A stretch of 64,000 nt of DNA from Bacillota bacterium (lineage in GTDB: Bacteria > Bacillota > Dehalobacteriia > UBA4068 > UBA4997): assembly GCA_021769035.1 (NCBI GenBank), contig JAETTP010000003.1, positions 3,010-67,009 on the forward strand, given 5' to 3'. The translations under genes were made by a program, and so were the position numbers. Below the pieces are notes generated by a model. The model saw only the letters and a program-made list of their open reading frames with translations, was not told the DNA's origin and searched no databases. Each line of letters opens with the position of its first letter. Position 1 is the stretch's first letter. Below, in pieces: positions 1-64,000 of this stretch.

Positions 1-1379
1 GGATACTGCGGAACATCTGGATTTTGCCGGCGCAACGTGGATTCATAAACATCAAGCAGCGCGTTCCAGGTGCTGCTGCCCACCACGCCGTCTGCCGTCA
101 GGCCAAACAAACGCTGAAATTGCAGTACGGAATTGTAGGTCTGCGGGCCAAAAATGCCCAGAACCTCCACCGTGGGTATATCCGTGTAAACCTCCGCAAT
201 GCCGTTTAGATAACGCTGCAAAAGCTCCACCCGCTCGCCGGTGCTGCCCTGACGCAGCACCACGCCATCATAAGGCTCAATCGGCACTCGGGAAAGCAAG
301 GCCGGCAAAATGAAGCTAATACCCCGAAACTGGTCGTAAATTAAATCCCAGGTCACCTTATCCACCCGCCCGGTCGCCGGCAAACCATTGTTGCTTTGCA
401 GCTCCTTAACCGCTTCCTCAGTAACCTCGTCAAAAACGCCGGTTATTTGCACCTGCGGGAAAGAACTATTAAACAAGGCGATAACCGACAGAAAATATTG
501 CAGCAGGTCAATACCCACGCCGGAATAGCCCAAACCAATATCAGTCGGCAAAATTTGGGTGAAGGAAGCATATTCCACCCCTTCGCTTTCCAGCTCGCTC
601 AGGCGTTTTACCACCGTGTAAATATAGCTGATTTGATACCAGGTGGCTTCATCCACAATGCCCGTGGAGGCCATACCAAAAATATTTTGGAATCTGCGCA
701 CCGCCGCCACTGTAATCAAGTTGAAATCTCCATTGGCCGGAGAAATTTTAGGAATAGCCGGATAATTGCCGGCTATTCGGTTTAACTGAAACTGAATAAT
801 CAACACATTGTTGTTGAAATCGCCATAATCCAACGGCGTGCCGGGATATGAAGGCGTGTAGCTGAGCACCGGCGTGTTTGGAACCAACTCAATATCCTCC
901 CCATAATAATATTGCAAAATCTGAAAGCTGTCATAGCCCTGTTCCGCCAGGTAAACCGTGCCCCACTGCTCCATGCCGTCGCAACGGGTTTGCCGGCCGT
1001 CGCAATAGGGCGCGGGGAAAGGCGCCACCTGACCTATTCGGCGAATGTAGGTGGTGAAAAGCTCATCCACAATGCGAGATATGGTGTCAAAAATGCTGCG
1101 CTCGTAAACAAAGGCGTGGTCAAACTGGGTGGTGTTGGTAATATCAAAATCATAGCCCTGGCTGCGATACCATTCAGTGTAAATACGATTAAGCGTAAAG
1201 GAAACTTGGGCGTAAATGTTAGCGCGCAGAGCCGCCTCCGGCCAGGTTGGATAAATCTCACTGCTGGCCACATTTTTGATATAATCCAAAAAGGATACGG
1301 TGACATTTTGCGCCGCCGCCGTGGGATAACCCAAATGTACCACAATCGTTTCCGGCACGTAAGGTGCGGTTAAAACCAT
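1..1379 (-). CDS. SpoIID-like / peptidoglycan-binding (PG_binding_1 repeat) cell-wall protein; C-terminus cut by window edge
   Basis: This ORF is absent from the ORF track because it runs off the left edge. I checked the frame by hand: there is no in-frame stop from the ATG at 1379 (SD AGGGGAG upstream) down to position 3. The translation starts MVLTAPYVPETIVVHLGYP...NVASSEIYPTWPEAALRANIYAQVSFTLNRIYTEWYRSQGYDFDIT, a SpoIID/LytB-like motif. Repeated G.VD..TW segments typical of PG-binding domains follow. Confidence 0.7.
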   Translation of the reverse strand, partial: MVLTAPYVPETIVVHLGYPTAAAQNVTVSFLDYIKNVASSEIYPTWPEAALRANIYAQVSFTLNRIYTEWYRSQGYDFDITNTTQFDHAFVYERSIFDTISRIVDELFTTYIRRIGQVAPFPAPYCDGRQTRCDGMEQWGTVYLAEQGYDSFQILQYYYGEDIELVPNTPVLSYTPSYPGTPLDYGDFNNNVLIIQFQLNRIAGNYPAIPKISPANGDFNLITVAAVRRFQNIFGMASTGIVDEATWYQISYIYTVVKRLSELESEGVEYASFTQILPTDIGLGYSGVGIDLLQYFLSVIALFNSSFPQVQITGVFDEVTEEAVKELQSNNGLPATGRVDKVTWDLIYDQFRGISFILPALLSRVPIEPYDGVVLRQGSTGERVELLQRYLNGIAEVYTDIPTVEVLGIFGPQTYNSVLQFQRLFGLTADGVVGSSTWNALLDVYESTLRRQNPDVPQY

Positions 1380-1392
1380 TTTATCTCCCCTT

Positions 1393-1803
1393 TCAACCTA
1401 TATACGACGGCACTTGCAGATCAACAGCCAAATCGCTGCGGATTCCCGGAAAAATCTGCACCGGCATGCGATCGCGGGTGATGAAATTGGCCGCCATAAT
1501 CCGTACATAGTAAATATTGTAAGCGTTATCGCCCAGCGAGCCGGCCGGCCCAGGCTCATTGGGACGCAATGAATTTGCTTTCAAAGGCGCCGGCAAGGAA
1601 ATCATCTCCGCTTCCCCGCTGCAATCGGTTTGCAGCACCGCCAACAAATCCTGCTGCCGCTCCTCCAAACTTCTATATACCATAATTTGAGCATTACAAA
1701 CCGGCAGCGCCCGGCCAGCCGTGAAAACGTTCACCTTTAAATAACCAAACGAATTAACCGGCGCGGTGTTAATCTGCTGCTCATTTTCATCATAAACAAC
1801 CAT
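1393..1803 (-). CDS. hypothetical small protein, possibly a carboxypeptidase-regulatory-like beta-sandwich; co-transcribed with the downstream SpoIID-like gene
   Basis: ORF track 1393..1872. I moved the start to ATG 1803 (MVVYDENEQQ), which is preceded by GGGAGGTAA. A 13-nt gap separates it from the next gene. No family assignment can be made by eye. Confidence 0.5.
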   Translation of the reverse strand: MVVYDENEQQINTAPVNSFGYLKVNVFTAGRALPVCNAQIMVYRSLEERQQDLLAVLQTDCSGEAEMISLPAPLKANSLRPNEPGPAGSLGDNAYNIYYVRIMAANFITRDRMPVQIFPGIRSDLAVDLQVPSYIG

Positions 1804-1874
1804 TGCCAAATTACCTCCCTGCAAAATTTGTGGTATATTTATATGCAGGAGGTTCGCCAAAAAATGCCTCAAAA

Positions 1875-1915
1875 TGCAACACAGCTGCCCGCAGGTTTCC
1901 CCACGGGCAGCTGTC
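1875..1915 (-). terminator. rho-independent terminator downstream of ilvE
   Basis: A 10-bp GC-rich stem, CAGCTGCCCG (1882-1891) / CGGGCAGCTG (1904-1913), is followed on the minus strand by TGTTGCATTTTGAGGCATTTTTT. Confidence 0.8.
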
Positions 1916-1932
1916 TGCTAAAGAATTAGATT

Positions 1933-3000
1933 TTATTCCACCGGATAAATCCAGCCATATTTGTCCTCTTCCTTGCCCCACTGAATACCGGTCAGGTAAT
2001 CATAGAGCTTTTGCGTCAGCGGGCCGGTTTTGAAATCATTGATGGTAACCACCTTGTCCTTGTATTTCAGTTCGCCCACCGGGGAGATTACCGCCGCCGT
2101 GCCAGTGCCAAAAACCTCCTCCAGCTTGCCGGCGTCGGCCGCCGCCATTATCTCATCAATGGAAAGATGACGCTCGGTTGCCTTAATGCCCCAATCGCGC
2201 AAAACGTGCAAAATGGAATCGCGGGTGATACCAGGCAATACAGAGCCCTCACAGGGAGCGGTGATAACCTCGCCGTCAATCTTGAACATGATGTTCATGG
2301 TGCCAACCTCTTCCACATATTTCCGGTGTACGCCGTCCAACCACAGCACCTGCGAGTAGCCGGCCGCGGCTGCTCGCTGCTGCGCCAAAATGGAGGCTGC
2401 ATAGTTGCCGCCGCACTTGGTGAAGCCCGTGCCGCCGATAACCGCCCGCACCAGCTCGTCCTCAACCATAATCTTCACCGGGTTCACGCCCTCCGCATAA
2501 TAGTTGCCGGAGGGAGAAAGCACAATCACAAATTTGTAGGTGCGGGCCGGGTGCACGCCCACGCCCAGCTCCGTAGCAAAGCAGAACGGGCGAATGTAAA
2601 GCGAGGTTTCCGGCAGATGCGGCACCCAATCCTGCTCGTGCTTCACAAACTCCTTAACATAGTAAACATAATCATCTTCCGGAATTGGCGGAATACACAA
2701 ACGCGCGTTGGAATTGTTATGCCGTTTGGCATTCATATAAGGACGGAAAAGCACAATTTTGCCATCTGCATGGCGATAAGCCTTCATGCCCTCAAAGGTT
2801 TCCTGCGCATAATGGAAAACCATCATAGTGGGCTCCATCGGAATGGGGCCGTAAGGAATGATGGAGGGGTCATGCCAACCAACGCCCTCGGTATAATCCA
2901 TCACAAACATGTGGTCTGTAAAATAGTTGCCAAAGCCCAGCTTATTTTCGTCCGGCTTCGGCTGTGGGTTGGGATTGGGGATTACTTTAATTTCCTGCAT
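1933..3000 (-). CDS. ilvE: branched-chain amino acid aminotransferase
   Basis: ORF 1933..3018. The protein has the typical class IV aminotransferase length and motifs (FEGMKAY, GGTGFTKCGGNYAAS). The start is set at ATG 3000 (MQEIKV), with AGGAG 8 nt upstream. Confidence 0.9.
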   Translation of the reverse strand: MQEIKVIPNPNPQPKPDENKLGFGNYFTDHMFVMDYTEGVGWHDPSIIPYGPIPMEPTMMVFHYAQETFEGMKAYRHADGKIVLFRPYMNAKRHNNSNARLCIPPIPEDDYVYYVKEFVKHEQDWVPHLPETSLYIRPFCFATELGVGVHPARTYKFVIVLSPSGNYYAEGVNPVKIMVEDELVRAVIGGTGFTKCGGNYAASILAQQRAAAAGYSQVLWLDGVHRKYVEEVGTMNIMFKIDGEVITAPCEGSVLPGITRDSILHVLRDWGIKATERHLSIDEIMAAADAGKLEEVFGTGTAAVISPVGELKYKDKVVTINDFKTGPLTQKLYDYLTGIQWGKEEDKYGWIYPVE

Positions 3001-3032
3001 AAACAACACTCCTATCAATTTTAATAAAATAT

Positions 3033-3611
3033 TTAGTCCTGCTCCGGCTGCTGTTTCAGTGCCGAAAACAGGCTGATTTCCTCAGTTTCATCAATATCGG
3101 CCAACGGCGGCAGCTCCTGCAAGGATACCAAACCAAAGGCGGCCAAAAACTCCCGCGTGGTGCCGTATAAAATCGGCCGGCCCGGCGCGTCCAAACGACC
3201 AACCTCCTTGACCAGCATTTTTTCCATCAACTTAGCTAGCATCGTATCAGACTTCACCTGGCGAATATTGTCAATCTCCGCCCGCGTCACCGGCTGACGA
3301 TAAGCCACAATGGCCAGGGTTTCCAGCGCCGCCTTAGATAGCTGCTGAGCCCGCGGTTTATACAGGCGCTCAATATAAGGAGCCGCCTCCGGCTGAGTTA
3401 AAAACTGCCAGCCGCCGGCAATCTCCACCAGCTGAAAGCCCCGCCCAACGTAAGCCGCCTGCAATTCCAGCAGCAATTCCTGGGTCAGCCTGGGCTCCAG
3501 GCCCAGCGCCTCCGCCAGCCTTTTCACCGGGGTTGGCTCCCAGGCCACAAACAGCAGAGCCTCCAGCAAACGCCGCCAATGCTCCCGTTGCGCCTCCAAG
3601 CTTTCTGCCAC
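3033..3611 (-). CDS. scpB: segregation and condensation protein B
   Basis: 192 aa, LEALLFV...P..RLAE motif, immediately downstream of scpA (adjacent stop and start). Confidence 0.9.
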   Translation of the reverse strand: MAESLEAQREHWRRLLEALLFVAWEPTPVKRLAEALGLEPRLTQELLLELQAAYVGRGFQLVEIAGGWQFLTQPEAAPYIERLYKPRAQQLSKAALETLAIVAYRQPVTRAEIDNIRQVKSDTMLAKLMEKMLVKEVGRLDAPGRPILYGTTREFLAAFGLVSLQELPPLADIDETEEISLFSALKQQPEQD

Positions 3612-4376
3612 TTATTCGCCCTCCTGTTCCGTCAGCCTGTCCAAATCAACCGGCAAAATATAGATAGCCGCGTCAGGCGTAGCTTGACGCACCTTAACCA
3701 CTGAAATTTTTGTCAACTCCAGCAAAGCCAAAAAAGCCACAATCACCTGCAAACGGCTGGCCGAGGCCGCAAAAATATCCTCAAAGCGAATCCCGGCCGG
3801 GGCCTGGCGCAAACGCTGCAACAGGCGGTCGGTCATCAAAGCAATACTGACGGCCTCCCGTTTGATAGTGTGAATTTGCTCCGCATTTCTGGCCCGCTGC
3901 CAAATCGGCTGAAAAGCCGCGGCCAAATCGGCCACCGTTTTGCCGGCCAGCGGGTTGGGCTCGCCAAACAAGTCGCTGTAAAGGCTGATGTCGTTGGGGC
4001 GGGCCATTTGCAGCTGACGCTTTTGATAAAAGTCCGCCAGCACCGCAGCGGCTTCCTTAATGCGCTTATATTCCAAAAGCTCACGCACCAGTTCCTGCCG
4101 TGGGTCGTAATCTGCCGCTTCCTCCTCGGATAAAAGCTCCGGCGGCGGCTTGGGCAACAGCAAACGGGCTTTGATAGAAAGCAGCGTGGCCGCCATCACC
4201 AAAAACTCGCTGGCAATCTCCAAATCCAGCGCCTCCATTTGGGCCAGATAATCCAGATACTGCGCCGTTATCTCCGCAATCGGTATATCGTAAATGTCAA
4301 TCTCATTCTTCTGAATTAAATGCAGCAACAAATCAAAGGGGCCGTCAAAAGCCGCCAAATGAATTTCATAGGCCAT
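3612..4376 (-). CDS. scpA: segregation and condensation protein A (kleisin)
   Basis: 254 aa. The N-terminus F.GPFDLLLHLI.K.EIDIYDIPIA.IT.QYL is the ScpA signature. Confidence 0.9.
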   Translation of the reverse strand: MAYEIHLAAFDGPFDLLLHLIQKNEIDIYDIPIAEITAQYLDYLAQMEALDLEIASEFLVMAATLLSIKARLLLPKPPPELLSEEEAADYDPRQELVRELLEYKRIKEAAAVLADFYQKRQLQMARPNDISLYSDLFGEPNPLAGKTVADLAAAFQPIWQRARNAEQIHTIKREAVSIALMTDRLLQRLRQAPAGIRFEDIFAASASRLQVIVAFLALLELTKISVVKVRQATPDAAIYILPVDLDRLTEQEGE

Positions 4377-4378
4377 TT

Positions 4379-5401
4379 TTACATGCCCATTGCGTCGCGC
4401 ACCAGCGCCAAAGTTTCAGCCGCTTTGCGGCTGGCTTTTTGCTGGCCGGCCTGCAAAATCTCCTGCACCAGCTGCGGCTTGCCGGCAAAATGCTCCCGGC
4501 GCTCCCGGATCGGCTCCATATATTCATTTAGTTTGGCTGCCAAACGCTTTTTGCAGGCCACGCAGCCAATGCCGCCCTTTTCGCACTCGCACTTGATTTC
4601 CGCCTGCTCCTCCGAATTATATATCTTATGATAGGTATAGACCATGCAAACCTCCGGGTGCCCCAAATCATCCTTACGAATACGGGCGGGGTCGGTCACC
4701 ATTTGGCGCACGCGCTTTTCAATTTCCGGCTGGTCGGCGCCCAAAACAATATAGTTATCGTAGCTTTTACTCATCTTGCGGCCGTCCAAACCGGGCAGCT
4801 GCTTAATTTTGGCCAGCAAGGCTTGCGGTTCCGGGAAAACCTGCTTTTGGTAAAGATGATTAAAACGGCGCGCCAACTCGCGACAAAACTCAATATGCGG
4901 CAGCTGGTCCTCGCCCACCGGCACGCCGAAAGCCCGATAAAGCAGAATATCCGCCGCCATCAGCAAGGGATAGCCCAAAAAGCCATAGGTCATAATATCC
5001 TTGCCGCCCTTGGCAAATTGATTGACCTGATCTTTGTAGGTGGGCACCCGCTCCAGCCAGGAAAGCGGCGTTATCATCGAAAATAAAATGTGCAGATCAG
5101 CCAGCTCCCGCACATCGGACTGCACAAAAATCGCCGATTTTTCCGGATCCAACCCAGCGGCCAGCCAATCTAACGTCATATCGTAAACATTTTGGGCAAT
5201 GGAGGAGCTGTTATCAAAGGCCGTTGTCAGCGCGTGATAATCAGCAATGAAAAAGTAAGCGTCGTATTGCTCCTGCAAAGCCGCCCAGTTTTCCAAAACG
5301 CTGTAATGCCCCAAATGCAGGCGGCCGGTGGGCCGCATACCGCTCAGCACCGCTTTGTTTTCAGCAGCCTGGCTCGCCGTTGCCATATTTTCTGTAGTCA
5401 T
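4379..5401 (-). CDS. trpS: tryptophan--tRNA ligase
   Basis: 340 aa, class I HIGH-like GHY and KMSKS motifs (RKMSKS). SD GAGGTG lies 6 nt before ATG 5401. The upstream gap is only 40 nt, so there is no T-box leader. Confidence 0.9.
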   Translation of the reverse strand: MTTENMATASQAAENKAVLSGMRPTGRLHLGHYSVLENWAALQEQYDAYFFIADYHALTTAFDNSSSIAQNVYDMTLDWLAAGLDPEKSAIFVQSDVRELADLHILFSMITPLSWLERVPTYKDQVNQFAKGGKDIMTYGFLGYPLLMAADILLYRAFGVPVGEDQLPHIEFCRELARRFNHLYQKQVFPEPQALLAKIKQLPGLDGRKMSKSYDNYIVLGADQPEIEKRVRQMVTDPARIRKDDLGHPEVCMVYTYHKIYNSEEQAEIKCECEKGGIGCVACKKRLAAKLNEYMEPIRERREHFAGKPQLVQEILQAGQQKASRKAAETLALVRDAMGM

Positions 5402-5441
5402 TTAATACACCTCAATTTTATATCTATGTAAGCAAATTAAT

Positions 5442-6077
5442 TTAAGCAAAAACCAGCATATTAATGAAATAATAGCACCAATCCACCAGAGGAGTCATAA
5501 ATTTGCTAACATAGCCCGTGGTGGTGAACAACACCAGCAGCAACATATACAACTGGGTGTTACTGTAAAGAAGCTCGGCAATATTGTCTGGCACAATGGC
5601 TGCCACCACCTTGGAGCCATCCAAAGGCGGAATAGGCAAAATATTAAAGGCGGCAAAGCAAACGTTATACAACATCAACATATTAAAAAAGGCTGTGAAA
5701 TAGATGTTGGAGGGAATTAAACCGCTGTTGATGAAGTTGATGCAGTAGGCCGAAAACAAGGCCAACAACAAATTGGAAAGCGGCCCGGCCACAGCCACCA
5801 ACGCCATGCCCAGCTTGCGATTAACGCGGAAGTTGCGGGCGTCCACCTCCACCGGTTTGGCCCAGCCGAAGCGGAACAAAAACAGCATCAGCGTGCCCAC
5901 TGGATCCAGGTGACGGATTGGGTTCAGGGTCAGCCGGCCCTGCGCCCGCGGCGTATCGTCGCCCAAAATGGAAGCAACCAAACCATGACAAAACTCGTGA
6001 AAGGTTAGCGCCAACACCAAAGCCGGCACGGAAAAGGCCAGGTTTAACCAGTTAATATTGTTAAAAAAATCAAACAT
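5442..6077 (-). CDS. site-2 protease family (peptidase M50) membrane protein
   Basis: HEFCHGL (HExxH) motif in a TM segment and a polytopic membrane profile. I moved the start from 6206 to ATG 6077 (MFDFFNNINW); the start remains uncertain. Confidence 0.8.
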   Translation of the reverse strand: MFDFFNNINWLNLAFSVPALVLALTFHEFCHGLVASILGDDTPRAQGRLTLNPIRHLDPVGTLMLFLFRFGWAKPVEVDARNFRVNRKLGMALVAVAGPLSNLLLALFSAYCINFINSGLIPSNIYFTAFFNMLMLYNVCFAAFNILPIPPLDGSKVVAAIVPDNIAELLYSNTQLYMLLLVLFTTTGYVSKFMTPLVDWCYYFINMLVFA

Positions 6078-6337
6078 AAATTCAACCCCATTATTTTTTT
6101 CGTTTAATCTAATATTAATTCTCTTTGCAGCACGTTTTTCCTTTATTTTCAAATAAATTTTTCCTAAAAAAACTCCTCTGCACGCAATTAAGACGGCATT
6201 TTCCAAGTAATATTCCTTGCAAGCAAGAACACACCGCCGGCCTTGCAGCCAACGATGTGCTCTCTCTGGGAATTATTGGGATAGATTAAAATTGAAAGAT
6301 TCTAAATTATATAAACACCAATTTTGTAGTGAAAAAA

Positions 6338-7081
6338 TCACAAGTAGTCACGCAGCAGGCGCAAGGCCTGTTTTTCCAGCCGAGAAACCTGCACCTGAGA
6401 AACTCCCAGACTTTGGGCAATCTGCTGCTGGGTTTGCTCTTTAAAGTAACGCGCCTCCATAATATAACACAAACGATCCGGCAAGCGGGCAAAGGCCTGC
6501 TGCAAGGCCAAGCTTTGTACCCAGTTTTCCTCGCCCTCCGCCGCCGGCACCAACTCCTGCAAAGTGGCCTCGCCGCCGTCCTGATTGTCCAAAGGCGTTT
6601 GCAGGGAAAGCGGGCGCTGGTTGGCCTCCAAGGCCAACACAATCTGCTCCTGCGGCAAGTCCAGCAGGACGGACAGCTCCGAAATAGTAGGCTCGCGGCC
6701 CTGCTCCTCCAGAAACCGCTGGGCAGCCTGCATAATTTTTGCCATCCGCTCCTTGTAGGAACGGCTGACGTGCAACAAACCATCGTCGCGGATAGCCCGG
6801 CGCAGCTCGCCTAAAATCATCGGCACGGCATAGGTGGAAAAGCGGTTTTTATAGGCCGGCTGAAAATGGTCGATAGCTTTAAGCAGGCCAATGGTGCCAA
6901 TCTGGCAGAGGTCCTCCCAATCACAGCCACGGCCGACAAAACGGCGGGCTAGCCAAAAAACCAACTGCATATTAGCCTCCACCAGGCGCTCGCGGGCCTC
7001 CGCCCGCTCCTCGGCGCTGCCAGACTGCACCTGCCGCCAAATCTCCGGCTCCTCATTTAGGGCAATGTTCTCCTTAGCCAT
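6338..7081 (-). CDS. sigF: sporulation sigma factor SigF
   Basis: 247 aa sigma-70 family protein with regions 2-4. It is the third gene after the anti-anti-sigma and anti-sigma kinase genes, which is the canonical spoIIA operon order. Confidence 0.9.
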   Translation of the reverse strand: MAKENIALNEEPEIWRQVQSGSAEERAEARERLVEANMQLVFWLARRFVGRGCDWEDLCQIGTIGLLKAIDHFQPAYKNRFSTYAVPMILGELRRAIRDDGLLHVSRSYKERMAKIMQAAQRFLEEQGREPTISELSVLLDLPQEQIVLALEANQRPLSLQTPLDNQDGGEATLQELVPAAEGEENWVQSLALQQAFARLPDRLCYIMEARYFKEQTQQQIAQSLGVSQVQVSRLEKQALRLLRDYL

Positions 7082-7090
7082 GGGCAGCCA

Positions 7091-7591
7091 CTATTGATGA
7101 ATTCTCTTCAACATTGTCACAGTGGTGCCGCGGCCCAGCTGCGAATCAACCTGAACGTCATCCATAAAGGAGCTCATAAAAGCAAAGCCCAGGCCCAGGT
7201 GCTCCTCGCCGGTGGTAAACTCCGGCTCCATTGCCTGCTGCACGTCGGCAATGCCCACGCCATCATCGCAAACCTTAACCTGCAAGGCATACTGATATAA
7301 AGCCAGCTCCATATGTACCTTGCGATCTGCCTGCCCTTGATAGCCATGAATAATCGAATTGGACACCGCCTCCGACACCGCAACCTTAATTTCCTCCAGC
7401 GCGGACAGGGTGATGTCCCATTCCGCTTGCTGACAGTTGGCAATCAACGCCGCCACCAAGGAGCGGGCCAAAGCCACATTCTCACTGCGCGCAGCAAAAG
7501 TCAGATCCAGCTCATTCAACAGTTTGCCATACTCCAATTCCGGCGTTTCAGATACCAAAATGCAACATCCCACTGCCTTATCAGTCATCAC
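7091..7591 (-). CDS. spoIIAB: anti-sigma F factor (serine kinase) SpoIIAB
   Basis: 166 aa with HATPase_c-like motifs (E.VSN.I.HGY, DDG.G, GLGF). Confidence 0.9.
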   Translation of the reverse strand: MMTDKAVGCCILVSETPELEYGKLLNELDLTFAARSENVALARSLVAALIANCQQAEWDITLSALEEIKVAVSEAVSNSIIHGYQGQADRKVHMELALYQYALQVKVCDDGVGIADVQQAMEPEFTTGEEHLGLGFAFMSSFMDDVQVDSQLGRGTTVTMLKRIHQ

Positions 7592-7947
7592 ATCCGCCCT
7601 CCTGCCTGCCGCCCAGTTTCCAGGTTATCCAGCCCGGCAGGCGGCTCAATTTCCATCAGGCCAGCAAAGCCGGACAAATGCAAAATTTTATAAACCTGCG
7701 GGCAGGCGCCCACAATCCGCACCCGGCCGCCGCGGCTAGCCACTCTTTTGTAGCGGCCTAAAACCACGCCCAGGCCGGAGCTGTCGATAAAGCGCACACC
7801 GGTGAAATCAAAGGTTAAATTACGGGCCAGGGTGCTGTTCAGCTGCTGTTCCAGCGCCTCGCGCCAAAGGCTGGCAATCTGCATGTCCACCTCGCCGCTG
7901 ATTGAAGCCCAAACCGTGTTCTCCTTAATCTGAAAGCCAAAGCTCAT
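7588..7947 (-). CDS. spoIIAA: anti-sigma F factor antagonist SpoIIAA (STAS domain)
   Basis: 119 aa with the conserved phosphorylatable-serine motif FIDSSGLGV. It overlaps spoIIAB by 4 nt. SD GAGGAGG lies before ATG 7947. Confidence 0.9.
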   Translation of the reverse strand: MSFGFQIKENTVWASISGEVDMQIASLWREALEQQLNSTLARNLTFDFTGVRFIDSSGLGVVLGRYKRVASRGGRVRIVGACPQVYKILHLSGFAGLMEIEPPAGLDNLETGRQAGGRM

Positions 7948-7983
7948 AACACAGCCTCCTCTGTTGATTAAGCTGCTATTAGG

Positions 7984-8009
7984 TTTCGCCCGCCCGGCCC
8001 CCTTTTCCT
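7984..8009 (-). promoter_or_regulatory. candidate sigma-H-type promoter of the spoIIA operon
   Basis: The minus strand reads AGGAAAA-N12-GGCGAAA, resembling RnAGGAwWW-N11-12-RnnGAAT. It sits about 40 nt upstream of the spoIIAA ATG. This is a motif match only. Confidence 0.35.
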
Positions 8010-8088
8010 GCGAAGAATTTTGACTAAGAATAAGTATTAATGGCTGATTTTAGGCTTATTTGGCTAATTTAGTCGGTTGTATATTGTT

Positions 8089-9471
8089 TCAGCAGCACAA
8101 ACCGCCCGGCCGCCGCTTGGCCCACTCGTAATAGCCCAAAAGGCAAGCCGCATTTAACAGCCAGGTTGCCGGGTATATCCAGGCCACCTTTTCCGGCACT
8201 GGCGCCACCGCCATAACCATAAGCAGCAACACCACCCGCATTACACACATATTAAACAGGGTCAGCGCCATTGGCTGCACCGCGTGGCCGGCCCCGCGCA
8301 GAGCGCCGGAAAGCAGCTCCACAAAAACGTAGATGAAATATAACGGGAAAGTTACCAAACCAATGCCGCGACCAATTTCCTGCACCGCCACATCCTTGTT
8401 AAAAATGCCAAAGAACAAATCGGAGCTGAGCACCAACATCAAGCCAATCAGCAAAGTTATGCCAACGCCTATTTGCAAGCCCTTGCGCACGCCCTGAAAC
8501 GCACGGCTCTCCTGCCCGGCCCCCAAATTTTGCCCCACATAGGTGGTTAGGGCCTGGCCCAAAGCCAAAATCGGCAGATAAATAAAATTTTCCACCTTAA
8601 AATAGGCCGTGAAAGCGGCAATATCCAACACGTCCATGCTATTAATCTGGGCCTGCACAATCAGATTGGAAAGCGTCGTTACCATTGCCTGAATGCCGGC
8701 CGGGATACCAATAGCAAAAATCTGCCAGCAAATCCGCGTTTGCAGGCGGATATGCCGAAATTGCAGGTGATAGGGCTCCTGCAGGCGACACAAATGCCAA
8801 ACCGTCAGGGCCGCCGCCGCGCTTTGCCCCACCAGCGTGCCGATAGCCACGCCGGCAATGCCCAGCGGCACCACCATCGTCAGCAGCGCGTTCAAAGCTA
8901 CGTTAATCAAACCGCCCACCAGCTGATAAAGCATTGGGGCCCGTGAATTACCCAAGGCCCGCAGCAAGCCAGCGCTGATATTATAGAAGATAATCGCCAT
9001 AATATCAAAAAAGTAAATACGCAAATAAACCAAAGCTGGCTCCATCACCTGCTCCGGCGTGTTCATCCAGCGCAGGAACCAGGGCGAACCCAACAGGCCA
9101 ATCAGCGTCAGCAGCACGCCGCCAATCAGGGCCAAACCGGCGGCGGCATGAATGGTTTTGTTAAGCATAGCCCGGTTGCGCGCACCAAATGCCCTGGCCG
9201 CAATTATGCTAACCCCAACGCCCAAGCCATTAAAAAAGCCGACCAGACAGGTAACCAAAAGGCTGCTGCTGCCCACCGCCACCGAGGCCTCGTTGTCTAA
9301 CAACTGGCCGACAAAGATTAAATCCACCGTGTTGTAAAGCTGCTGAATCAGGCTGCTGCCAAACAGTGGCAAAGCAAACAAAAACAACCCCCAGCTAATC
9401 GAACCCTCCAGCAAAATATTATGTTTATCCCGGTTTGTAGACTTCAAAGCGCGCCTCCTATTATCGTGCAT
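8089..9471 (-). CDS. MATE family efflux transporter
   Basis: 460 aa, about 12 TM segments, MATE-typical N-terminus (LLEGSI...LPLFGSSLIQQLYNTVDLIFVG). There is no clear SD, so the start is uncertain. Confidence 0.85.
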   Translation of the reverse strand: MHDNRRRALKSTNRDKHNILLEGSISWGLFLFALPLFGSSLIQQLYNTVDLIFVGQLLDNEASVAVGSSSLLVTCLVGFFNGLGVGVSIIAARAFGARNRAMLNKTIHAAAGLALIGGVLLTLIGLLGSPWFLRWMNTPEQVMEPALVYLRIYFFDIMAIIFYNISAGLLRALGNSRAPMLYQLVGGLINVALNALLTMVVPLGIAGVAIGTLVGQSAAAALTVWHLCRLQEPYHLQFRHIRLQTRICWQIFAIGIPAGIQAMVTTLSNLIVQAQINSMDVLDIAAFTAYFKVENFIYLPILALGQALTTYVGQNLGAGQESRAFQGVRKGLQIGVGITLLIGLMLVLSSDLFFGIFNKDVAVQEIGRGIGLVTFPLYFIYVFVELLSGALRGAGHAVQPMALTLFNMCVMRVVLLLMVMAVAPVPEKVAWIYPATWLLNAACLLGYYEWAKRRPGGLCC

Positions 9472-9645
9472 AACGCTGCTAAAAAAATTCGCTAATATTC
9501 TTATTTTTTTATAAAATAGGCTATTTTTTCCAATATTTCCTACAGTTTAATTATTATAATACTTTCATCTGAATTTAGCAAGTTTTTTTTAGATAATTTT
9601 GCCAGATTTAAGCAAATTTCTGCTAAAAACGTTTGTTTACGCAAA

Positions 9646-9677
9646 CAATCCCCCCAGCCAACCGGCCAGGGGGATTG
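9646..9677 (-). terminator. terminator hairpin downstream of hpf
   Basis: CAATCCCCC (9646-9654) pairs with GGGGGATTG (9669-9677). On the minus strand the stem is followed by TTTGCG. Confidence 0.6.
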
Positions 9678-9691
9678 CTAAATTCAACTTT

Positions 9692-10210
9692 TTATTCCGG
9701 CTGCAACAAGCCGTAATTTTCATCCTTGCGTTTGTAAACAATATTGATTTCATCGGTTTCCGCATTCACAAAAGCGAAGAAGCTGTGGCCCAAAAGCTCC
9801 ATCTGACTGATGGCCTCGTCCACATCCAAAGGCTTTTTATCAAAGTGCTTGGTACGCACCAGCTTTTGCTCGTTCGGCAGAGCCTCCAACTCCTGCAAAG
9901 ATGCTTTTTGGGCGTCCTTGCGGAAGCGTTTTTCCAAACGGGTTTTATGCTTGCGCACCTGGCGCTCCAGCTTATCCACGGCTTGGTCAATGCAAACATA
10001 CATATCCAGGCCGGAAACCTCGCTGCGCAGGATAACCCCATCAACATAGATGGTTACCTCCACCGTGTGCGTATCCTTAACCGCATCATGCAAAACTGAA
10101 ACGTCGTCCACGCCGCCCAGCATTTTGTCAAATTTACGCAGACGCTTTTCGGCATATTCACGCATTGCCGGCGTCACATCATTTTTTCTGGACCTTACAT
10201 TAATGTTCAT
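9692..10210 (-). CDS. hpf: ribosome hibernation promoting factor (long HPF)
   Basis: 172 aa with an N-terminal S30AE domain and a C-terminal dimerisation domain (VRTKHFDKKPLDVDEAISQMELLGHSFFAFVNAET). SD AGGAGGG lies before the ATG. Confidence 0.9.
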   Translation of the reverse strand: MNINVRSRKNDVTPAMREYAEKRLRKFDKMLGGVDDVSVLHDAVKDTHTVEVTIYVDGVILRSEVSGLDMYVCIDQAVDKLERQVRKHKTRLEKRFRKDAQKASLQELEALPNEQKLVRTKHFDKKPLDVDEAISQMELLGHSFFAFVNAETDEINIVYKRKDENYGLLQPE

Positions 10211-10511
10211 AAATCGTCCCTCCTGGTTACTCTATTAACAACCGAAAGCAGTTGTTAATATATTAATTATATTTTCAGGCGCAAAATCCTGCCAGACGGG
10301 CAAAAAGATTTACTTTTTGGGCAAAATTTCCCAATTTAAGCAGCCAAACAGCCGCACCGACATTTTTTAGCATATTTTTACACGGCTTTCCCCCAACAAT
10401 CCACAGGGCTTGCTTGTGGAAAATGTGGAAAAGGTTGTTGACAACTGACTGTAAGCCGCTTTTTTGAGGCAAATTTATACACAGACCAGCAAAAGGCGAG
10501 GCAATTCCTGC

Positions 10512-11417
10512 TTAATCGAGCGGAATGTAGCCGGCCTGTCGAATCGACTGCTTGCCGGCCTCCGACAAAATCCAGTGATAAAGCTTGCTCACCGCTCCCT
10601 GCTCAGTGGCCAAATCCTCGCTGCGCACCGCCAGATAATATTCGTTCAGCAGCGGATAACTGCCGTCGGCAATGCTTTCGTCGCTGGGCAGCACCCCGTC
10701 TACCGCCAAAAAGCGCAAGCCGGGCTGCTGATACATATAGGAAGCATAATAGAAAACGGAATAACCCAAAGCGTCGGCGCTATTGTTGTAGGAAGCCAGC
10801 TGTTCAATCAGACCGCCCATCTCAGCCGGCCGAAACTCCGTCGGCGCGTCCATCGGCTGCCGCTCCTGCATTAACAGCTTCATAAACAGGCTTTGGCTGC
10901 CGCTTTCCTCCGGCCGCTGAAAGGCCACAATCGGCAAATCCGCCCCGCCAACCTCGCTCCAGTTGGTAATCTCCCCAGTGTAAATGCCAATCAGCTGCTC
11001 CTGCGTCAGACTTTGCACCGGATTATCCTCATTGACGATAAACACCAGCGCGTCCCGGCCAATCGGCTCAATCGTCAGCTCGGTGCCAATTTCCGCCAGC
11101 TGCTGCTTGGTCACCTCCGCCGCCTCGTAAACCAGCAGCAGGTCAGCGTCCCCCTGGGCCAAAGCCAGCCAGGCGTCGGCCGTTTTGCGGCAACTGGTCA
11201 ACTGCTCCGCCTCCGCCAGGGAAATCCCCGTGACGTCCGCCATAATTTGGGCCATCATCGGCAAATTGGCAGTGGAACCATCCACCCGCGGATACTCCGC
11301 CAAACTCAGCAAAACCTCGCCGCTCGGCTCGGCAACCTGCTCCTGCTTTTGCTCATTGCAAGCCGCCAGAACGGCCGCGCAGGTCAACAACAAAATCACA
11401 GCCAAAAACTTTTTCAT
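10512..11417 (-). CDS. PstS-family (PBP-like) substrate-binding lipoprotein with no adjacent permease or ATPase genes
   Basis: 301 aa with a signal peptide and lipobox (LAAC). PstS-like motifs are DGSTANLP and VFIVNEDNPV..LT.EQL..IYTGEITNWSEVGG...I.AFQRPE.SGSQ. SD GGGAGG is present. The gene starts 46 nt after the last WG-repeat gene. Confidence 0.75.
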   Translation of the reverse strand: MKKFLAVILLLTCAAVLAACNEQKQEQVAEPSGEVLLSLAEYPRVDGSTANLPMMAQIMADVTGISLAEAEQLTSCRKTADAWLALAQGDADLLLVYEAAEVTKQQLAEIGTELTIEPIGRDALVFIVNEDNPVQSLTQEQLIGIYTGEITNWSEVGGADLPIVAFQRPEESGSQSLFMKLLMQERQPMDAPTEFRPAEMGGLIEQLASYNNSADALGYSVFYYASYMYQQPGLRFLAVDGVLPSDESIADGSYPLLNEYYLAVRSEDLATEQGAVSKLYHWILSEAGKQSIRQAGYIPLD

Positions 11418-11463
11418 ATTCAGTACCTCCCATTTTTTTAATTCTCTTCTTTAATCTTATTAT

Positions 11464-13029
11464 TTAATCTTCCATATCCTTAAAAATTGTTTCCTGAACA
11501 ATCCATTCGCCCTTATCATTCATCAAACCCTGGCTAAATCCCTGCTGCACCCAAAAGATATTTTCCCCAAGATAACGAACATATTTCAGGCCGCTTAAAA
11601 TCACCCGGCCCTGGCCGTCCAACACCTCCCAGAAGCTTTGCCCGGCAGCAGTTTCATAGCGGCCCCGAAAGTAACCGGAGGGCTCCGCACCGGCATAGAT
11701 AATTCCTATGTTCATATACTTCTGCAACAACTCCGGCGGCAGCTCAGGCTCGGCAAAAAGTTTGCTGGATAACCAATTGCATTCAGCCGCTCCGGTCAGC
11801 TCATGCTCCGCCTGGCTCAGCAAACGGCCCCAAGCGTCGTAAATGAGGTGGCGGCAAATTACCGGCTTAAAATCCTCCTGCTCCGGGTTCCAGGCCGTAA
11901 AGTAAATTTCCTCCACCCAAACCTGATTATCGACAATTCTGGCATCCCGCTGCAACCCGTCAACCGCCGGCCATTGCTGCTTGGCAAGCAAAAGCCCGTT
12001 GGTATTGTAAATATCCCGATCATTGTAGAAAAGCCGCATTTCCCGGCTTAAATTCATTAGGTTGCCGTCCAGCCAACGGCCCTGCAAATCCATTAAACCG
12101 CTGCGCATATCCCCCCAGCCCTGCGTCACCGCCAGCACGCCGGCGCCTAAATAATCCACCAGGCTTAAATTAGCCAGCCGCACCCGGCCCTGCGCGTCCA
12201 AAATATCATAGCGCAGACCGCCCTTTTCGTTGCTATAATGGGCCAGGTAAAAGGGCAAATCCGCGTATCTAAAACCGCCCAGCCAAAACAGTTCAAAATA
12301 ATCCTGCTCTGTTGTCAAGGGCTGCCCCTGCCAGTCGTATATATCCAGATAATTGGCCCTGTCCAGCCGCGTCGCCGGGTTAAAATCGTCATAGCTAACC
12401 GCCACAAAACCAGCCGCCGGAATAACACTGAGCCGCAGCGTGTCGTCATAACCCTGGCGCAACAGCTGCCGCTGATTATCCACCAGCAGATTTCCCGCGA
12501 TGTCCAACAGCTGATAGCGGCCCTCCGTTTGCAGCAAATCCACCACAAACAGGCCGTTTTGCCAATCCCCATTCGTTGGTGCATAAAATTCAAGGCAGTT
12601 AGGATTGGGCACGGCCGCTTCAATATCCACGCTATGTAGCAGCTGGCCGTAGCAATCGTAAAAACGGAAACTGCGGCCGCTGATACGCAAATCTGCTTCA
12701 AAATCCCGATAAAAATTTTCCCGCCAGCCAAAATCATCTTCAAACACCTGGCCGGCCTCCACCTGAAAACGCTGCTCCGGCGGCAGCACAAAATGATTTT
12801 CCACCTGTAACACGGTTTTGCCATTCGGCAAAATATAGCTTGAAACCTCCTGCCCAGGAAAGTAATAATCAGTCTCCGCCGCGGCAATCAGCCGGCCGTC
12901 AGTGTTAAAAACACCCAACGGCGTTTGTAACAGCGCCGGCTCCTCCGTTTTACCGCAGCCGGCCAGCCCCAGCAAAATCAGCAACAAGGCCGGCAGCAGA
13001 CAAAGCATTGTCAACCACCTTTTCCGCAT
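11464..13029 (-). CDS. WG-repeat lipoprotein paralog P1 (521 aa, fused unit)
   Basis: MRKRWLTMLCLLPALLLILLGLAGC signal and lipobox. Recurring modules are FRFYDCYGQLL, YQLLDIAGNLLV and VLDGQGRVILSGL...GLMNDKGEW. The C-terminus is ...KDMED. Confidence 0.85.
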   Translation of the reverse strand: MRKRWLTMLCLLPALLLILLGLAGCGKTEEPALLQTPLGVFNTDGRLIAAAETDYYFPGQEVSSYILPNGKTVLQVENHFVLPPEQRFQVEAGQVFEDDFGWRENFYRDFEADLRISGRSFRFYDCYGQLLHSVDIEAAVPNPNCLEFYAPTNGDWQNGLFVVDLLQTEGRYQLLDIAGNLLVDNQRQLLRQGYDDTLRLSVIPAAGFVAVSYDDFNPATRLDRANYLDIYDWQGQPLTTEQDYFELFWLGGFRYADLPFYLAHYSNEKGGLRYDILDAQGRVRLANLSLVDYLGAGVLAVTQGWGDMRSGLMDLQGRWLDGNLMNLSREMRLFYNDRDIYNTNGLLLAKQQWPAVDGLQRDARIVDNQVWVEEIYFTAWNPEQEDFKPVICRHLIYDAWGRLLSQAEHELTGAAECNWLSSKLFAEPELPPELLQKYMNIGIIYAGAEPSGYFRGRYETAAGQSFWEVLDGQGRVILSGLKYVRYLGENIFWVQQGFSQGLMNDKGEWIVQETIFKDMED

Positions 13030-13032
13030 TGC

Positions 13033-14775
13033 TTAATCCTCCTCCTCTGGCAACGGCTCCTGATAAAGCCATTTGCCCTGCCTATCAATCAGGCCGCGGT
13101 AGCCGCCCTGCTCCACCTGCAACAAGCCGCCCCAGGCCGTCGGGTAAATGTTCTGCCCGGCCCAAATCTGCTGCATATCCTCGTCCAGCAGGTAGGCGCT
13201 GTTCTCCTCAGACAAGGCCCGGCGCACCTCGGCTTGATAGCCGATTATCCGGCCGTCAGCTTCGTCGACAATCGGAGAAATCAGGCTGTAGTCCTGCTCC
13301 AGCGTCACCGGCTGCCCGTCCAGCCGGTAAACGTCGGCGTGCTCCTCAAAATAATACCAATCGTCTTCGTCCGGCTCTTGGGCATAAAGAACATAATTTA
13401 CAATGACGTAATCATTGGAAAGATACATGGTAGCATAGCAATCGCCCCATTCCTCCGGCTGGCAAACCGGCTTTTCGGCCAGCAAATTCCCGTAAGCGTC
13501 GTAAACCTGATATTTGCCCTCCGTGTCCAATCTATCAATTAGGAAACAGCTTCGCTGCAAATCGCCATTTGGAGCAAAATCGAACTCAATATCGCCCCAA
13601 ACCCCGTTCATCGGGAAAGTAACCTGGTGCAGCTGCTGCCCGGCGAGGTCGTAAAAAGTAAGCAGATTTTCCACCTGAAGCAAATCACCATTACCATCGC
13701 GCCGCTCTGCGTCATGCACGCGCAAGGCGGACATTAAATAAAGTGGCTGATATTGATAATCCGCCAAAATCGTATACTGCTCATAATCCGCGCTGGGGCC
13801 TAAAACCGGCTGACCGGAAGCGTCGATGATATAATATGCCTGGTTGTCCCGTAAATAGAAAAGCTGACCGCTCTCCACGCCAGACACCCTGGCCGCCGCC
13901 TGCCCCGGCTGGAAAACAAACTCGCCCTGATTGTTAATTACCCCGCGCAATTCGCCTTTTTGCACCCAAAACATGTCGCCGCCAAGATAATAAAGCTCGT
14001 CCACATCGGCAATAATCACCTGGCCCTGCTTATCCAGCAGGCTGCACGGCCCGATTGAGGAGGAACTGCCGGCCCTAAAGTAACCGTCATAATAATAGCT
14101 GCCATAGCCGTAAGCCAAACCGAACGGATAATCCACGTAAAAAATGTTAGGATAAGCCTCGTCAAGCGCATACGGCCGCCACTGCCAATCATAAACATCA
14201 GCCAGGCTGTCGCCCGTGCCGTCCTTATTATACCACACAACATTGACCACCAAAAAGTTATCGCTCAAGCAGAGAGTAACCAACGTATCAAAGTAATCTG
14301 CCGGCATTGCCACCGCTTTTTCCACCAGCACCTTGCCGTCCAAATCCAACACCTGATATTTCCCCTCGGTTTGCAGCAAATCACGAATAATCAGACTTTT
14401 AGCAAAATCGCCGTCCGGCGCAAAGTAAAAGCCGCTTTCGCCGGAAAGCTGCAAGCTTTTCAGCAGCTGCCCCTGCAAATCGTAAAACTGATACTCGCTT
14501 TCCAGCATTTCGGGATACTCGTCGCCCTCCGGGTCAGTATAGGTACTATTGAAACTCAGAATATAGCGTTGTTTACCCTGGTTATCCTCCAAAATGCTAT
14601 AATATTCATTCGGCCGCCCCGGCCCCAGCACCCGCTCGCCGTTGGCGTTTACGCAGGTGTTGCCAAATCCCCAAACGTGGGGCTGCTCCGCCACGTCCAC
14701 CTCCGCTTTCGGCTCGCCGCAGCCAGCCAAGCCCAGCAGCAACACAAAAGATAACAAAAGCCAAATTTTACGCAT
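13033..14775 (-). CDS. WG-repeat lipoprotein paralog P2 (580 aa, two full units)
   Basis: MRKIWLLLSFVLLLGLAGC lipobox. The module set occurs twice: YQFYDLQGQLL/YQVLDLDGKVLVE, then TFYDLAGQQL/YQVYDAYGNLLAE. It ends GLIDRQGKWLYQEPLPEEED. Confidence 0.85.
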   Translation of the reverse strand: MRKIWLLLSFVLLLGLAGCGEPKAEVDVAEQPHVWGFGNTCVNANGERVLGPGRPNEYYSILEDNQGKQRYILSFNSTYTDPEGDEYPEMLESEYQFYDLQGQLLKSLQLSGESGFYFAPDGDFAKSLIIRDLLQTEGKYQVLDLDGKVLVEKAVAMPADYFDTLVTLCLSDNFLVVNVVWYNKDGTGDSLADVYDWQWRPYALDEAYPNIFYVDYPFGLAYGYGSYYYDGYFRAGSSSSIGPCSLLDKQGQVIIADVDELYYLGGDMFWVQKGELRGVINNQGEFVFQPGQAAARVSGVESGQLFYLRDNQAYYIIDASGQPVLGPSADYEQYTILADYQYQPLYLMSALRVHDAERRDGNGDLLQVENLLTFYDLAGQQLHQVTFPMNGVWGDIEFDFAPNGDLQRSCFLIDRLDTEGKYQVYDAYGNLLAEKPVCQPEEWGDCYATMYLSNDYVIVNYVLYAQEPDEDDWYYFEEHADVYRLDGQPVTLEQDYSLISPIVDEADGRIIGYQAEVRRALSEENSAYLLDEDMQQIWAGQNIYPTAWGGLLQVEQGGYRGLIDRQGKWLYQEPLPEEED

Positions 14776-14778
14776 TTT

Positions 14779-15663
14779 TCAATCCTCCAAACTCTCCTTA
14801 AACACCCACTCGCCAGCCGCGTTCATTATACCCTGCGCCTCTCCTTTTTTCACCGTAAACAAATCATCACTGCAATTCCGCACCTCAACCAAGCCGTCAA
14901 GCACCACCTGACCTTTAGCGTCCAAAACGTCGTAAACAACCTCGCCTTGCGGGTTTCTATATTGAGCCTGAAAGTAAGCGCTGTCCCCTTGGGTCGTAAA
15001 ATCATAAAGCGGATAAACAAAATTGTACCCCTTGTCCTTATGCAACGGCTGGCCGCTAAAATCATAAAGATAGGCAAACTGGCAGCTATTATACAAATTA
15101 TCATAAAGATAAATATTCGCTACGACAAAGTCCTCGCCAACCCATACATAAGGCCCGGAGAAATCCACATTGTAATCAGCCGGTATTTTTTCCTCAACCA
15201 GCAGGCTGCCGTCCGCCCGCAGCAGTTGAAAGCGCCCCTGCGTGTTCAACATATCCAACAAAAGCACCGCTTTGCTTAAATCCAGACTTTGCGGCAAAGC
15301 AAAGTGAACGCTGGATTCATACTCAAATTCCCGGCTGCCGCCGGCGTCGTCTACCTCAAAGCATTTCAACAACTCACCTTTTTTGTCGTAAACCGAAAAT
15401 TTATAACCGACAACTATATAATTACCGTATTCGTTAAAGCGATGATAATCGTAAACACTTTGGCTTTTCAGCAGATAAATCTGCTTGCCCTGCGCGTCGC
15501 ACAGCACGGAATAAATCCCGTCGGTGTCCTTAAACACCACGCCGTCAGTGGTTATATAACCATAATAATATGGCAAAACAGCAATTTCCTTTTCCGCCTT
15601 GCCGCAGCTGGCCACCCCCAGCAGAAGCAAGACCACAACAAACATTATCACCAATTTCCGCAT
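14779..15663 (-). CDS. WG-repeat lipoprotein paralog P3 (294 aa, single unit)
   Basis: MRKLVIMFVVVLLLLGVASC lipobox; FSVYDKKGELL, FQLLRADGSLLVE, YDVLDAKGQVVLDGL, GIMNAAGEWVFKESLED. Confidence 0.85.
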   Translation of the reverse strand: MRKLVIMFVVVLLLLGVASCGKAEKEIAVLPYYYGYITTDGVVFKDTDGIYSVLCDAQGKQIYLLKSQSVYDYHRFNEYGNYIVVGYKFSVYDKKGELLKCFEVDDAGGSREFEYESSVHFALPQSLDLSKAVLLLDMLNTQGRFQLLRADGSLLVEEKIPADYNVDFSGPYVWVGEDFVVANIYLYDNLYNSCQFAYLYDFSGQPLHKDKGYNFVYPLYDFTTQGDSAYFQAQYRNPQGEVVYDVLDAKGQVVLDGLVEVRNCSDDLFTVKKGEAQGIMNAAGEWVFKESLED

Positions 15664-15746
15664 TGCCTAATCCTCCAAACTGTCAAAAATGCTCTCCTTA
15701 AACAGCCACTCGCCCTGCTCGTTCATCAGGCCGCGGCTGAAACCCT
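15604..15746 (-). repeat. junction cassette copy A (P4 C-terminus, stop, P3 signal peptide)
   Basis: Ungapped by-eye alignment with 16522-16664 gives about 19 mismatches in about 143 nt (about 87% identity). The gene interiors are far more diverged. Confidence 0.7.
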
Positions 15747-16581
15747 GCTCCACCAAAAACCGGTCCGGCCCCAGGCAATCCACCGCGCGCAGGCCGCTCA
15801 GCAAAACCTGCCCTTGGCCGTCCAAAACATCATAAAGCGGATAATCGTTGGGACTTAAATAATAGGCCCGCAGATACTTGTTTTTCTGAAATTCTGTTCC
15901 CTCCCAGTAGCCCAGGTCAACCATATAAAGATAATCCTTGGCCAATTCTACCGGCTGCAAATCACGGTCATACAAATCGCAATAATAATGCTCCTGATAA
16001 TCGTGTCCATAAATATGCCCCTGCACCCAAACCGCTTCATCATTCATACAAAGATTAAACGCGGTTTGCCAAACGTCAGCCGCCGCCAGCGGCCGCTCCA
16101 GCAGCACATTGCCGTCCAAATCCAGCAGCTTATATGTTCCGTCCGCTTTTACAAGATCCTCCAAAAGCAGGCTCCGCTGCAAATCGCCGTCCGGTGAAAT
16201 CTGATAATCAAACCGAGGCGCGGCCATTTTGACGGATTTAAGCAGCTCACCCGCCGTATCATAAACACTAAAGCGGATAGACAGCACCAAGGGCTGGCCG
16301 TAGGCATCCAGCTGTGTTTCCGAACGCTCATATTCCGAGGCCAAAATATACCGCTGCCGCCCCTCGCAGTCCCGCCAAATTTGATAAGTATATCCCGGCG
16401 CGTCCGGCGGGCAGATAACCTCCCCCGCGCTGTTGATGATTCCGTTACCATAGGGGATTAATATCGGTGATTTTTCTTCATTATCAAGCACATTAGCGCT
16501 TTGAGGTTGCGCGGCCTCAAAGCAGCCGGCCAGCCCCAGCAGAAGCAAGGCTATACTAAACATTATCACCATTTTACGCAT
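15667..16581 (-). CDS. WG-repeat lipoprotein paralog P4 (304 aa, single unit)
   Basis: MRKMVIMFSIALLLLGLAGC lipobox; FSVYDTAGELL, YKLLDLDGNVLLE, YDVLDGQGQVLLSGL, GLMNEQGEWLFKESIFDSLED. Confidence 0.85.
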   Translation of the reverse strand: MRKMVIMFSIALLLLGLAGCFEAAQPQSANVLDNEEKSPILIPYGNGIINSAGEVICPPDAPGYTYQIWRDCEGRQRYILASEYERSETQLDAYGQPLVLSIRFSVYDTAGELLKSVKMAAPRFDYQISPDGDLQRSLLLEDLVKADGTYKLLDLDGNVLLERPLAAADVWQTAFNLCMNDEAVWVQGHIYGHDYQEHYYCDLYDRDLQPVELAKDYLYMVDLGYWEGTEFQKNKYLRAYYLSPNDYPLYDVLDGQGQVLLSGLRAVDCLGPDRFLVEQGFSRGLMNEQGEWLFKESIFDSLED

Positions 16582-16664
16582 CGTTTAATCCTCCAAACTA
16601 TCAAAAATGCTCTCCTTAAACAACCACTCGCCTTTGTCATTCATCAGGCCGCGGTTGAAACCCT
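16522..16664 (-). repeat. junction cassette copy B (P5 C-terminus, stop, P4 signal peptide)
   Basis: Partner of 15604-15746. Both contain ...AAACATTATCACCAxTTTxCGCAT-NNN-stop-ATCCTCCAAACTxTCAAAAATGCTCTCCTTAAACAxCCACTCGCC (plus-strand reading). Confidence 0.7.
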
Positions 16665-18333
16665 TACGCACTGCAAAAACACTCTGGCCCAGATACTCAA
16701 CCTGCTGCAAATCGCTCAGGCACAGCCGGCCGCGCTCATCTAACACATCAAACCACCACTGCCCATTCGGCTGCTCGTAGCCGGCTTCAAAAAAAATCAC
16801 TTCTTCTTCAACATTCGGATAAAGCCACCAGTCCCAAGCATAAAGGTTGTTCAAATAGGCATATTCTCTGGGCATCGGCAACGGCTTGCCCAGCCAATCG
16901 TAAACAGTTACATAATCGTGCGGGGTCTGCAATTCCTCATCAAATTCCGAATGTTTCACGGCCACAAAATAATCCGTCAAAAACAAATCAGCAACGCCTA
17001 ATTTATATGGCTGCTCAGCCTCCCGCTCCAGCCAAAGCCGGGCCCGGCAATTCAACAGTCCATATTTACCCAACGGCGTAAGAACCAAATTGGCTCCCGT
17101 ATATGTCAGCGGCAGCTGCCAAAGCTGCCGGCCGTGAGCATCATACAAAGTGAGCTCGCAAGCAGTGGGCTGCGGCCGGCTCCACGCCCAATCAGTGTTC
17201 TCAGGATAAAAATATTCCGTAGCCAGCACATATTTATCGCCCAAAATATCCCAACCAATATCCTGACCGTCCGGCACCATATCTTTATTTTCCGCAATCA
17301 GCTTGCCGTAGGTGTTGTAAACATCGCCATTGTAATAAAAAACCTGCAAAGGCCGGTTCAAGCTCCACAAGTCCGGCTTCAGCGGCCGGCCCTGCAAATC
17401 CGCCAGGCCGCAGGTCAAATCACCCCAGCCCTGCTGCAGCTCCAGCACCTGCTTGCCGATAGGCTCAACTCTCAGCAAATTTGCCAAATGCACCCGCCCC
17501 TTGCCGTCCAGCAGGTCATAGCGGTTCCGCCCCTTTTCATTGCGGTAATGCGCCTTGTAAAGTGATGTTCCCGCCAGCTGCTCCAACTCGTCGTAAGCCT
17601 GCGGCATAGGCAGCGGCCGGCCCTGCAAATCGTACACATCAAGCTGCTTGCAGGAGTTGTAGGCCGCCAGCATATCGTAAAGGGCGTAATTCAAGGCCAC
17701 AAATTCCTCGCCCAGCGCCAAATCAATATGCGCGCCCGTCCTTAAATCCGCCGGCTGCATTGGCTGGCCGGGCGGCGTCAGCTGCTTTTCCACCAGCAAA
17801 TTGCCGTCAATATCCAGCAGCTGATATTTCCCCTCCGTTTCCAGCCGGTTCACCAAAAACAGGCTTTTCTGCAAATCACCGTCCGGGGCAAAATAAAAGT
17901 CCAAATTGCAAGGATGGGGAAGCGCCGCGTCAATCTGCACCGCGTGTTGAAGCCGGCCGCGGCAATCGTAAAAGCGGAAGCTGCGGCCGGTTATCCGGCT
18001 GTCCAGATCATATTTCATAATTATTTCATTAAACGGCTGCGGACCGGTCACTGGGTCCGCCGAGGGCCCGCCTAAATTCACCAGCCAGCGCTGCTGCTCC
18101 GGCAGCACGTAATCATCCTCAATCAGCAGAGCGTAACACTGGCGGCCGTTTTGGTCGCAAAGGATTTTCGCCTCCTGATCTGGCTGCACGTCCGTAATCC
18201 GCAGGCCCTCCGTGTTGAAAATATCCTCCTGATAGACCAGCAAACCCGGCTCCGCCGCCTGCTGCTCATTACAACCGGCCAGCCCCAGCAGGGCCAGCAA
18301 CAGCCAACAGATCACTATCACCAATTTACGCAT
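16585..18333 (-). CDS. WG-repeat lipoprotein paralog P5 (582 aa, fused units)
   Basis: MRKLVIVICWLLLALLGLAGC lipobox; FRFYDCRGRLQ, YQLLDIDGNLLVE, then a second unit ending GLMNDKGEWLFKESIFDSLED. Its N-terminal half is closest to P1. Confidence 0.85.
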   Translation of the reverse strand: MRKLVIVICWLLLALLGLAGCNEQQAAEPGLLVYQEDIFNTEGLRITDVQPDQEAKILCDQNGRQCYALLIEDDYVLPEQQRWLVNLGGPSADPVTGPQPFNEIIMKYDLDSRITGRSFRFYDCRGRLQHAVQIDAALPHPCNLDFYFAPDGDLQKSLFLVNRLETEGKYQLLDIDGNLLVEKQLTPPGQPMQPADLRTGAHIDLALGEEFVALNYALYDMLAAYNSCKQLDVYDLQGRPLPMPQAYDELEQLAGTSLYKAHYRNEKGRNRYDLLDGKGRVHLANLLRVEPIGKQVLELQQGWGDLTCGLADLQGRPLKPDLWSLNRPLQVFYYNGDVYNTYGKLIAENKDMVPDGQDIGWDILGDKYVLATEYFYPENTDWAWSRPQPTACELTLYDAHGRQLWQLPLTYTGANLVLTPLGKYGLLNCRARLWLEREAEQPYKLGVADLFLTDYFVAVKHSEFDEELQTPHDYVTVYDWLGKPLPMPREYAYLNNLYAWDWWLYPNVEEEVIFFEAGYEQPNGQWWFDVLDERGRLCLSDLQQVEYLGQSVFAVRKGFNRGLMNDKGEWLFKESIFDSLED

Positions 18334-18336
18334 TGT

Positions 18337-19296
18337 TTAATCCTCCAAGTCGGCAAATTGCGATTCCTGGTAAATCCAGTTGCCCTGCGCGTCCATCAGG
18401 CCGCGATTGAACCCCTGCTGCACCACAAAAACACTATCCGAAAAATGCTCAACAAGATTCAGACCGGAGATAAGCACTTGCCCGTTACTATCCAACACAT
18501 CATATAAGAACTGGCCCTGCGGCCCCTCATAAGCAGCCACATAGTAATCCGAAACACAGTTATTATATTCATCATACACATTATAGAAATAACCATATTT
18601 ATGCGCCGACTCCAAAGGCTGGCCGCTCAAATCATAGAAGAAATTGCCGCCCTGCATATTATTCTCATCACTGTAAGCATTATAGTTATACAAATCGTAA
18701 ACAATGTTCATAAAATTGTCCGCCAGCGTCAGGTTAGCATAACCTTGCTGCCATTGGCTAATTTCCGCCGGCTGCAAAACCTGCTCGGTCAGCAGCAGGT
18801 TGCCGTCACAATCCAACACCTGCAAGCTGCCCTCCGTTAGCAGACGATTCACCAAAATTCGGCTTTTTTCCAAGCTGCCGTCCGCCGCAAAGTAAAAATT
18901 AACAGTGTCGTTCACATTGCCCTCCGCCTGAACGGCCAGCTCCTTTTGCAGCCCTCCCTGCACATCGTAAATGCGGAAAGTGCAGCCCAGCAGCAAAGCC
19001 TCGCCATAGGAATTTTGCCGCTCCGGGTCAAAGTGATTTTCTGTTTCCAGCACGTAACGCTGACGGTTTTGCGTATCCAGCAAAATCTGATATTCATTTT
19101 CACCGGGCGGGAAAAGCAAATCCCCCTCGGTCGTAATCACACCATCATAGTAGTATAGCAGCGCCGGCCTCTCAGCCTGATTACCCAAATCGGCCGCTGG
19201 CTTATCCTCGGCGCAGCCCGCCAGCCCAAGGCCTAAAAGCAAAACCAGCCCCAACAGATAAGCCATTTTTTTCCCGTTAGCAAACTCTCTTTCCAT
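18337..19296 (-). CDS. WG-repeat lipoprotein paralog P6 (319 aa, single unit; first gene of the operon)
   Basis: MEREFANGKKMAYLLGLVLLLGLGLAGC lipobox; FRIYDVQGGLQ, LQVLDCDGNLLLTE, YDVLDSNGQVLISGL, GLMDAQGNWIYQESQFADLED. The start could instead be Met11 (19266). Confidence 0.8.
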   Translation of the reverse strand: MEREFANGKKMAYLLGLVLLLGLGLAGCAEDKPAADLGNQAERPALLYYYDGVITTEGDLLFPPGENEYQILLDTQNRQRYVLETENHFDPERQNSYGEALLLGCTFRIYDVQGGLQKELAVQAEGNVNDTVNFYFAADGSLEKSRILVNRLLTEGSLQVLDCDGNLLLTEQVLQPAEISQWQQGYANLTLADNFMNIVYDLYNYNAYSDENNMQGGNFFYDLSGQPLESAHKYGYFYNVYDEYNNCVSDYYVAAYEGPQGQFLYDVLDSNGQVLISGLNLVEHFSDSVFVVQQGFNRGLMDAQGNWIYQESQFADLED

Positions 19297-19412
19297 ATTA
19301 AACCAGCCCCTTTACATATTAAATTAACTTTTAATGTAGCATTCGGCATTTAGAGCGGTATACCTCCTTTTCCCTTATTATTTCCTTACAAATTAATAAT
19401 TGCCGATTTTTA

Positions 19413-19442
19413 TTGCAAATTGGGGTTAAGATGTGATATAAT
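19413..19442 (+). promoter_or_regulatory. sigma-A-type promoter of metNIQ
   Basis: TTGCAA (19413-19418), an 18-nt spacer, then an extended -10 TGaTATAAT (TATAAT at 19437-19442). It lies about 48 nt upstream of the metN ATG. Confidence 0.6.
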
Positions 19443-19489
19443 ATAAGTTACGTTTAACAAAAAATCAAGAAAGGCGGTGTCTATCACCA

Positions 19490-20530
19490 ATGACGGCTAA
19501 TCAGGAGCCTATTATCCGCCTGCAAAATTTAAGCAAAACCTACGGCAAGGGTGAAACTGCGGTTCACGCTCTAAACGACATCAATCTGGAAATTATGCCG
19601 GGCGAAATCTTCGGCATTATCGGGCTTTCCGGCGCAGGCAAAAGCACTTTGGTGCGTTGTATCAATTATCTGGAGCGCCCCACCTCCGGGCAGGTTTTCA
19701 TCAACGGGCTGGAGCTGGGCCAGCTGCCCCAGCAAGGCCTTAATGAAGCGCGCCATTCTATTGGTATGATATTCCAACAGTTTAATCTGTTGATGCAAAA
19801 AACCGCGCTGCAAAACATCTGTTTCCCGCTGGAGATTGTCAAAACCCCTAAGGAGCAGGCCCACAAGCGCGCACTGGAGCTACTGGAGCTGGTTGGCCTT
19901 TCCGACAAAGCCAAAGCCTATCCCTCCCAGCTTTCCGGCGGCCAAAAGCAGCGGGTGGCTATCGCCCGCGCCCTGGCCACCAATCCACAGGTGTTGCTTT
20001 GCGATGAAGCCACCTCCGCTTTGGACCCAGCCAGCACCCGTTCCGTGCTGGATTTGCTGAAAGCGATTAACGAACAGCTGGGAATCACTATTGTTATCAT
20101 CACCCACGAAATGAACGTGGTGGAAAAGATTTGTCAGCGCGTGGCGATTATCGACAAAAGCCGGATTGCCGAGTGCGGCGAGGTGCGGGAAATTTTCGCC
20201 CACCCCAACAGCGATATTGCCAAATCCTTTGTTTTTCCCAAACATAACAATGTACAAACTATGCTAAACAAAAACTGCTGCCGGGTTATTTACGACGGCC
20301 AATCCTCATTTGAGCCGCACATTGCCAATATGATATTGCAGTTTAAGCAGCCGGTGAACATTATTTTTGCCAACAGCAAAAATATCGACGGCAAAGCCTT
20401 TGGCCAAATTGTGCTGCAAATGCCGGACGACCCGGAAATTGCTAACAAAATGCTGAATTATCTGCGGGCCCAGGGGCTGAATGCCGAGGAACTGACGGCG
20501 GACGAAAACTGGGAGGTGAATGCTCAATGA
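19490..20530 (+). CDS. metN: methionine ABC transporter ATP-binding protein
   Basis: 346 aa. Walker A GLSGAGKST, signature LSGGQKQR, Walker B LLCDEATSALD, and a C-terminal NIL domain. Confidence 0.9.
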   Translation: MTANQEPIIRLQNLSKTYGKGETAVHALNDINLEIMPGEIFGIIGLSGAGKSTLVRCINYLERPTSGQVFINGLELGQLPQQGLNEARHSIGMIFQQFNLLMQKTALQNICFPLEIVKTPKEQAHKRALELLELVGLSDKAKAYPSQLSGGQKQRVAIARALATNPQVLLCDEATSALDPASTRSVLDLLKAINEQLGITIVIITHEMNVVEKICQRVAIIDKSRIAECGEVREIFAHPNSDIAKSFVFPKHNNVQTMLNKNCCRVIYDGQSSFEPHIANMILQFKQPVNIIFANSKNIDGKAFGQIVLQMPDDPEIANKMLNYLRAQGLNAEELTADENWEVNAQ

Positions 20531-21186
20531 ACACGGAAACCTTAATCAACCTTTTAGCATCGGAGACCGTAACCACCCTTTACTTAACTTTGGTAAGCAC
20601 AGTTGCCGCTTACGCTCTGGGCCTGCCGCTGGGCATTATTCTGGTGCTCACCGATAAGGATGGCATTCACCCCAACAAAGCGATAAACGCCTGCCTGGGC
20701 ATTGTTATAAACATACTCCGTTCCGTTCCGTTCCTTATTTTAATGGTTTGGATGATGCCTATCACCCGGCACCTGGTGGGCACGGCCACCGGCAACCGGG
20801 GCGTTATCGTTCCCCTGGTGGTAGCGGCGGCTCCTTTTGTGGCCCGTATGGTGGAAAGCTCTATCAAGGAGGTTGACCACGGTATCATTGAGGCCGCCCA
20901 ATCAATGGGCGCGCCCACCGGCAAAATCATCACCAAGGTTATGCTGGGCGAAGCCCGCCCCTCGCTGTTGGTTGGCTTTGCAATCACCATTACCACCATT
21001 TTGGGCTACACCGCTATGGCCGGCTTCTGCGGCGGCGGTGGCCTGGGCAAAATTGCCGTAAACTATGGCTTGTATAAATATCAAACTGATATTATGAGCC
21101 TTTCGGTTATTTTACTGGTAATCATCGTGCAGATTTTTCAGGAGGCCGGCACCAGACTGGCCCGCAAATTCGATAAGCGCCTTTAG
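20527..21186 (+). CDS. metI: methionine ABC transporter permease
   Basis: 219 aa with 5 TM segments and the EAA-like motif (IEAAQSMGA). An ATGA overlap couples it to metN. Confidence 0.9.
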   Translation: MNTETLINLLASETVTTLYLTLVSTVAAYALGLPLGIILVLTDKDGIHPNKAINACLGIVINILRSVPFLILMVWMMPITRHLVGTATGNRGVIVPLVVAAAPFVARMVESSIKEVDHGIIEAAQSMGAPTGKIITKVMLGEARPSLLVGFAITITTILGYTAMAGFCGGGGLGKIAVNYGLYKYQTDIMSLSVILLVIIVQIFQEAGTRLARKFDKRL

Positions 21187-21363
21187 GCGCGCAATCCCTG
21201 GCCGCAGGCCGTAAACCTATAACTAAAATCTATATCTTTCCATAAAAATGTTTTATAAATTTTCTGGCATAAATTCACAGTAAAAGACTAGCTTTTTGCT
21301 TAAATTTATTATATAATTAGTCTATTCAAATTTTTATTTTATATTTTTCAGGAGGATTTTGAA

Positions 21364-22203
21364 ATGAAAAAACTTTTGTCACTTGTTTTGGTGCTGAGCT
21401 TTGCCCTGCTGGCCGCAGCCGGCTGCTCCAGCGACCAGCCCAGCACCCAGGGGAACGACCAGCAAACGGAGCTGACCCCAATCGTGGTTGGCGCCAGCCC
21501 CACGCCGCACGCGGAAATTCTGGCCCTTATCCAGGACGACCTGGCTGCAAAAGGCTACAAGCTGGAAATCAAGGAATACAATGATTACGTGTTCCCCAAC
21601 ACCGCCCTGGAGGACGGCGAAATTGACGCCAATTACTTCCAGCACATCACCTATATGAACGATTTCAACGAAAGCAACGGCACTCATCTGGTATCCTTGG
21701 CTCCGGTGCATTATGAGCCCATGGGCCTGTATCCTGGCAAGGTAGCCACCATTGAGGAGCTGCCGGACGGCGCCACCATCGGTATCCCCTCCGACCCGAC
21801 CAATGAGGCCCGCGCCCTGTTGCTGTTGGAAGCTGCCGGCCTGATTACGCTGAACCCCGACGCCGGCCTGAAAGCCACCCCCCTGGACGTAACCGACAAC
21901 CCGAAGAACCTGAAGTTCAACGAGATGGAGGCCGCTCTGCTGCCCCGCACTCTGGTTGATTTGGATATGGCCGTAATCAACGGCAACTACGCTTTGCAGG
22001 CTGAGCTTTCCGCCGCCACCGACGCACTGGTTTCCGAGGCTGCCGACTCCCTGGCTGCCACCAACTACGCCAACGTGCTGGCCGTTAAGGAAGGCAATGA
22101 GGAAGATCCCAAACTGCAAGCTCTGGCTGAAGCCCTGTGCAGCGAAACTGTTAAAAATTACATCAACGAAACCTACAACGGCAACGTTCAGACTGTATTT
22201 TAA
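21364..22203 (+). CDS. metQ: MetQ/NlpA family substrate-binding lipoprotein
   Basis: 279 aa with lipobox LAAAGC and NlpA family motifs (ANYFQH..Y, INGNYA). SD AGGAGG is present. Confidence 0.9.
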   Translation: MKKLLSLVLVLSFALLAAAGCSSDQPSTQGNDQQTELTPIVVGASPTPHAEILALIQDDLAAKGYKLEIKEYNDYVFPNTALEDGEIDANYFQHITYMNDFNESNGTHLVSLAPVHYEPMGLYPGKVATIEELPDGATIGIPSDPTNEARALLLLEAAGLITLNPDAGLKATPLDVTDNPKNLKFNEMEAALLPRTLVDLDMAVINGNYALQAELSAATDALVSEAADSLAATNYANVLAVKEGNEEDPKLQALAEALCSETVKNYINETYNGNVQTVF

Positions 22204-22222
22204 CTAAATTTTGCCAAATTTT

Positions 22223-22258
22223 AAGCCCCTATGCCAAACGCATGGGGGCTTTTGCTTT
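22223..22258 (+). terminator. rho-independent terminator after metQ
   Basis: AAGCCCC..ATG / CAT..GGGGCTT stem followed by TTTGCTTT. Confidence 0.75.
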
Positions 22259-22314
22259 ACATTTCCGCCTATATATGTTATGCTTATTAAAAACAGTAAA
22301 GGTGGTTGTTTATT

Positions 22315-23406
22315 ATGACGCTGAAAATTTACCGCACCGCCGCCCTTTGCCTGCTCTGCCTGCTAATTTGGGCCACGCCCGTCTATGCAGTGGACGAATA
22401 CGGCAATGTTTATCCGCAGGAAATTGCCCCGGCCCTCACCGACCCGGCCACTGCCTCCGCCGAAAGCAAGGCCCTGCTGCAAAGCATAACCCTGCCGGCC
22501 AGCCTGGGCATCACCATTCCTCACATCGACACCGGCAAAATCCACGACACAATGCCACTTAACGGCCCCAACCCGGATTTACGGAGGTTGGGATATACGG
22601 AAACCCAAATGCTTAATATGGATTACGGCGACCACCGAAACATTATGAATCAGCAGCCGCTCAGCGAGCAACAAATCAGGCTTTACGCCTCGGAAAAGCT
22701 GCCGGCTGAAAAGCTGCGTCAAATGACCTACGGCGAATACATTGAAGCTTACAGCAAAATTACCGAGGAGGCCAACCTGCCCACGCCGGAACAGCAGGCC
22801 CAATTTGCCGCCCGCAACATCACGCTGCCGGACGCCAACCGCCTTTGCAAGGATTTCCACCAATATGAGAATGTGCTAGCTCAGGAGGACGCGATGCTGA
22901 AAGAGTACTTGGAGGCTTACTACCAATTTGACATTGATTTTGTGCTGAGCCGCTGCCAAATGCCGGTTAAAGCCACAGTTGCCACCGCCCCCCAAACCAG
23001 CGCTATCTGCCCGGTTTACACCAGCGACGGCCAAAAAATTGCCGAGGGCAAGATGTTAAACGGCGTTACCTGCCTGCCGATGCGCACCCTGTTTGAGGCC
23101 TGCGGAGCCACCGTGAACTGGCACGCCGGCAGCAAATCCATTCAGGCCCACACGGAAAGGCGGGACCGTTGGCTGGATATTTCCCTGGCCGAGCAAACCG
23201 CCCAGCTGCGGGTGGAGCTGCCGGAGCCGGACGCGGAGGGCTACAGCCAATATAAAATCACCCAGCTAGCTTTGGATTTTAACTATTGCTTTATGGAAAA
23301 CGGTTCCACTTACCTGCCTCTGCGCACCGTCGCCGAGGCCCTGGCGGTGGAAGTGCAATGGAACGCGGCAGAAAAGAAAGTGATATTGCAACTGCCCCAA
23401 AAGTAA
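22315..23406 (+). CDS. secreted protein with C-terminal copper-amine-oxidase-N-terminal-like (stalk) domain
   Basis: Start moved to ATG 22315, with SD AAAGGTGG 9 nt upstream. The signal peptide ends VYA-VD. The C-terminus has two segments, LPMRTLFEACGATVNW and YLPLRTVAEALAVEVQWN, typical of that domain. Confidence 0.7.
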   Translation: MTLKIYRTAALCLLCLLIWATPVYAVDEYGNVYPQEIAPALTDPATASAESKALLQSITLPASLGITIPHIDTGKIHDTMPLNGPNPDLRRLGYTETQMLNMDYGDHRNIMNQQPLSEQQIRLYASEKLPAEKLRQMTYGEYIEAYSKITEEANLPTPEQQAQFAARNITLPDANRLCKDFHQYENVLAQEDAMLKEYLEAYYQFDIDFVLSRCQMPVKATVATAPQTSAICPVYTSDGQKIAEGKMLNGVTCLPMRTLFEACGATVNWHAGSKSIQAHTERRDRWLDISLAEQTAQLRVELPEPDAEGYSQYKITQLALDFNYCFMENGSTYLPLRTVAEALAVEVQWNAAEKKVILQLPQK

Positions 23407-23411
23407 ATAAT

Positions 23412-23461
23412 AAACAAAAACCCCTTTGTCCAACGCAACCAGACAAAGGGATTTTATTTTT
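23412..23461. terminator. bidirectional terminator between convergent genes
   Basis: CCCTTTGTC (23422-23430) pairs with GACAAAGGG (23442-23450). An A-tract lies on the left and ATTTTATTTTT on the right. Confidence 0.8.
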
Positions 23462-23479
23462 ACCTTTATTTAATCCTGC

Positions 23480-25144
23480 TTATTTAATCTTCATCATATC
23501 CCCACTAACGCTGACTGTTGCGCCCAGCATATCAAAAAGGTCTGCCGGCACGTAAATGCCGTCCTGCTGCCACTCTGGGGCCGCGCCAAAACTGGTGGGA
23601 GCGGACATACCAACCATTCCGGGAATGGCCGTAGCATAGTAATAGCTGTCCAGCCCAACCGTCAGATTAGTCTGAATTTCCCCATTGGTCAGATGAATGG
23701 TCTGGGTTGCAGCTTCCCAATCAACGTCGAAACCAAGCTCAGTTGCCACAATGCGCACCGGCACCATCGCCACGCCATTGGTGTAATGCACCTTATCAAG
23801 CAAAACCATATCGCTCAGCAACAGTTTGCTAGCCCCTGCCAATTTAGTTGTATCAGTATCAGCCGGAGCCAAGGGAAGTTCGCAAACCTCCGGTGCGCCA
23901 AAAACGTGCTTAAAATTGGTGGCTGTGGTCTGCCCCGGATAGCTTTCCGCTACCACGTCGTACCAGGCCAGGAACAAGGAGCCCTCCTGCAAGCCAACGC
24001 AATCCGCGGTTTCACAGTCATGCACAGCCTTAACGTCTATCCACAAACCGCCGTTATCCACCAGAACCCGGCCGTCCTGGATTTGCTCCACGGTGAAAAG
24101 CCCTGCCGGCGCATCATCGCCCACATTCACCAGCACGTAGTTCAACCAGCTTTGCGGCGGCAGGCTAAAAGTGGTTGCCGCGTTGTGGCCGGCCACAACT
24201 TTTTCGCCCGGCTTAACCGCCGTCCAATCAACCACATTGCCGGTTTGCGCGTCCACCAGCAGGGCTGCATTCTCGCCCTCCGTGGCAAAGTTCAGCTGCA
24301 AATCGCCCAACCCCTCGCCGCGTTCCACCAGCAGATAATGGTTATCGTCCTCATTAACAATTTCCTTAACCACAGCCTGTGTCGCCACCACGGCAACTGC
24401 CGGATTCACAGCGGCAAAATCATCGTAATCTGCCGCTGCGTCCGTCGTCTGCAAATCAGCGGCCGGCGGAATCATCGCCTTGTTAGCCGTTGCCTGGCCC
24501 GGATAGGACAATGCCACAATATCATACCAGGCTAAAAAGCGTTCACCAACCTTAACTTCTTTTGCTTCACCAATCCAAGCGTCTTTAGGCAACCGCACCA
24601 ACAGGCCGCCGTTATCGGTGGTTACCACCAAATCGCCGCTGACATCAGCCTCCACCGCCTCCGCTGTCCACAACTTCGCCGGCGTGCCCTCGTCGACGTC
24701 GGCAAGCAGCAAATACAAACGGCTCTGCGGCGGAATGGAACGAGTCATCGCCTGGCTAAAATAAACATAAACCCGATCGCCAACGGCAATATCCTCAGGG
24801 TTCAGAGTTTTCGCGTCCTTGTTGGACATCAACAGAGAATCCGCAGCAATATTCAAACGAATTTCCTGTCCGGCATAATCGCCGGCCTCCGGCTTCACTA
24901 CGATAAAGGCGGAATCCACCTCATCTGGAGCAAGCTCTGTCACCTCAGCAAAACCGCTCAACATTGCCACCTGCACCTCCTGTTGCTCAACCACAGCCAC
25001 CGTGCCATCGGTAAAGGCCGGCAATTTCTGCTGCGGCAGGTTATCCGCGACCTTCAGCGTGTTATCGGCAGCCAGCGCTACGCTACCAAATGTACCTATC
25101 ACAGCTATCGTCATCGCTGCACAAAAAATTCTAATTTTCTTCAT
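23480..25144 (-). CDS. secreted protein with an internally duplicated domain pair and a C-terminal copper-amine-oxidase-N-like domain
   Basis: Start moved to ATG 25144 (MKKIRIFCAAMTIAVIGTFGSVALA), with SD GGAGG. An internal duplication is visible: DNGGLLVRLPKDAW...FLAWYDIVALSYPGQATA versus DNGGLWIDVKAV...FLAWYDVVAESYPGQTTA. The C-terminus contains VPVRIVATELGFDVDW. Confidence 0.7.
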   Translation of the reverse strand: MKKIRIFCAAMTIAVIGTFGSVALAADNTLKVADNLPQQKLPAFTDGTVAVVEQQEVQVAMLSGFAEVTELAPDEVDSAFIVVKPEAGDYAGQEIRLNIAADSLLMSNKDAKTLNPEDIAVGDRVYVYFSQAMTRSIPPQSRLYLLLADVDEGTPAKLWTAEAVEADVSGDLVVTTDNGGLLVRLPKDAWIGEAKEVKVGERFLAWYDIVALSYPGQATANKAMIPPAADLQTTDAAADYDDFAAVNPAVAVVATQAVVKEIVNEDDNHYLLVERGEGLGDLQLNFATEGENAALLVDAQTGNVVDWTAVKPGEKVVAGHNAATTFSLPPQSWLNYVLVNVGDDAPAGLFTVEQIQDGRVLVDNGGLWIDVKAVHDCETADCVGLQEGSLFLAWYDVVAESYPGQTTATNFKHVFGAPEVCELPLAPADTDTTKLAGASKLLLSDMVLLDKVHYTNGVAMVPVRIVATELGFDVDWEAATQTIHLTNGEIQTNLTVGLDSYYYATAIPGMVGMSAPTSFGAAPEWQQDGIYVPADLFDMLGATVSVSGDMMKIK

Positions 25145-25254
25145 ATTAATATTACCTCCATTATTTTCGTCTTCTCGTTTTTTGCACATTCTAATATTAA
25201 TACCCGACAAGTTGCCGTTTTGCCACAGCTAAATTTATTTTTTTCAAAATTTTT

Positions 25255-27597
25255 TTAGGATTCCAAAAGCTCGCTCTTGCGTCGCACCTCGTCCGCCAAA
25301 GGCCATTGCAGATATTCGCCGCTTTTCAACAGCTGTAAAGCGTCTGCGCGGGCCGCCTCCACCAATCGCATATCCCGCGCCAAATCCGCAAACTTCAGCA
25401 TTGCCAGGCCGCTTTGCCGCGTGCCCAAAAGCTCGCCGGCGCCGCGCAGGCGCAAATCCGCCTCGGCAATCACAAAACCGTCGCTGCTCTCAGTCAGGGT
25501 TTTAATGCGCTCTCTCGCTTCGCGGCTTTTGGCGTTGTTCAGCAAAATGCAGTAGCTCTGCTCGCCGCCCCGGCCCACGCGGCCGCGCAGCTGGTGCAGC
25601 TGGGCCAGACCGAAACGTTCGGAGTCCCGGATCAACATCACGGTGGCGTTGGGCACGTCCACGCCAACCTCAACCACCGTCGTGGCCACCAAAATCTGAA
25701 TTTCACCCGCTGCAAAAGCCCGCATAACCTCGCTTTTCTCCTGCGGCTTCATCTTGCCGTGCAGCAAGCCCAGCTTGAAATCCGCAAAATCACCGCTTTG
25801 CAGGCGTTCCAACACCTGAATGGCGGATTCCAGCTCCAAGGCCTCGCTTTCCTCCACCAGCGGGCAAACGATGTAAGCCTGGCGGCCCTTTTCCACCTCC
25901 GCCCGCACAAAAGCATGCGCCCGCGGCTCCAAATCACGAGCAACGGCGTAAGTGGCAATCGGTTGGCGGCCCGGCGGCAGCTCGTCAATAACCGAAACAG
26001 CCAAATCGCCGCAAAAGGTCATCGCCAAGGTGCGAGGGATTGGCGTGGCCGTCAGCACCAGCACGTCCGCCAACGCGCCCTTTTGGCGCAGCAAATTGCG
26101 CTGGTTTACGCCAAAACGATGCTGCTCATCAGTAATCGCCAGGCCCAGTCGGGCAAATTCCACATCAGAGGAAAACAGCGCATGCGTGCCAAGCAGAACG
26201 TCCACCTCGCCGGCCGCCAGCTCCGCCAGCAGTTGCCGCCGCTCCGTCGCCGGCGTGTCGCCCGTCAGCAGGGCCGTGCGCAGGCCCAGCTTTTGTAGCA
26301 GCGGCGCCAGGTTTTGATAATGCTGTTCCGCCAAAATCTCCGTCGGGGCCATCAAGGCACCCTGCCGGCCGGCCGCAAAATTATGATACAAAGCAGCGGC
26401 AGCCACCACGGTTTTGCCGCTGCCCACATCGCCCTGCACCAGACGGCGCATTAAACGTGGCTGCTGCATATCGGCCAAAATTTCCTCAATCACCCGCCGT
26501 TGCGCTCCCGTCAGCCGATAGGGCAAGGCCTCGCAAAAGCGCGGCAAAATGGGCTCAACCACCGGCCGCTGCATCGGCTGCTCCTGCTCCGGCAGGCGGT
26601 TGGCCAGCACCGTCAGTTGCGTAACTAAAAGCTCCTCATACGCCAAACGCTGCCGGCCTTGCTCCACCTGCCGCTCATTCTCCGGAAAATGAAGATAAGC
26701 CAAAGCTTGGCGCAAAGGCAGCAAAGCATGCTCCGCCAACAGCTGTGGCGGCAAACCGTCCTGCAAATATTGCGCATATTTATCCCAGGCAGCAGCCACC
26801 AGACGGCGCATAGCCTTTTGGTTCAAATTGGCCGTCAGGGCGTAAACCGGCAGCAGACCGCTTTCCGCAAAGCCCTGCTGATTTTCAGCCTCCACAAATT
26901 CATAATCCTGCACAGCCAGCTCCAGCCCGCCGTAGCGTCGTTCCGTCTTACCAAAAATCGCCAGCCGCACCCCTGGCAGCAGCTTAGGCTCCAAATGCTG
27001 CTGATTATACCAAACCGCTGCAATGTTGCCAGTGCCGTCGCTCAGCAGAACCTTTAAAATTGTCAGGCCTCGCTTAGGCCGCAGCACCGTTTTGTTCAGC
27101 ACCCGGCCGCAAATCACCGCCGGCTCTCCCTCCGGCAGCTCCGCAATCGCCACCAGCTGGGGACGGCTTTCATAAGAACGGGGCCGGTTAAACAGCAAAT
27201 CCGCCATTTTGTAAATGCCCAACCGCCGCAGCAGCACCGCCCGCTTGGGCCCAACCCCTTTCAAATATTCAATCGAGGTTTGCAGGCAATCCGCCGCCTG
27301 ATGACCCGACTGGCGCGGCTTGGCCTGAGGAAGCGCTGCCGTATCAGCCGGCAGGTTTGCCGCCGCCGTTTGCAAAAGGGCTTGGGCCTGCTGCCAAATT
27401 TGCGGCCGCTGGTTGAGCGCCGCCTCCGCATAGGCCGCGCCCAACTGCTGCAACTGGCCGGCTGTCCCAGCGTAGGCCGCCTGCCCGGCCAGACTGGTCA
27501 GCCAATTGCCAAAACCGCCCAGCACGCTGCTGTCCAGATAGCCCTGGCGCTGCTCCGCCTGTAAAATTGCCGCCACATCTTTTGGCAATGCCGCCAT
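25255..27597 (-). CDS. recG: ATP-dependent DNA helicase RecG
   Basis: Helicase motifs GDVGSGKT, DEQHRFG, TATPIPRT and QLHQLRGRVGRG. The start is set at ATG 27597 (MAALPKD), with SD GGAGG. The ORF-track extension to 27750 lacks support. Confidence 0.9.
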   Translation of the reverse strand: MAALPKDVAAILQAEQRQGYLDSSVLGGFGNWLTSLAGQAAYAGTAGQLQQLGAAYAEAALNQRPQIWQQAQALLQTAAANLPADTAALPQAKPRQSGHQAADCLQTSIEYLKGVGPKRAVLLRRLGIYKMADLLFNRPRSYESRPQLVAIAELPEGEPAVICGRVLNKTVLRPKRGLTILKVLLSDGTGNIAAVWYNQQHLEPKLLPGVRLAIFGKTERRYGGLELAVQDYEFVEAENQQGFAESGLLPVYALTANLNQKAMRRLVAAAWDKYAQYLQDGLPPQLLAEHALLPLRQALAYLHFPENERQVEQGRQRLAYEELLVTQLTVLANRLPEQEQPMQRPVVEPILPRFCEALPYRLTGAQRRVIEEILADMQQPRLMRRLVQGDVGSGKTVVAAAALYHNFAAGRQGALMAPTEILAEQHYQNLAPLLQKLGLRTALLTGDTPATERRQLLAELAAGEVDVLLGTHALFSSDVEFARLGLAITDEQHRFGVNQRNLLRQKGALADVLVLTATPIPRTLAMTFCGDLAVSVIDELPPGRQPIATYAVARDLEPRAHAFVRAEVEKGRQAYIVCPLVEESEALELESAIQVLERLQSGDFADFKLGLLHGKMKPQEKSEVMRAFAAGEIQILVATTVVEVGVDVPNATVMLIRDSERFGLAQLHQLRGRVGRGGEQSYCILLNNAKSREARERIKTLTESSDGFVIAEADLRLRGAGELLGTRQSGLAMLKFADLARDMRLVEAARADALQLLKSGEYLQWPLADEVRRKSELLES

Positions 27598-27637
27598 TTC
27601 ACACCTCCGTTTGTCCCAACCTAAATCTACATATATT

Positions 27638-27667
27638 AAAGGCACGACAAAACAGCATCGTGCCTTT
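27638..27667 (-). terminator. hairpin (possible attenuator or terminator) between yloV and recG
   Basis: 10-bp stem AAAGGCACGA / TCGTGCCTTT. The downstream U-tract on the minus strand is weak (TTAATATAT). Confidence 0.45.
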
Positions 27668-27694
27668 GTTAAATCCAAATCAAAACATACCAAG

Positions 27695-29449
27695 CTATTC
27701 CACAGCCAACAGATAATGATAAACCGCCTGGCCGCCCAGCTGCACCTCAATCTCGTAATCCGGGAATTTCTCCGCCAGCTCCTGCGCCGCCGCTTCCGCC
27801 TCTTCCTCGGTCACGCCCTCGCCGTAAAGCAGGGTTATCAGACTGGTGTCGTCGTCAAACATCTGGGGCAGCAGCTTCAGCAGCGTTTCAAGCACGCTGG
27901 CCTCCACCACGGCAATTTTGCCCTCCAACAGGCCCAAAATATCCCCCTCGTGGATTTCCTGCCCGTCAAACTGGGAATCGCGCACAGCGTAAGTAATCTG
28001 CCCGCTGTGCACCAGCACGGCGGCCTGCTGCATAGTTTCCGCATTTTCCGCAGCCGAAATTTCCGGGTCAAAATTCATCATCGCCGCAATGCCCTGCGTG
28101 ATAAACTTGCTGGGCACCACCACCACCGGCTTATCCGCCAGCTGGCTGGCCTGGTTGGCCGCCATCACAATGTTGCTGTTGTTGGGCAGCACCACCACCT
28201 GCTGGGCCGGCGTGTTATTAACGGCCTGCAAAATATCCTCCGCGCTGGGATTCATGCTCTGGCCGCCGCTAACCAATGTGTTCACGCCCATCTCCGTAAA
28301 TATCTGATCCAAACCGCTGCCGGAGGAAACCGCCACCACGCCGCACAAAGGCAGCTCAACAGGCTCCAGTTCCTCAAACACCTCGGCCACAGCCTCCGCC
28401 GCGCCGTTCATAGCTTGCGCCAACTCGGTGGGCGCTTCCGCAGCTGTTTCAGCTGTCGCCTCTTCCGCCGGCTGCACTGATTGGGCCGGCGGCACCGCAA
28501 CCTGCTCCTTTTCCGCCTCGCTCAACAAGGTTTCCCGGTGTTGGTCCTTCATATTATCAATTTTCAAATCGTGCAAGGAGCCAAACTGCAAAGCATAGCT
28601 CAAAACCGCGCCGGGGTCAGCCGTGTGGATATGCGTTTTCACCACCGTGGCGTTGCCGACAATCACCTGGCTTTCGCCCATACCCTGCAAATGGCGGCGA
28701 TAAGCCTCCACGTCAATACCCTGGCCGTGAATGAAAAATTCCGTGCAGTAATGATTTACCAAATTCTGCGTGCCGGCTGCCTGCTGCTTGGTGAAATCAG
28801 CCTTGGCCTCCACCTGCAAGGGCAGCTCAAACTCCTCGCCGCGCAAAGCGCGCAGGCCGCCCTCAAAAATCGCCACCAAACCGCTGGCGCCGGAATCCAC
28901 CACGCCGGCCTGCTTCAGCACCGGCAGCTGGTTGGGCGTGTTAGCCAGCGCCTGGTGCCCCTGGGCCAACATTAGCTCCAGCAGATTTTCCAAATCCATC
29001 TCTGCGTTTACGGCCACCGCCTCGTCGGCAGCCTCTGCCATTTTGCGGGCCACGGTTAAAATGGTGCCCTCCACCGGGCGCATTACCGATTTATAGGCCA
29101 ACTCCACGCCTTTTTGCATAGCGCGGGCAAAATCCACAGCCGCCACCTGCTGGCAGCCCTCTAACCCCTGCGCAAAGCCGCGCAAAATCTGGCTCAAAAT
29201 CACGCCGGAATTGCCTCTGGCCCCCAAAAGAGCCCCGTGCGCCAGCCGTTCAGCCGCCTTGGGAATATCAGTCTGCGCCGGCAGCTCTTTCACTGCCGAG
29301 CTCATCGTCAAGCCCATATTGGTGCCCGTATCGCCGTCCGGCACCGGAAACACATTCAGCGCATTTATCCGCTCCTTGTTAGCGGTCAGGTTGGCCGAAG
29401 CGCCCACAAAGAAAGCGATAAATTCACTTATATTCAATAGCTTACTCAA
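27695..29449 (-). CDS. yloV: DAK2 domain-containing protein (YloV family)
   Basis: 584 aa. The N-terminal Dak2 motif is NVFPVPDGDTGTNM. The conserved asp23-yloV-recG order is present. TTG start with SD GGGGGA. Confidence 0.85.
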   Translation of the reverse strand: MSKLLNISEFIAFFVGASANLTANKERINALNVFPVPDGDTGTNMGLTMSSAVKELPAQTDIPKAAERLAHGALLGARGNSGVILSQILRGFAQGLEGCQQVAAVDFARAMQKGVELAYKSVMRPVEGTILTVARKMAEAADEAVAVNAEMDLENLLELMLAQGHQALANTPNQLPVLKQAGVVDSGASGLVAIFEGGLRALRGEEFELPLQVEAKADFTKQQAAGTQNLVNHYCTEFFIHGQGIDVEAYRRHLQGMGESQVIVGNATVVKTHIHTADPGAVLSYALQFGSLHDLKIDNMKDQHRETLLSEAEKEQVAVPPAQSVQPAEEATAETAAEAPTELAQAMNGAAEAVAEVFEELEPVELPLCGVVAVSSGSGLDQIFTEMGVNTLVSGGQSMNPSAEDILQAVNNTPAQQVVVLPNNSNIVMAANQASQLADKPVVVVPSKFITQGIAAMMNFDPEISAAENAETMQQAAVLVHSGQITYAVRDSQFDGQEIHEGDILGLLEGKIAVVEASVLETLLKLLPQMFDDDTSLITLLYGEGVTEEEAEAAAQELAEKFPDYEIEVQLGGQAVYHYLLAVE

Positions 29450-29461
29450 ACCGTTTCCCCC

Positions 29462-29818
29462 TTAGTCCAGAATACGCACGCCCTGCACCACCAGATTAAT
29501 GCTGTCCAGCTGCAAGCCAAGGTACTCCTGAACATTGTACTGAATTCTTTGAATCACATTGTTGGCAATTTCGGAAATTTTAGTGCCATAGCCCACAATA
29601 ACATAAACATTCACTTGCAGGCCATCACCCTTTTCAACAATCTCCACGCCGCGGCTCACGGAATCGCGGCCAAGCAAGGTGGCAAAGCCGTCCTTAATCG
29701 TCTTGGAGGACATACCCACCACGCCAAAGCAGTTGGTGGCCGAAAGCCCAATATAAGTGGCCAAAACGTCTTTAGCCACATCAACCGTACCTAAAGTAGT
29801 CTTAAATTCACGTAACAT
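29462..29818 (-). CDS. Asp23/Gls24 family envelope stress protein
   Basis: 118 aa from ATG 29818, with SD GGGAGG. The family-typical profile VVGMS...V.V....G..V.V.V.V.YG..I is present. Confidence 0.85.
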   Translation of the reverse strand: MLREFKTTLGTVDVAKDVLATYIGLSATNCFGVVGMSSKTIKDGFATLLGRDSVSRGVEIVEKGDGLQVNVYVIVGYGTKISEIANNVIQRIQYNVQEYLGLQLDSINLVVQGVRILD

Positions 29819-29991
29819 AATAACCTCCCACAATTTTTTAATATCAGTCAGTTAAATTTCACTAATCCTAGGTTTGCCTAAAAATTTTTATTTTTATTAT
29901 AATATTATATTTTTTATTATACCATTATACCATGCAAGATTTAATATTTCAACTTAAATTTTGCAAATTCTGGGCCAAAGCCGTCGCGGTC

Positions 29992-32274
29992 TTACACCAA
30001 ACCCTCGGCCACCAAACATTCGCCCATCCGTTTGGAGCCGATTACCCACACCAAATCGCCGGCCTCCAACACTATATCCGGCCCCGGATTGATAATTGGC
30101 AGCAGGCTGCGCTCCAACCCCAACAAAAAGCAGCCCCAATCCTGCCGCATTGAGGAATCGCGCAGGTTTTTGCCCACATAGCGCGGCGCCTCGGCCATCT
30201 TCACCGCACAGCAGTAAATCTGCTCGCCCACCGTGGCGTCGCTCTGCCCGGCAATAAAATCTTTCAGCGTCACCGCCGGCTTTTCCAGGGTTTGCAGCAG
30301 GCCGCTATCCTGGCAGTAATAGGTAAAGTTCTCCAAATCCTTAGCCTCGCCCAACAACAAAACCAGGTCGTTGGCTTTCAACTGCTCGCCGCCCTCCGGG
30401 ATATTGATGTGCTTGCGCCCGCGCAAAATCTTAATTGCTTTCAGCTGATAAAGCCGGCCCCAATCCAACTGTTGCAGGCTCCGGCCAACCGCCCCGCCCT
30501 CCGCCGGGCAGCGGAAAGCCTGCACCAAAAGCTGCTCGTTCAGGCTCTGGTGCAAATCGTCACCCTGCTCATGCAGCTTGCGCTCATTAAAATTAGCCAA
30601 AAAGCGGGCCTCAATCCGCAGATACATACTGGTAAACTTGTTAAACTTAAACAGCAACAGCGTCATAGCACAGCAGCTCAAAAGCAGCCAAACCGGGTGG
30701 AATTTTAACAGCCAATACATCGGCAGGCACAGCAGCCACATCGCCAGCAAAACCCGCACCACCATCAGCACCAAAAGCGGCAGACGGTTTTTAATCCCGC
30801 GCAGCCAAAGCGCCGTCATATAGGAATTGCGGAACACCAGCAGCTGGCCCACAAAGGGCAGAATAGCCAGCTCCACCACCAGACACACGGCAGCCTTGCC
30901 CCAGCTCCACTGGCTCACCAAATCCAGCAGCAGGCTGGTGCCCAGCATAAAAATGCCCAGGGAAATTATCGTGTTCAGCAGCAAAGAAACCAGATAGCTT
31001 TTGCCAAAGGCCAGCCAATCGCCATCCTGCAAAGCGCTGTCGTCATCGTTGTTGCCGTATTTTTCCCAGCCGTCGCGCAGCCCCTTGGGCATAATCCGGG
31101 CCAGCCAGGCAGCAAACGGCTCAGCATAGCGTATCATCACCGGCGTTGTGAATGAAGTCACCACGGAAACCGCCACAATCACCGGATACAGGAAATCGCT
31201 GGTGACGCCCAGGGTGGTGCCCAGAGAAGCTATAATATAGGAAAATTCGCCAATTTGCGTCAAGCAAAAGGCCGCGCTGATTGAAGTGGCAATATCCTTG
31301 CCGGCAGCCATCATGCCCAAGGTGAGGAAGATAATTTTGCCAACGATTGTCACCAGGGTGATTAAAACAATCGGCACAATGTACGCCGCCAGCGTGGAGG
31401 GCACCACCAGCAGGCCCACGGAAACAAAGAAAACCGCGCCAAACAAATCCCGGCAAGGCGCCACCAAATGCTCAATGCGCTCCACGTGCACGGTGCCGGC
31501 CAGAATGGAGCCAGCCAAAAAGGCGCCCAAAGCGGAGGAAAAGCCCAAGGCCGAGGCAATCCAGACCATACCAAAGCAAATCCCTAAGGAAATTACCAGC
31601 AGCATTTCATCATTCAGCAAATCGCGCACCTTGTTCAAAAAGGTGGGCAGCAGATAAATGCCCAAAATCAGCCACAGGGCTAAATAGAACAAAAGCTGAC
31701 CAATTGTCATCAATAGGCTCATGCCGCTAATGCCCTGGCTTTGTGACAACGTGGTGAGGATAATCATCAAAAAGATAGCCACAATATCCTCAATAATCAG
31801 CGTGCCAATGGCGTAGCCAGCAAATTTGTGCCCTTTCAGGCCGGAATCCTCCAAGGCCTTAATGGCAATCATCGTTGAGGAAATGGCCAGCATACCACCC
31901 AGGAAAATGCTGTTCATTGTCGACCAGCCCAAAATGTGGCCCAAGCCAACGCCCAGCGTCATCATGCCGACAACCTCAAACAGGCTGGCTAAAATGCCGG
32001 CCAAGCCCACTTTAACAAGCTTGTGAATACTAAATTCCAGACCGACTGCAAACATCAAAAAAATTACGCCAATTTCCGACCACAATTTGATGTTTTCCTG
32101 GTCTGCAATGGTAGGCAAAAAATCAACCACCGGGCCACAGAGAAAACCGGCCAAAATGTAACCAAGCACCAGCGGCTGCTTCAGCTTTTTGCAAAGCAGC
32201 GTCGTCAGTCCCGCCAAAATCAGTATAAGCGCCAAATCGGTTACCAAAGATGGCAGTTCATTCAATAAAATCAC
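29992..32274 (-). CDS. CPA2-family cation:proton antiporter fused to an extra membrane domain and two RCK_C (TrkA-C) domains
   Basis: 760 aa. The N-terminal ~400 aa form a Na+/H+-exchanger fold (KLKQPLVLGYILAGFLCGP). More TM helices follow at about aa 430-540. Two TrkA-C-like segments come next: ..L.ANDLVLLLGEAKDL and ..LEAGDLVWVIGSKR. GTG start with a weak SD. Confidence 0.8.
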   Translation of the reverse strand: MILLNELPSLVTDLALILILAGLTTLLCKKLKQPLVLGYILAGFLCGPVVDFLPTIADQENIKLWSEIGVIFLMFAVGLEFSIHKLVKVGLAGILASLFEVVGMMTLGVGLGHILGWSTMNSIFLGGMLAISSTMIAIKALEDSGLKGHKFAGYAIGTLIIEDIVAIFLMIILTTLSQSQGISGMSLLMTIGQLLFYLALWLILGIYLLPTFLNKVRDLLNDEMLLVISLGICFGMVWIASALGFSSALGAFLAGSILAGTVHVERIEHLVAPCRDLFGAVFFVSVGLLVVPSTLAAYIVPIVLITLVTIVGKIIFLTLGMMAAGKDIATSISAAFCLTQIGEFSYIIASLGTTLGVTSDFLYPVIVAVSVVTSFTTPVMIRYAEPFAAWLARIMPKGLRDGWEKYGNNDDDSALQDGDWLAFGKSYLVSLLLNTIISLGIFMLGTSLLLDLVSQWSWGKAAVCLVVELAILPFVGQLLVFRNSYMTALWLRGIKNRLPLLVLMVVRVLLAMWLLCLPMYWLLKFHPVWLLLSCCAMTLLLFKFNKFTSMYLRIEARFLANFNERKLHEQGDDLHQSLNEQLLVQAFRCPAEGGAVGRSLQQLDWGRLYQLKAIKILRGRKHINIPEGGEQLKANDLVLLLGEAKDLENFTYYCQDSGLLQTLEKPAVTLKDFIAGQSDATVGEQIYCCAVKMAEAPRYVGKNLRDSSMRQDWGCFLLGLERSLLPIINPGPDIVLEAGDLVWVIGSKRMGECLVAEGLV

Positions 32275-32400
32275 CCCACTAATTCATACACTACTAAACT
32301 TTATTAATCCAAATGTACTCTATTTTAAATATATTTTAACATAGAAACTTAAATATTATATAAACAAATTATGAAAGCTAACTGTTTTTTAGTATTTTGC

Positions 32401-32429
32401 TTGCAAATTTCCTGGCAATCGGATATGAT
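32401..32429 (+). promoter_or_regulatory. candidate sigma-A promoter of a small plus-strand transcription unit
   Basis: TTGCAA (32401-32406), a 17-nt spacer, TATGAT (32424-32429). Confidence 0.4.
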
Positions 32430-32532
32430 TAGCTTGTAAAATAATACAAGTTGAAGCCAATAGCAAAAAGGAAATTCATTATGAACAAAACCACCCTTAA
32501 AATCAGTGAACCGCAATAAGCATATCAATACG

Positions 32533-32564
32533 AACAGCACTCCGGCTAAAAACGGAGTGCTGTT
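32533..32564. terminator. strong hairpin terminator (serves the D-Ala-D-Ala carboxypeptidase gene and/or the small plus-strand unit)
   Basis: Perfect 12-bp stem AACAGCACTCCG / CGGAGTGCTGTT. TGCTTGT follows on the plus strand and CGTATTG on the minus strand. Confidence 0.7.
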
Positions 32565-32582
32565 TGCTTGTCGGTAAACCAA

Positions 32583-33731
32583 TCAGTTCAAAGCGCAGGT
32601 GGAGGCCAAAATCTCCCGCCAGCACTGCCAAAGGCCGATTTTTTCCACATCATCAGTAGCCAGCAGAGGCAGGCTTTGCATCAGTTGGCCGTCCTGCAAA
32701 ATTTGCAGCTCGCCCAGCTGAGCGCCGGCGGCCAGCGGCGCTTGCGGCCAAGGCTCCGCCACGTTAATCTGAGTTTCGTAATTGCTGCCGCTGCCGGCCT
32801 GGCTCAACACCCCGGCCGCCTGCTCAATCCTGGCGTCCACCCGGCCGACCGCTCCCTTCTCCACCGGCACGGAGCAAATCAAGGCCCCGGCGGGATAAAG
32901 CAGCTGGTAAGTGTAATTGTTGAAGCCATAATTCAGCAGCTTCATAGACTCGGTGAAATGCCCTTGCTGAGGCTCCACACCCATCACCACGGAAATCAGC
33001 CGTAAATCACCGCGGCAGGCTGTGGCTACCAAATTGCGCTTGGCCTCGGAGGTGTAGCCGGTTTTCAGGCCGTCCACCCCGTCATACCACTTCAGCAGGC
33101 GGTTGGTGTTCCACAACACCAGCGGCTTAGGGTCGCCGCGGAATTGATATTCGTAAATGCCGGTGTACTCCAGCAAATGCGGCACCTGCACAGCGTGGCG
33201 GGCCAAAATCGCCATATCCGCCGCCGTGGTGTAATGCTCAGGATCATGCAGGCCGTGTGGATTGGCATAATGCGTACCGCTCATGCCCAGCTCCGCCGCG
33301 CGCTTGTTCATCATATCAACAAAGTTGCCCACAGAACCGCCAACGTGCTCGGCCACGGCCACGCTGGCGTCGTTGCCGGAGCCCACAGCCACAGCAATCA
33401 GCATCTCGTGCAGGGTGCGGGTTTCACCCACGTAAAGATACACCTGGGAGCCGCCCATGCTGGCCGCATATTCACTAGTCGTCACCTGGTCCTCCAGGCT
33501 GACGTCGCCACGCTCCACGGCCTCCAAAGCCAAAACCAGCGTCATAATCTTAGTGGTGCTGGCCGGAAAACGCTGCACATCAGCATTGGACGAGGCCAAA
33601 ACCTGGCCGCTGTTGGCCTCCAGCAGCACATAGGCCGCCGCGTCAAGCTGCGGCGGCTCCGCCGCCCAGGCCGGGCCGGCCAAACAAAAGGCCAACAACA
33701 AACTTAAACAAAGCCATATTTTGTTACGCAT
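32583..33731 (-). CDS. serine-type D-Ala-D-Ala carboxypeptidase (S11; DacB/DacF-like)
   Basis: Start at ATG 33731 (MRNKIWLCLSLLLAFCLAGPAWA), with SD GGAGGG. Motifs are SxxK (ASTTKIMT) and KTGYT. Confidence 0.85.
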   Translation of the reverse strand: MRNKIWLCLSLLLAFCLAGPAWAAEPPQLDAAAYVLLEANSGQVLASSNADVQRFPASTTKIMTLVLALEAVERGDVSLEDQVTTSEYAASMGGSQVYLYVGETRTLHEMLIAVAVGSGNDASVAVAEHVGGSVGNFVDMMNKRAAELGMSGTHYANPHGLHDPEHYTTAADMAILARHAVQVPHLLEYTGIYEYQFRGDPKPLVLWNTNRLLKWYDGVDGLKTGYTSEAKRNLVATACRGDLRLISVVMGVEPQQGHFTESMKLLNYGFNNYTYQLLYPAGALICSVPVEKGAVGRVDARIEQAAGVLSQAGSGSNYETQINVAEPWPQAPLAAGAQLGELQILQDGQLMQSLPLLATDDVEKIGLWQCWREILASTCALN

Positions 33732-33870
33732 AAAGCAAACCCTCCAAACATAGCAACAAACTCTATCTATTGCTATGCCAGAGGGCCACGCTTTATGCAA
33801 AGTTAATCAATCTGTAAGTTAGAACACTAATTAAAAATTCAGCAACACCTGGCTTCGGATTGTCAATATC

Positions 33871-35043
33871 TCAAAATATTTTGATTTCGCGCCGCATATT
33901 CACGGAAAGCACCAAACCCATCGCCATCATATTGATAAGCAGGCTGGTGCCGCCGTAGCTGAAAAACGGCAGAGTAATGCCGGTAATCGGCATAAAGCCC
34001 ATTGTCATGCCAATATTTACAAAAATTTGGAAAAACAGCATGGCCACAATGCCGGAAGCAATCAACGAGCCGAACAAGTCCGCCGATTGATTGGCAATCC
34101 GCATAATCCGCAGCAGCAGCAGCAAAAACAGCAGTAGCACCCCAACCGAGCCCACAAAGCCCAGCTCCTCGCCCACCACAGAAAAAACAAAATCCGTGTG
34201 GTGGGAAGGCACAAAACCGCTCTGCACCTGCGAGCCCTCGCCGTAGCCCTTGCCCAGCAGGCCGCCGGAGCCGATGGCCACCATCGACTGGATTAGCTGA
34301 TAGCCCTCGTCTATGGGATCCATCTGTGGGTTGATGAAAATAATCAGGCGGTTCAGCTGATAAGTGTGCATAGGCAGCGGCACCGGCAGCTCCTCAATCA
34401 TATGCTCAAAGCCGCCGGTGGCAAACCAAAGGTCCAGGAAAATCAGGCCCACCAGCAGGGCAATCGCCAGCAGCAGTATCAAGATACGCCGGCGCGGAAT
34501 GCCGCTAAGCCACATCATCACCAGCATAGTAAAGCCGAAAACCAGCGTGCTGCCCAAATCAGGCTCCATCAAAATCAGCGCCATAGGCACGGCCATAAGC
34601 GCAAAAACCCCAAAAAAGGTGCTCCAGTCGGCAATCCGCTCCTGCCGCTGGCTCAAAAATTTGGCCAAGGCCACAATCATAATCAGCTTGCCCAGCTCCG
34701 AGGGCTGAAACATATAGTTGCCAATAGCGTACGAACGGTGCGCATCCGTCAGGGCGTTTTCTGAGATAGGCGCAAAAAAAACGCCAATCAGCAGCAGCAG
34801 CAAACCAACATAAGCCAAAGGCACATAGTGGCTCAAATCCCGGTAATTATACAAGGCCGCGCCAACCATCGCCACCAACCCCACGCCCAAAAACATCAGC
34901 TGCCGCTTCACATAATACGTTGAACCGTTAAGGCTTACATTAGCGCTGGCCGAGGCCAGCACCACAAAGCTAACCGTAATCAGCAAAGCCAGCAAAATCA
35001 AAAAAACCCAATCCAGGTTTTTAAACATCTTTTTGTCAAACAC
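33871..35043 (-). CDS. rodA: FtsW/RodA/SpoVE (SEDS) family peptidoglycan polymerase, RodA-like
   Basis: Polytopic membrane protein with SEDS motifs (SEL.K, LEPDLGS, GLLGKG.G.G.Q, LP..HTDF.F). It lies beside minCDE and PBP2. The start is ambiguous: GTG 35043 (SD GGGAG 7 nt upstream) or ATG 35028. Confidence 0.85.
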   Translation of the reverse strand: MFDKKMFKNLDWVFLILLALLITVSFVVLASASANVSLNGSTYYVKRQLMFLGVGLVAMVGAALYNYRDLSHYVPLAYVGLLLLLIGVFFAPISENALTDAHRSYAIGNYMFQPSELGKLIMIVALAKFLSQRQERIADWSTFFGVFALMAVPMALILMEPDLGSTLVFGFTMLVMMWLSGIPRRRILILLLAIALLVGLIFLDLWFATGGFEHMIEELPVPLPMHTYQLNRLIIFINPQMDPIDEGYQLIQSMVAIGSGGLLGKGYGEGSQVQSGFVPSHHTDFVFSVVGEELGFVGSVGVLLLFLLLLLRIMRIANQSADLFGSLIASGIVAMLFFQIFVNIGMTMGFMPITGITLPFFSYGGTSLLINMMAMGLVLSVNMRREIKIF

Positions 35044-35101
35044 ATTTAATCTCCCAAAAATTAATCTATCTATCCCCGAATCAATAAACTTCCCCAAGCT
35101 T

Positions 35102-35386
35102 TCATTCCCTTTTAATCCGCACCACCGGAATACTAGCCACCAGGGCGATTTCCCCCTCGCTCTTGTTAAAGGCCATATCCAGCTGCCCCTCGTCAATCAC
35201 CATATAGCGGGAAATCAGCTTGATTAGCTCCGCCCGCAACTGAAGCAGCATATCCTCCGGCAGGCTGTTGCCCCGGTCCTGCACCAAAACCAGACGCAGA
35301 CGTTCCTTGGCAATCTCCTTGGAATGTATTTTTTTATCTTCCTCCTTGGGAAAGAATTTTGTCAAAACCTCGGAAAAACTCATCAT
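35102..35386 (-). CDS. minE: cell division topological specificity factor MinE
   Basis: About 94 aa and immediately after minD. The KERL.L.L..DR motif is present. Tandem ATGs at 35386 and 35383 follow GGGAGGG. Confidence 0.85.
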   Translation of the reverse strand: MMSFSEVLTKFFPKEEDKKIHSKEIAKERLRLVLVQDRGNSLPEDMLLQLRAELIKLISRYMVIDEGQLDMAFNKSEGEIALVASIPVVRIKRE

Positions 35387-35397
35387 CAACCCTCCCT

Positions 35398-36192
35398 TTA
35401 GCGCGCTGCAAACAGATTTTTCAGGCGGCTTAAAAAGCCGTCCTTCTCCGACAAATCCAAAAGCGGCACTTCGTCGCCGCAAAGCCTTTGGGTAATATTC
35501 CGATAGGCTTGTCCGGCGCGGGAAAGGTCGTCCAGCACCGCGGGCTCGCCCCGGTTGGTGGAGGTCACAATGGAATCGTCGTCCGGCACAATGCCCAACA
35601 AATCCACGGCCAAAATTTCCAGCATATCCTCCACCGACATCATATCGCCATTTTGCACCATACGCGTACGGATACGGTTGATAATCAAGTGCGGCTCTCC
35701 CAGGCCCGCCGCCTCCAGCAGGCCGATAATCCGATCGGCGTCCCGCACGGCGGAAACCTCCGGCACCGTCACCACAATCGCCCGGTCCGCCCCGGCAATC
35801 GCATTTTTAAAGCCATGCTCAATGCCGGCTGGGCAGTCGATTAATATATAATCAAACTGCGGCTTCAAAGCTTCAATCAGCTCCACCATCTGCACCTCAG
35901 AAACGGCGGTTTTATCCTTGGTTTGGGCCGCGGGCAACAGATACATATTTTCAAAACGCTTGTCTTTAATCAGGGCCTGCTTCAGACGGCAACGCCCCTG
36001 CACAACATCAACCACATCGTAAACAATGCGGTTTTCCAGCCCCAGCACAACATCAAGGTTGCGCAAACCAATATCCGTATCCAGCATCACAACCTGCTTG
36101 CCCAGGCGGGCCAGGCCGCAGCCCAAATTGGCGGTGGTGGTGGTTTTGCCAACGCCTCCCTTGCCGGAGGTTACGACATACACAACTCCCAT
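35398..36192 (-). CDS. minD: septum site-determining ATPase MinD
   Basis: Start at ATG 36192 (MGVVYVVTSGKGGVGKTT, deviant Walker A), with SD GAGGGAGG. 264 aa. Confidence 0.9.
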   Translation of the reverse strand: MGVVYVVTSGKGGVGKTTTTANLGCGLARLGKQVVMLDTDIGLRNLDVVLGLENRIVYDVVDVVQGRCRLKQALIKDKRFENMYLLPAAQTKDKTAVSEVQMVELIEALKPQFDYILIDCPAGIEHGFKNAIAGADRAIVVTVPEVSAVRDADRIIGLLEAAGLGEPHLIINRIRTRMVQNGDMMSVEDMLEILAVDLLGIVPDDDSIVTSTNRGEPAVLDDLSRAGQAYRNITQRLCGDEVPLLDLSEKDGFLSRLKNLFAAR

Positions 36193-36215
36193 AAAACTTC
36201 CTCCCTCAAAAAAAC

Positions 36216-36587
36216 TTATTTGCTGATAACGTATTTTTCGATTACCACCTCGCCGTCCTTCAGGAAAGCCACCTCCGGGCAAAAGGCCTCTGGTAGGGGC
36301 TGGCCGTCCGGCGGCCGGGTGATGTAAGAAGCTATGCGAATTTGCGTTGGCAAAAGAGATGAAGCCAAAACCGTGGCGCTGCAATCGCCATGGGCCCCGG
36401 CGTGCACCACACCCCTAAGGGCGCCCAGCACCACCACGTGCCCATCTGCAATGATTTCCGCGCCAGGGTTGACGTCCCCCAGCACCACCACATTGCCGCC
36501 AAAGCTGACTTTCTGCCCGGAGCGCAAAGTCCTCTGCACCAGGGCGGTATCACTAACTAATCTGACGCTCTCTTCTGATATAACCAA
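36216..36587 (-). CDS. minC: septum site-determining protein MinC, C-terminal domain only (123 aa)
   Basis: The beta-helix C-terminal domain motifs are RSGQ.V.F.GNVVVLGDVNPGAEI.A.G.VVV.G.LRG..HAG. TTG start at 36587 with GGAGG 8 nt upstream. No N-terminal domain is encoded upstream. Confidence 0.75.
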   Translation of the reverse strand: MVISEESVRLVSDTALVQRTLRSGQKVSFGGNVVVLGDVNPGAEIIADGHVVVLGALRGVVHAGAHGDCSATVLASSLLPTQIRIASYITRPPDGQPLPEAFCPEVAFLKDGEVVIEKYVISK

Positions 36588-36791
36588 AACCTAAGCCTCC
36601 TTAATCAAAAAAATCCGTTGCATCTTTTTGCTGAGATTAATTTCTGAAAGTAAGTTGGCTTTTCCTTGTCTTGATTACGAAAGCTTTGCGTCAAATTGCA
36701 GCAGATTGCCGCAAAATCAGCCGGTCTTGCCATTTTTTATATTATATTACGTTTCAATCCTCCTCTTTCGGCAATTATATTGCCAACTTTT

Positions 36792-38726
36792 TTACTCCAC
36801 TACGGAAGAATTCACGTTAGTAACAGTTTGGGTGCCGTCAAAGCCAAAATAAGCGTCAAAAACGTCCTTGCAGACTATACCGCCGGAAGAAAAGCCGTGG
36901 AAGCCGTACTCCACCATGCCGGCAAAGGCTACCTCCGGGTTGTCCGCCGGAGCAAAAGCAATGAACCAGCCGTGATAATCCTCGTTTTTGTCATCGCCCA
37001 CCAGGCCGGTCTGCGCCGTGCCGGTTTTGGCCGCCACCGCCACCGGATAATTGCCAAAGGTGCGGTAGGCCGTGCCGCCGGGCTGCGTCACTGCCTGCAA
37101 AGCGTCATAAAGCACGTCCCAGTTTTCGTCGGACATATTAATCCGATCCATCACTCTGGGCTCCCACTGATAAACCGTTTCGCCCTCGTAGTCAATAATC
37201 CTATCAACCACGTGCGGCTGCATACGCACCCCGTGGTTGGCAATGGTGGCCATGGCCTGGGCCATTTGCAGCGTGGTGTAGTAGCTGTAGCCCTGGCCGA
37301 TAGACATATAGTAAGTGTCATAGGGATACCAGTTGCCCTCCCGGCCCTTAAAATTCAGCTTTTTCCAGTCCGGGTTCGCCAAAAGGCCTCTGGTTTCCCC
37401 GGTCAGCTCAATGCCGGTCAACTGGCCGTAGCCCAGCTGGCGGAAAACCTCATACATATTATCAATCCCGGCCGCCGCTCCGGCGTCCTGGGCATAGGTG
37501 TTACAGGAAACGGCCAGCGCCTGGCTTAAATCTACCATACCATGAATACCGGTGCATTTGGCTTTGTCATTATCCCAATTTTCTGGATCGCACAAAATAT
37601 GGGTATCCCGGCCAATGGCCCCGCAGGCCAAAGCGGCCAAAGCGGTAGAAACCTTAAAGGTGGAGCCCACCGGATAGGCGCCTGAGATGGCCCGGTTAAA
37701 GGTCGGTTTCAGGGTTTCGTCATAGTAGTAGGCCGCCAGGTCGCTGTCAATGCCGTTGATAAAATCCTCCGGCTCATAATCCGGATAGGAGGCCATCGCC
37801 AGCACGGAGCCGGTTTTCACGTCCAGCAGCACCGCCGAGCCACCCTGCACCTTGGGCCGCTCCTGTTGCAGCCTTTGCACCGTGGCCGCCAGCGATTCCT
37901 CCATCACCCGCTGAATATCCGCGTCAATCGTCAGCACCAGCGAATTGCCGGAAACGCTTTCCTGATTAGATATTTCCCGTACAATACGGTTTTGGGAATC
38001 CACCTCCAGCAGACGCAGGCCACGCTTGCCGCGCAGGCCAATTTCCCGGCCGTTCGTATCGGTGAAGCGTTCCATCGTGCGCTCCACCCCGGCCTTGCCC
38101 ACCAAATCCGTGGACAAATAGTTATAGTTTTGTACCAAATCAGCGTCGGTGTCCGTAATTTTGCCCACCTGGCCCAAAATATGGCTGGCCAGGCTGCCCT
38201 CCAAATAAATGCGCCGTGGCGTTTCAATAATCAGCAGGCCGGGCAGCTTGTCCCGATTCTCCTCCAGACTGGCCACCAAATGCTGGTTGTTCTCCGCCGG
38301 CATAGTGGTAATCACTACCGGCTGATAATTGCTGGCGCGCGTGTTTATCTTTTTAATAATCTCTTCCTCGTTCAGCTCTGGGTCTTTCAAAAAGCCGGCC
38401 AGATTGTGGGCCAGCTCCTTGATTTCATCTGTGGTCATCTTGGCGGTGGAAATGGAAATTTCAAAGCAAATTTCCGAGCCCGCCAGCTTCAGCATATTAC
38501 GGTCATATATATCGCCGCGTTTGGCCGGCTGTGACACAACCCGCAGCTGATTGCGGCTGGAAATTGAAGCGTAGGTTTCCGAGTTCAAAATTTGCAGCGC
38601 AAACAAGCGGGCCGCCAAAGCAAAAAACAGCAACAGCAGCAGGCAGACAAAAACAAAACTGCGCTTACCAAAACGTTTATACTTATCCTCCTGTTCAACC
38701 TCCAAAGGTTCAAACAAGGCAAGCAC
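36792..38726 (-). CDS. mrdA: penicillin-binding protein 2 (elongation-specific D,D-transpeptidase)
   Basis: 644 aa with an N-terminal TM anchor. Motifs are STFK (GSTFKVSTA), SCN and KTGTA. Confidence 0.85.
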   Translation of the reverse strand: MLALFEPLEVEQEDKYKRFGKRSFVFVCLLLLLFFALAARLFALQILNSETYASISSRNQLRVVSQPAKRGDIYDRNMLKLAGSEICFEISISTAKMTTDEIKELAHNLAGFLKDPELNEEEIIKKINTRASNYQPVVITTMPAENNQHLVASLEENRDKLPGLLIIETPRRIYLEGSLASHILGQVGKITDTDADLVQNYNYLSTDLVGKAGVERTMERFTDTNGREIGLRGKRGLRLLEVDSQNRIVREISNQESVSGNSLVLTIDADIQRVMEESLAATVQRLQQERPKVQGGSAVLLDVKTGSVLAMASYPDYEPEDFINGIDSDLAAYYYDETLKPTFNRAISGAYPVGSTFKVSTALAALACGAIGRDTHILCDPENWDNDKAKCTGIHGMVDLSQALAVSCNTYAQDAGAAAGIDNMYEVFRQLGYGQLTGIELTGETRGLLANPDWKKLNFKGREGNWYPYDTYYMSIGQGYSYYTTLQMAQAMATIANHGVRMQPHVVDRIIDYEGETVYQWEPRVMDRINMSDENWDVLYDALQAVTQPGGTAYRTFGNYPVAVAAKTGTAQTGLVGDDKNEDYHGWFIAFAPADNPEVAFAGMVEYGFHGFSSGGIVCKDVFDAYFGFDGTQTVTNVNSSVVE

Positions 38727-38911
38727 CTCCTTTGCAAAATCCTATACGCCTATATTGTAGCATAAGATAGCCCTTTTTGCAACTTATCACCACAGTTTTA
38801 CTGTATACATTACCGCAAACTATTGACTTTTACCCGTGGCAAATGTTTTAATATTAGGTGCCGGGTTAATTTCCGGCAAATATTTTGATTTAATAAAGGA
38901 GTTTTTCAGCT

Positions 38912-40174
38912 ATGGCAGAAAAAAAACTTTTTTGCCCTGAGGCCAAGCTGGCAGAAATTGCCGCGGCCTTTGGCACCCCTTTTCATCTTTATGACGAGGC
39001 CGGAATCCGCCGCATGGCGCGGCAGCTGCTGGCCGCCTTTGCCTGGTGCCCCAGCTTTCGGGAGCACTATGCCGTAAAAGCCCTGCCCAACCCGCACATT
39101 TTGGCAATTATGCGGGACGAAGACCTGGGCGCAGATTGCAGCTCTCTGGCTGAGCTGCTGCTAGCGGAGGCCGTGGGCCTGCGCGGGCCGGAAATCTGCT
39201 TCACCTCCAACGACACCCCGCCGGAGGAGTTTGTGAAAGCCCGTGCCCTCGGCGCCACCATCAATCTGGACGATATTACCCACCTGCGCTTTTTGGAAAA
39301 CTGCGCCGGCCTGCCCCCGCTGCTCTCCTTCCGCTACAACCCCGGCCCGCAGCGTAGCGGCGGCAACGCCATCATCGGCACCCCGGAGGAATCCAAATAC
39401 GGCCTGACGCACGCCCAGCTGCTGCAAGCAATTGGCGAGGCCAAGGCCAAAGGCGTGCAACGTTTCGGCCTGCATACGATGGTGGTTTCCAACGAGTTAA
39501 AGGCCGACTATCTGATTGGCACCGCCACCATGATGTTTGAGCTGGCCGTGGAGCTAAAGGAAAAGCTGAACGTAGCGGTGGAATTTATCAACCTGGGCGG
39601 CGGCCTGGGCCTGGCTTATCGACCGGAGGAGGCTGAGCTGGATTTGGCGGCCCTGGGCGAGGCTATCCGGCAGGAATATCAACGGATTTTGCAGCCGGCC
39701 GGCCTGGACAAGGTAGGACTGGCTATGGAAAGCGGCCGCCTGATGACCGGCCCCTTTGGCCTGTTGGTGACCCGCGCTATCCACACCAAGGACACCTACA
39801 AGCATTATATCGGCGTAGACGCCTGCATGGCCCACCTGATGCGCCCCGCCCTATACAACGCTTATCATCACATCACCGTGCTGGGCAAGGCCAACGCGCC
39901 CGCCAACCATATTTACGACGTGGTAGGCTCGCTTTGCGAAAATAACGATAAATTTGCTATCAACCGCACCCTGCCGGAAATTCAGGTGGGCGATTTGCTG
40001 GCTATTCACGACACCGGCGCGCACGGCACCGCTATGGGCTTCAATTACAACGGCAAGCTGCGCTGCCAGGAACTACTGCTGCATGAGGACGGCTCCGTGC
40101 AGCTTATCCGCCGGGCGGAAACTATGGCCGATTTGTTCGCCACCCTGGATTATCCCGGCTTAAAGCTGTCCTAA
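38912..40174 (+). CDS. lysA: fold-type III PLP decarboxylase (Orn/DAP/Arg family), most likely diaminopimelate decarboxylase
   Basis: 420 aa. PLP-lysine context YAVKALPNP, plus GGGLG and ESGR motifs, and a substrate-loop Cys (LCENNDKF). SD AAGGAG is present. The substrate is not provable from sequence alone. Confidence 0.65.
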   Translation: MAEKKLFCPEAKLAEIAAAFGTPFHLYDEAGIRRMARQLLAAFAWCPSFREHYAVKALPNPHILAIMRDEDLGADCSSLAELLLAEAVGLRGPEICFTSNDTPPEEFVKARALGATINLDDITHLRFLENCAGLPPLLSFRYNPGPQRSGGNAIIGTPEESKYGLTHAQLLQAIGEAKAKGVQRFGLHTMVVSNELKADYLIGTATMMFELAVELKEKLNVAVEFINLGGGLGLAYRPEEAELDLAALGEAIRQEYQRILQPAGLDKVGLAMESGRLMTGPFGLLVTRAIHTKDTYKHYIGVDACMAHLMRPALYNAYHHITVLGKANAPANHIYDVVGSLCENNDKFAINRTLPEIQVGDLLAIHDTGAHGTAMGFNYNGKLRCQELLLHEDGSVQLIRRAETMADLFATLDYPGLKLS

Positions 40175-40205
40175 ATACTATTTTGGCAAAGGAGGCAGCA
40201 GAATT

Positions 40206-41633
40206 ATGCAGCACAAGACGCCGCTGGTGCAGGCTATTCAGGCCTATCTGGCCAAAGGTCGCAACCGCCAGCACATGCCGGGCCACAAGGGACAGGCCCA
40301 GGCCAACCCGCTGTTTGCCCACTGGGGCGATTTGGCCGCCTGGGATCTCACCGAGGCCGAGGGGCTGGACGACCTGCACGCGCCGGACGGCCCCATTCGC
40401 CAGGCGGCGGAGCTGCTGGCCCAAGCCGTTGGGGCCCGGCAGGCTTATCTGCTGGTGAACGGAGCCAGCGTGGGCATTTTGGCGGCCATTCTGGCGGCTA
40501 CGGCCCAAAGCCCCGACTGCGCCATTCTGCTGCCCCGCAATGCGCACCGGGCCTGCTGGAGTGGCCTGGCCCTGGCCGACTGCCGGCCCGTTTGGCTGCC
40601 TGTGGAATATGACCGGCCAACCGGCTTACCGCTGGGCCTCACACCGGCGCAGCTGCAACAAGCCGCCGCGCAAACGCCGGCGGCCAAAGCGGCTTTTTTT
40701 GTCTACCCCTCATATTACGGCGTTTGCGTGCAGCTGCCGGAGCTTTTAGCTATCTGCCGTCAATATGAGCTTATCAGCATTGTGGACGAAGCGCACGGCG
40801 CTCATCTGCCTTTCACCGCGCCAAAGCTGGCGGCGGCCCGGCTGGGCGCGGATTTGGTGATTGACAGCTGGCATAAAAGCATGGGCAGCCTTGGCCAAAC
40901 CGCGGTCTTGCTCACCAACGGCCAGGCGGATTTGCAGCCGGAGCGCTGGCTGACTATGCTGCAAACCAGCAGCCCCTCCTATCCCCTGCTGGCCTCGTTG
41001 GACGCGGCACGGGCCGATTGGTGCGCCAAACAGGCAGAACGCCGGCAGGCGTTGGCGCAGGAGCGGGAGCTGCTGACAGAAGCTTTGCAAAAATGCCAGG
41101 TTCTGCAAATACTGCAACCAACGGAACTGCCGGACGGCTTTGGCTACGACGAAACCAAGGCCCTGCTGCACAGCGCCGCCGGCCACAGCGGCTGGCAGCT
41201 GGCCCAGGCCTTGCGTCAGGCCGGGCTGGAGCCGGAATTTGCCGATTGGCGTTGGGTTTTGCTGCTGCTCAGCTTTGCCGATTGCCAGCAGCCCGGCGGC
41301 CTGCCGGCTTTAAGCAAAGCCCTGCAACAGGCAGACGCGGTTTTGCAGCAAACGCCCGCCCAGCCGGTGCAGCTGCCAATGGACAGTCTGCCCTTGCCCC
41401 GGCAACAGCTCACCCCGGCGGAGGCTATGCGCCAGCCGGTGCGTATGCTGCCTTTGGCGCAGACGGCAGGCCAAGTGGCGGCCGGTCTGCTAACCCCGTA
41501 TCCACCCGGCATTCCCTGGCTGGGCCCCGGCGAATTAATTGAACCCTGGCTGATTGAAGCCGCCGAAACTTTGCTGCAAGCCGGCGGCCGCTTGCAGGGT
41601 TTGACGGACGGCTGCCTGCCGGTGCTGGCTTAA
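40206..41633 (+). CDS. fold-type I Orn/Lys/Arg decarboxylase family protein (B. subtilis YaaO-like)
   Basis: 475 aa with the HMPGHKG motif near the N-terminus and SWHKS (PLP lysine). Its position upstream of holB matches the Bacillus yaaO locus. Confidence 0.7.
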   Translation: MQHKTPLVQAIQAYLAKGRNRQHMPGHKGQAQANPLFAHWGDLAAWDLTEAEGLDDLHAPDGPIRQAAELLAQAVGARQAYLLVNGASVGILAAILAATAQSPDCAILLPRNAHRACWSGLALADCRPVWLPVEYDRPTGLPLGLTPAQLQQAAAQTPAAKAAFFVYPSYYGVCVQLPELLAICRQYELISIVDEAHGAHLPFTAPKLAAARLGADLVIDSWHKSMGSLGQTAVLLTNGQADLQPERWLTMLQTSSPSYPLLASLDAARADWCAKQAERRQALAQERELLTEALQKCQVLQILQPTELPDGFGYDETKALLHSAAGHSGWQLAQALRQAGLEPEFADWRWVLLLLSFADCQQPGGLPALSKALQQADAVLQQTPAQPVQLPMDSLPLPRQQLTPAEAMRQPVRMLPLAQTAGQVAAGLLTPYPPGIPWLGPGELIEPWLIEAAETLLQAGGRLQGLTDGCLPVLA

Positions 41634-41771
41634 CGCCGGCGAAAAGCTGGTAAATGCCGCCCCTCTTATCAAGCCCGTTACTGCCGAAATCAGCCGATAT
41701 TTTGGGCTTGATTTCAGCCGGAATTTATTCTATTATATATATAACGAGATATACAGGAGGTGCCTTTGCCG

Positions 41772-42689
41772 ATGCTTTACGATAAATTGGCGGCCATTGT
41801 GGCTGCCGGGCGGATTAGCCACGCCTGGCTTTTAACCGGCCGGCCGGAACAAACGTTGGAGCAGGCGGTTCTGCTGGCTAAGGCCCTGCTTTGCCACCGG
41901 CTGCAACCAGACGGCCAACCCTGCGGCCAATGCCCGGCCTGCCGCAAGATTGAGGCCGGCAACCACCCGGATTTGCAGCTGATTTTGCCCAAAGGCGCCA
42001 GCGTGAAGATTGAACAAACCCGCGCTATGCAATATTTAGCCAGCCTGGAGGCCTACGAGGGCGGCCGCCGCGTCGCTATCATTCACCAGGCCCACACCAT
42101 GCCGCCGGCCGCGGCTAACAGCCTACTGAAAATTTTAGAAGAGCCCCGCGCCGGCCTGTTTCTGATTTTAACCGCCCCTTTGGGCGACAGCCTGCTGGAA
42201 ACAATCCTCTCCCGCGTGGTTTGGTTACGCCTGCCGGAAAACCTGCCCGCCAACGGCAGCGACGTCTACTCCGGCGCTTATCTGGCCGAGCTCAACCGCG
42301 AGCAGGAGCTGCACCAGGAAATGCAGGCCAAATGTAGCCGCCTGTTTGAGCTGCTGGCCCAGCCTCAGGACGGCGCGGCCTTGCTGCTGCTGGCCCGCAG
42401 CTTCCGGGACGACCGCCAATCCGGCGTGGCCCTGAAACAACTGCTCAGCGCCTTTTTGGAGGAGCTGCTGGCGGAACTGCGCAATCTGGCCGCAGCCGCC
42501 ATTTGCCGCCGCCACGGCGAGCCTGCCCCCAACGCGCCAAAGCTGGCCGCTAATGAATTGCAGGCCCTGGAGATGGCAGCCCTGGTTGAGGAAGCCCGCC
42601 GCGACGTAAACGCCAACATCAACGGTATCCTACTGCTGAGCGTGCTCTTTTTGCAAATGCGGGATATTCTGCAAAAAAATATTAAGTGA
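41772..42689 (+). CDS. holB: DNA polymerase III delta-prime subunit
   Basis: Motifs are HAWLLTG and the Zn module C..C..C..C (CGQCPACRKI). The context is holB-ricT-yabA. The start is ambiguous: AGGAGG at 41755-41760 is followed by TTG 41766 and ATG 41772. Confidence 0.8.
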   Translation: MLYDKLAAIVAAGRISHAWLLTGRPEQTLEQAVLLAKALLCHRLQPDGQPCGQCPACRKIEAGNHPDLQLILPKGASVKIEQTRAMQYLASLEAYEGGRRVAIIHQAHTMPPAAANSLLKILEEPRAGLFLILTAPLGDSLLETILSRVVWLRLPENLPANGSDVYSGAYLAELNREQELHQEMQAKCSRLFELLAQPQDGAALLLLARSFRDDRQSGVALKQLLSAFLEELLAELRNLAAAAICRRHGEPAPNAPKLAANELQALEMAALVEEARRDVNANINGILLLSVLFLQMRDILQKNIK

Positions 42690-42710
42690 GCCTAATTTTA
42701 GGTGAAATTT

Positions 42711-42750
42711 AAGCTCAAGTCTCAGATTATTTAATTTGGGGCTTGAGCTT
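42711..42750 (+). terminator. hairpin after holB, overlapping a candidate ricT promoter
   Basis: AAGCTCAAG / CTTGAGCTT stem with a long loop, followed by TTGGCTGTTTTG. TTGAGC-17 nt-TATGCT overlaps the 3' arm. Confidence 0.4.
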
Positions 42751-42837
42751 TTGGCTGTTTTGTGGTATGCTAAAGAATAAGGTGCTTTGATAGCCTTTAA
42801 CTTTAATTAATTTGCTAATTTGAAAAGAGGAAATAAA

Positions 42838-43611
42838 ATGTCTGATATTGTAGGCGTTCGTTTTGAACGCGCCGGCAAAATTTCATACTTCACCTGTGGT
42901 GATTTGCAGCTTTCCTTTGGCGACCAGGTGATTGTGGAAAGCAGCTGGGGCCTGGATTTTGGCACGGTGGTGACGCCTTGCCTCAACCAAGCGCCGGAGC
43001 AGCCCGCCAATCAGCCGCTACGCGCCGTGGTGCGGCTGGCCACGCCGGAAGATGAACAAAGCTATGAGAATATGCGCAAGCTGGAGCCGGAGGCCTTTGC
43101 CTACTGCCAGCAGCAAATAGCCAAACTGGGGCTGCCGATGAAGCTGATTCGCGTCAGCTACACGTTTGACGGCGGCAAGGTGATTTTTTACTTCTCATCG
43201 GAAAACCGGGTTGATTTCCGCGAGCTGGTTAAGATACTGGCCGGCCACTTCCACACCCGCATAGAGCTGCGCCAGGTTGGCGTGCGGGACGAGGCCCGCA
43301 TAGTCGGCGGCTACTCCACCTGCGGGCGCGAACTTTGCTGCGCTTCGTTTTTGAACAACTTTCACCCGGTTTCTATCCGCATGGCCAAAAAACAAAATTT
43401 GGCCCTAAACCCGGCCAAAATATCCGGCGTGTGCGGCCGCTTAATGTGCTGCCTCTATTACGAATACGACGATAACCGGGAGCGAGCCGAGCATGACGGC
43501 GATTCCGCACCGGCGGCCAAAAAAGGCAGAACCTGTGCCGATTGCCCCAAAAACGCCAAAAAGGCCAACCGCCAGACGGAGGAGGATGATAACCTTGGCC
43601 CTGAGGAATGA
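42838..43611 (+). CDS. ricT: PSP1-domain regulatory iron-sulfur protein RicT (YaaT)
   Basis: Start at ATG 42838 (MSDIVGVRF), with SD AGAGGA. The PSP1 profile and C-terminal Cys cluster (GGYSTCGRELCC...GVCGRLMCCL) are present. Confidence 0.85.
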   Translation: MSDIVGVRFERAGKISYFTCGDLQLSFGDQVIVESSWGLDFGTVVTPCLNQAPEQPANQPLRAVVRLATPEDEQSYENMRKLEPEAFAYCQQQIAKLGLPMKLIRVSYTFDGGKVIFYFSSENRVDFRELVKILAGHFHTRIELRQVGVRDEARIVGGYSTCGRELCCASFLNNFHPVSIRMAKKQNLALNPAKISGVCGRLMCCLYYEYDDNRERAEHDGDSAPAAKKGRTCADCPKNAKKANRQTEEDDNLGPEE

Positions 43612-43867
43612 AATATTGGCGCTGGAGGACCAGCTGAACGATTTGCTGGACAAGCTGCAAGAACTGCGTATCAAAGTGGATTCTATGGAGGTGCAAAACG
43701 CCCGCCTGCTGGAGCGCCTGAGCGTGGAGAATATCCGCAGCGAGGGACTGGAGGAGCTGACTAAGCTCTACGATGAGGGCTATCACATCTGCGCCACCTA
43801 CTACGCGCAGAGGCGTAACGGCGAGGAATGTCTGTTCTGCCAAAGCTTTTTAAAGGAGAATTTGTGA
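43586..43867 (+). CDS. yabA: DNA replication initiation control protein YabA
   Basis: About 93 aa. It has an N-terminal coiled coil (LEDQLNDLLDKLQELRIKVDSMEVQNARLLERL) and a C-terminal Zn-binding H/C motif (YHICATYY...CLFCQSF). It overlaps the ricT 3' end. The start is ATG 43586 or TTG 43595. Confidence 0.8.
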   Translation: MITLALRNEILALEDQLNDLLDKLQELRIKVDSMEVQNARLLERLSVENIRSEGLEELTKLYDEGYHICATYYAQRRNGEECLFCQSFLKENL

Positions 43868-44508
43868 CCGCGCCGACCAAGGACGAACAGGTGGTTGACC
43901 TACGCTGGCGCGGCCTGAAGCTGCTGCAAAACCGGCGGCTGTTCGGCTTCACCGGCGATTCCCTGGCCCTGGCCCGCTTTGTGGGCGCACGCCCCGGCTG
44001 CCAGAGCATCGGCGATTTGGGCAGCGGCAGCGGCGGCCTGCTTTTGTTGCTTTGGGCCCTAAATCCGCAGGCCCAATGCTGCGGGCTGGAGCTTCTGCCA
44101 GCCAACGTGCGGCTGGCCGAGCACAGCCTGCGCCTGAACGCGCACCTGCCGGAACTGCCGCTGCATTGCCGCTTTTTGCAGGGAGATTGGCGCACTCCCT
44201 GGCTTTACTTTGCGCCGCAGTCCTTTGATTTGCTGGTCAGCAACCCGCCCTACTGGCCGGCGGCCAGCGGCCGGCACAGCCCGACTCTGGAGCGGGCCGC
44301 CGCCCGGAATGAGCTTTTTGGCACCTTGGCGGAGCTGATAGCCAACGCCTGCTGGCTGCTGAAACCAAACGGCCGCCTGGCTTTGGTGCTGCCTTGGCAA
44401 CGCCGCCGGGAAACAGAGCGGCTTTTAGAGGCAAACGGTTTGCAAGTAATCCGCTGGCAACAGCAGCAAAAGCGGCTGCTGATTGAAGCGGCACAGCCCG
44501 CAGACTAA
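43864..44508 (+). CDS. SAM-dependent methyltransferase (YabB / tRNA m6A37 TrmN6-like)
   Basis: GTG 43864, with SD AAAGGAG 6 nt upstream, overlaps the yabA stop (GTGA). Motifs are DLGSGSG and NPPY. Confidence 0.75.
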   Translation: MTAPTKDEQVVDLRWRGLKLLQNRRLFGFTGDSLALARFVGARPGCQSIGDLGSGSGGLLLLLWALNPQAQCCGLELLPANVRLAEHSLRLNAHLPELPLHCRFLQGDWRTPWLYFAPQSFDLLVSNPPYWPAASGRHSPTLERAAARNELFGTLAELIANACWLLKPNGRLALVLPWQRRRETERLLEANGLQVIRWQQQQKRLLIEAAQPAD

Positions 44509-44531
44509 ATTTTGAAAAAACAGGTGATTAA

Positions 44532-45365
44532 ATGGGCAAGCTAATTTTAGTAGCCACCCCGATTGGTAATTTGGCGGACGTTTCCACCCGGCAGACGGAA
44601 GCTTTGCAGCAGGCCGATTTGGTAGCTGCCGAGGACACCCGGCACAGCGGCCTGCTTTTGCAACATTTGGGCCTGAAAAAGCCGCTTTTAAGCTACTATC
44701 AGCACAATGAGGAAAAACGGGAGGGCCGCCTGCTGGCCGAGTTGCAAGCCGGCCGCACAGTGGCCCTGGTCAGCGACGCCGGCACCCCCGGCATTTGCGA
44801 CCCCGGCTCCGCCATTTTACGCGCCGCCGTTGCCGAGGGCCACGAGGTGGATGCGGTGCCCGGCCCCTGCGCCTTGATTCAGGCCTTGATTTTAAGCGGT
44901 CTGCCCACCGAGCGCTTTGCCTTTGAGGGCTTTTTGCCCCGCGGCCAGGCGTTGCCGCCCTATCTTGAAAGCTTGCGCCAGGAACAGCGCACCCTGATTT
45001 TTTACGAAGCCCCCCACCGCCTGCAAAACAGCCTGCAAATGCTGCTGCAAGCCTTTGGCCCGGAGCGGCAAATAGCCGTCTGCCGGGAGCTGACCAAAAA
45101 ATTTCAGGAAATCAACCGGGGCAGCCTGGCCGAAATCTGCGCCCTTTGGCAAGAACGCCAGCCCAAAGGGGAGTTCGTGCTGGTGCTGGCCGGAGCCGAG
45201 GCGGAGCAAACCGCCGCCGCAGCCGAACCTGCCGCCGTGCAGGAGCATTTGGCGCGTCTGCTGGCCGGCGGCATGAAGCACAAAGCAGCGGCCAAGGAGG
45301 TCGCTGCCATCTACAAGCTGCCGGTTAGCGAGGTTTATCAAATGGGATTAGCCTTAAAGAAATAG
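44532..45365 (+). CDS. rsmI: 16S rRNA (cytidine1402-2'-O)-methyltransferase
   Basis: 277 aa with the N-terminal LVATPIGNL.D.S.R....L and EDTR motifs. Conserved position after yabA and yabB. Confidence 0.9.
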   Translation: MGKLILVATPIGNLADVSTRQTEALQQADLVAAEDTRHSGLLLQHLGLKKPLLSYYQHNEEKREGRLLAELQAGRTVALVSDAGTPGICDPGSAILRAAVAEGHEVDAVPGPCALIQALILSGLPTERFAFEGFLPRGQALPPYLESLRQEQRTLIFYEAPHRLQNSLQMLLQAFGPERQIAVCRELTKKFQEINRGSLAEICALWQERQPKGEFVLVLAGAEAEQTAAAAEPAAVQEHLARLLAGGMKHKAAAKEVAAIYKLPVSEVYQMGLALKK

Positions 45366-46103
45366 TCAACCGCCAATCATTACGCTGATATTTCCGTGCA
45401 AAAGAATTCTAATTAAACCGCAAATTAGCAAATGCAACGGATAATAAACATAAAAAAGCCACTTCATACCAGGGCAATTTCCCCGCTTTCCGTTATATCT
45501 TTTCAGCAAAGGGATTGACAAAGCGACAAAAAGCTGTATAAAGCCATAAACTGGATTAATAAAAACCGCATACACCGCCGCATATACCGCCACCCAAAGC
45601 ATCATTCCGCTCATCTGCCGGGCAAAATTTCCCCGATTTGCGCCAATATTGATGATTGTTAAAACGGCAATGCTGCTCCAATCCGCCGCAAAAGTAACAA
45701 CCGTAATCCCCAGAATCAGAAACGTTTTTTGCCATTGCTGCATTTTTTCATTTTTTTCTACAAGAAGCGCAACCAAACCAAAAGCCAATGCCCAAACAAT
45801 GCTCGTTTGATTAAATATGGAGGTCTGAAACGGCCTAAACGGTATGCCAAAAGCAAAGTTATAGGCAAAATGAGAAACTATTGCCAACATAAATAATCTT
45901 CCGATATATTTCTTCAGATTATGCGTGTGATAAAAACCTTCGACAACACAAAAACAAAAAATAGGCGCGGCTAACCTGCCTATTATATGCAGCCCAACAA
46001 TCCACCAATCCATTGAATAATTAGGAAAACAAACCGATGTTACATGGTCAATAGTCATAGCAAGCAAGGCTATTAATTTTAATTGATTAGCATTTAAGGT
46101 CAT
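45366..46103 (-). CDS. TraX family membrane protein
   Basis: 245 aa polytopic protein whose N-terminus LK.IA...M.IDH is typical of the TraX family. Its ATG lies 3 nt after the hisJ stop, and its SD GAGGT lies inside the hisJ 3' end. Confidence 0.7.
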   Translation of the reverse strand: MTLNANQLKLIALLAMTIDHVTSVCFPNYSMDWWIVGLHIIGRLAAPIFCFCVVEGFYHTHNLKKYIGRLFMLAIVSHFAYNFAFGIPFRPFQTSIFNQTSIVWALAFGLVALLVEKNEKMQQWQKTFLILGITVVTFAADWSSIAVLTIINIGANRGNFARQMSGMMLWVAVYAAVYAVFINPVYGFIQLFVALSIPLLKRYNGKRGNCPGMKWLFYVYYPLHLLICGLIRILLHGNISVMIGG

Positions 46104-46106
46104 GTT

Positions 46107-46928
46107 TTACCTCGTCTGATTGATAATTTCCTCAATCGTCACCACCCGCAGGCCAAAATTTTTGGCCCGCGCCGTTTGCTCCGCCAGCTGATAGGCCAAA
46201 TTGGCGGCGGAATGAGCGTCGCTGTTCACTATCACCCAGGCCTTTTCCTGCCGCAGGATTTCCCAAAGCCAGTAGTCCGGATAAGGCCGCTGCAAGTAAC
46301 CGCGGCACATCGCCCCGGTGTTAATTTCAAAAACAACTTTATTATTCCGACAATGTCGCCGCAAAACCGCGGCGGCTATTTTTTTATACTCAACGCTGCT
46401 TTCGTCAAAAAAACGACCGCCGGCATTATATTTACAGAGCAAATCAAAATGGCCGGCAATCTGCACCGGCCGGGCGGCCAGCATTTCATCAAACGCCGTA
46501 AAATAGGCCTGCACATAGGCCTGCGCGCCGCCAAAATCAGCAATCGCCGCCTGCGTATCCGCCGGGGCCGCGTCAATCGGCCAAACCCGGCCGGTCGGCC
46601 CCAGCAAATTGTGCACGCTGCCAATCAGATAATCAAATTTGCCGGGCTCCGGCAGCTCGCTTAAGGAATCCAGCTCCAGCCCCAGGTAAATCGCCAGTCG
46701 CCCGCGATACTCTTCCCGTAGCGCCAAAACCTCCCGGCAATACTGCGCCAACGCCACCGGAGCCATGCCGTAGCCGTCGGCCGGGCAAAAGCTATGCCCG
46801 GAAAAGCCCAGCGACTTAAAGCCCAACTGCCAGGCGGCTTGGGCCATCTCCGCCGGGGTGCTGCTGCCATCGCAAAGCGTTGTGTGCGTGTGGGCGTTGC
46901 TGCAAACCGCCTCCAACTCCGCCGCCAT
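46107..46928 (-). CDS. hisJ: histidinol-phosphatase, PHP (HisJ) family
   Basis: Start at ATG 46928 (MAAELEAVCSNAHTHTTLCDG), sharing one base with the hisIE stop codon. PHP metal-binding His motifs are present. Confidence 0.85.
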   Translation of the reverse strand: MAAELEAVCSNAHTHTTLCDGSSTPAEMAQAAWQLGFKSLGFSGHSFCPADGYGMAPVALAQYCREVLALREEYRGRLAIYLGLELDSLSELPEPGKFDYLIGSVHNLLGPTGRVWPIDAAPADTQAAIADFGGAQAYVQAYFTAFDEMLAARPVQIAGHFDLLCKYNAGGRFFDESSVEYKKIAAAVLRRHCRNNKVVFEINTGAMCRGYLQRPYPDYWLWEILRQEKAWVIVNSDAHSAANLAYQLAEQTARAKNFGLRVVTIEEIINQTR

Positions 46929-47563
46929 CAGCACATCTTCTCCTGCTTCACTTTGTGGTCGATAATATGCCGGCGGTCCAGCTCCGCCACAATTTCCGCC
47001 GGAGAAATGCCCAGCTGCACCAGCAGCACCAGCACGTGATAGCACAAATCCGCCACCTCGTAGACGGTTTCCGCCCGGTCCTCCGCTTTAGCCGCGATGA
47101 TAACCTCCGTGGCCTCCTCGCCCACCTTTTTCAAAATCTTATCCAAACCCTTGGCGAACAAATACGAGGTGTAGCTGCCCTCCTGCGGCTGCTGTTGCCG
47201 CCCTTGCAGCAAGCCATAAAGCCCGCTCAGGCCCAGGCTTTGCACCGCCTCGTCCACAAACAAGCCGTTAAAAAAGCAGCTTTCCCGCCCGGTGTGGCAG
47301 GCCGGGCCCTCCTTGCTCACCTGCACCAGCAAAGCGTCCTCGTCACAATCAGCGGTTATACTCACAATATGCTGCACATTGCCACTTTCCTCGCCCTTGC
47401 GCCACAGCTGCCGCCGGCTGCGCGACCAAAAACAGCAACGTCGCTCCGCCAGGCTGATAGCCAAGCTTTCCTCATTCATATACGCCAGCGTCAGCACCTG
47501 CTTGGTGTAAAAATCCTGCACAATCGCCGGTATCAAACCATTTTCATCAAACCTCAAAGCCAT
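46928..47563 (-). CDS. hisIE: bifunctional phosphoribosyl-AMP cyclohydrolase / phosphoribosyl-ATP diphosphatase
   Basis: 211 aa with a HisI part (GLIPAIVQD...W.KGE.SG) and a HisE part (YT..L...G.DKILKK.GEE..E). Confidence 0.9.
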   Translation of the reverse strand: MALRFDENGLIPAIVQDFYTKQVLTLAYMNEESLAISLAERRCCFWSRSRRQLWRKGEESGNVQHIVSITADCDEDALLVQVSKEGPACHTGRESCFFNGLFVDEAVQSLGLSGLYGLLQGRQQQPQEGSYTSYLFAKGLDKILKKVGEEATEVIIAAKAEDRAETVYEVADLCYHVLVLLVQLGISPAEIVAELDRRHIIDHKVKQEKMC

Positions 47564-47602
47564 AAAATATTTTACCTCCCCATATATAAAACCAGCCGCC
47601 GT

Positions 47603-48043
47603 TTAACCGACATAACGCCTAATCATTTGCACATATTTGTAATATTCCGCGCAATCCTCCTCTTCTGCCGCCAAAAAGTAGGCCATCAACAGGCTGCCCG
47701 GCGCGCAAATGCCAAAGCCCACCATCGCCCGGCCGTCCCGCGCAAAACCGCGATAAGCTAGCGTGGCAAAGCCCGGCGGATACCAAGCCGCCAGCCCGGC
47801 CGGACGCATACCCATCTGCTCGCAGGCCGTACAGAAAAAGAACTGCAAAGTATCCGCGTCCGGCGCCATATCCGTACGCATATCGTGAAAGGCGCAGGAG
47901 GACAGGCACAGCATTACCCGACCAAAAGGCTCTTCGTAAATATACTGCGGCGGCTGCATTGCCACGTCCACCACAAAAGGCCAATTTGCTGGCAGAGTGA
48001 CGCTCCAGCCAGCTATATCATAAACCATATTTTCGTCCGACAC
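47603..48043 (-). CDS. hypothetical protein embedded in the his operon
   Basis: ORF 47603..48052. The probable start is GTG 48043, 8 nt after GGGAGG. The protein is Cys- and aromatic-rich with no motif I recognise. Same strand, 21-nt and 39-nt gaps to hisF and hisIE. Confidence 0.55.
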   Translation of the reverse strand: MSDENMVYDIAGWSVTLPANWPFVVDVAMQPPQYIYEEPFGRVMLCLSSCAFHDMRTDMAPDADTLQFFFCTACEQMGMRPAGLAAWYPPGFATLAYRGFARDGRAMVGFGICAPGSLLMAYFLAAEEEDCAEYYKYVQMIRRYVG

Positions 48044-48064
48044 CGTCCGCACCTCCCGCTTAGT

Positions 48065-48820
48065 CTAAAGCCGCATTTCCAGGCCGGCGGCCCGTAGACG
48101 ACGCTTCAAATCGCCAATTTCCACCTGGCGATGATGAAAGATAGAGGCCGCCAGACCAGCGTCAATGCCGGGGTGCTGAAAAAGCTCCACAAAATCCTCC
48201 GCCCGGCCTGCGCCGCCGCTGGCAATAATTGGCACCTGCACCCGAGCCGCCATCGCGTCCAGCATTGGCAGGTCAAATCCCTGCTTGACTCCGTCGGTGT
48301 CAATGCTGTTCACCACCAGCTCGCCCGCGCCGCTTTGCACGCCAAACTCGGCCCATTCCAGCGCGTCTAGGCCGGTATCCTCCCGGCCGCCCTTGGCAAA
48401 AATATGCAGCCGCCCGTCCACCCGCTTCACATCCATACTCAAAACCACGCACTGGTTACCGTATCTCTGGGCCGCCTCCGCAATCAGGCCGGGGTTGGCA
48501 ATCGCGCCGCTGTTCACGCTCACCTTGTCCGCGCCGCATTTCAAAACCCGGTCAAAATCGGCCAGGCTGCGAATACCGCCGCCCACTGTCAGGGGAATGA
48601 AAATCTCCGCCGCCACCCGCTGCAAAATATCCACAAACATAGAGCGGCCCTCGGCGCTGGCCGTTATATCGTAAAACACCAGCTCGTCAGCGCCAGCCTC
48701 GTTGTAAAAGCGGGCCAGCTCCACCGGATCTGCCACGTCCTGCAAACCCTGAAAATTCAGGCCCTTAACCACCCGGCCGTCGCGCACGTCCAGGCAAGGA
48801 ATCAGCCTTTTGGTAATCAT
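48065..48820 (-). CDS. hisF: imidazole glycerol phosphate synthase cyclase subunit
   Basis: Start at ATG 48820 (MITKRLIPCLDV), with an ATGA overlap with hisA. Canonical HisF motifs are present. Confidence 0.92.
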   Translation of the reverse strand: MITKRLIPCLDVRDGRVVKGLNFQGLQDVADPVELARFYNEAGADELVFYDITASAEGRSMFVDILQRVAAEIFIPLTVGGGIRSLADFDRVLKCGADKVSVNSGAIANPGLIAEAAQRYGNQCVVLSMDVKRVDGRLHIFAKGGREDTGLDALEWAEFGVQSGAGELVVNSIDTDGVKQGFDLPMLDAMAARVQVPIIASGGAGRAEDFVELFQHPGIDAGLAASIFHHRQVEIGDLKRRLRAAGLEMRL

Positions 48821-49545
48821 GGCCGCCCTCCCCTCGCCGCCTGCGCCAGGCAATCCGGCAGGCTCAGCCGTCCGGAATAAAGCGCCTTACCGATAATCAC
48901 ACCGGCCACGCCAATCTCAGCCAAGGCCGGCAGCTCGTCGGCAAAGCTGACCCCGCCGCTGGCTACCACCTGCAAGCCCTCAATCTGGGCCAGCTCCCGA
49001 TACAGCTGCAAATTGGCGCCGCCTAGAACGCCGTCCTTATCAATATCCGTCACAATCACTGTCCGCACACCGGCCTCCAGGCAGCGGCGGCAAAAATCCG
49101 GCGCTAAAAGCTCCGTTTCCTCCAGCCAGCCGGCCACCGCCACCCGGCCGCCGCGCGCGTCAATGCCCACCACAATCTGCTCCGGATATTTGGCGGCCAT
49201 TCTTTGCACAAAGGCAAAATCGCGCACCGCCACCGTGCCCAAAATCACCCGCCAAACGCCCAGCTCCAGATACTTCTGAATCCGCTCCTCTGTGCGAATT
49301 CCGCCGCCAACCTCCACACGCAGGCCGCAGCTGCGCACAATTTCCGCCACTGCCGCAAAATTAGTAAGCCGGCCGTCCTTGGCGCCGTCTAAATCGACCA
49401 CGTGCAGATAGCGCGCCCCTTGGCGTTCAAAATCCTGGGCCACCGCGGCCGGATTATCGCTATAAACCGCCATCTGATTATAATCGCCCTTAGTCAGGCG
49501 CACCACCCGGCCGCCGGATAAATCAATCGCCGGAAAAATCTCCAT
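48817..49545 (-). CDS. hisA: ProFAR isomerase
   Basis: 242 aa, MEIFPAIDL.GG..VRL..GD motif. Confidence 0.92.
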   Translation of the reverse strand: MEIFPAIDLSGGRVVRLTKGDYNQMAVYSDNPAAVAQDFERQGARYLHVVDLDGAKDGRLTNFAAVAEIVRSCGLRVEVGGGIRTEERIQKYLELGVWRVILGTVAVRDFAFVQRMAAKYPEQIVVGIDARGGRVAVAGWLEETELLAPDFCRRCLEAGVRTVIVTDIDKDGVLGGANLQLYRELAQIEGLQVVASGGVSFADELPALAEIGVAGVIIGKALYSGRLSLPDCLAQAARGGRP

Positions 49546-49580
49546 AAAATCCTCCTCAATGTTTGGCTCATCATCTCAAG

Positions 49581-50195
49581 CTAAATTTCCGCAAACGCTT
49601 TCAGCAGCCGCAGCCCGGCCGCGCCGCTTTTTTCCGGATGAAACTGCGTACCCCAAACGGAGCCGCGCCGCACCACGCCCGTCACTGGCAAGCCGTAATC
49701 GGAAACCGCCAAGGTATCGGCCGCGCAATTTTTGGCGTAGTAGCTGTGCACATAATATACGTATTCGCCATCTTTAAAATAGCGAAACAAAGGGTCGTCC
49801 CGCAAAATCCGCAGGCTGTTCCAGCCGATATGCGGCACCTTGAGCCCGGCCGGCGGCAAATCCGGCTGCAAAGCCTCCACCGTGCCGTCAATCAGGCCCA
49901 GCCCGGCGTGCTCGCCATATTCCAGGCTTTTAGTAAACAAAAGCTGCATACCCAGACAAATGCCCAGCAAGGGCTTGCCAGCCGCCGCCTGCTGGCGCAC
50001 CGCCTCAAACAGTCCGCTTTCCCGCAGCTTGGCCGCCGCGTCGCCAAACGCGCCCACGCCAGGCAAAATCAAACGGTCTGCCGCCTGCAAATCCGCCGCC
50101 GCAGCCGTCACCTTGGCCTCAACCCCCAGATAACGCAATGAACTGGCCAGCGAGAACAAATTGCCCACTCCGTAATCAATAATCGCCACGCTCAT
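49581..50195 (-). CDS. hisH: imidazole glycerol phosphate synthase glutamine amidotransferase subunit
   Basis: 204 aa with motifs IIDYG.GNL, GICLGMQ and HSY. Confidence 0.92.
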   Translation of the reverse strand: MSVAIIDYGVGNLFSLASSLRYLGVEAKVTAAAADLQAADRLILPGVGAFGDAAAKLRESGLFEAVRQQAAAGKPLLGICLGMQLLFTKSLEYGEHAGLGLIDGTVEALQPDLPPAGLKVPHIGWNSLRILRDDPLFRYFKDGEYVYYVHSYYAKNCAADTLAVSDYGLPVTGVVRRGSVWGTQFHPEKSGAAGLRLLKAFAEI

Positions 50196-50198
50196 TGG

Positions 50199-50783
50199 CT
50201 AAATCACCCCTTTGGTGGAGGGTATTTTGTCGAGATTTTGCTCGTCAAAACGCACCGCCTGGCGCAGGGCCCGCGCCGTCGCCTTGAACATCGCTTCGAT
50301 TATATGGTGGCAGTTATGCCCGGCCAACAGGCGCAGGTGCAGGGTCAGCCCGGCGCTGCGGCACAAGGCCTGCATAAACTCCTCGGCCAGCTCCGTATCA
50401 AAATCGCCCACCTTGGCCGCCGGCATAGGCGCCTCGTAAACCAGATAGGCCCGACCGCTGACGTCCACCACAGCCAGCAGCAAAGCCTCGTCCATCGGCA
50501 GCAGCTGCTGCCCGTAACGGGCCACGCCGCGCATATCACCCAAGGCCTGGCGCAAAGCCTGCCCCAGCACAATGCCCACGTCCTCAACCGTGTGATGATA
50601 ATCCACCTCCACGTCGCCCGCGGCCTGCACCTGCAAGCCAAAGCCGCCGTGGGCGGCAAAAAGCTCCAGCATATGATTTAAAAAGCCGCAACCGGTGTCC
50701 ACCTGATAAGCGCCGCCGTCCAGATTTAAGGCCAGCTTAATCTGCGTTTCCCTGGTCTTACGCTCCACAATCGCTTCCCGCAT
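50199..50783 (-). CDS. hisB: imidazoleglycerol-phosphate dehydratase
   Basis: 194 aa with motifs RKTRET, DxHH..E and G.N.HH..E. Confidence 0.92.
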   Translation of the reverse strand: MREAIVERKTRETQIKLALNLDGGAYQVDTGCGFLNHMLELFAAHGGFGLQVQAAGDVEVDYHHTVEDVGIVLGQALRQALGDMRGVARYGQQLLPMDEALLLAVVDVSGRAYLVYEAPMPAAKVGDFDTELAEEFMQALCRSAGLTLHLRLLAGHNCHHIIEAMFKATARALRQAVRFDEQNLDKIPSTKGVI

Positions 50784-51865
50784 TAACGCACCTCCTGCAA
50801 AATTTCCGCCACTGCAGCCAAAAGCCGCTGCATATCCGCCTGCGTGCCAATGCTAATCCGCACAAAATCCCGAATACGCGGCTCGTCAAACCAGCGCACC
50901 AAAATATCACGCTGCTTCAGCTGCTGATAAAGCTGTTGGCCGTCCACCAGCTGGTGGCGGGCCAGCACGAAATTAGCCAGGCTGGGCAAAACCTGAAAGC
51001 CCAGGCCTTGCAAGCCCTTTGTCACCAACTGCCGGCTAGCCTTGATTTTTTGACAGCATTCTGCAAAGTAGGCCTCGTCCCGCACGGCCGCCGCCGCCAA
51101 GGCCTGGGAAATCCGGTTGAGATTGTAGGGATTAAAGGAAAATTTAATCGTATTCAAATCGGCAATCACCGCCGGCTGGCCCAGGGCAATGCCAACCCGC
51201 GCGCCGGCCAGAGAGCGGCTTTTGGATAGCGTCTGCACCACCAGCAGATTTTCATATTTGGGCAGCAAGGCCGCCGCACTCTTCCCACCAAAATCAACGT
51301 AGGCCTCGTCCACAATCACCATACTCTCCGTATGGACCTGCAATATCTGCTCCAACGCCGCCAGCGGCAGGTTTTTGCCAGTTATCGCATTTGGATTAGC
51401 CAAAACCACCGTTTCCGCTGCGTCCTCCAGATAATCCGCTGGCTGAATATTAAAATCAGCGTCCAGCGGAACCACCCGCGCTTCCACACCAAAAAGCGCC
51501 GCCCAAACACTATAGAATGCATAAGTGACGTCTGGAAAAGCCACGCGCCCACCCTTGCCATAAGCCAGAAAAGCAAAGGCCAAAACTTCGTCGGAGCCAT
51601 TACCCACAAAAACCTGCTCCTGCTGCAAATTGTAAAAATCCGCAACCGCCCGGCGCAAATCGCCGGCCTCCGGGTCGCTGTAAAGGCGCAGCTGACCGGC
51701 CGGGTGCTCAGCCAACTGCTGCAACAACTGACGCACCGCCGGCGCAGGCGGATAAGGGTTTTCATTGGTATTAAGCTTGATAACCGGCCTAGCACCCGGC
51801 TGGGGCTGCTCGCCCGGCGTGTAGGGCTCCAGCGCCGCAAACGCTTTGCTCAAAAATTTGCTCAT
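50783..51865 (-). CDS. hisC: histidinol-phosphate aminotransferase
   Basis: 360 aa class II aminotransferase (LNTNENP, TLSKS PLP-lysine). Confidence 0.9.
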   Translation of the reverse strand: MSKFLSKAFAALEPYTPGEQPQPGARPVIKLNTNENPYPPAPAVRQLLQQLAEHPAGQLRLYSDPEAGDLRRAVADFYNLQQEQVFVGNGSDEVLAFAFLAYGKGGRVAFPDVTYAFYSVWAALFGVEARVVPLDADFNIQPADYLEDAAETVVLANPNAITGKNLPLAALEQILQVHTESMVIVDEAYVDFGGKSAAALLPKYENLLVVQTLSKSRSLAGARVGIALGQPAVIADLNTIKFSFNPYNLNRISQALAAAAVRDEAYFAECCQKIKASRQLVTKGLQGLGFQVLPSLANFVLARHQLVDGQQLYQQLKQRDILVRWFDEPRIRDFVRISIGTQADMQRLLAAVAEILQEVR

Positions 51866-53148
51866 TTCGCCACCTCTTCAAAACGGATTGCTACACTGCG
51901 GGCGTGCGCCTGCAAGCCCTCGCGCTCGGCAAAATCCTCAATCCGGCCGGCCACCGCAGCCAACGCCGGCTTGGGATAGTAGATAAAGCTGCTTTTCTTC
52001 ACAAAATCATCAACAGAAAGCGGGCTGGAAAAACGCGCCGTGCCGCTGGTGGGCAGGGTGTGGTTGGGCCCGGCCCAGTAATCGCCCAAGGCCTCCGGCA
52101 CATTTTTGCCCAAAAAGATGGAACCGGCGTTGCGGATACTATCCAGCAGAGCAAACGGCTCGTCCACGCAAACCTCCAAATGCTCCGGCGCAATGATATT
52201 AGCCGCCGCCACGGCCGCCGCCAAATCCGCCGCGATAATAATTTTACCATTGTTTTCAATGCTGGCGCGAGCAATCTCCTGCCGCGGCAGCAGGGCCAGT
52301 TGACGCTCCAGCTCCGCGCTCACCGCGTCGGCCAACGCTTGGCTGGTGGTTATCAGCACCGCCGTAGCCAATTTGTCGTGCTCCGCCTGGCTCAGCATAT
52401 CCGCCGCCACAAAAGCCGGATTGCAGCTGCCGTCCGCCAGCACCAAAATCTCGCTGGGCCCGGCAATCATATCAATATCCACCAAGCCGAAAACCTTGCG
52501 TTTGGCCGTGGCGACAAAAATATTCCCCGGCCCCACAATTTTGTCCACCTTAGGCACGCTTTCCGTGCCGTAAGCCAGGGCGGCAATGGCCTGCGCCCCG
52601 CCGACCTTAAAAATCTTGTCCACCCCGGCCACCTTGGCCGCCGCCAAAATCGGCGCAGCAATCTTGCCCTCTGCATTGGGCGGCGTGGTCATCACAATTT
52701 CCGAAACCCCGGCCAGCTTGGCCGGCACCGCATTCATCAGCACGCTGCTGGGATAACTGGCCGTGCCGCCCGGCACGTAAAGACCTGCCCGCTCCACCGC
52801 GGTATACTTCTGCCCCAGCACAATGCCGCCCTCCTCGGTCAGCACAAAATTTTTCGGCACCTGCTGGCTGTGAAAACGCCTGATATTATTCCGCGCCAGC
52901 TCCAGTGTACGGATAAAATCTGCGTCCAAGCTGGCCACCGCCTCGGCAATTTCCGCCTCGCTCACCTGCAAAGCCGTAAGCTGGGCCTTATCAAACCGCT
53001 GCTCGTATTCCAGCAAAGCGGCGTCGCCCTCCACCCGCACCTTAGCCATAATGTCATCAACCACGGCCTCCACATCACGCTCCTCGCGAATGTCCCGATT
53101 TAAAATATCCTGCACGGCAATTTCTGCCAACTTGTACTGCTTAATCAT
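51862..53148 (-). CDS. hisD: histidinol dehydrogenase
   Basis: 428 aa with motifs AGPSE and QAEHD. Confidence 0.92.
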   Translation of the reverse strand: MIKQYKLAEIAVQDILNRDIREERDVEAVVDDIMAKVRVEGDAALLEYEQRFDKAQLTALQVSEAEIAEAVASLDADFIRTLELARNNIRRFHSQQVPKNFVLTEEGGIVLGQKYTAVERAGLYVPGGTASYPSSVLMNAVPAKLAGVSEIVMTTPPNAEGKIAAPILAAAKVAGVDKIFKVGGAQAIAALAYGTESVPKVDKIVGPGNIFVATAKRKVFGLVDIDMIAGPSEILVLADGSCNPAFVAADMLSQAEHDKLATAVLITTSQALADAVSAELERQLALLPRQEIARASIENNGKIIIAADLAAAVAAANIIAPEHLEVCVDEPFALLDSIRNAGSIFLGKNVPEALGDYWAGPNHTLPTSGTARFSSPLSVDDFVKKSSFIYYPKPALAAVAGRIEDFAEREGLQAHARSVAIRFEEVAK

Positions 53149-53163
53149 TATCTATCCTCCATT

Positions 53164-53796
53164 TTAATTATTTTTCAGTATTATTTTAGCTGACAATTTA
53201 TCTAGCATTGTAGCAATTTCAGACTCTTTAAATTTATAAGCCGCCTTGTTCGCGATAAAACGCGCACTAATCGGCACAATTTCCGTTAAAACCTGCAAAT
53301 TATTTTCCTGCAAGGTTTTGCCGCTTTCTACAATATCAACAATCACATCGGAAAGCCCCAAAATCGGGGCCAACTCAATACTGCCGTTCAGTTTGATAAT
53401 CTCAATTTCCCGGTTAATTGAGGCATAATAGCCTTTGGCAATATTGACAAATTTGGTGGCCACGCGCAGGCGGCGCTCCGGCTCCTCGCGATAACCCTGC
53501 GGCCCGGCCACGCAAACCCGGCAGCGGCCCAGCCCCAAATCCAACAGTTCATAAACATCAGCGCCGCTTTCCAGCAAAATATCCTTGCCGACAATGCCCA
53601 CGTCCGCCGCGCCGTGCTCCACATAAATCGCCACATCGCTGGGCTTAACCAAAAAGTAGCGCACGCCGGTTTCCGCATTTTTAAACACCAGCTGCCGGTT
53701 ATCCAAATAAATATCCCGGCAAGCATAGCCCACGCTGTCCAACAGCTCATAAACCTGATCGCCTAAACGCCCTTTGGGTAAAGCTATATTCAACAT
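53164..53796 (-). CDS. hisG: ATP phosphoribosyltransferase, short form
   Basis: 210 aa short HisG. It overlaps the hisZ stop, consistent with a HisZ-dependent enzyme. Confidence 0.9.
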   Translation of the reverse strand: MLNIALPKGRLGDQVYELLDSVGYACRDIYLDNRQLVFKNAETGVRYFLVKPSDVAIYVEHGAADVGIVGKDILLESGADVYELLDLGLGRCRVCVAGPQGYREEPERRLRVATKFVNIAKGYYASINREIEIIKLNGSIELAPILGLSDVIVDIVESGKTLQENNLQVLTEIVPISARFIANKAAYKFKESEIATMLDKLSAKIILKNN

Positions 53797-54905
53797 TCTA
53801 GCAGCCCCTCCTTTTCGCTGTAGCGCAAATGCCGGCGAGGGCGCAATCCCGGCGGCAGGCTGGTAGCCACTCGCACGCTTTCGCCCTGCTCTGTCAGGCT
53901 GCGCGCTACGGCCAACAGTCCTGCGGCCTCAGCCTGCGGCGAGGGCTCCAACCAAACGTCCACATCATATTCCCGCGGCGGCAATGGCAAACGCTCCAGC
54001 TCGTCCAGATAAATGGCAAAGCCAATGGCCCCCAAATCATGCCCAAACTTATACATCATGCTGTCGTAGCGCCCGCCGGAAAGCACCGGCCGCGGCAAGC
54101 CGGCCAAATAGCCGTTCAGCAAAATCCCGTCGTAAAACTCCGTCGCGTTCAGCAGGCTAAAATCCAAACGCAGGTGCTGCCGTTCCTCCTCATTCAAGGA
54201 CTGGTAAACACTGCTTAGCTCCTGCAAGGCCTGTTGCATTTTTTTACCGCTGCAAATTTGCTCCGCCCGCTGCAACACCTGCGGCACCGGACCGCTCAAT
54301 TCCGCCAAGCACAGCAAACGCTGCTGGTCGGCGCCAGATAAACCAATCTCCTGCATAACCGCCCGCAGGCGGTGGGGACTTTTGACCGCCAAGCAGTCAA
54401 TAACCTCCTCGCGCTCCATCGGTAGCAACTCCAAACGCTCCAGCAAACCCAACACAAACCCCATATGTCCCAGCTCCAAAATGTAATCCGCGCCGTCCGC
54501 ACAGGCCTGCAAGGATTGTTGAGCCAAAAAAACCGTTTCCGCCAGAGCATAATCATCAATTTTGCCCATCAGCTCCAAACCCATCTGATTGATTTCCTTA
54601 AAGGTGTTGCTTTCCTTGCTCTCACGGTAAACCTTTTCAATATAGTATGCTTTGGCTGTTTCGTTATCGTGCGCATTTTTAATAATGCTCAAGGTCACGT
54701 CTGGCCGCATTGCCAACAGCCGTCCGTCTAAATCGGTAAAACTCAAAATTTTCTCACCAGATAAAAAACTCTTATATTGTAAATACAAACTGTATTCCTC
54801 AAAATTGCTCACCTTATATTTGCGATAGCCATAAAGCTCATATAAGCGACGCAACATCAGCATAGCCTTGTCCTCCGGTCGTCGCATTGCAAAATCCAAA
54901 TCCAT
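53790..54905 (-). CDS. hisZ: ATP phosphoribosyltransferase regulatory subunit
   Basis: HisRS-like paralog directly upstream of short hisG. I prefer ATG 54905 (SD AAGAGG 6 nt upstream) over the ORF-track start at 54938, which has no SD. Confidence 0.85.
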   Translation of the reverse strand: MDLDFAMRRPEDKAMLMLRRLYELYGYRKYKVSNFEEYSLYLQYKSFLSGEKILSFTDLDGRLLAMRPDVTLSIIKNAHDNETAKAYYIEKVYRESKESNTFKEINQMGLELMGKIDDYALAETVFLAQQSLQACADGADYILELGHMGFVLGLLERLELLPMEREEVIDCLAVKSPHRLRAVMQEIGLSGADQQRLLCLAELSGPVPQVLQRAEQICSGKKMQQALQELSSVYQSLNEEERQHLRLDFSLLNATEFYDGILLNGYLAGLPRPVLSGGRYDSMMYKFGHDLGAIGFAIYLDELERLPLPPREYDVDVWLEPSPQAEAAGLLAVARSLTEQGESVRVATSLPPGLRPRRHLRYSEKEGLLEC

Positions 54906-55026
54906 TTTCAACCTCTTTTCTTTGTCATTAATATCCATTAATAATTATATACTAAAATTTTAACTCGCACAACTATAAACAGCAAAAACAAACTTTTTTC
55001 TTTACCACGCTAAACTAACAAAGTAA

Positions 55027-55055
55027 ATTATAGCACATTACTATGAAAAAAGCTA
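55027..55055 (-). promoter_or_regulatory. candidate his operon promoter (extended -10)
   Basis: The minus strand reads TGcTATAAT (plus 55027-55035). The -35 is poor (TAGCTT at 17 nt). Confidence 0.4.
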
Positions 55056-55100
55056 GAGCAAATACAAAATTTTTCAAAAAAATCCTGTTTAATATAGGTT

Positions 55101-55285
55101 TATCAACCAGTCGCCTCTCTAAAGAGTGCGCCTGGTTGATATTGGTTCACAAGCGGCTTCCACTCGCCCCCGGAGGGGACTCGGGACTAACTTTGTGTCG
55201 CTGTCTGCGTCCAGTAAAACTGGACTAGCCAATCGCCGATGTTCACACAATAACAAAGCCGCTTTCCAAACGGAGCGGCTTTGTT
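55101..55285 (+). other. GC-rich structured intergenic element (candidate sRNA or riboswitch-like element; family unassigned, strand tentative)
   Basis: A 17-bp interrupted hairpin spans 55101-55141. Smaller hairpins are CCCC-CGGA-GGGG (55167-55178) and GTCCAG-TAAAA-CTGGAC (55209-55225). A 12-bp A-tract/U-tract hairpin spans 55252-55285. AGCGGCTT at 55152-55159 duplicates the 3' arm of that hairpin, so it could compete for the 5' arm. No convincing ORF or SD is present. Confidence 0.35.
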
Positions 55286-55294
55286 AATTGTTCC

Positions 55295-55327
55295 TAAAAA
55301 TAAGCCGCCCCCAAAGGAGCGGCTTAT
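55295..55327 (-). terminator. rho-independent terminator of the mmd operon
   Basis: ATAAGCCGC / GCGGCTTAT stem followed by TTTTT on the minus strand, 26 nt after the mmdB stop. Confidence 0.85.
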
Positions 55328-55352
55328 CAAATTCTCAACTAAAGCACAATGA

Positions 55353-56555
55353 CTACGCCAAGAAAACACCGTTCAACGTCAGCAGAATACCAGCCGCAAC
55401 AGCGGTACCGATACAACCAGCCACGTTCGGGCCCATTGCGTGCATCAAGAGGAAGTTAGCAGGATTATCTTTCTGACCTACTTTTTGAGCCACACGAGCA
55501 GCCATAGGTACAGCAGATACGCCAGCAGCACCAATCAACGGGTTGAGCTTTTCTTTCAGGAACAGGTTCATAATATGAGCAACCACAACGCCACCAGCGC
55601 AAGCCATAGCGAATGCGAATACGCCCAATACGAAAATGGAAATAGTCTGAGCAGTCAAGAAAGTTGTGCCCTGTGTGGTAGCGCCCACGGAAGTGCCCAG
55701 GAAGATGGTAACGATGTTACACAAAGCATTCTGAGCAGTATCGGACAGACGGTCTACACAGCCGGACTCCTTGAACAAGTTGCCAAGCATCAGCATACCG
55801 ATCAAAGAAGAGGCAGAGGGAACGATCATCGAAACAACGATAGTGTTCACAATCGGGAACAAAATCTTGGTCAGTTTCTTAACAGGGCGCTGTTGCTTCA
55901 TAACAATCTGACGCTGAGCTTTGGTGGTCAAAGCTTTCATAACAGGCGGCAGAATAATCGGCACCATAGCCATGTAAGAGTACGCAGCAACTGCAATCGG
56001 GCCCATCAAATGCGGAGCCAATTTGCCGGACAGATAAATACAAGTCGGGCCGTCAGCACCACCAATGATACCGATAGAAGCAGCTTCAGCAAAGTTGAAA
56101 TGTACAGCAGGTACATATTCGTCCAACATCAAAGCGCCCCACAATGCGATAAACACACCAAACTGAGCAGCACCGCCCAAAATCAAGCTCTTCGGGTTAG
56201 CCAAAACCGGACCGAAGTCAGTCATAGCACCAATGCCCAAGAACATCAAAGGCGGGAAAACGCCCAAATGGTCGCCTTGATACAGATAATACAACATACC
56301 GCCGATTTCTTTTACAACGGTGTGACCCTCTTCATCAAATGCCAAAATCGGGTCAGCCATAACGCCGCTGCCGGGAATGTTCACCAACAGCATACCAAAG
56401 GAAATCGGAACCAGCAGCAAAGGCTCAAAACCCTTCTTAATTGCCAAATACATAAAGAGCAATGCAACCACGATCATAACGGCAGAGCGCCAATCAAAGA
56501 TTGCGAAGGATGTACTCTTATAGAAGTCCATAAGAGCAGCACTGATAATTTCCAC
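55353..56555 (-). CDS. mmdB: Na+-translocating decarboxylase beta subunit (membrane pump)
   Basis: 400 aa polytopic OadB/MmdB/GcdB family protein. GTG start 7 nt after GGAGGG. Confidence 0.9.
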   Translation of the reverse strand: MEIISAALMDFYKSTSFAIFDWRSAVMIVVALLFMYLAIKKGFEPLLLVPISFGMLLVNIPGSGVMADPILAFDEEGHTVVKEIGGMLYYLYQGDHLGVFPPLMFLGIGAMTDFGPVLANPKSLILGGAAQFGVFIALWGALMLDEYVPAVHFNFAEAASIGIIGGADGPTCIYLSGKLAPHLMGPIAVAAYSYMAMVPIILPPVMKALTTKAQRQIVMKQQRPVKKLTKILFPIVNTIVVSMIVPSASSLIGMLMLGNLFKESGCVDRLSDTAQNALCNIVTIFLGTSVGATTQGTTFLTAQTISIFVLGVFAFAMACAGGVVVAHIMNLFLKEKLNPLIGAAGVSAVPMAARVAQKVGQKDNPANFLLMHAMGPNVAGCIGTAVAAGILLTLNGVFLA

Positions 56556-56604
56556 AAGCTTTCCCTCCTATATCCAGTTTATTTTTTTCATAATTGCACA
56601 GCAA

Positions 56605-56991
56605 TTACATGGATACCAGAGGATCGCCAGACTGAACGGTAGCGCCCTGAGCAACGTGAACAGCGGTAACTGTGCCGTCGGCAGGAGCCATAATTTCATT
56701 CTCCATCTTCATAGCTTCCAGAATCATCAGAACGTCGCCGGCTTTAACAGACTGACCAGCAGACACGTTTACTTTCAAAATGGTGCCCGGCAGGGGGCTG
56801 GTGATGTCGCCAGCGGCAGCAGCGGCCTTCGGAGCCGGAGCCGGAGCGGGAGCAGCAACCGGAGCCGGAGCAGGAGCAGCGGCCGGGGCAGCAGCAGGAG
56901 CAGCAGCTCTCGGAGCAGAAGCAACGGAGCCAGCATCTTCAACCTCTACAGCAAAAGTTTCACCGTTTACAGTAACATTAAACTTACGCAT
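56605..56991 (-). CDS. mmdC: biotin carboxyl carrier subunit (gamma)
   Basis: 128 aa with an Ala/Pro linker and the biotinylation motif EAMKMENEI. Confidence 0.9.
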
Positions 56992-57377
56992 TATTTATTT
57001 CCTCCTTCAGTAAGTCTGGCACGATCTCCCATAAGATTACTATTGCCGGCAGCAGCCCAAGGCAGCAGCGGAGCGCCAGTTCTTTCAATAGCTTTAAATT
57101 TCAGCTCGGTAGAACCCATAGCCATAGTCACCGCAGCAACAATAGCGGCAATTTTGGCGTTGTTTTTAGCAGCCGGAGCAGGCGCTGCAGCAGGTGCAGC
57201 AGCTTTCGGCGCAGCAGCCGGAGCTGCCGGTTTCGGGGCATCGGGAGCAATCTGGTCCACGATTCTGTTCAGCAGCCAGGTGGTAAAGGTCAGGATTGCC
57301 AAAATAGCAAACACACCGCCCATACCAATGATGGTTGCCAAAGTGCCCATCATAAAATTACTGTATGCATATTCCAT
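56991..57377 (-). CDS. mmdD: OadG-family small membrane subunit (delta) with Ala/Pro-rich linker
   Basis: 128 aa with an N-terminal TM helix ([19 protein letters not shown]) and an AP-rich region. Its stop codon shares one base with the mmdC start. Confidence 0.8.
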
Positions 57378-57394
57378 ATTAGAATATTACCTCC

Positions 57395-58939
57395 TTACAG
57401 CGGAATGTTGCCGTGCTTTCTGGCAGGGCGAGATTCCTTCTTGCCCAACAAGCTGTCCAGGGATTTGCAGAGGTAGTAACGAGTCTTATCAGGCTCAACA
57501 ACCAAATCAACAAAACCGCGGGCCGCAGCCTTATAAGGATTAGCGAATTCTTCTTCGTATTCGGCAATCTTTTCAGCGCGTGTCTTCTCGGGGTTAGAGG
57601 AGTTCTTGATTTCCTTAGCAAACACGATGTTAGCAGCGCCGGAAGCACCCATAACAGCGATTTGCGCAGTCGGCCAGGCAATAGCAACGTCAGCGCCCAA
57701 GGATTTGCCGCACATTGCCAAGTAAGCGCCGCCGTAAGCTTTGCGGGTAATCAGAACCAGCAGCGGAACGGTAGCTTCGGAATATGCGTACAACAGCTTA
57801 GCGCCGTGACGGATAATGCCGCCATGCTCCTGAGCAACACCAGGCAGATAGCCGGGGGTGTCAACACAGGTAAGAATCGGAATATTAAATGCGTCGCACA
57901 GACGAATAAAGCGAGCAGCCTTATCGGAGCAGTCGATATCCAAGCTGCCAGCGCCCACTTTGGGCTGGTTGGCAATAACGCCTACGGAACGACCATTCAA
58001 ACGAATGAAGCCAGTCACAATATTCTTAGCGAAGTTTTCATGTACCTCAAACAGATAGCCATTATCAGCAATGCCTCTAACAACTTCTTTCATGTCATAA
58101 GGTTTGTTCGGGTTGTCCGGGATAATGCTCAGCAAGGATTCCTCGCAGCGTTCAACCGGATCGTCGCAAGCAAACACCGGAGCGCCTTCCATATTGTTGC
58201 TAGGCAGGAAGCTCAGCAGGGTTTTAACCTGCTCAATGCACTCGTCCTCGGTTGCTGCATAGAAATGAGCGTTACCGCTCTTGGTGTTGTGGGTGCGTGC
58301 GCCGCCCAAAGCTTCGGCAGTCACAACCTCGCCGGTTACAGACTGAATAACAGCCGGGCCGGTGATGAACATCTGGCATTTATCTACCATAAAGATAAAG
58401 TCAGTCAAAGCCGGGGAGTACACAGCGCCGCCGGCGCAGGGGCCCATAATAATGGACAGCTGCGGCACAACGCCGGAAGCCAAAGTGTTCAGCTTGAAAA
58501 TACGGCCGTAGCCATTCAAAGCGTCAACTGCTTCCTGAATACGAGCGCCGCCGGAATCGTTAATACCGATGCAGGGAGCGCCGTTTTTAACAGCCAGTTC
58601 CATAACCTTGCAGATTTTAGCAGCGTGCATTTCGCCCAAGGAGCCGCCCTGAACAGTGAAGTCCTGGGAGAAAACATAAACCAAACGGCCGTCAACTGTG
58701 CCGTAACCGGTCACAACGCCCTCGCCCGGAGCCTTAACTTTATCAAAGCCAAACGCAGTACCACGATGTACCACGAACTGATCCAGCTCTACAAAGCTGC
58801 CATCATCCAGAATCTTATCGATTCTTTCGCGGGCAGTATATTTGCCCTTTGCATGATGCTTGTCGATTTTTTCTTGCCCGCCGCCCAAAATAACTTCTTC
58901 ACGTTTTTTGATCAACTGAGCCAACTTATCTGTAGCCAT
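57395..58939 (-). CDS. mmdA: methylmalonyl-CoA decarboxylase alpha subunit (carboxyltransferase)
   Basis: 514 aa acyl-CoA carboxyltransferase (propionyl-CoA carboxylase beta-like). The size and the adjacent epimerase favour methylmalonyl-CoA over glutaconyl-CoA specificity. Confidence 0.85.
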   Translation of the reverse strand: MATDKLAQLIKKREEVILGGGQEKIDKHHAKGKYTARERIDKILDDGSFVELDQFVVHRGTAFGFDKVKAPGEGVVTGYGTVDGRLVYVFSQDFTVQGGSLGEMHAAKICKVMELAVKNGAPCIGINDSGGARIQEAVDALNGYGRIFKLNTLASGVVPQLSIIMGPCAGGAVYSPALTDFIFMVDKCQMFITGPAVIQSVTGEVVTAEALGGARTHNTKSGNAHFYAATEDECIEQVKTLLSFLPSNNMEGAPVFACDDPVERCEESLLSIIPDNPNKPYDMKEVVRGIADNGYLFEVHENFAKNIVTGFIRLNGRSVGVIANQPKVGAGSLDIDCSDKAARFIRLCDAFNIPILTCVDTPGYLPGVAQEHGGIIRHGAKLLYAYSEATVPLLVLITRKAYGGAYLAMCGKSLGADVAIAWPTAQIAVMGASGAANIVFAKEIKNSSNPEKTRAEKIAEYEEEFANPYKAAARGFVDLVVEPDKTRYYLCKSLDSLLGKKESRPARKHGNIPL

Positions 58940-58960
58940 CCTTTTACCTCCTAAAGTTCC

Positions 58961-59368
58961 TTATTTGTGTTCGCAAAGTTCCAGCAAAATGCCGCGGGTC
59001 GCCTTCGGATGCAGGAAAGCGATTCTGGCGCCGCCAGCGCCATTGCGAGCCACTTTGTCGATCAGGCGAACACCAGCAGCATCCAAATCAGCCAAAGCCT
59101 GGTCGATGTTATCAACCTTGAATGCAACATGCTGAATGCCCTCGCCGTTTTTCTCCAGGAACTTGGCCACAGGACCATCAGGAGTGGTGGATTCCAACAA
59201 CTCAACCCAGCTGTTTTCGCAGGGGATAAAACCAGTGGTGGTTTTCTGCTCCTCAACGGTTTCCTTGAAGTCCAGCTTCATGCCCAGAGCATCACCCCAA
59301 AAAGCCATAGCTTCATCGATGTTAGTAACAGCCACACCCAGATGATCAATTCTTTCTACCGTAAACAT
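58961..59368 (-). CDS. mce: methylmalonyl-CoA epimerase (VOC family)
   Basis: 135 aa with motifs IDHLGVAV and IQHVAF..D. SD GGAGGTG is present. Confidence 0.85.
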   Translation of the reverse strand: MFTVERIDHLGVAVTNIDEAMAFWGDALGMKLDFKETVEEQKTTTGFIPCENSWVELLESTTPDGPVAKFLEKNGEGIQHVAFKVDNIDQALADLDAAGVRLIDKVARNGAGGARIAFLHPKATRGILLELCEHK

Positions 59369-59653
59369 ATCTTTTCACCTCCAAATTTTTTTTGCAGAAC
59401 CACAGTTGTTTGGACAGTATAACTATGCCCCTGCATTTTAAAATAAAATGATTAGGATTTATATAAGAAAAGCTTGGGTTTAACCAGCTTGTTCTTACCT
59501 CGGTTTGGACCCTCTTCAGGATAACAGCCGCCCAGCATAGCAACCACGTGCCTGCGCAGGCAACCCCTCACATCACCGTGCCGCCATTTTCCGGCTTGAT
59601 AATTTATTTCTGCCAGGGCTGGTAACACCTACATTACTATAATCATATTTTCC
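59369..59653 (-). promoter_or_regulatory. long (~285 nt) 5' leader of the mce-mmd operon containing a GC-rich structured core
   Basis: A GC-rich island at about 59476-59630 is flanked by AT-rich DNA. It contains the 14-nt palindrome TGCCTGCGCAGGCA (59549-59562), partly complementary ends (59476-59488 and 59618-59629), and a weak hairpin plus TTCTTATAT near 59464-59492. It contains no credible ORF. Confidence 0.35.
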
Positions 59654-59660
59654 TGTGTAT

Positions 59661-59689
59661 ATGATAACATTAATCACAAATTTTAGCAA
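59661..59689 (-). promoter_or_regulatory. candidate promoter of the mce-mmd operon
   Basis: The minus strand reads TTGCTA (59689-59684), a 17-nt spacer, TATCAT (59666-59661). Confidence 0.4.
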
Positions 59690-59779
59690 TACAATTTTGC
59701 GAAAAATTTTGTTTCTTCTGAATTATTTTTTTTGTTTTTCACTTTCTTAACATTTCAAAAAATATATTGCCAAAAAGCA

Positions 59780-59808
59780 TTGACTTCTGAAGCAAAATAG
59801 CTTAAAAT
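59780..59808 (+). promoter_or_regulatory. sigma-A promoter of tRNA-Arg
   Basis: TTGACT (59780-59785), a 17-nt spacer, TAAAAT (59803-59808). It lies about 26 nt before the tRNA 5' end. Confidence 0.65.
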
Positions 59809-59834
59809 ATAATGTACAGCTAAACATAAAGCAC

Positions 59835-59909
59835 GCGCCTGTAGCTCAGTGGATAGAGCGTCGGCCTCCGGAGCCGAAAGCGTAGGTTCGATTCCTATCA
59901 GGCGTACCA
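59835..59909 (+). tRNA. tRNA-Arg (anticodon CCG), CCA encoded
   Basis: I folded the cloverleaf by hand. The acceptor is GCGCCTG/CAGGCGT with a G1-U72 wobble. The D arm is GCTC-AGTGGATA-GAGC. The anticodon arm is TCGGC-CTCCGGA-GCCGA (anticodon CCG). The T arm is GTAGG-TTCGATT-CCTAT. The discriminator is A, followed by CCA. Confidence 0.9.
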
Positions 59910-59910
59910 C

Positions 59911-59950
59911 AAAAAACCTTGGCAGACTCAAGTCCCCAAGGTTTTTTTTG
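59911..59950. terminator. bidirectional terminator (tRNA-Arg and convergent SDR gene)
   Basis: AAAAAACCTTGG ... CCAAGGTTTTTTTT. Confidence 0.85.
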
Positions 59951-59955
59951 CGGCC

Positions 59956-60702
59956 TCAAACCCGCGCCATGCCGTCCACGCTCAGCACCACGCCATTTAT
60001 GTACGAGGCCTTTTCCGACGCCAAAAAAACGAAAGCGTTGGCAATATCTTCCGGCTGGCCCAAACGGCGCAACGGAATTTGGGCAATCAAAGGCTCGATA
60101 ACCTCCAAAGGCACCGCCCGCATCATGTCGGTTTCAATAATCCCCGGCGCCACGGCGTTCACCCGGATGCCTTTCGGGCCCAGCTCTCTGGCCAAAGATA
60201 CCGTGAAGCCGTTCACCGCAAATTTGGAAGTCGGATAAGCCACCCCGCTGGGCTGGCCGTAAATACTTACCATCGAAGAGGTGCTCAAAATTACGCCGCT
60301 GCCCTGCTTTTCCATATACTCCACGGCGGCCCTGGTGCAGTTGTAAACACCTTTAATATTCAAATCCATCACTTTGGCAAAAATTTCTTCATTATAATCA
60401 GTGAAAGGCGTGCTGTCCGACATACCGGCATTGTTCACCAAAATATCAATCCGGCCGTATTTTTCGGCAATCCGGGCAAAGGCCTGCTGCACCGCCGCAA
60501 AATCAGCCAACTTGGGGCAAATACCCTCCACTTTGGCTGCCGGATCAGCCTCCTGCAAGCTTGCCACCGCCTGGTCTGCCGTCGTCTGCCGACTGGCGCA
60601 CAGCACCACCACAGCGCCCTCGGCCAAAAAGGCCTTGGCCGTTGCCAAACCAATGCCGCGGCTGCCGCCGGTAATCACCGCCACTTTATTTTCTAAAAGC
60701 AT
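59956..60702 (-). CDS. SDR family oxidoreductase (FabG-like 3-oxoacyl reductase)
   Basis: 248 aa with the cofactor motif TGGSRGIG, NNAG, and catalytic YxxxK (YPTSK). Confidence 0.85.
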   Translation of the reverse strand: MLLENKVAVITGGSRGIGLATAKAFLAEGAVVVLCASRQTTADQAVASLQEADPAAKVEGICPKLADFAAVQQAFARIAEKYGRIDILVNNAGMSDSTPFTDYNEEIFAKVMDLNIKGVYNCTRAAVEYMEKQGSGVILSTSSMVSIYGQPSGVAYPTSKFAVNGFTVSLARELGPKGIRVNAVAPGIIETDMMRAVPLEVIEPLIAQIPLRRLGQPEDIANAFVFLASEKASYINGVVLSVDGMARV

Positions 60703-60746
60703 TTAACCAACCTCCTGCACAACTTTTTCCAAACACTTTAGCTTTA

Positions 60747-60775
60747 ATTATATCATTTTTGTTAGCAAAAATCAA
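60747..60775 (-). promoter_or_regulatory. candidate promoter of the SDR gene
   Basis: The minus strand reads TTGATT, a 17-nt spacer, TATAAT. Confidence 0.55.
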
Positions 60776-60805
60776 TCGCTAAAATAATACAAAATTTGCA
60801 GTTTG

Positions 60806-62191
60806 CTATTGCTCGGCCGTCAGCTCCGCCCAGGGCCGCGCCGCGCCCCGTTCGTCAACCAGGCCCCAAATCAAAGGCTCCAGCTGCGGTGGTTCCGCCA
60901 CAATGCGTAAAATACTGCGCAATTCCCGCTCCGCCGCCTCAGCCCGCAGCAAGCTGCTGGCATAAATTTCCAGCAGCGTTTCGCCCTGATCCACCCAAGC
61001 CCCAGCCGGCTTCTGGAAGCGCACGCCCACCTGATAATCAATCTCGTCCTCCACACGCTCGCGTCCCGCGCCCAAAAACTGCACAATCTCCGCCACCTGC
61101 GCCGCGTCAGCCGCCGCCAGATAGCCAGACTGAGCCGCCTCAATCGGCAGAACATACTCGGCCTGCGCCAGGCTGCCGGCTTCCAAGGCAGCCGTATCGC
61201 CGCCCTGCGCCTGCAAAAACTGCAAAAGCTTGCGCCAACCGCGGCCCTCCTGCAAAGCCGCCTCCGCTTGCCGCCAGCCATCGGCCCGGCTGACCGCCAA
61301 ACCGCCCAGATAAAGCATTTCCCCAGCCAAAACCACGCACAAACGCCGTAATTCAGCCGAAACCGGCGCACATTCAGGCTGCCGCAATATCTCGGCCGCC
61401 TCAGCCACCTCCAGCGCATTGCCCACGGCTGCGCCCAAAGGCGTGCTCATCGAGGAAAGCACCGCCGTCACCCTGCGGCCGCAGCTTTGCCCCAGCTTCA
61501 CCATCAGTTGAGCCAGCTTAATGGCGCTGGCCACGTCCGGCATGAAAGCGCCGGAACCGTATTTCACATCAAGCACAATCACCTGCGCCCCAGCGGCAAT
61601 TTTTTTGGACATCACACTGGCCGCAATCAAGGGCAGAGAATCCACCGTGGCCGTCAGATCCCGCAGGGCATACAAACGCTTATCCGCCGGGGTCAGGTTT
61701 TTATTTTGCGCCACCACGGCCAGGCCAACCTCCGCCACTTGCTGCAAAAGCTCCGCCTCCGGCAAATCCAGCCGAAAACCCGGCACGGAGGCCAGCTTAT
61801 CCGCCGTGCCGCCGGTTTTGCCCAGGCTGCGCCCGCTCATTTTGGCAATCTTCAGCCCGCAGGCCGCAGCCAAAGGCATTGCAATCAGGGTCGTCTTATC
61901 GCCCACGCCGCCGGTGGAATGTTTGTCCGCCGTCACCCCGGCCAGGCCGCGCAAATCCAGCTGCTCACCGGAGGCCACAATCTCCTCCGTCAGGGCAAAG
62001 GTTTCGGCCTCGTCCAAACCGCGCCAAAAGATCGCCATCAACATGGCCGCCGTCTGATAATCCGGCACGCTGCCGTCCAGCATACTGCGCAGCCAAAAGG
62101 CCAGCTCCGCCTGCTCCAGGCGGCCACCGTCCCGTTTTTTGGCAATCAAATCATACATTGAATATTTATCTGCATAGTTTTTTTCAGCCAT
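60806..62191 (-). CDS. pdp: pyrimidine-nucleoside (thymidine) phosphorylase
   Basis: DKHSTGGVGDKT motif. Start at ATG 62191 (MAEKNY), 6 nt after AGGTGGTG. Confidence 0.9.
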   Translation of the reverse strand: MAEKNYADKYSMYDLIAKKRDGGRLEQAELAFWLRSMLDGSVPDYQTAAMLMAIFWRGLDEAETFALTEEIVASGEQLDLRGLAGVTADKHSTGGVGDKTTLIAMPLAAACGLKIAKMSGRSLGKTGGTADKLASVPGFRLDLPEAELLQQVAEVGLAVVAQNKNLTPADKRLYALRDLTATVDSLPLIAASVMSKKIAAGAQVIVLDVKYGSGAFMPDVASAIKLAQLMVKLGQSCGRRVTAVLSSMSTPLGAAVGNALEVAEAAEILRQPECAPVSAELRRLCVVLAGEMLYLGGLAVSRADGWRQAEAALQEGRGWRKLLQFLQAQGGDTAALEAGSLAQAEYVLPIEAAQSGYLAAADAAQVAEIVQFLGAGRERVEDEIDYQVGVRFQKPAGAWVDQGETLLEIYASSLLRAEAAERELRSILRIVAEPPQLEPLIWGLVDERGAARPWAELTAEQ

Positions 62192-62222
62192 ATTATTCAC
62201 CACCTGCCGCTATAAATAATTT

Positions 62223-63404
62223 CTATATTATATAGGAAAGAAAACTTTCGCCGGCCGGCAGCTTGCCAGCCCCCAGATATTCCGCGGCCGTGGCTCCCAA
62301 ATCCGCAAAACTGGGCCGAATCCCCAAATCCCGACCGCCGGCCACCGGCGCGCCAGTCGCCAGCACCGGCACATATTCCCGTGAATGGTCGGTGGAAGAG
62401 GTGGTAGGGTCGTTGCCATGATCCGCCGTAATCAACAGTAAATCCGCCGGCTGAAGCTGTGCCAAAAGCTGCGGCAGCCAAGCGTCGAACACCTCCAAGG
62501 CCGCAGCATAGCCGGCCACGTCGTTGCGATGGCCGAACTGCATATCAAAATCCACCAGATTAGCCCATATCAGACCGGTTGAGTGCTTAACCATAGCGGC
62601 CAAAATCGTCCGCATGCCGTCGGCATTATCCTTGGTCGGATAGCTAAAATCCAGGTGCTGATCGGCAAAAATATCGTGGATTTTGCCAATCGACACCACC
62701 GGCAGACCGGACGCCTGCACCGCCTCCAGCAGATTGCCGGCTGGCGGCAGCAAGGAGAAGTCGCGCCGGTTGGCCGTACGCTTAAAGCTGCCCGGCTGGC
62801 CGACAAACGGCCTGGCAATCACCCGGCCCACACCGTGCTCGCCCACCAGTAGGTGGCGGGCAATTTCGCACATCTCGTAAAGCCGCGGCAGCGGAATAAT
62901 TTCCTCGTGCGCGGCAATTTGAAACACGCTGTCCGCCGAGGTATAAACAATCGGCTTGCCGGTGCGCAGGTGCTCCTCGCCCAGCTGCTCAATAATCACC
63001 GTGCCGGAGGCCGGAATATTACCCAAAGTGCCGCGGCCAATCTGCCGTTCAAACTCCGCCAGCAGCTCCGCCGGAAAACCGTGCGGATAGGTAGGCAGCG
63101 GGTGCAGCAACGGCGTGCCGGCCAGCTCCCAATGCCCGGCCGTGGTGTCCTTGCCGCAGGAAACCTCCTGCATACGGCCAAAAGCACCGGCCGGCTCCGC
63201 CACCGGCGGCACGCCAACCAGCGGCAGAACATTGCCCAGCCCCAGCCGCTGCAAATTGGGCAGGCGCAAGCCGCCCATCGCCGCTGCAATATTGCCCAGC
63301 GTATTGCTGCCTGCGTCCCCGTAAGCAGCCGCGTCCGGCGCTTCGCCGGCGCCCACGCTGTCCAGCACAATCAAAATCACCCGTTTGTTATCAGCCTCTG
63401 CCAT
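62223..63404 (-). CDS. deoB: phosphopentomutase
   Basis: 393 aa with motifs VLDSVG.GE and [16 protein letters not shown] is present. Confidence 0.9.
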
Positions 63405-63435
63405 TTTATCAGCCTCCTAACTTTTTTACTCTCTT

Positions 63436-64000
63436 TTACATCACATCTTCAAAGGTCGCCTGCCGCACGCTCTGCACCCGAAAACCGTAAGGCGTAGCGG
63501 AAAGCTCCTTGGCCTTCACCACATTGGTTTCAAAAGTACCAATCAAACCCGGCCCCACCGTAAGATCCGATTCAAAATCCTTGCCGCTGTAAAGCACCAC
63601 AGGCTCCCCATCCCGCAAAATATCGTTGCCATTTTCATCAACCAGCACAAATTCCAGCACCACATTGTGCCAGTAGCTCTGGGTAAAATTATGCAGTTGG
63701 CCGCAAATTTTATATTTTTTATATTCTCCCTGCGCCGTCCCCTGATAATCGTTCATAATATATTCCATAATATCGACGTCAAAAGGCGTGCTTTTATCGG
63801 AGCCCAAAAAGGCGAACATCTTACTGTTTTCCTGGTCAAAGCTCATTTCCACATAACCGTCAGGAGAATACTGCTCCTGCACAACAGCCAGGCTGTTGGG
63901 AACGATGGCAATCAGGGAAAGAGGCGTAAAAGTAAGGATAATGCAAAGGATGCTTGCCACAATCAAATTGTGGCCGCTTTTGGCAGCCTCCGGCTCCGTT
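63436..64000 (-). CDS. hypothetical membrane-anchored protein (N-terminus may lie beyond the window)
   Basis: ORF 63436..63966 has a TM helix (IVASILCIILTFTPLSLIAIV) followed by a soluble domain. The frame stays open to position 64000, so the true start is unresolved. Confidence 0.5.
   Translation of the reverse strand, partial: TEPEAAKSGHNLIVASILCIILTFTPLSLIAIVPNSLAVVQEQYSPDGYVEMSFDQENSKMFAFLGSDKSTPFDVDIMEYIMNDYQGTAQGEYKKYKICGQLHNFTQSYWHNVVLEFVLVDENGNDILRDGEPVVLYSGKDFESDLTVGPGLIGTFETNVVKAKELSATPYGFRVQSVRQATFEDVM

Follow-up and report, generated by a model that had tools for sequence, protein, structure and literature searches.

In uncultured gut Clostridia, genes for proteins of the DUF5046 family are joined almost invariably by a gene for a PstS-type periplasmic-binding-protein-like lipoprotein (PBP); together they make up a two-part module without known function. 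In the 64,000-nucleotide stretch of Bacillota DNA analyzed here (the window), this module occupies 10512-19296 on the minus strand as seven same-strand lipoprotein ORFs of 319, 582, 304, 294, 580, 521 and 301 aa, six of them tandem DUF5046-type paralogs (g1-g6) and the last a single PBP (g7). A preliminary description of the locus had placed a seven-gene lipoprotein operon at these coordinates, and all seven ORFs were found again. Its reading of a dedicated operon outside any known pathway, with an array functionally tied to the PstS-like gene and possibly serving as a binding or variation module, is supported: neither profile search nor comparative linkage came out against it. The features, in order of transcription, are as follows.

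19297..19489, no strand assigned: intergenic region shared with the divergent metN; must hold the operon promoter
18337..19296, minus strand: g1, single-unit DUF5046 lipoprotein, 319 aa; opens the operon; lipobox LAGC
18331..18348, minus strand: g1/g2 junction; tail codons TTG GAG GAT (L-E-D), stop, 3 nt, ATG
16585..18333, minus strand: g2, two-unit DUF5046 lipoprotein, 582 aa; matched twice by the unit profile
16579..16596, minus strand: g2/g3 junction; tail codons overlap the Shine-Dalgarno sequence, as at g1/g2
15667..16581, minus strand: g3, single-unit DUF5046 lipoprotein, 304 aa
15661..15678, minus strand: g3/g4 junction; tail codons overlap the Shine-Dalgarno sequence
14779..15663, minus strand: g4, single-unit DUF5046 lipoprotein, 294 aa
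14773..14790, minus strand: g4/g5 junction; tail codons overlap the Shine-Dalgarno sequence
13033..14775, minus strand: g5, two-unit paralog, 580 aa; assigned by BLASTP and two unit-profile matches
13027..13044, minus strand: g5/g6 junction; GAG GAG GAT (E-E-D); tail codons overlap the Shine-Dalgarno sequence
11464..13029, minus strand: g6, two-unit DUF5046 lipoprotein, 521 aa; second unit truncated, ~196 aa
10512..11417, minus strand: g7, divergent PstS-family (PBP_like_2) lipoprotein, 301 aa; conserved partner of the array

The six paralogs are separated by spacers of exactly 3 nt each, and a further 46 nt precede g7. At the g1/g2 junction (ttggaggattaaaca ATG), the GGAGGA contained in the tail codons of g1 doubles as the Shine-Dalgarno sequence of g2. 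The g2/g3 junction lies within a 143-nt junction repeat, D2, which is 87% identical to the g3/g4 junction. Because of the 3-nt spacers and the GGAGGA inside the final codons of each upstream gene, one translationally coupled operon is the best explanation for the g1-g7 region. The operon adjoins the divergently transcribed metNIQ, as previously noted, and in the clade of the window the module is flanked by metNIQ and hpf/spoIIA-sigF. Promoter-like minus-strand sites occur at 19468-19440 and 19406-19377 in the shared intergenic region. In an alignment of this region from six relatives, a plus-strand TTGCAA-N18-TATAAT is the only conserved sequence, and conservation between relatives is confined to this metN promoter and the metN ribosome-binding site. 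The intergenic region contains no Rfam element, the surroundings of the promoter region no inverted repeat, and the 9.3 kb searched only three tandem repeats, all trivial and two-copy.

All seven proteins begin with an M(R/K/E)K-type signal peptide and carry, within their first 28 residues, a lipobox whose Cys is invariant (LAGC in five proteins, VASC in g4, LAAC in g7), features by which they are predicted lipoproteins. In Gram-positive cells, lipoproteins are located on the outside of the membrane, beneath the wall, a position that does not by itself amount to the surface exposure proposed earlier. A lipobox was likewise found in 99 of 125 DUF5046-family representatives.

The paralogy of g1-g6, earlier described as six tandem copies comprising about nine units, is borne out by pairwise BLASTP E values of 1e-14 to 1e-75 at 26-40% identity. 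Two units each are carried by g2, g5 and g6, for a total of nine, both halves of g2 align with g1, and the ordered motifs reported for the paralogs are visible in the unit alignment. Five of the six pass the gathering cut-off of Pfam DUF5046 (PF16465; 25 bits, whole-protein score), with 50 bits for g1, 31.4 for g2, 39.7 for g3, 25.4 for g4 and 28.8 for g6. The exception, g5, has no Pfam DUF5046 match; it is joined to the other array proteins by BLASTP (1e-18 to 1e-37) and by its two unit-profile matches. The profile searches thus lead to a named but wholly uncharacterized family, in keeping with the earlier statement that no function or pathway is known, and no mention of DUF5046 was found in the literature searched.

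The proposed kinship with WG (KWG) repeats stands in part. On profile evidence, the C-terminal part of the paralogs appears related to WG repeats and not to a KWG family. WG_beta_rep (PF14903) is matched in the window by g5 alone, at 23.5 bits and below the cut-off of 25.6, and relatives pass it (34.5, 28.5, 27.6 and 32.7 bits for L016, L017, L035 and P0177, respectively); the unit profile in turn reaches classical WG proteins with many repeats, at E values of about 1e-11 to 1e-13. The KWG name did not hold, as no family so named is among the Pfam matches of the six paralogs up to E = 1. In classical WG proteins the repeats form long arrays of 680-1460 aa. The unit seen here is compact (about 270 aa), comes with a lipobox, ends in a conserved acidic C-terminal tail and has an obligate PBP neighbor.

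The AF2 model of g1 is all-beta, with 22 strands (pLDDT 85, pTM 0.78). Its Foldseek matches are all propellers, at probabilities near 1 but with TM-scores of ≤0.37 and rmsd values of 8-20 Å. This one unit is modeled confidently as an all-beta domain that appears propeller-like, without a close solved relative. Sequence searches returned no solved structure for DUF5046 or WG_beta_rep, and the latter is listed among repeat families without known structure (PMC8078820). The invariant residues of the unit alignment are G, Y, L and a hairpin D, with no conserved polar cluster suited to an active site, a pattern that carries no apparent enzyme signature. The most conserved feature of the family is a C-terminal (K/R)GF..GLMD..GNW strand followed by S.F..L.D-stop. 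This conserved acidic tail closes every array protein, and the internal units of two-unit proteins lack it in the unit alignment. The overlapping ribosome-binding site partly accounts for tail conservation inside arrays; the tail is also acidic where the spacer to the following gene measures 46-417 nt.

The partner protein, g7, matches Pfam PBP_like_2 (PF12849) over profile positions 13-266 of 267 with 105.5 bits (E = 5e-30), passing a gathering cut-off of 27 bits. Solved PstS structures in the PDB are found at 1e-20 with the single sequence and at 2e-29 with a profile whose alignment spans nearly the whole protein. The closest of these, Clostridium perfringens PBP-1 (PDB 4Q8R/4GD5), belongs to the same Pfam family and coordinates phosphate through nine ligands (PMC5381212). 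The corresponding positions in g7 are S48, T49, A50, T79, Y97, R168, S172, G173 and S174, all invariant across the g7 subfamily. Five are identical to those of PBP-1 and two conservative (S to T, T to S), such that seven of the nine are kept. At the other two, S13 of PBP-1 is replaced by A50, with loss of the side chain and a backbone contact still possible, and S59 by Y97, a bulky Tyr at the selectivity position of PstS (Asp56 in E. coli, Ser59 in C. perfringens). Because most phosphate-coordinating residues are kept, g7 most likely still clamps phosphate or a phosphoryl-type oxyanion; Y97 and the new invariant residues of the subfamily (R121, W83, Y223, Y224, Y229) point away from free phosphate as the ligand. 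Also unlike PstS, g7 contains a 5-residue aromatic insertion and remains below both curated NCBIfam cut-offs (126.4 bits against 206.6 for TIGR02136 ptsS_2; 20.3 against 205 for TIGR00975). The gene that constantly accompanies it codes for a DUF5046 protein and not for a permease. AF2 modeled g7 poorly (pLDDT 64, domain 2 below 50). Homologs of g7 carry the automatic annotation "phosphate transport system substrate-binding protein".

The PBP gene lies directly 3' of one or more DUF5046 genes in 37 of 39 assessable loci, set in unrelated neighborhoods and in several clostridial families; the array is not a strain-specific duplication lacking linkage to the PBP. A g7-type PBP is directly downstream on the same strand in all 13 species-level genome loci (in L022 as fusions) and follows in 19 of 21 assessable metagenome loci, which were seeded on GLMDxxGNW[IL] only. 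A DUF5046 gene also lies directly upstream of all five PBP homologs whose context was fetched via the PBP itself, two of which (L025 and L026) have unrelated neighborhoods. In the L022 fusion, three tandem proteins are composed of a membrane anchor, a coiled coil, PBP_like_2 and a DUF5046-like domain. The PBP is missing from two loci, L035 and the marginal case L050, and in one lineage its gene contains an in-frame TAG, with three array genes intact. Copy-number variation, suspected earlier, is evident between lineages (1 to 7 genes): the same metNIQ-hpf slot holds 1, 2, 3, 5, 6 or 7 array genes, always with one PBP gene, and the close relative L010 lacks g4. The DUF5046-PBP pair is the sole association conserved across lineages, and neither a kinase nor a cyclase nor a chemoreceptor is conserved beside the module. 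The initial label of g7 as an orphan applies solely to the transporter, for which no pstC, pstA or pstB gene is present within the 64-kb window; its gene partner is obligate.

We tentatively read g1-g7, with a probability of roughly 0.45, as encoding a complex in which one constant subunit binds a phosphoryl group and variable propeller subunits can replace one another. The operon would then specify both parts of a lipoprotein complex tethered to the membrane outside the cytoplasm: a single conserved, PstS-derived protein, g7, that would bind phosphate or a phosphoryl-type oxyanion, and a variable set of propeller-like partner subunits, g1-g6, built from WG-type beta-hairpin repeats. Each DUF5046 protein would dock on g7 via the conserved strand and acidic tail at its C-terminus, and the fast-diverging remainder of its surface would recognize different targets outside the cell, probably phosphorylated or anionic substances from host, diet or cell wall. 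The ligand would subsequently be handed by g7 to a transporter encoded elsewhere, or its presence reported. In favor of this reading are the near-constant gene linkage, the L022 fusion, the contrast of one conserved PBP with many variable array genes, the ligand residues kept in g7, the conserved C-terminal element of the array proteins and their lack of an enzyme signature. Related PBP domains, moreover, are often fixed to the wall by SLH domains and thus serve as surface modules with no transporter. Several observations count against such a complex, namely the Tyr at the selectivity position and the new invariant residues of g7, the PBP-less loci, the TAG-bearing PBP lineage and the rarity of phosphate-related neighbors. 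Tail docking in particular is weakened by the ribosome-binding-site overlap. Other solute-binding proteins serve partners that are not transporters, such as sensor kinases and chemoreceptors (reviewed in PMC8050422), and g7 is like them in having a dedicated partner and no adjacent transporter; the partner here is instead a lipoprotein family without a transmembrane signaling domain, present in up to seven divergent copies.

Evolutionary rates bear on the variable half. Relative to the nearest relatives, the flanks show a dN of 0.02 and dN/dS of 0.03-0.06, the PBP gene a dN of 0.065 and dN/dS of 0.11, and the array genes a dN of 0.08-0.46 and mean dN/dS of 0.18-0.37. The array genes have accordingly diverged 4-20 times faster than the flanks, with the PBP conserved. 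The dS of g1, g3 and g4 is 1.0-1.8 versus 0.44-0.61 in the flanks, an excess that suggests old alleles or allele exchange. In strain-level assemblies breaks fall inside the array, and one strain with a 98% identical PBP differs in the final tail and spacer. These data, together with 1-7 copies in one chromosomal slot and junction repeats that could drive unequal crossing-over, speak for an alternative in which exposed DUF5046 lipoproteins diversify to escape phage, host immunity or competitors, with the PBP a structural or export companion and not a ligand receiver. We consider this explanation unlikely. Diversifying selection is not demonstrated, because mean dN/dS is below 1, and no phase-variation hardware (simple-sequence tract, invertible promoter or silent cassette) was found at the array. 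The earlier idea of a variation module is supported in part, by the fast divergence and the copy-number change. PADLOC gave no match for the seven proteins at E ≤ 0.001, and its sole match up to 0.01, g5 to a type I specificity subunit (13 bits, E = 0.0085), is at chance level. An invariable partner bearing a phosphate site, and its fusion to DUF5046, would also be left unexplained. Tandem paralogous lipoprotein families are used for surface variation, for example, in Mycoplasma and Borrelia. The present array resembles them in its same-strand divergent paralogs, copy-number differences and fast divergence, and differs in having none of the phase-variation repeats, invertible promoters or silent cassettes and in forming one co-translated operon with an invariant, non-variable partner gene.

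A role in envelope biogenesis or maintenance, possibly in sporulation or germination, has a low probability. The PBP would bind wall-polymer phosphates (teichoic acids, lipid-linked precursors), and the propellers would scaffold wall enzymes. Several loci do have wall genes close by: in L035 the DUF5046 gene is followed immediately by VanY, L026 has a Peptidase_S11 protein (of a D-Ala-D-Ala carboxypeptidase family) upstream, and PG_binding_1 proteins occur in L023 and L052. The placement beside hpf/spoIIA-sigF in the clade of the window is in line with such a role. The nearest non-partnered relatives of the g7-type PBP domain, at 30-37% identity, are SLH-anchored PBP_like_2 wall proteins of Firmicutes. 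These are also extracytoplasmic, uncharacterized and devoid of an adjacent transporter gene (in the one lineage examined), and are anchored by SLH domains instead of lipid. However, they have no DUF5046 neighbor, none of the neighbors named is conserved across lineages as the DUF5046-PBP pair is, and fast divergence with 1-7 copies would be unusual for core envelope machinery.

Enzymatic phosphate scavenging, in which DUF5046 propellers would be hydrolases and the PBP would capture phosphate for a Pst transporter encoded elsewhere, is distinctly improbable. Beta-propeller phytases exist, and this reading gains from the oxyanion site kept in g7 and from a few neighborhoods: a complete pstS-pstC-pstA-pstB-phoU-regulator operon begins 210 nt downstream of the pair in L046, metallophosphoesterase genes are directly upstream in L025, and in L035 a type I phosphodiesterase follows at a distance of 2 kb downstream. 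L046 is nonetheless the one locus in about 50 with pstSCAB-phoU nearby, and L025 and L035 are the only two with phosphoesterase genes. The invariant G, Y, L and hairpin D of the unit form no polar cluster, no phytase or phosphatase is among the best 50 Foldseek matches of g1, and enzymes rarely evolve so fast or lose half a domain (cf. the second unit, B, of g6). That g7 is an ordinary phosphate-uptake PstS beside an unrelated array by chance, as the annotation of its homologs, its fold family and most ligand residues might imply, is very improbable and already contradicted by the linkage itself (37 of 39 loci, in changing neighborhoods), by the fusion and translational coupling, by scores far below both PstS cut-offs, by the lack of pstCAB in the window, and by the separate canonical pstS beside pstCAB in L046.

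Within the reading of g1-g7 as a complex of conserved and interchangeable subunits, one specific form, the most novel, is doubtful: a PstS-derived lipoprotein, freed from its ABC transporter, may serve as the common core for interchangeable WG-propeller "specificity" lipoproteins that dock by the tail S-x-F-x-x-L-x-D-COOH. If true, this would be an undescribed kind of extracytoplasmic binding system, in which the terminal acidic group of the tail, or a modified serine, perhaps fills the old phosphate site. The "ligand" of the binding protein would then be its partner protein, and target recognition would have moved to the fast-evolving propellers.

The operon consists of seven open reading frames on the minus strand, running from position 19296 to 10512. 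The first six encode paralogous lipoproteins (the array), each built from one or two copies of a repeat domain (the unit), and the last encodes a PstS-type binding protein (PBP).

Features of the operon, from upstream to downstream
g1: 18337..19296, minus strand, single-unit array lipoprotein, 319 aa
g2: 16585..18333, minus strand, two-unit array lipoprotein, 582 aa
g3: 15667..16581, minus strand, single-unit array lipoprotein, 304 aa
g4: 14779..15663, minus strand, single-unit array lipoprotein, 294 aa
g5: 13033..14775, minus strand, two-unit array lipoprotein, 580 aa
g6: 11464..13029, minus strand, two-unit array lipoprotein, 521 aa
g7: 10512..11417, minus strand, PBP, 301 aa

In every product, a short basic start leads into a hydrophobic stretch and then a lipobox (LAGC in five proteins, VASC in g4, and LAAC in g7). 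The array proteins are mutually 26–40% identical (BLASTP, E = 1e-14 to 1e-75), and each half of the three long proteins aligns with the single-unit ones, giving nine units in total, of ~270–300 aa except for the truncated final unit of g6 (~196 aa). The preliminary description of a same-strand lipoprotein operon with six paralogs, about nine units, and a series of ordered motifs is borne out in gene boundaries, lengths, signal peptides, and lipoboxes, and the motifs are present in the unit alignment. Its placement of a PstS-like gene 46 nt downstream, without pstCAB-type genes and in an otherwise housekeeping region, holds as well. The 64-kb window contains no pstC, pstA, or pstB, and the rest of it comprises spoIIAA-spoIIAB-sigF, a MatE gene, hpf, metNIQ, fakA, minCDE, ftsW/rodA, a penicillin-binding protein gene, the his operon, and nucleoside catabolism genes, with a G+C content similar to that of the g1–g7 region (0.49–0.53).

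Spacers within the array are exactly 3 nt each, and 46 nt separate g6 from g7. All five internal junctions read ttGGAGGAttaaNNN-ATG, and each downstream gene has its Shine-Dalgarno sequence within the terminal codons of the gene before it (L-E-D, or E-E-D in g5), an arrangement that argues for tight translational coupling of the array genes. The g1–g7 region contains no Rfam family, no convincing intrinsic terminator was found 3' of g7, and the sole conserved intergenic block is the metN promoter with its ribosome-binding site. The metNIQ leader (19297–19489) is short, with S-box, T-box, and other Rfam elements all below gathering threshold; the features common to relatives are limited to the ribosome-binding site and a promoter of sigma-70 type (TTGCAA-N18-TATAAT, preceded by TG). 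Within the window, Rfam matches a single tRNA gene (59835–59906, plus strand) and nothing else. Adjacent genes at 22306–23406 (plus strand) and 23480–25210 (minus strand) encode proteins with a Cu_amine_oxidN1 domain (copper amine oxidase N-terminal-like) and keep the same position in relatives. Across positions 1–64000, most genes lie on the minus strand, GC skew is negative in nearly all 2-kb bins, and cumulative skew falls steadily, placing the whole window on one replication arm.

The array proteins had been likened to the KWG repeat family, but a Pfam search matched no family of that name and instead returned DUF5046 (PF16465), for which five of the six paralogs score above cut-off; g5 gives only a sub-threshold match to WG_beta_rep (23.5 versus a cut-off of 25.6 bits). 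NCBIfam models do not match g1–g6, and sequence and profile searches yielded no solved relative of DUF5046 better than E = 0.4. Within the literature searched, DUF5046 is named in no paper, WG_beta_rep (PF14903) appears only in a structure-prediction survey as a repeat family without known structure (PMC8078820), and 'WG repeat' retrieves only eukaryotic GW182 and Argonaute work. The family is small: among 1.84 billion representative proteins searched exhaustively with the profile, just 603 are relatives at E <= 1e-3, 34 of them at E <= 1e-30. A lipobox is carried by 99 of the 125 representatives listed with lengths of at least 250 aa. Judged from its sequence relationships, DUF5046 is best regarded as a WG-type beta-hairpin repeat domain that is compact and diverged, because its farthest relatives are long classical WG-repeat proteins (WG_beta_rep, 208–459 bits) and several members exceed the cut-offs of both Pfam models. 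AlphaFold2, given an 18-row alignment, models g1 confidently (mean pLDDT 85, pTM 0.78) as an all-beta protein whose 22 strands fall within residues 45–312; the final seven residues are strand-free, and the nine-residue block 311–319 has a mean pLDDT of 67. The matches from Foldseek comparison against the PDB and predicted viral structures are all beta-propellers (prolyl-oligopeptidase propeller, WD40, NHL, PQQ, CylK, and Vps10p) at probabilities near 1. With these matches generic and at TM <= 0.37, no specific structural homolog of g1 can be named, and the modeled domain counts as propeller-like, with no close structural relative.

Conservation across the DUF5046 family as a whole is strongest in a strand, (K/R)GF..GLMD..GNW, and an acidic C-terminal tail, S.F..L.D-stop. 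Among the listed representatives, the strand falls within the last 40 residues in 91 of 125, and the final residue is D or E in 86 of 125. Internal units of the two-unit proteins keep the strand and lack the tail, and conservation across the nine window units peaks at residues 141–160 and 261–319 (g1 numbering). The tail is still acidic where the next gene lies 46–417 nt away with its own ribosome-binding site and is therefore conserved as protein, not only as DNA.

The association of DUF5046 with the PBP gene extends well beyond the window. Orthologs of g1 (45–62% identity) occupy the same slot, in the order metNIQ, array, PBP, hpf, spoIIA, in arrays of 7, 3, or 1 genes with a g7-like gene always next. 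A scan of one genome per species identified 13 loci, from MAGs labeled Peptococcaceae, Candidatus Avidehalobacter, Oscillospiraceae, Lachnospiraceae, Family XIII, and 'uncultured Clostridia'. Without exception, the final DUF5046 gene of these loci is either followed directly by a g7 homolog or fused with one. In the reverse direction, a DUF5046 gene immediately precedes the PBP gene in all five contexts retrieved via g7 homologs (62–80% identical) with no use of DUF5046, and two of the five are wholly different neighborhoods. A metagenome scan seeded on the peptide GLMDxxGNW[IL] alone gave 23 loci, 19 with a PBP gene immediately downstream; L045 (153 nt of downstream sequence only) and L051 (not a family member by HMM) were left out as unjudgeable, and the PBP is absent from L035, where a VanY gene follows, and from L050, a marginal family member. 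Overall, DUF5046 recurs beside a PBP gene, a linkage raised in the preliminary description, in 37 of 39 assessable loci, some of which are near-duplicates and hence not all independent. Clustering of ORFs from 15 loci found no conserved third gene outside the metNIQ-hpf syntenic clade, only DUF5046 and PBP being common; ABC ATPases of divergent loci were rejected as partners, being unrelated and kilobases distant. The module is confined to uncultured gut Clostridia, with mouse, rabbit, and chicken gut named as the source of some assemblies.

In a Family XIII MAG, the two components occur as single proteins of 727, 748, and 778 aa, encoded by three tandem genes (L022:7997-14825). Each consists of a non-lipoprotein membrane anchor, an Ala/Glu-rich coiled coil of ~100 aa, PBP_like_2, and a C-terminal DUF5046-like domain. 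Such fusions are rare (two full-length clusters only in a collection of 5.8 billion proteins) and are evidence, of a classical kind, for two proteins acting together. The two families probably act together physically.

The PBP itself matches Pfam PBP_like_2 (5e-30), falls below the cut-off of the NCBIfam PstS model TIGR02136 (126 versus 206.6 bits), and aligns with solved PstS structures at 1e-20 as a single sequence and 2e-29 as a subfamily profile. Its AlphaFold2 model is poor (pLDDT 64, domain 2 below 50). Ligand positions were mapped by hand from a profile alignment with Clostridium perfringens PBP-1, whose structure defines nine phosphate ligands (PMC5381212).

Phosphate ligands of C. perfringens PBP-1 and the corresponding g7 residues
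Ser11: S48, identical
Thr12: T49, identical
Ser13: A50, side chain lost, backbone contact possible
Ser41: T79, conservative
Ser59 (position of E. coli PstS Asp56): Y97, changed
Arg125: R168, identical
Ser129: S172, identical
Gly130: G173, identical
Thr131: S174, conservative

Because the mapped positions are mostly kept and all nine show no variation among 16 aligned subfamily sequences, fusions included, the predicted oxyanion site is largely intact; a by-eye reading that the PstS Ser-loop had been lost was overturned by the profile alignment. The selectivity position holds a bulky Tyr, and the subfamily has gained invariant R121, W83, Y223, Y224, M228, and Y229, partly within a five-residue insertion, which suggests as ligand something larger than free phosphate that bears a phosphoryl-type or other anionic group. 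That the PBP binds a phosphate-type group at all is put at even odds. In one lineage, represented by three MAG assemblies (L007:12287-13234, L008:2375-3322, and L011:13249-14196), the PBP gene carries the same in-frame TAG at g7 Gln184 (LLMQ to LLM*), with conservation continuing past the stop and three array genes intact. TAG also serves as a normal stop in 3 of 16 neighboring genes, and the in-frame codon could be recent pseudogenization, read-through, or recoding.

On the favored reading, which with its adaptor logic has a probability of roughly 0.45, the operon products would form an extracytoplasmic complex tethered to the membrane, with one phosphoryl-binding subunit and a variable set of docking, propeller-like subunits. 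The PBP would be the one conserved phosphoryl-binding subunit, tethered outside the membrane; the propeller-like proteins would dock through their conserved C-terminal element, with their diverging surfaces facing outside.

Copy number, the variation of which had been posed as a question in the preliminary description, ranges from 1 to 7 array genes in the same slot among related loci.

Array genes in the metNIQ-hpf slot, each locus with one PBP gene
1 gene: L004, L013, L014, L015, L023, L024
2 genes: L012
3 genes: L007, L056
5 genes: L010
6 genes: the window
7 genes: L001, L002

Divergence from the nearest relatives, L001 and L010
metN, metI, metQ: identity 95–96%, dN 0.02, dN/dS 0.03–0.06, dS 0.44–0.61
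PBP (g7): identity 89–90%, dN 0.065, dN/dS 0.11, dS ~0.6
Array genes versus L001 orthologs: identity 48–84%, dN 0.08–0.46, dN/dS 0.20–0.32, dS 0.4–1.8

Values for g4 and g5 are more extreme in L010 because they have no close ortholog there and paralogs are compared instead. At wider distances, PBPs are 62–88% identical, versus DUF5046 proteins down to 23–48%. The dS values of g1, g3, and g4 (1.0–1.8) exceed those of flanking genes and so point to older alleles, allele exchange, or paralog replacement, not simple in-place divergence. The most similar DNA between paralogs is at the junctions (tail, spacer, and next signal peptide; 143 nt, 87% identity), plausibly a substrate for unequal crossing-over and hence copy-number change; with this as the best repeat and no long near-identical tracts, recent gene conversion between paralogs was rejected. 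A 98%-identical PBP occurs on four contigs from four sequencing runs with neighboring accession numbers. Three of them (L052:1-105, L053:1-105, and L054:1-105) apparently belong to one study and share a start base within the last array gene, in its repeated QQGFSQGLMN motif; the fourth, a short fragment, begins at the PBP gene itself. The last tail on these contigs reads KETIFADMAD versus QETIFKDMED in the window, with a shorter spacer. The shared breakpoint indicates that the array breaks short-read assembly, and strain-level array diversity is probably under-sampled in public assemblies. In one MAG (L003:16227-19429), two array genes are split into ORF pairs (187+368 and 390+119 aa), and some ORFs contain X residues, which reflects either array decay or assembly error. 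The variation bears on a second reading, that of a variable envelope-protein array, which is considered unlikely; no phase-variation hardware was found at the array, and defense-system models give no match for g1–g7.

A wall-biogenesis or sporulation-related module is rated somewhat lower still. The next-closest relatives of the PBP domain (30–37% identity) differ in being SLH-domain wall-anchored proteins, which in the one lineage examined (L059:7001-8707) have neither a transporter nor a DUF5046 neighbor. In that lineage, the SLH-PBP gene is immediately preceded by a conserved 137-aa ORF and a Peptidase_M28 gene. Proteins P0287–P0319 form a large uncharacterized set of 560–980 aa combining SLH domains with PBP_like_2, some also with serpin or SBP_bac_3.

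That the propellers are enzymes supplying phosphate to the PBP is improbable, and the phosphate theme among neighborhoods is weak. At L046:1416-7210, a complete pstS-pstC-pstA-pstB-phoU-response regulator operon begins 210 nt downstream of the DUF5046-PBP pair, an adjacency seen just once among ~50 related loci examined; the canonical PstS there is separate from the PBP and appears circularly permuted relative to the Pfam model. Phosphoesterase genes occur nearby at two other loci, L025 and L035. At L025:5006-7999, in a lineage whose neighborhood is otherwise unrelated, the DUF5046-PBP pair is immediately preceded on its own strand by two metallophosphoesterase genes, one of them YmdB-type. 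An ordinary PstS adjacent by coincidence, contradicted by the linkage data, has next to no probability.

A bolder version of the favored complex, in which the partner's acidic tail occupies the former phosphate site and interchangeable specificity subunits dock on the PstS-derived protein as their core, is doubtful. Both components come from very large known superfamilies, DUF5046 is already a Pfam entry, and binding proteins with a dedicated non-transporter partner are a known kind, to which the DUF5046-PBP module belongs. The pairing, fusion, one-to-many architecture, and conserved tail are described in no paper found, and together they make DUF5046, a domain of unknown function, directly testable. 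The linkage, the natural fusion, the contrast of one conserved partner with one to seven fast-evolving ones, and the largely retained oxyanion site provide a first functional handle on this domain and indicate that a PstS-type protein can function apart from the Pst transporter. Should phosphorylated material from host or diet be what the propellers recognize as specificity subunits, the locus would be a marker of strain-variable nutrient capture or recognition in the gut.
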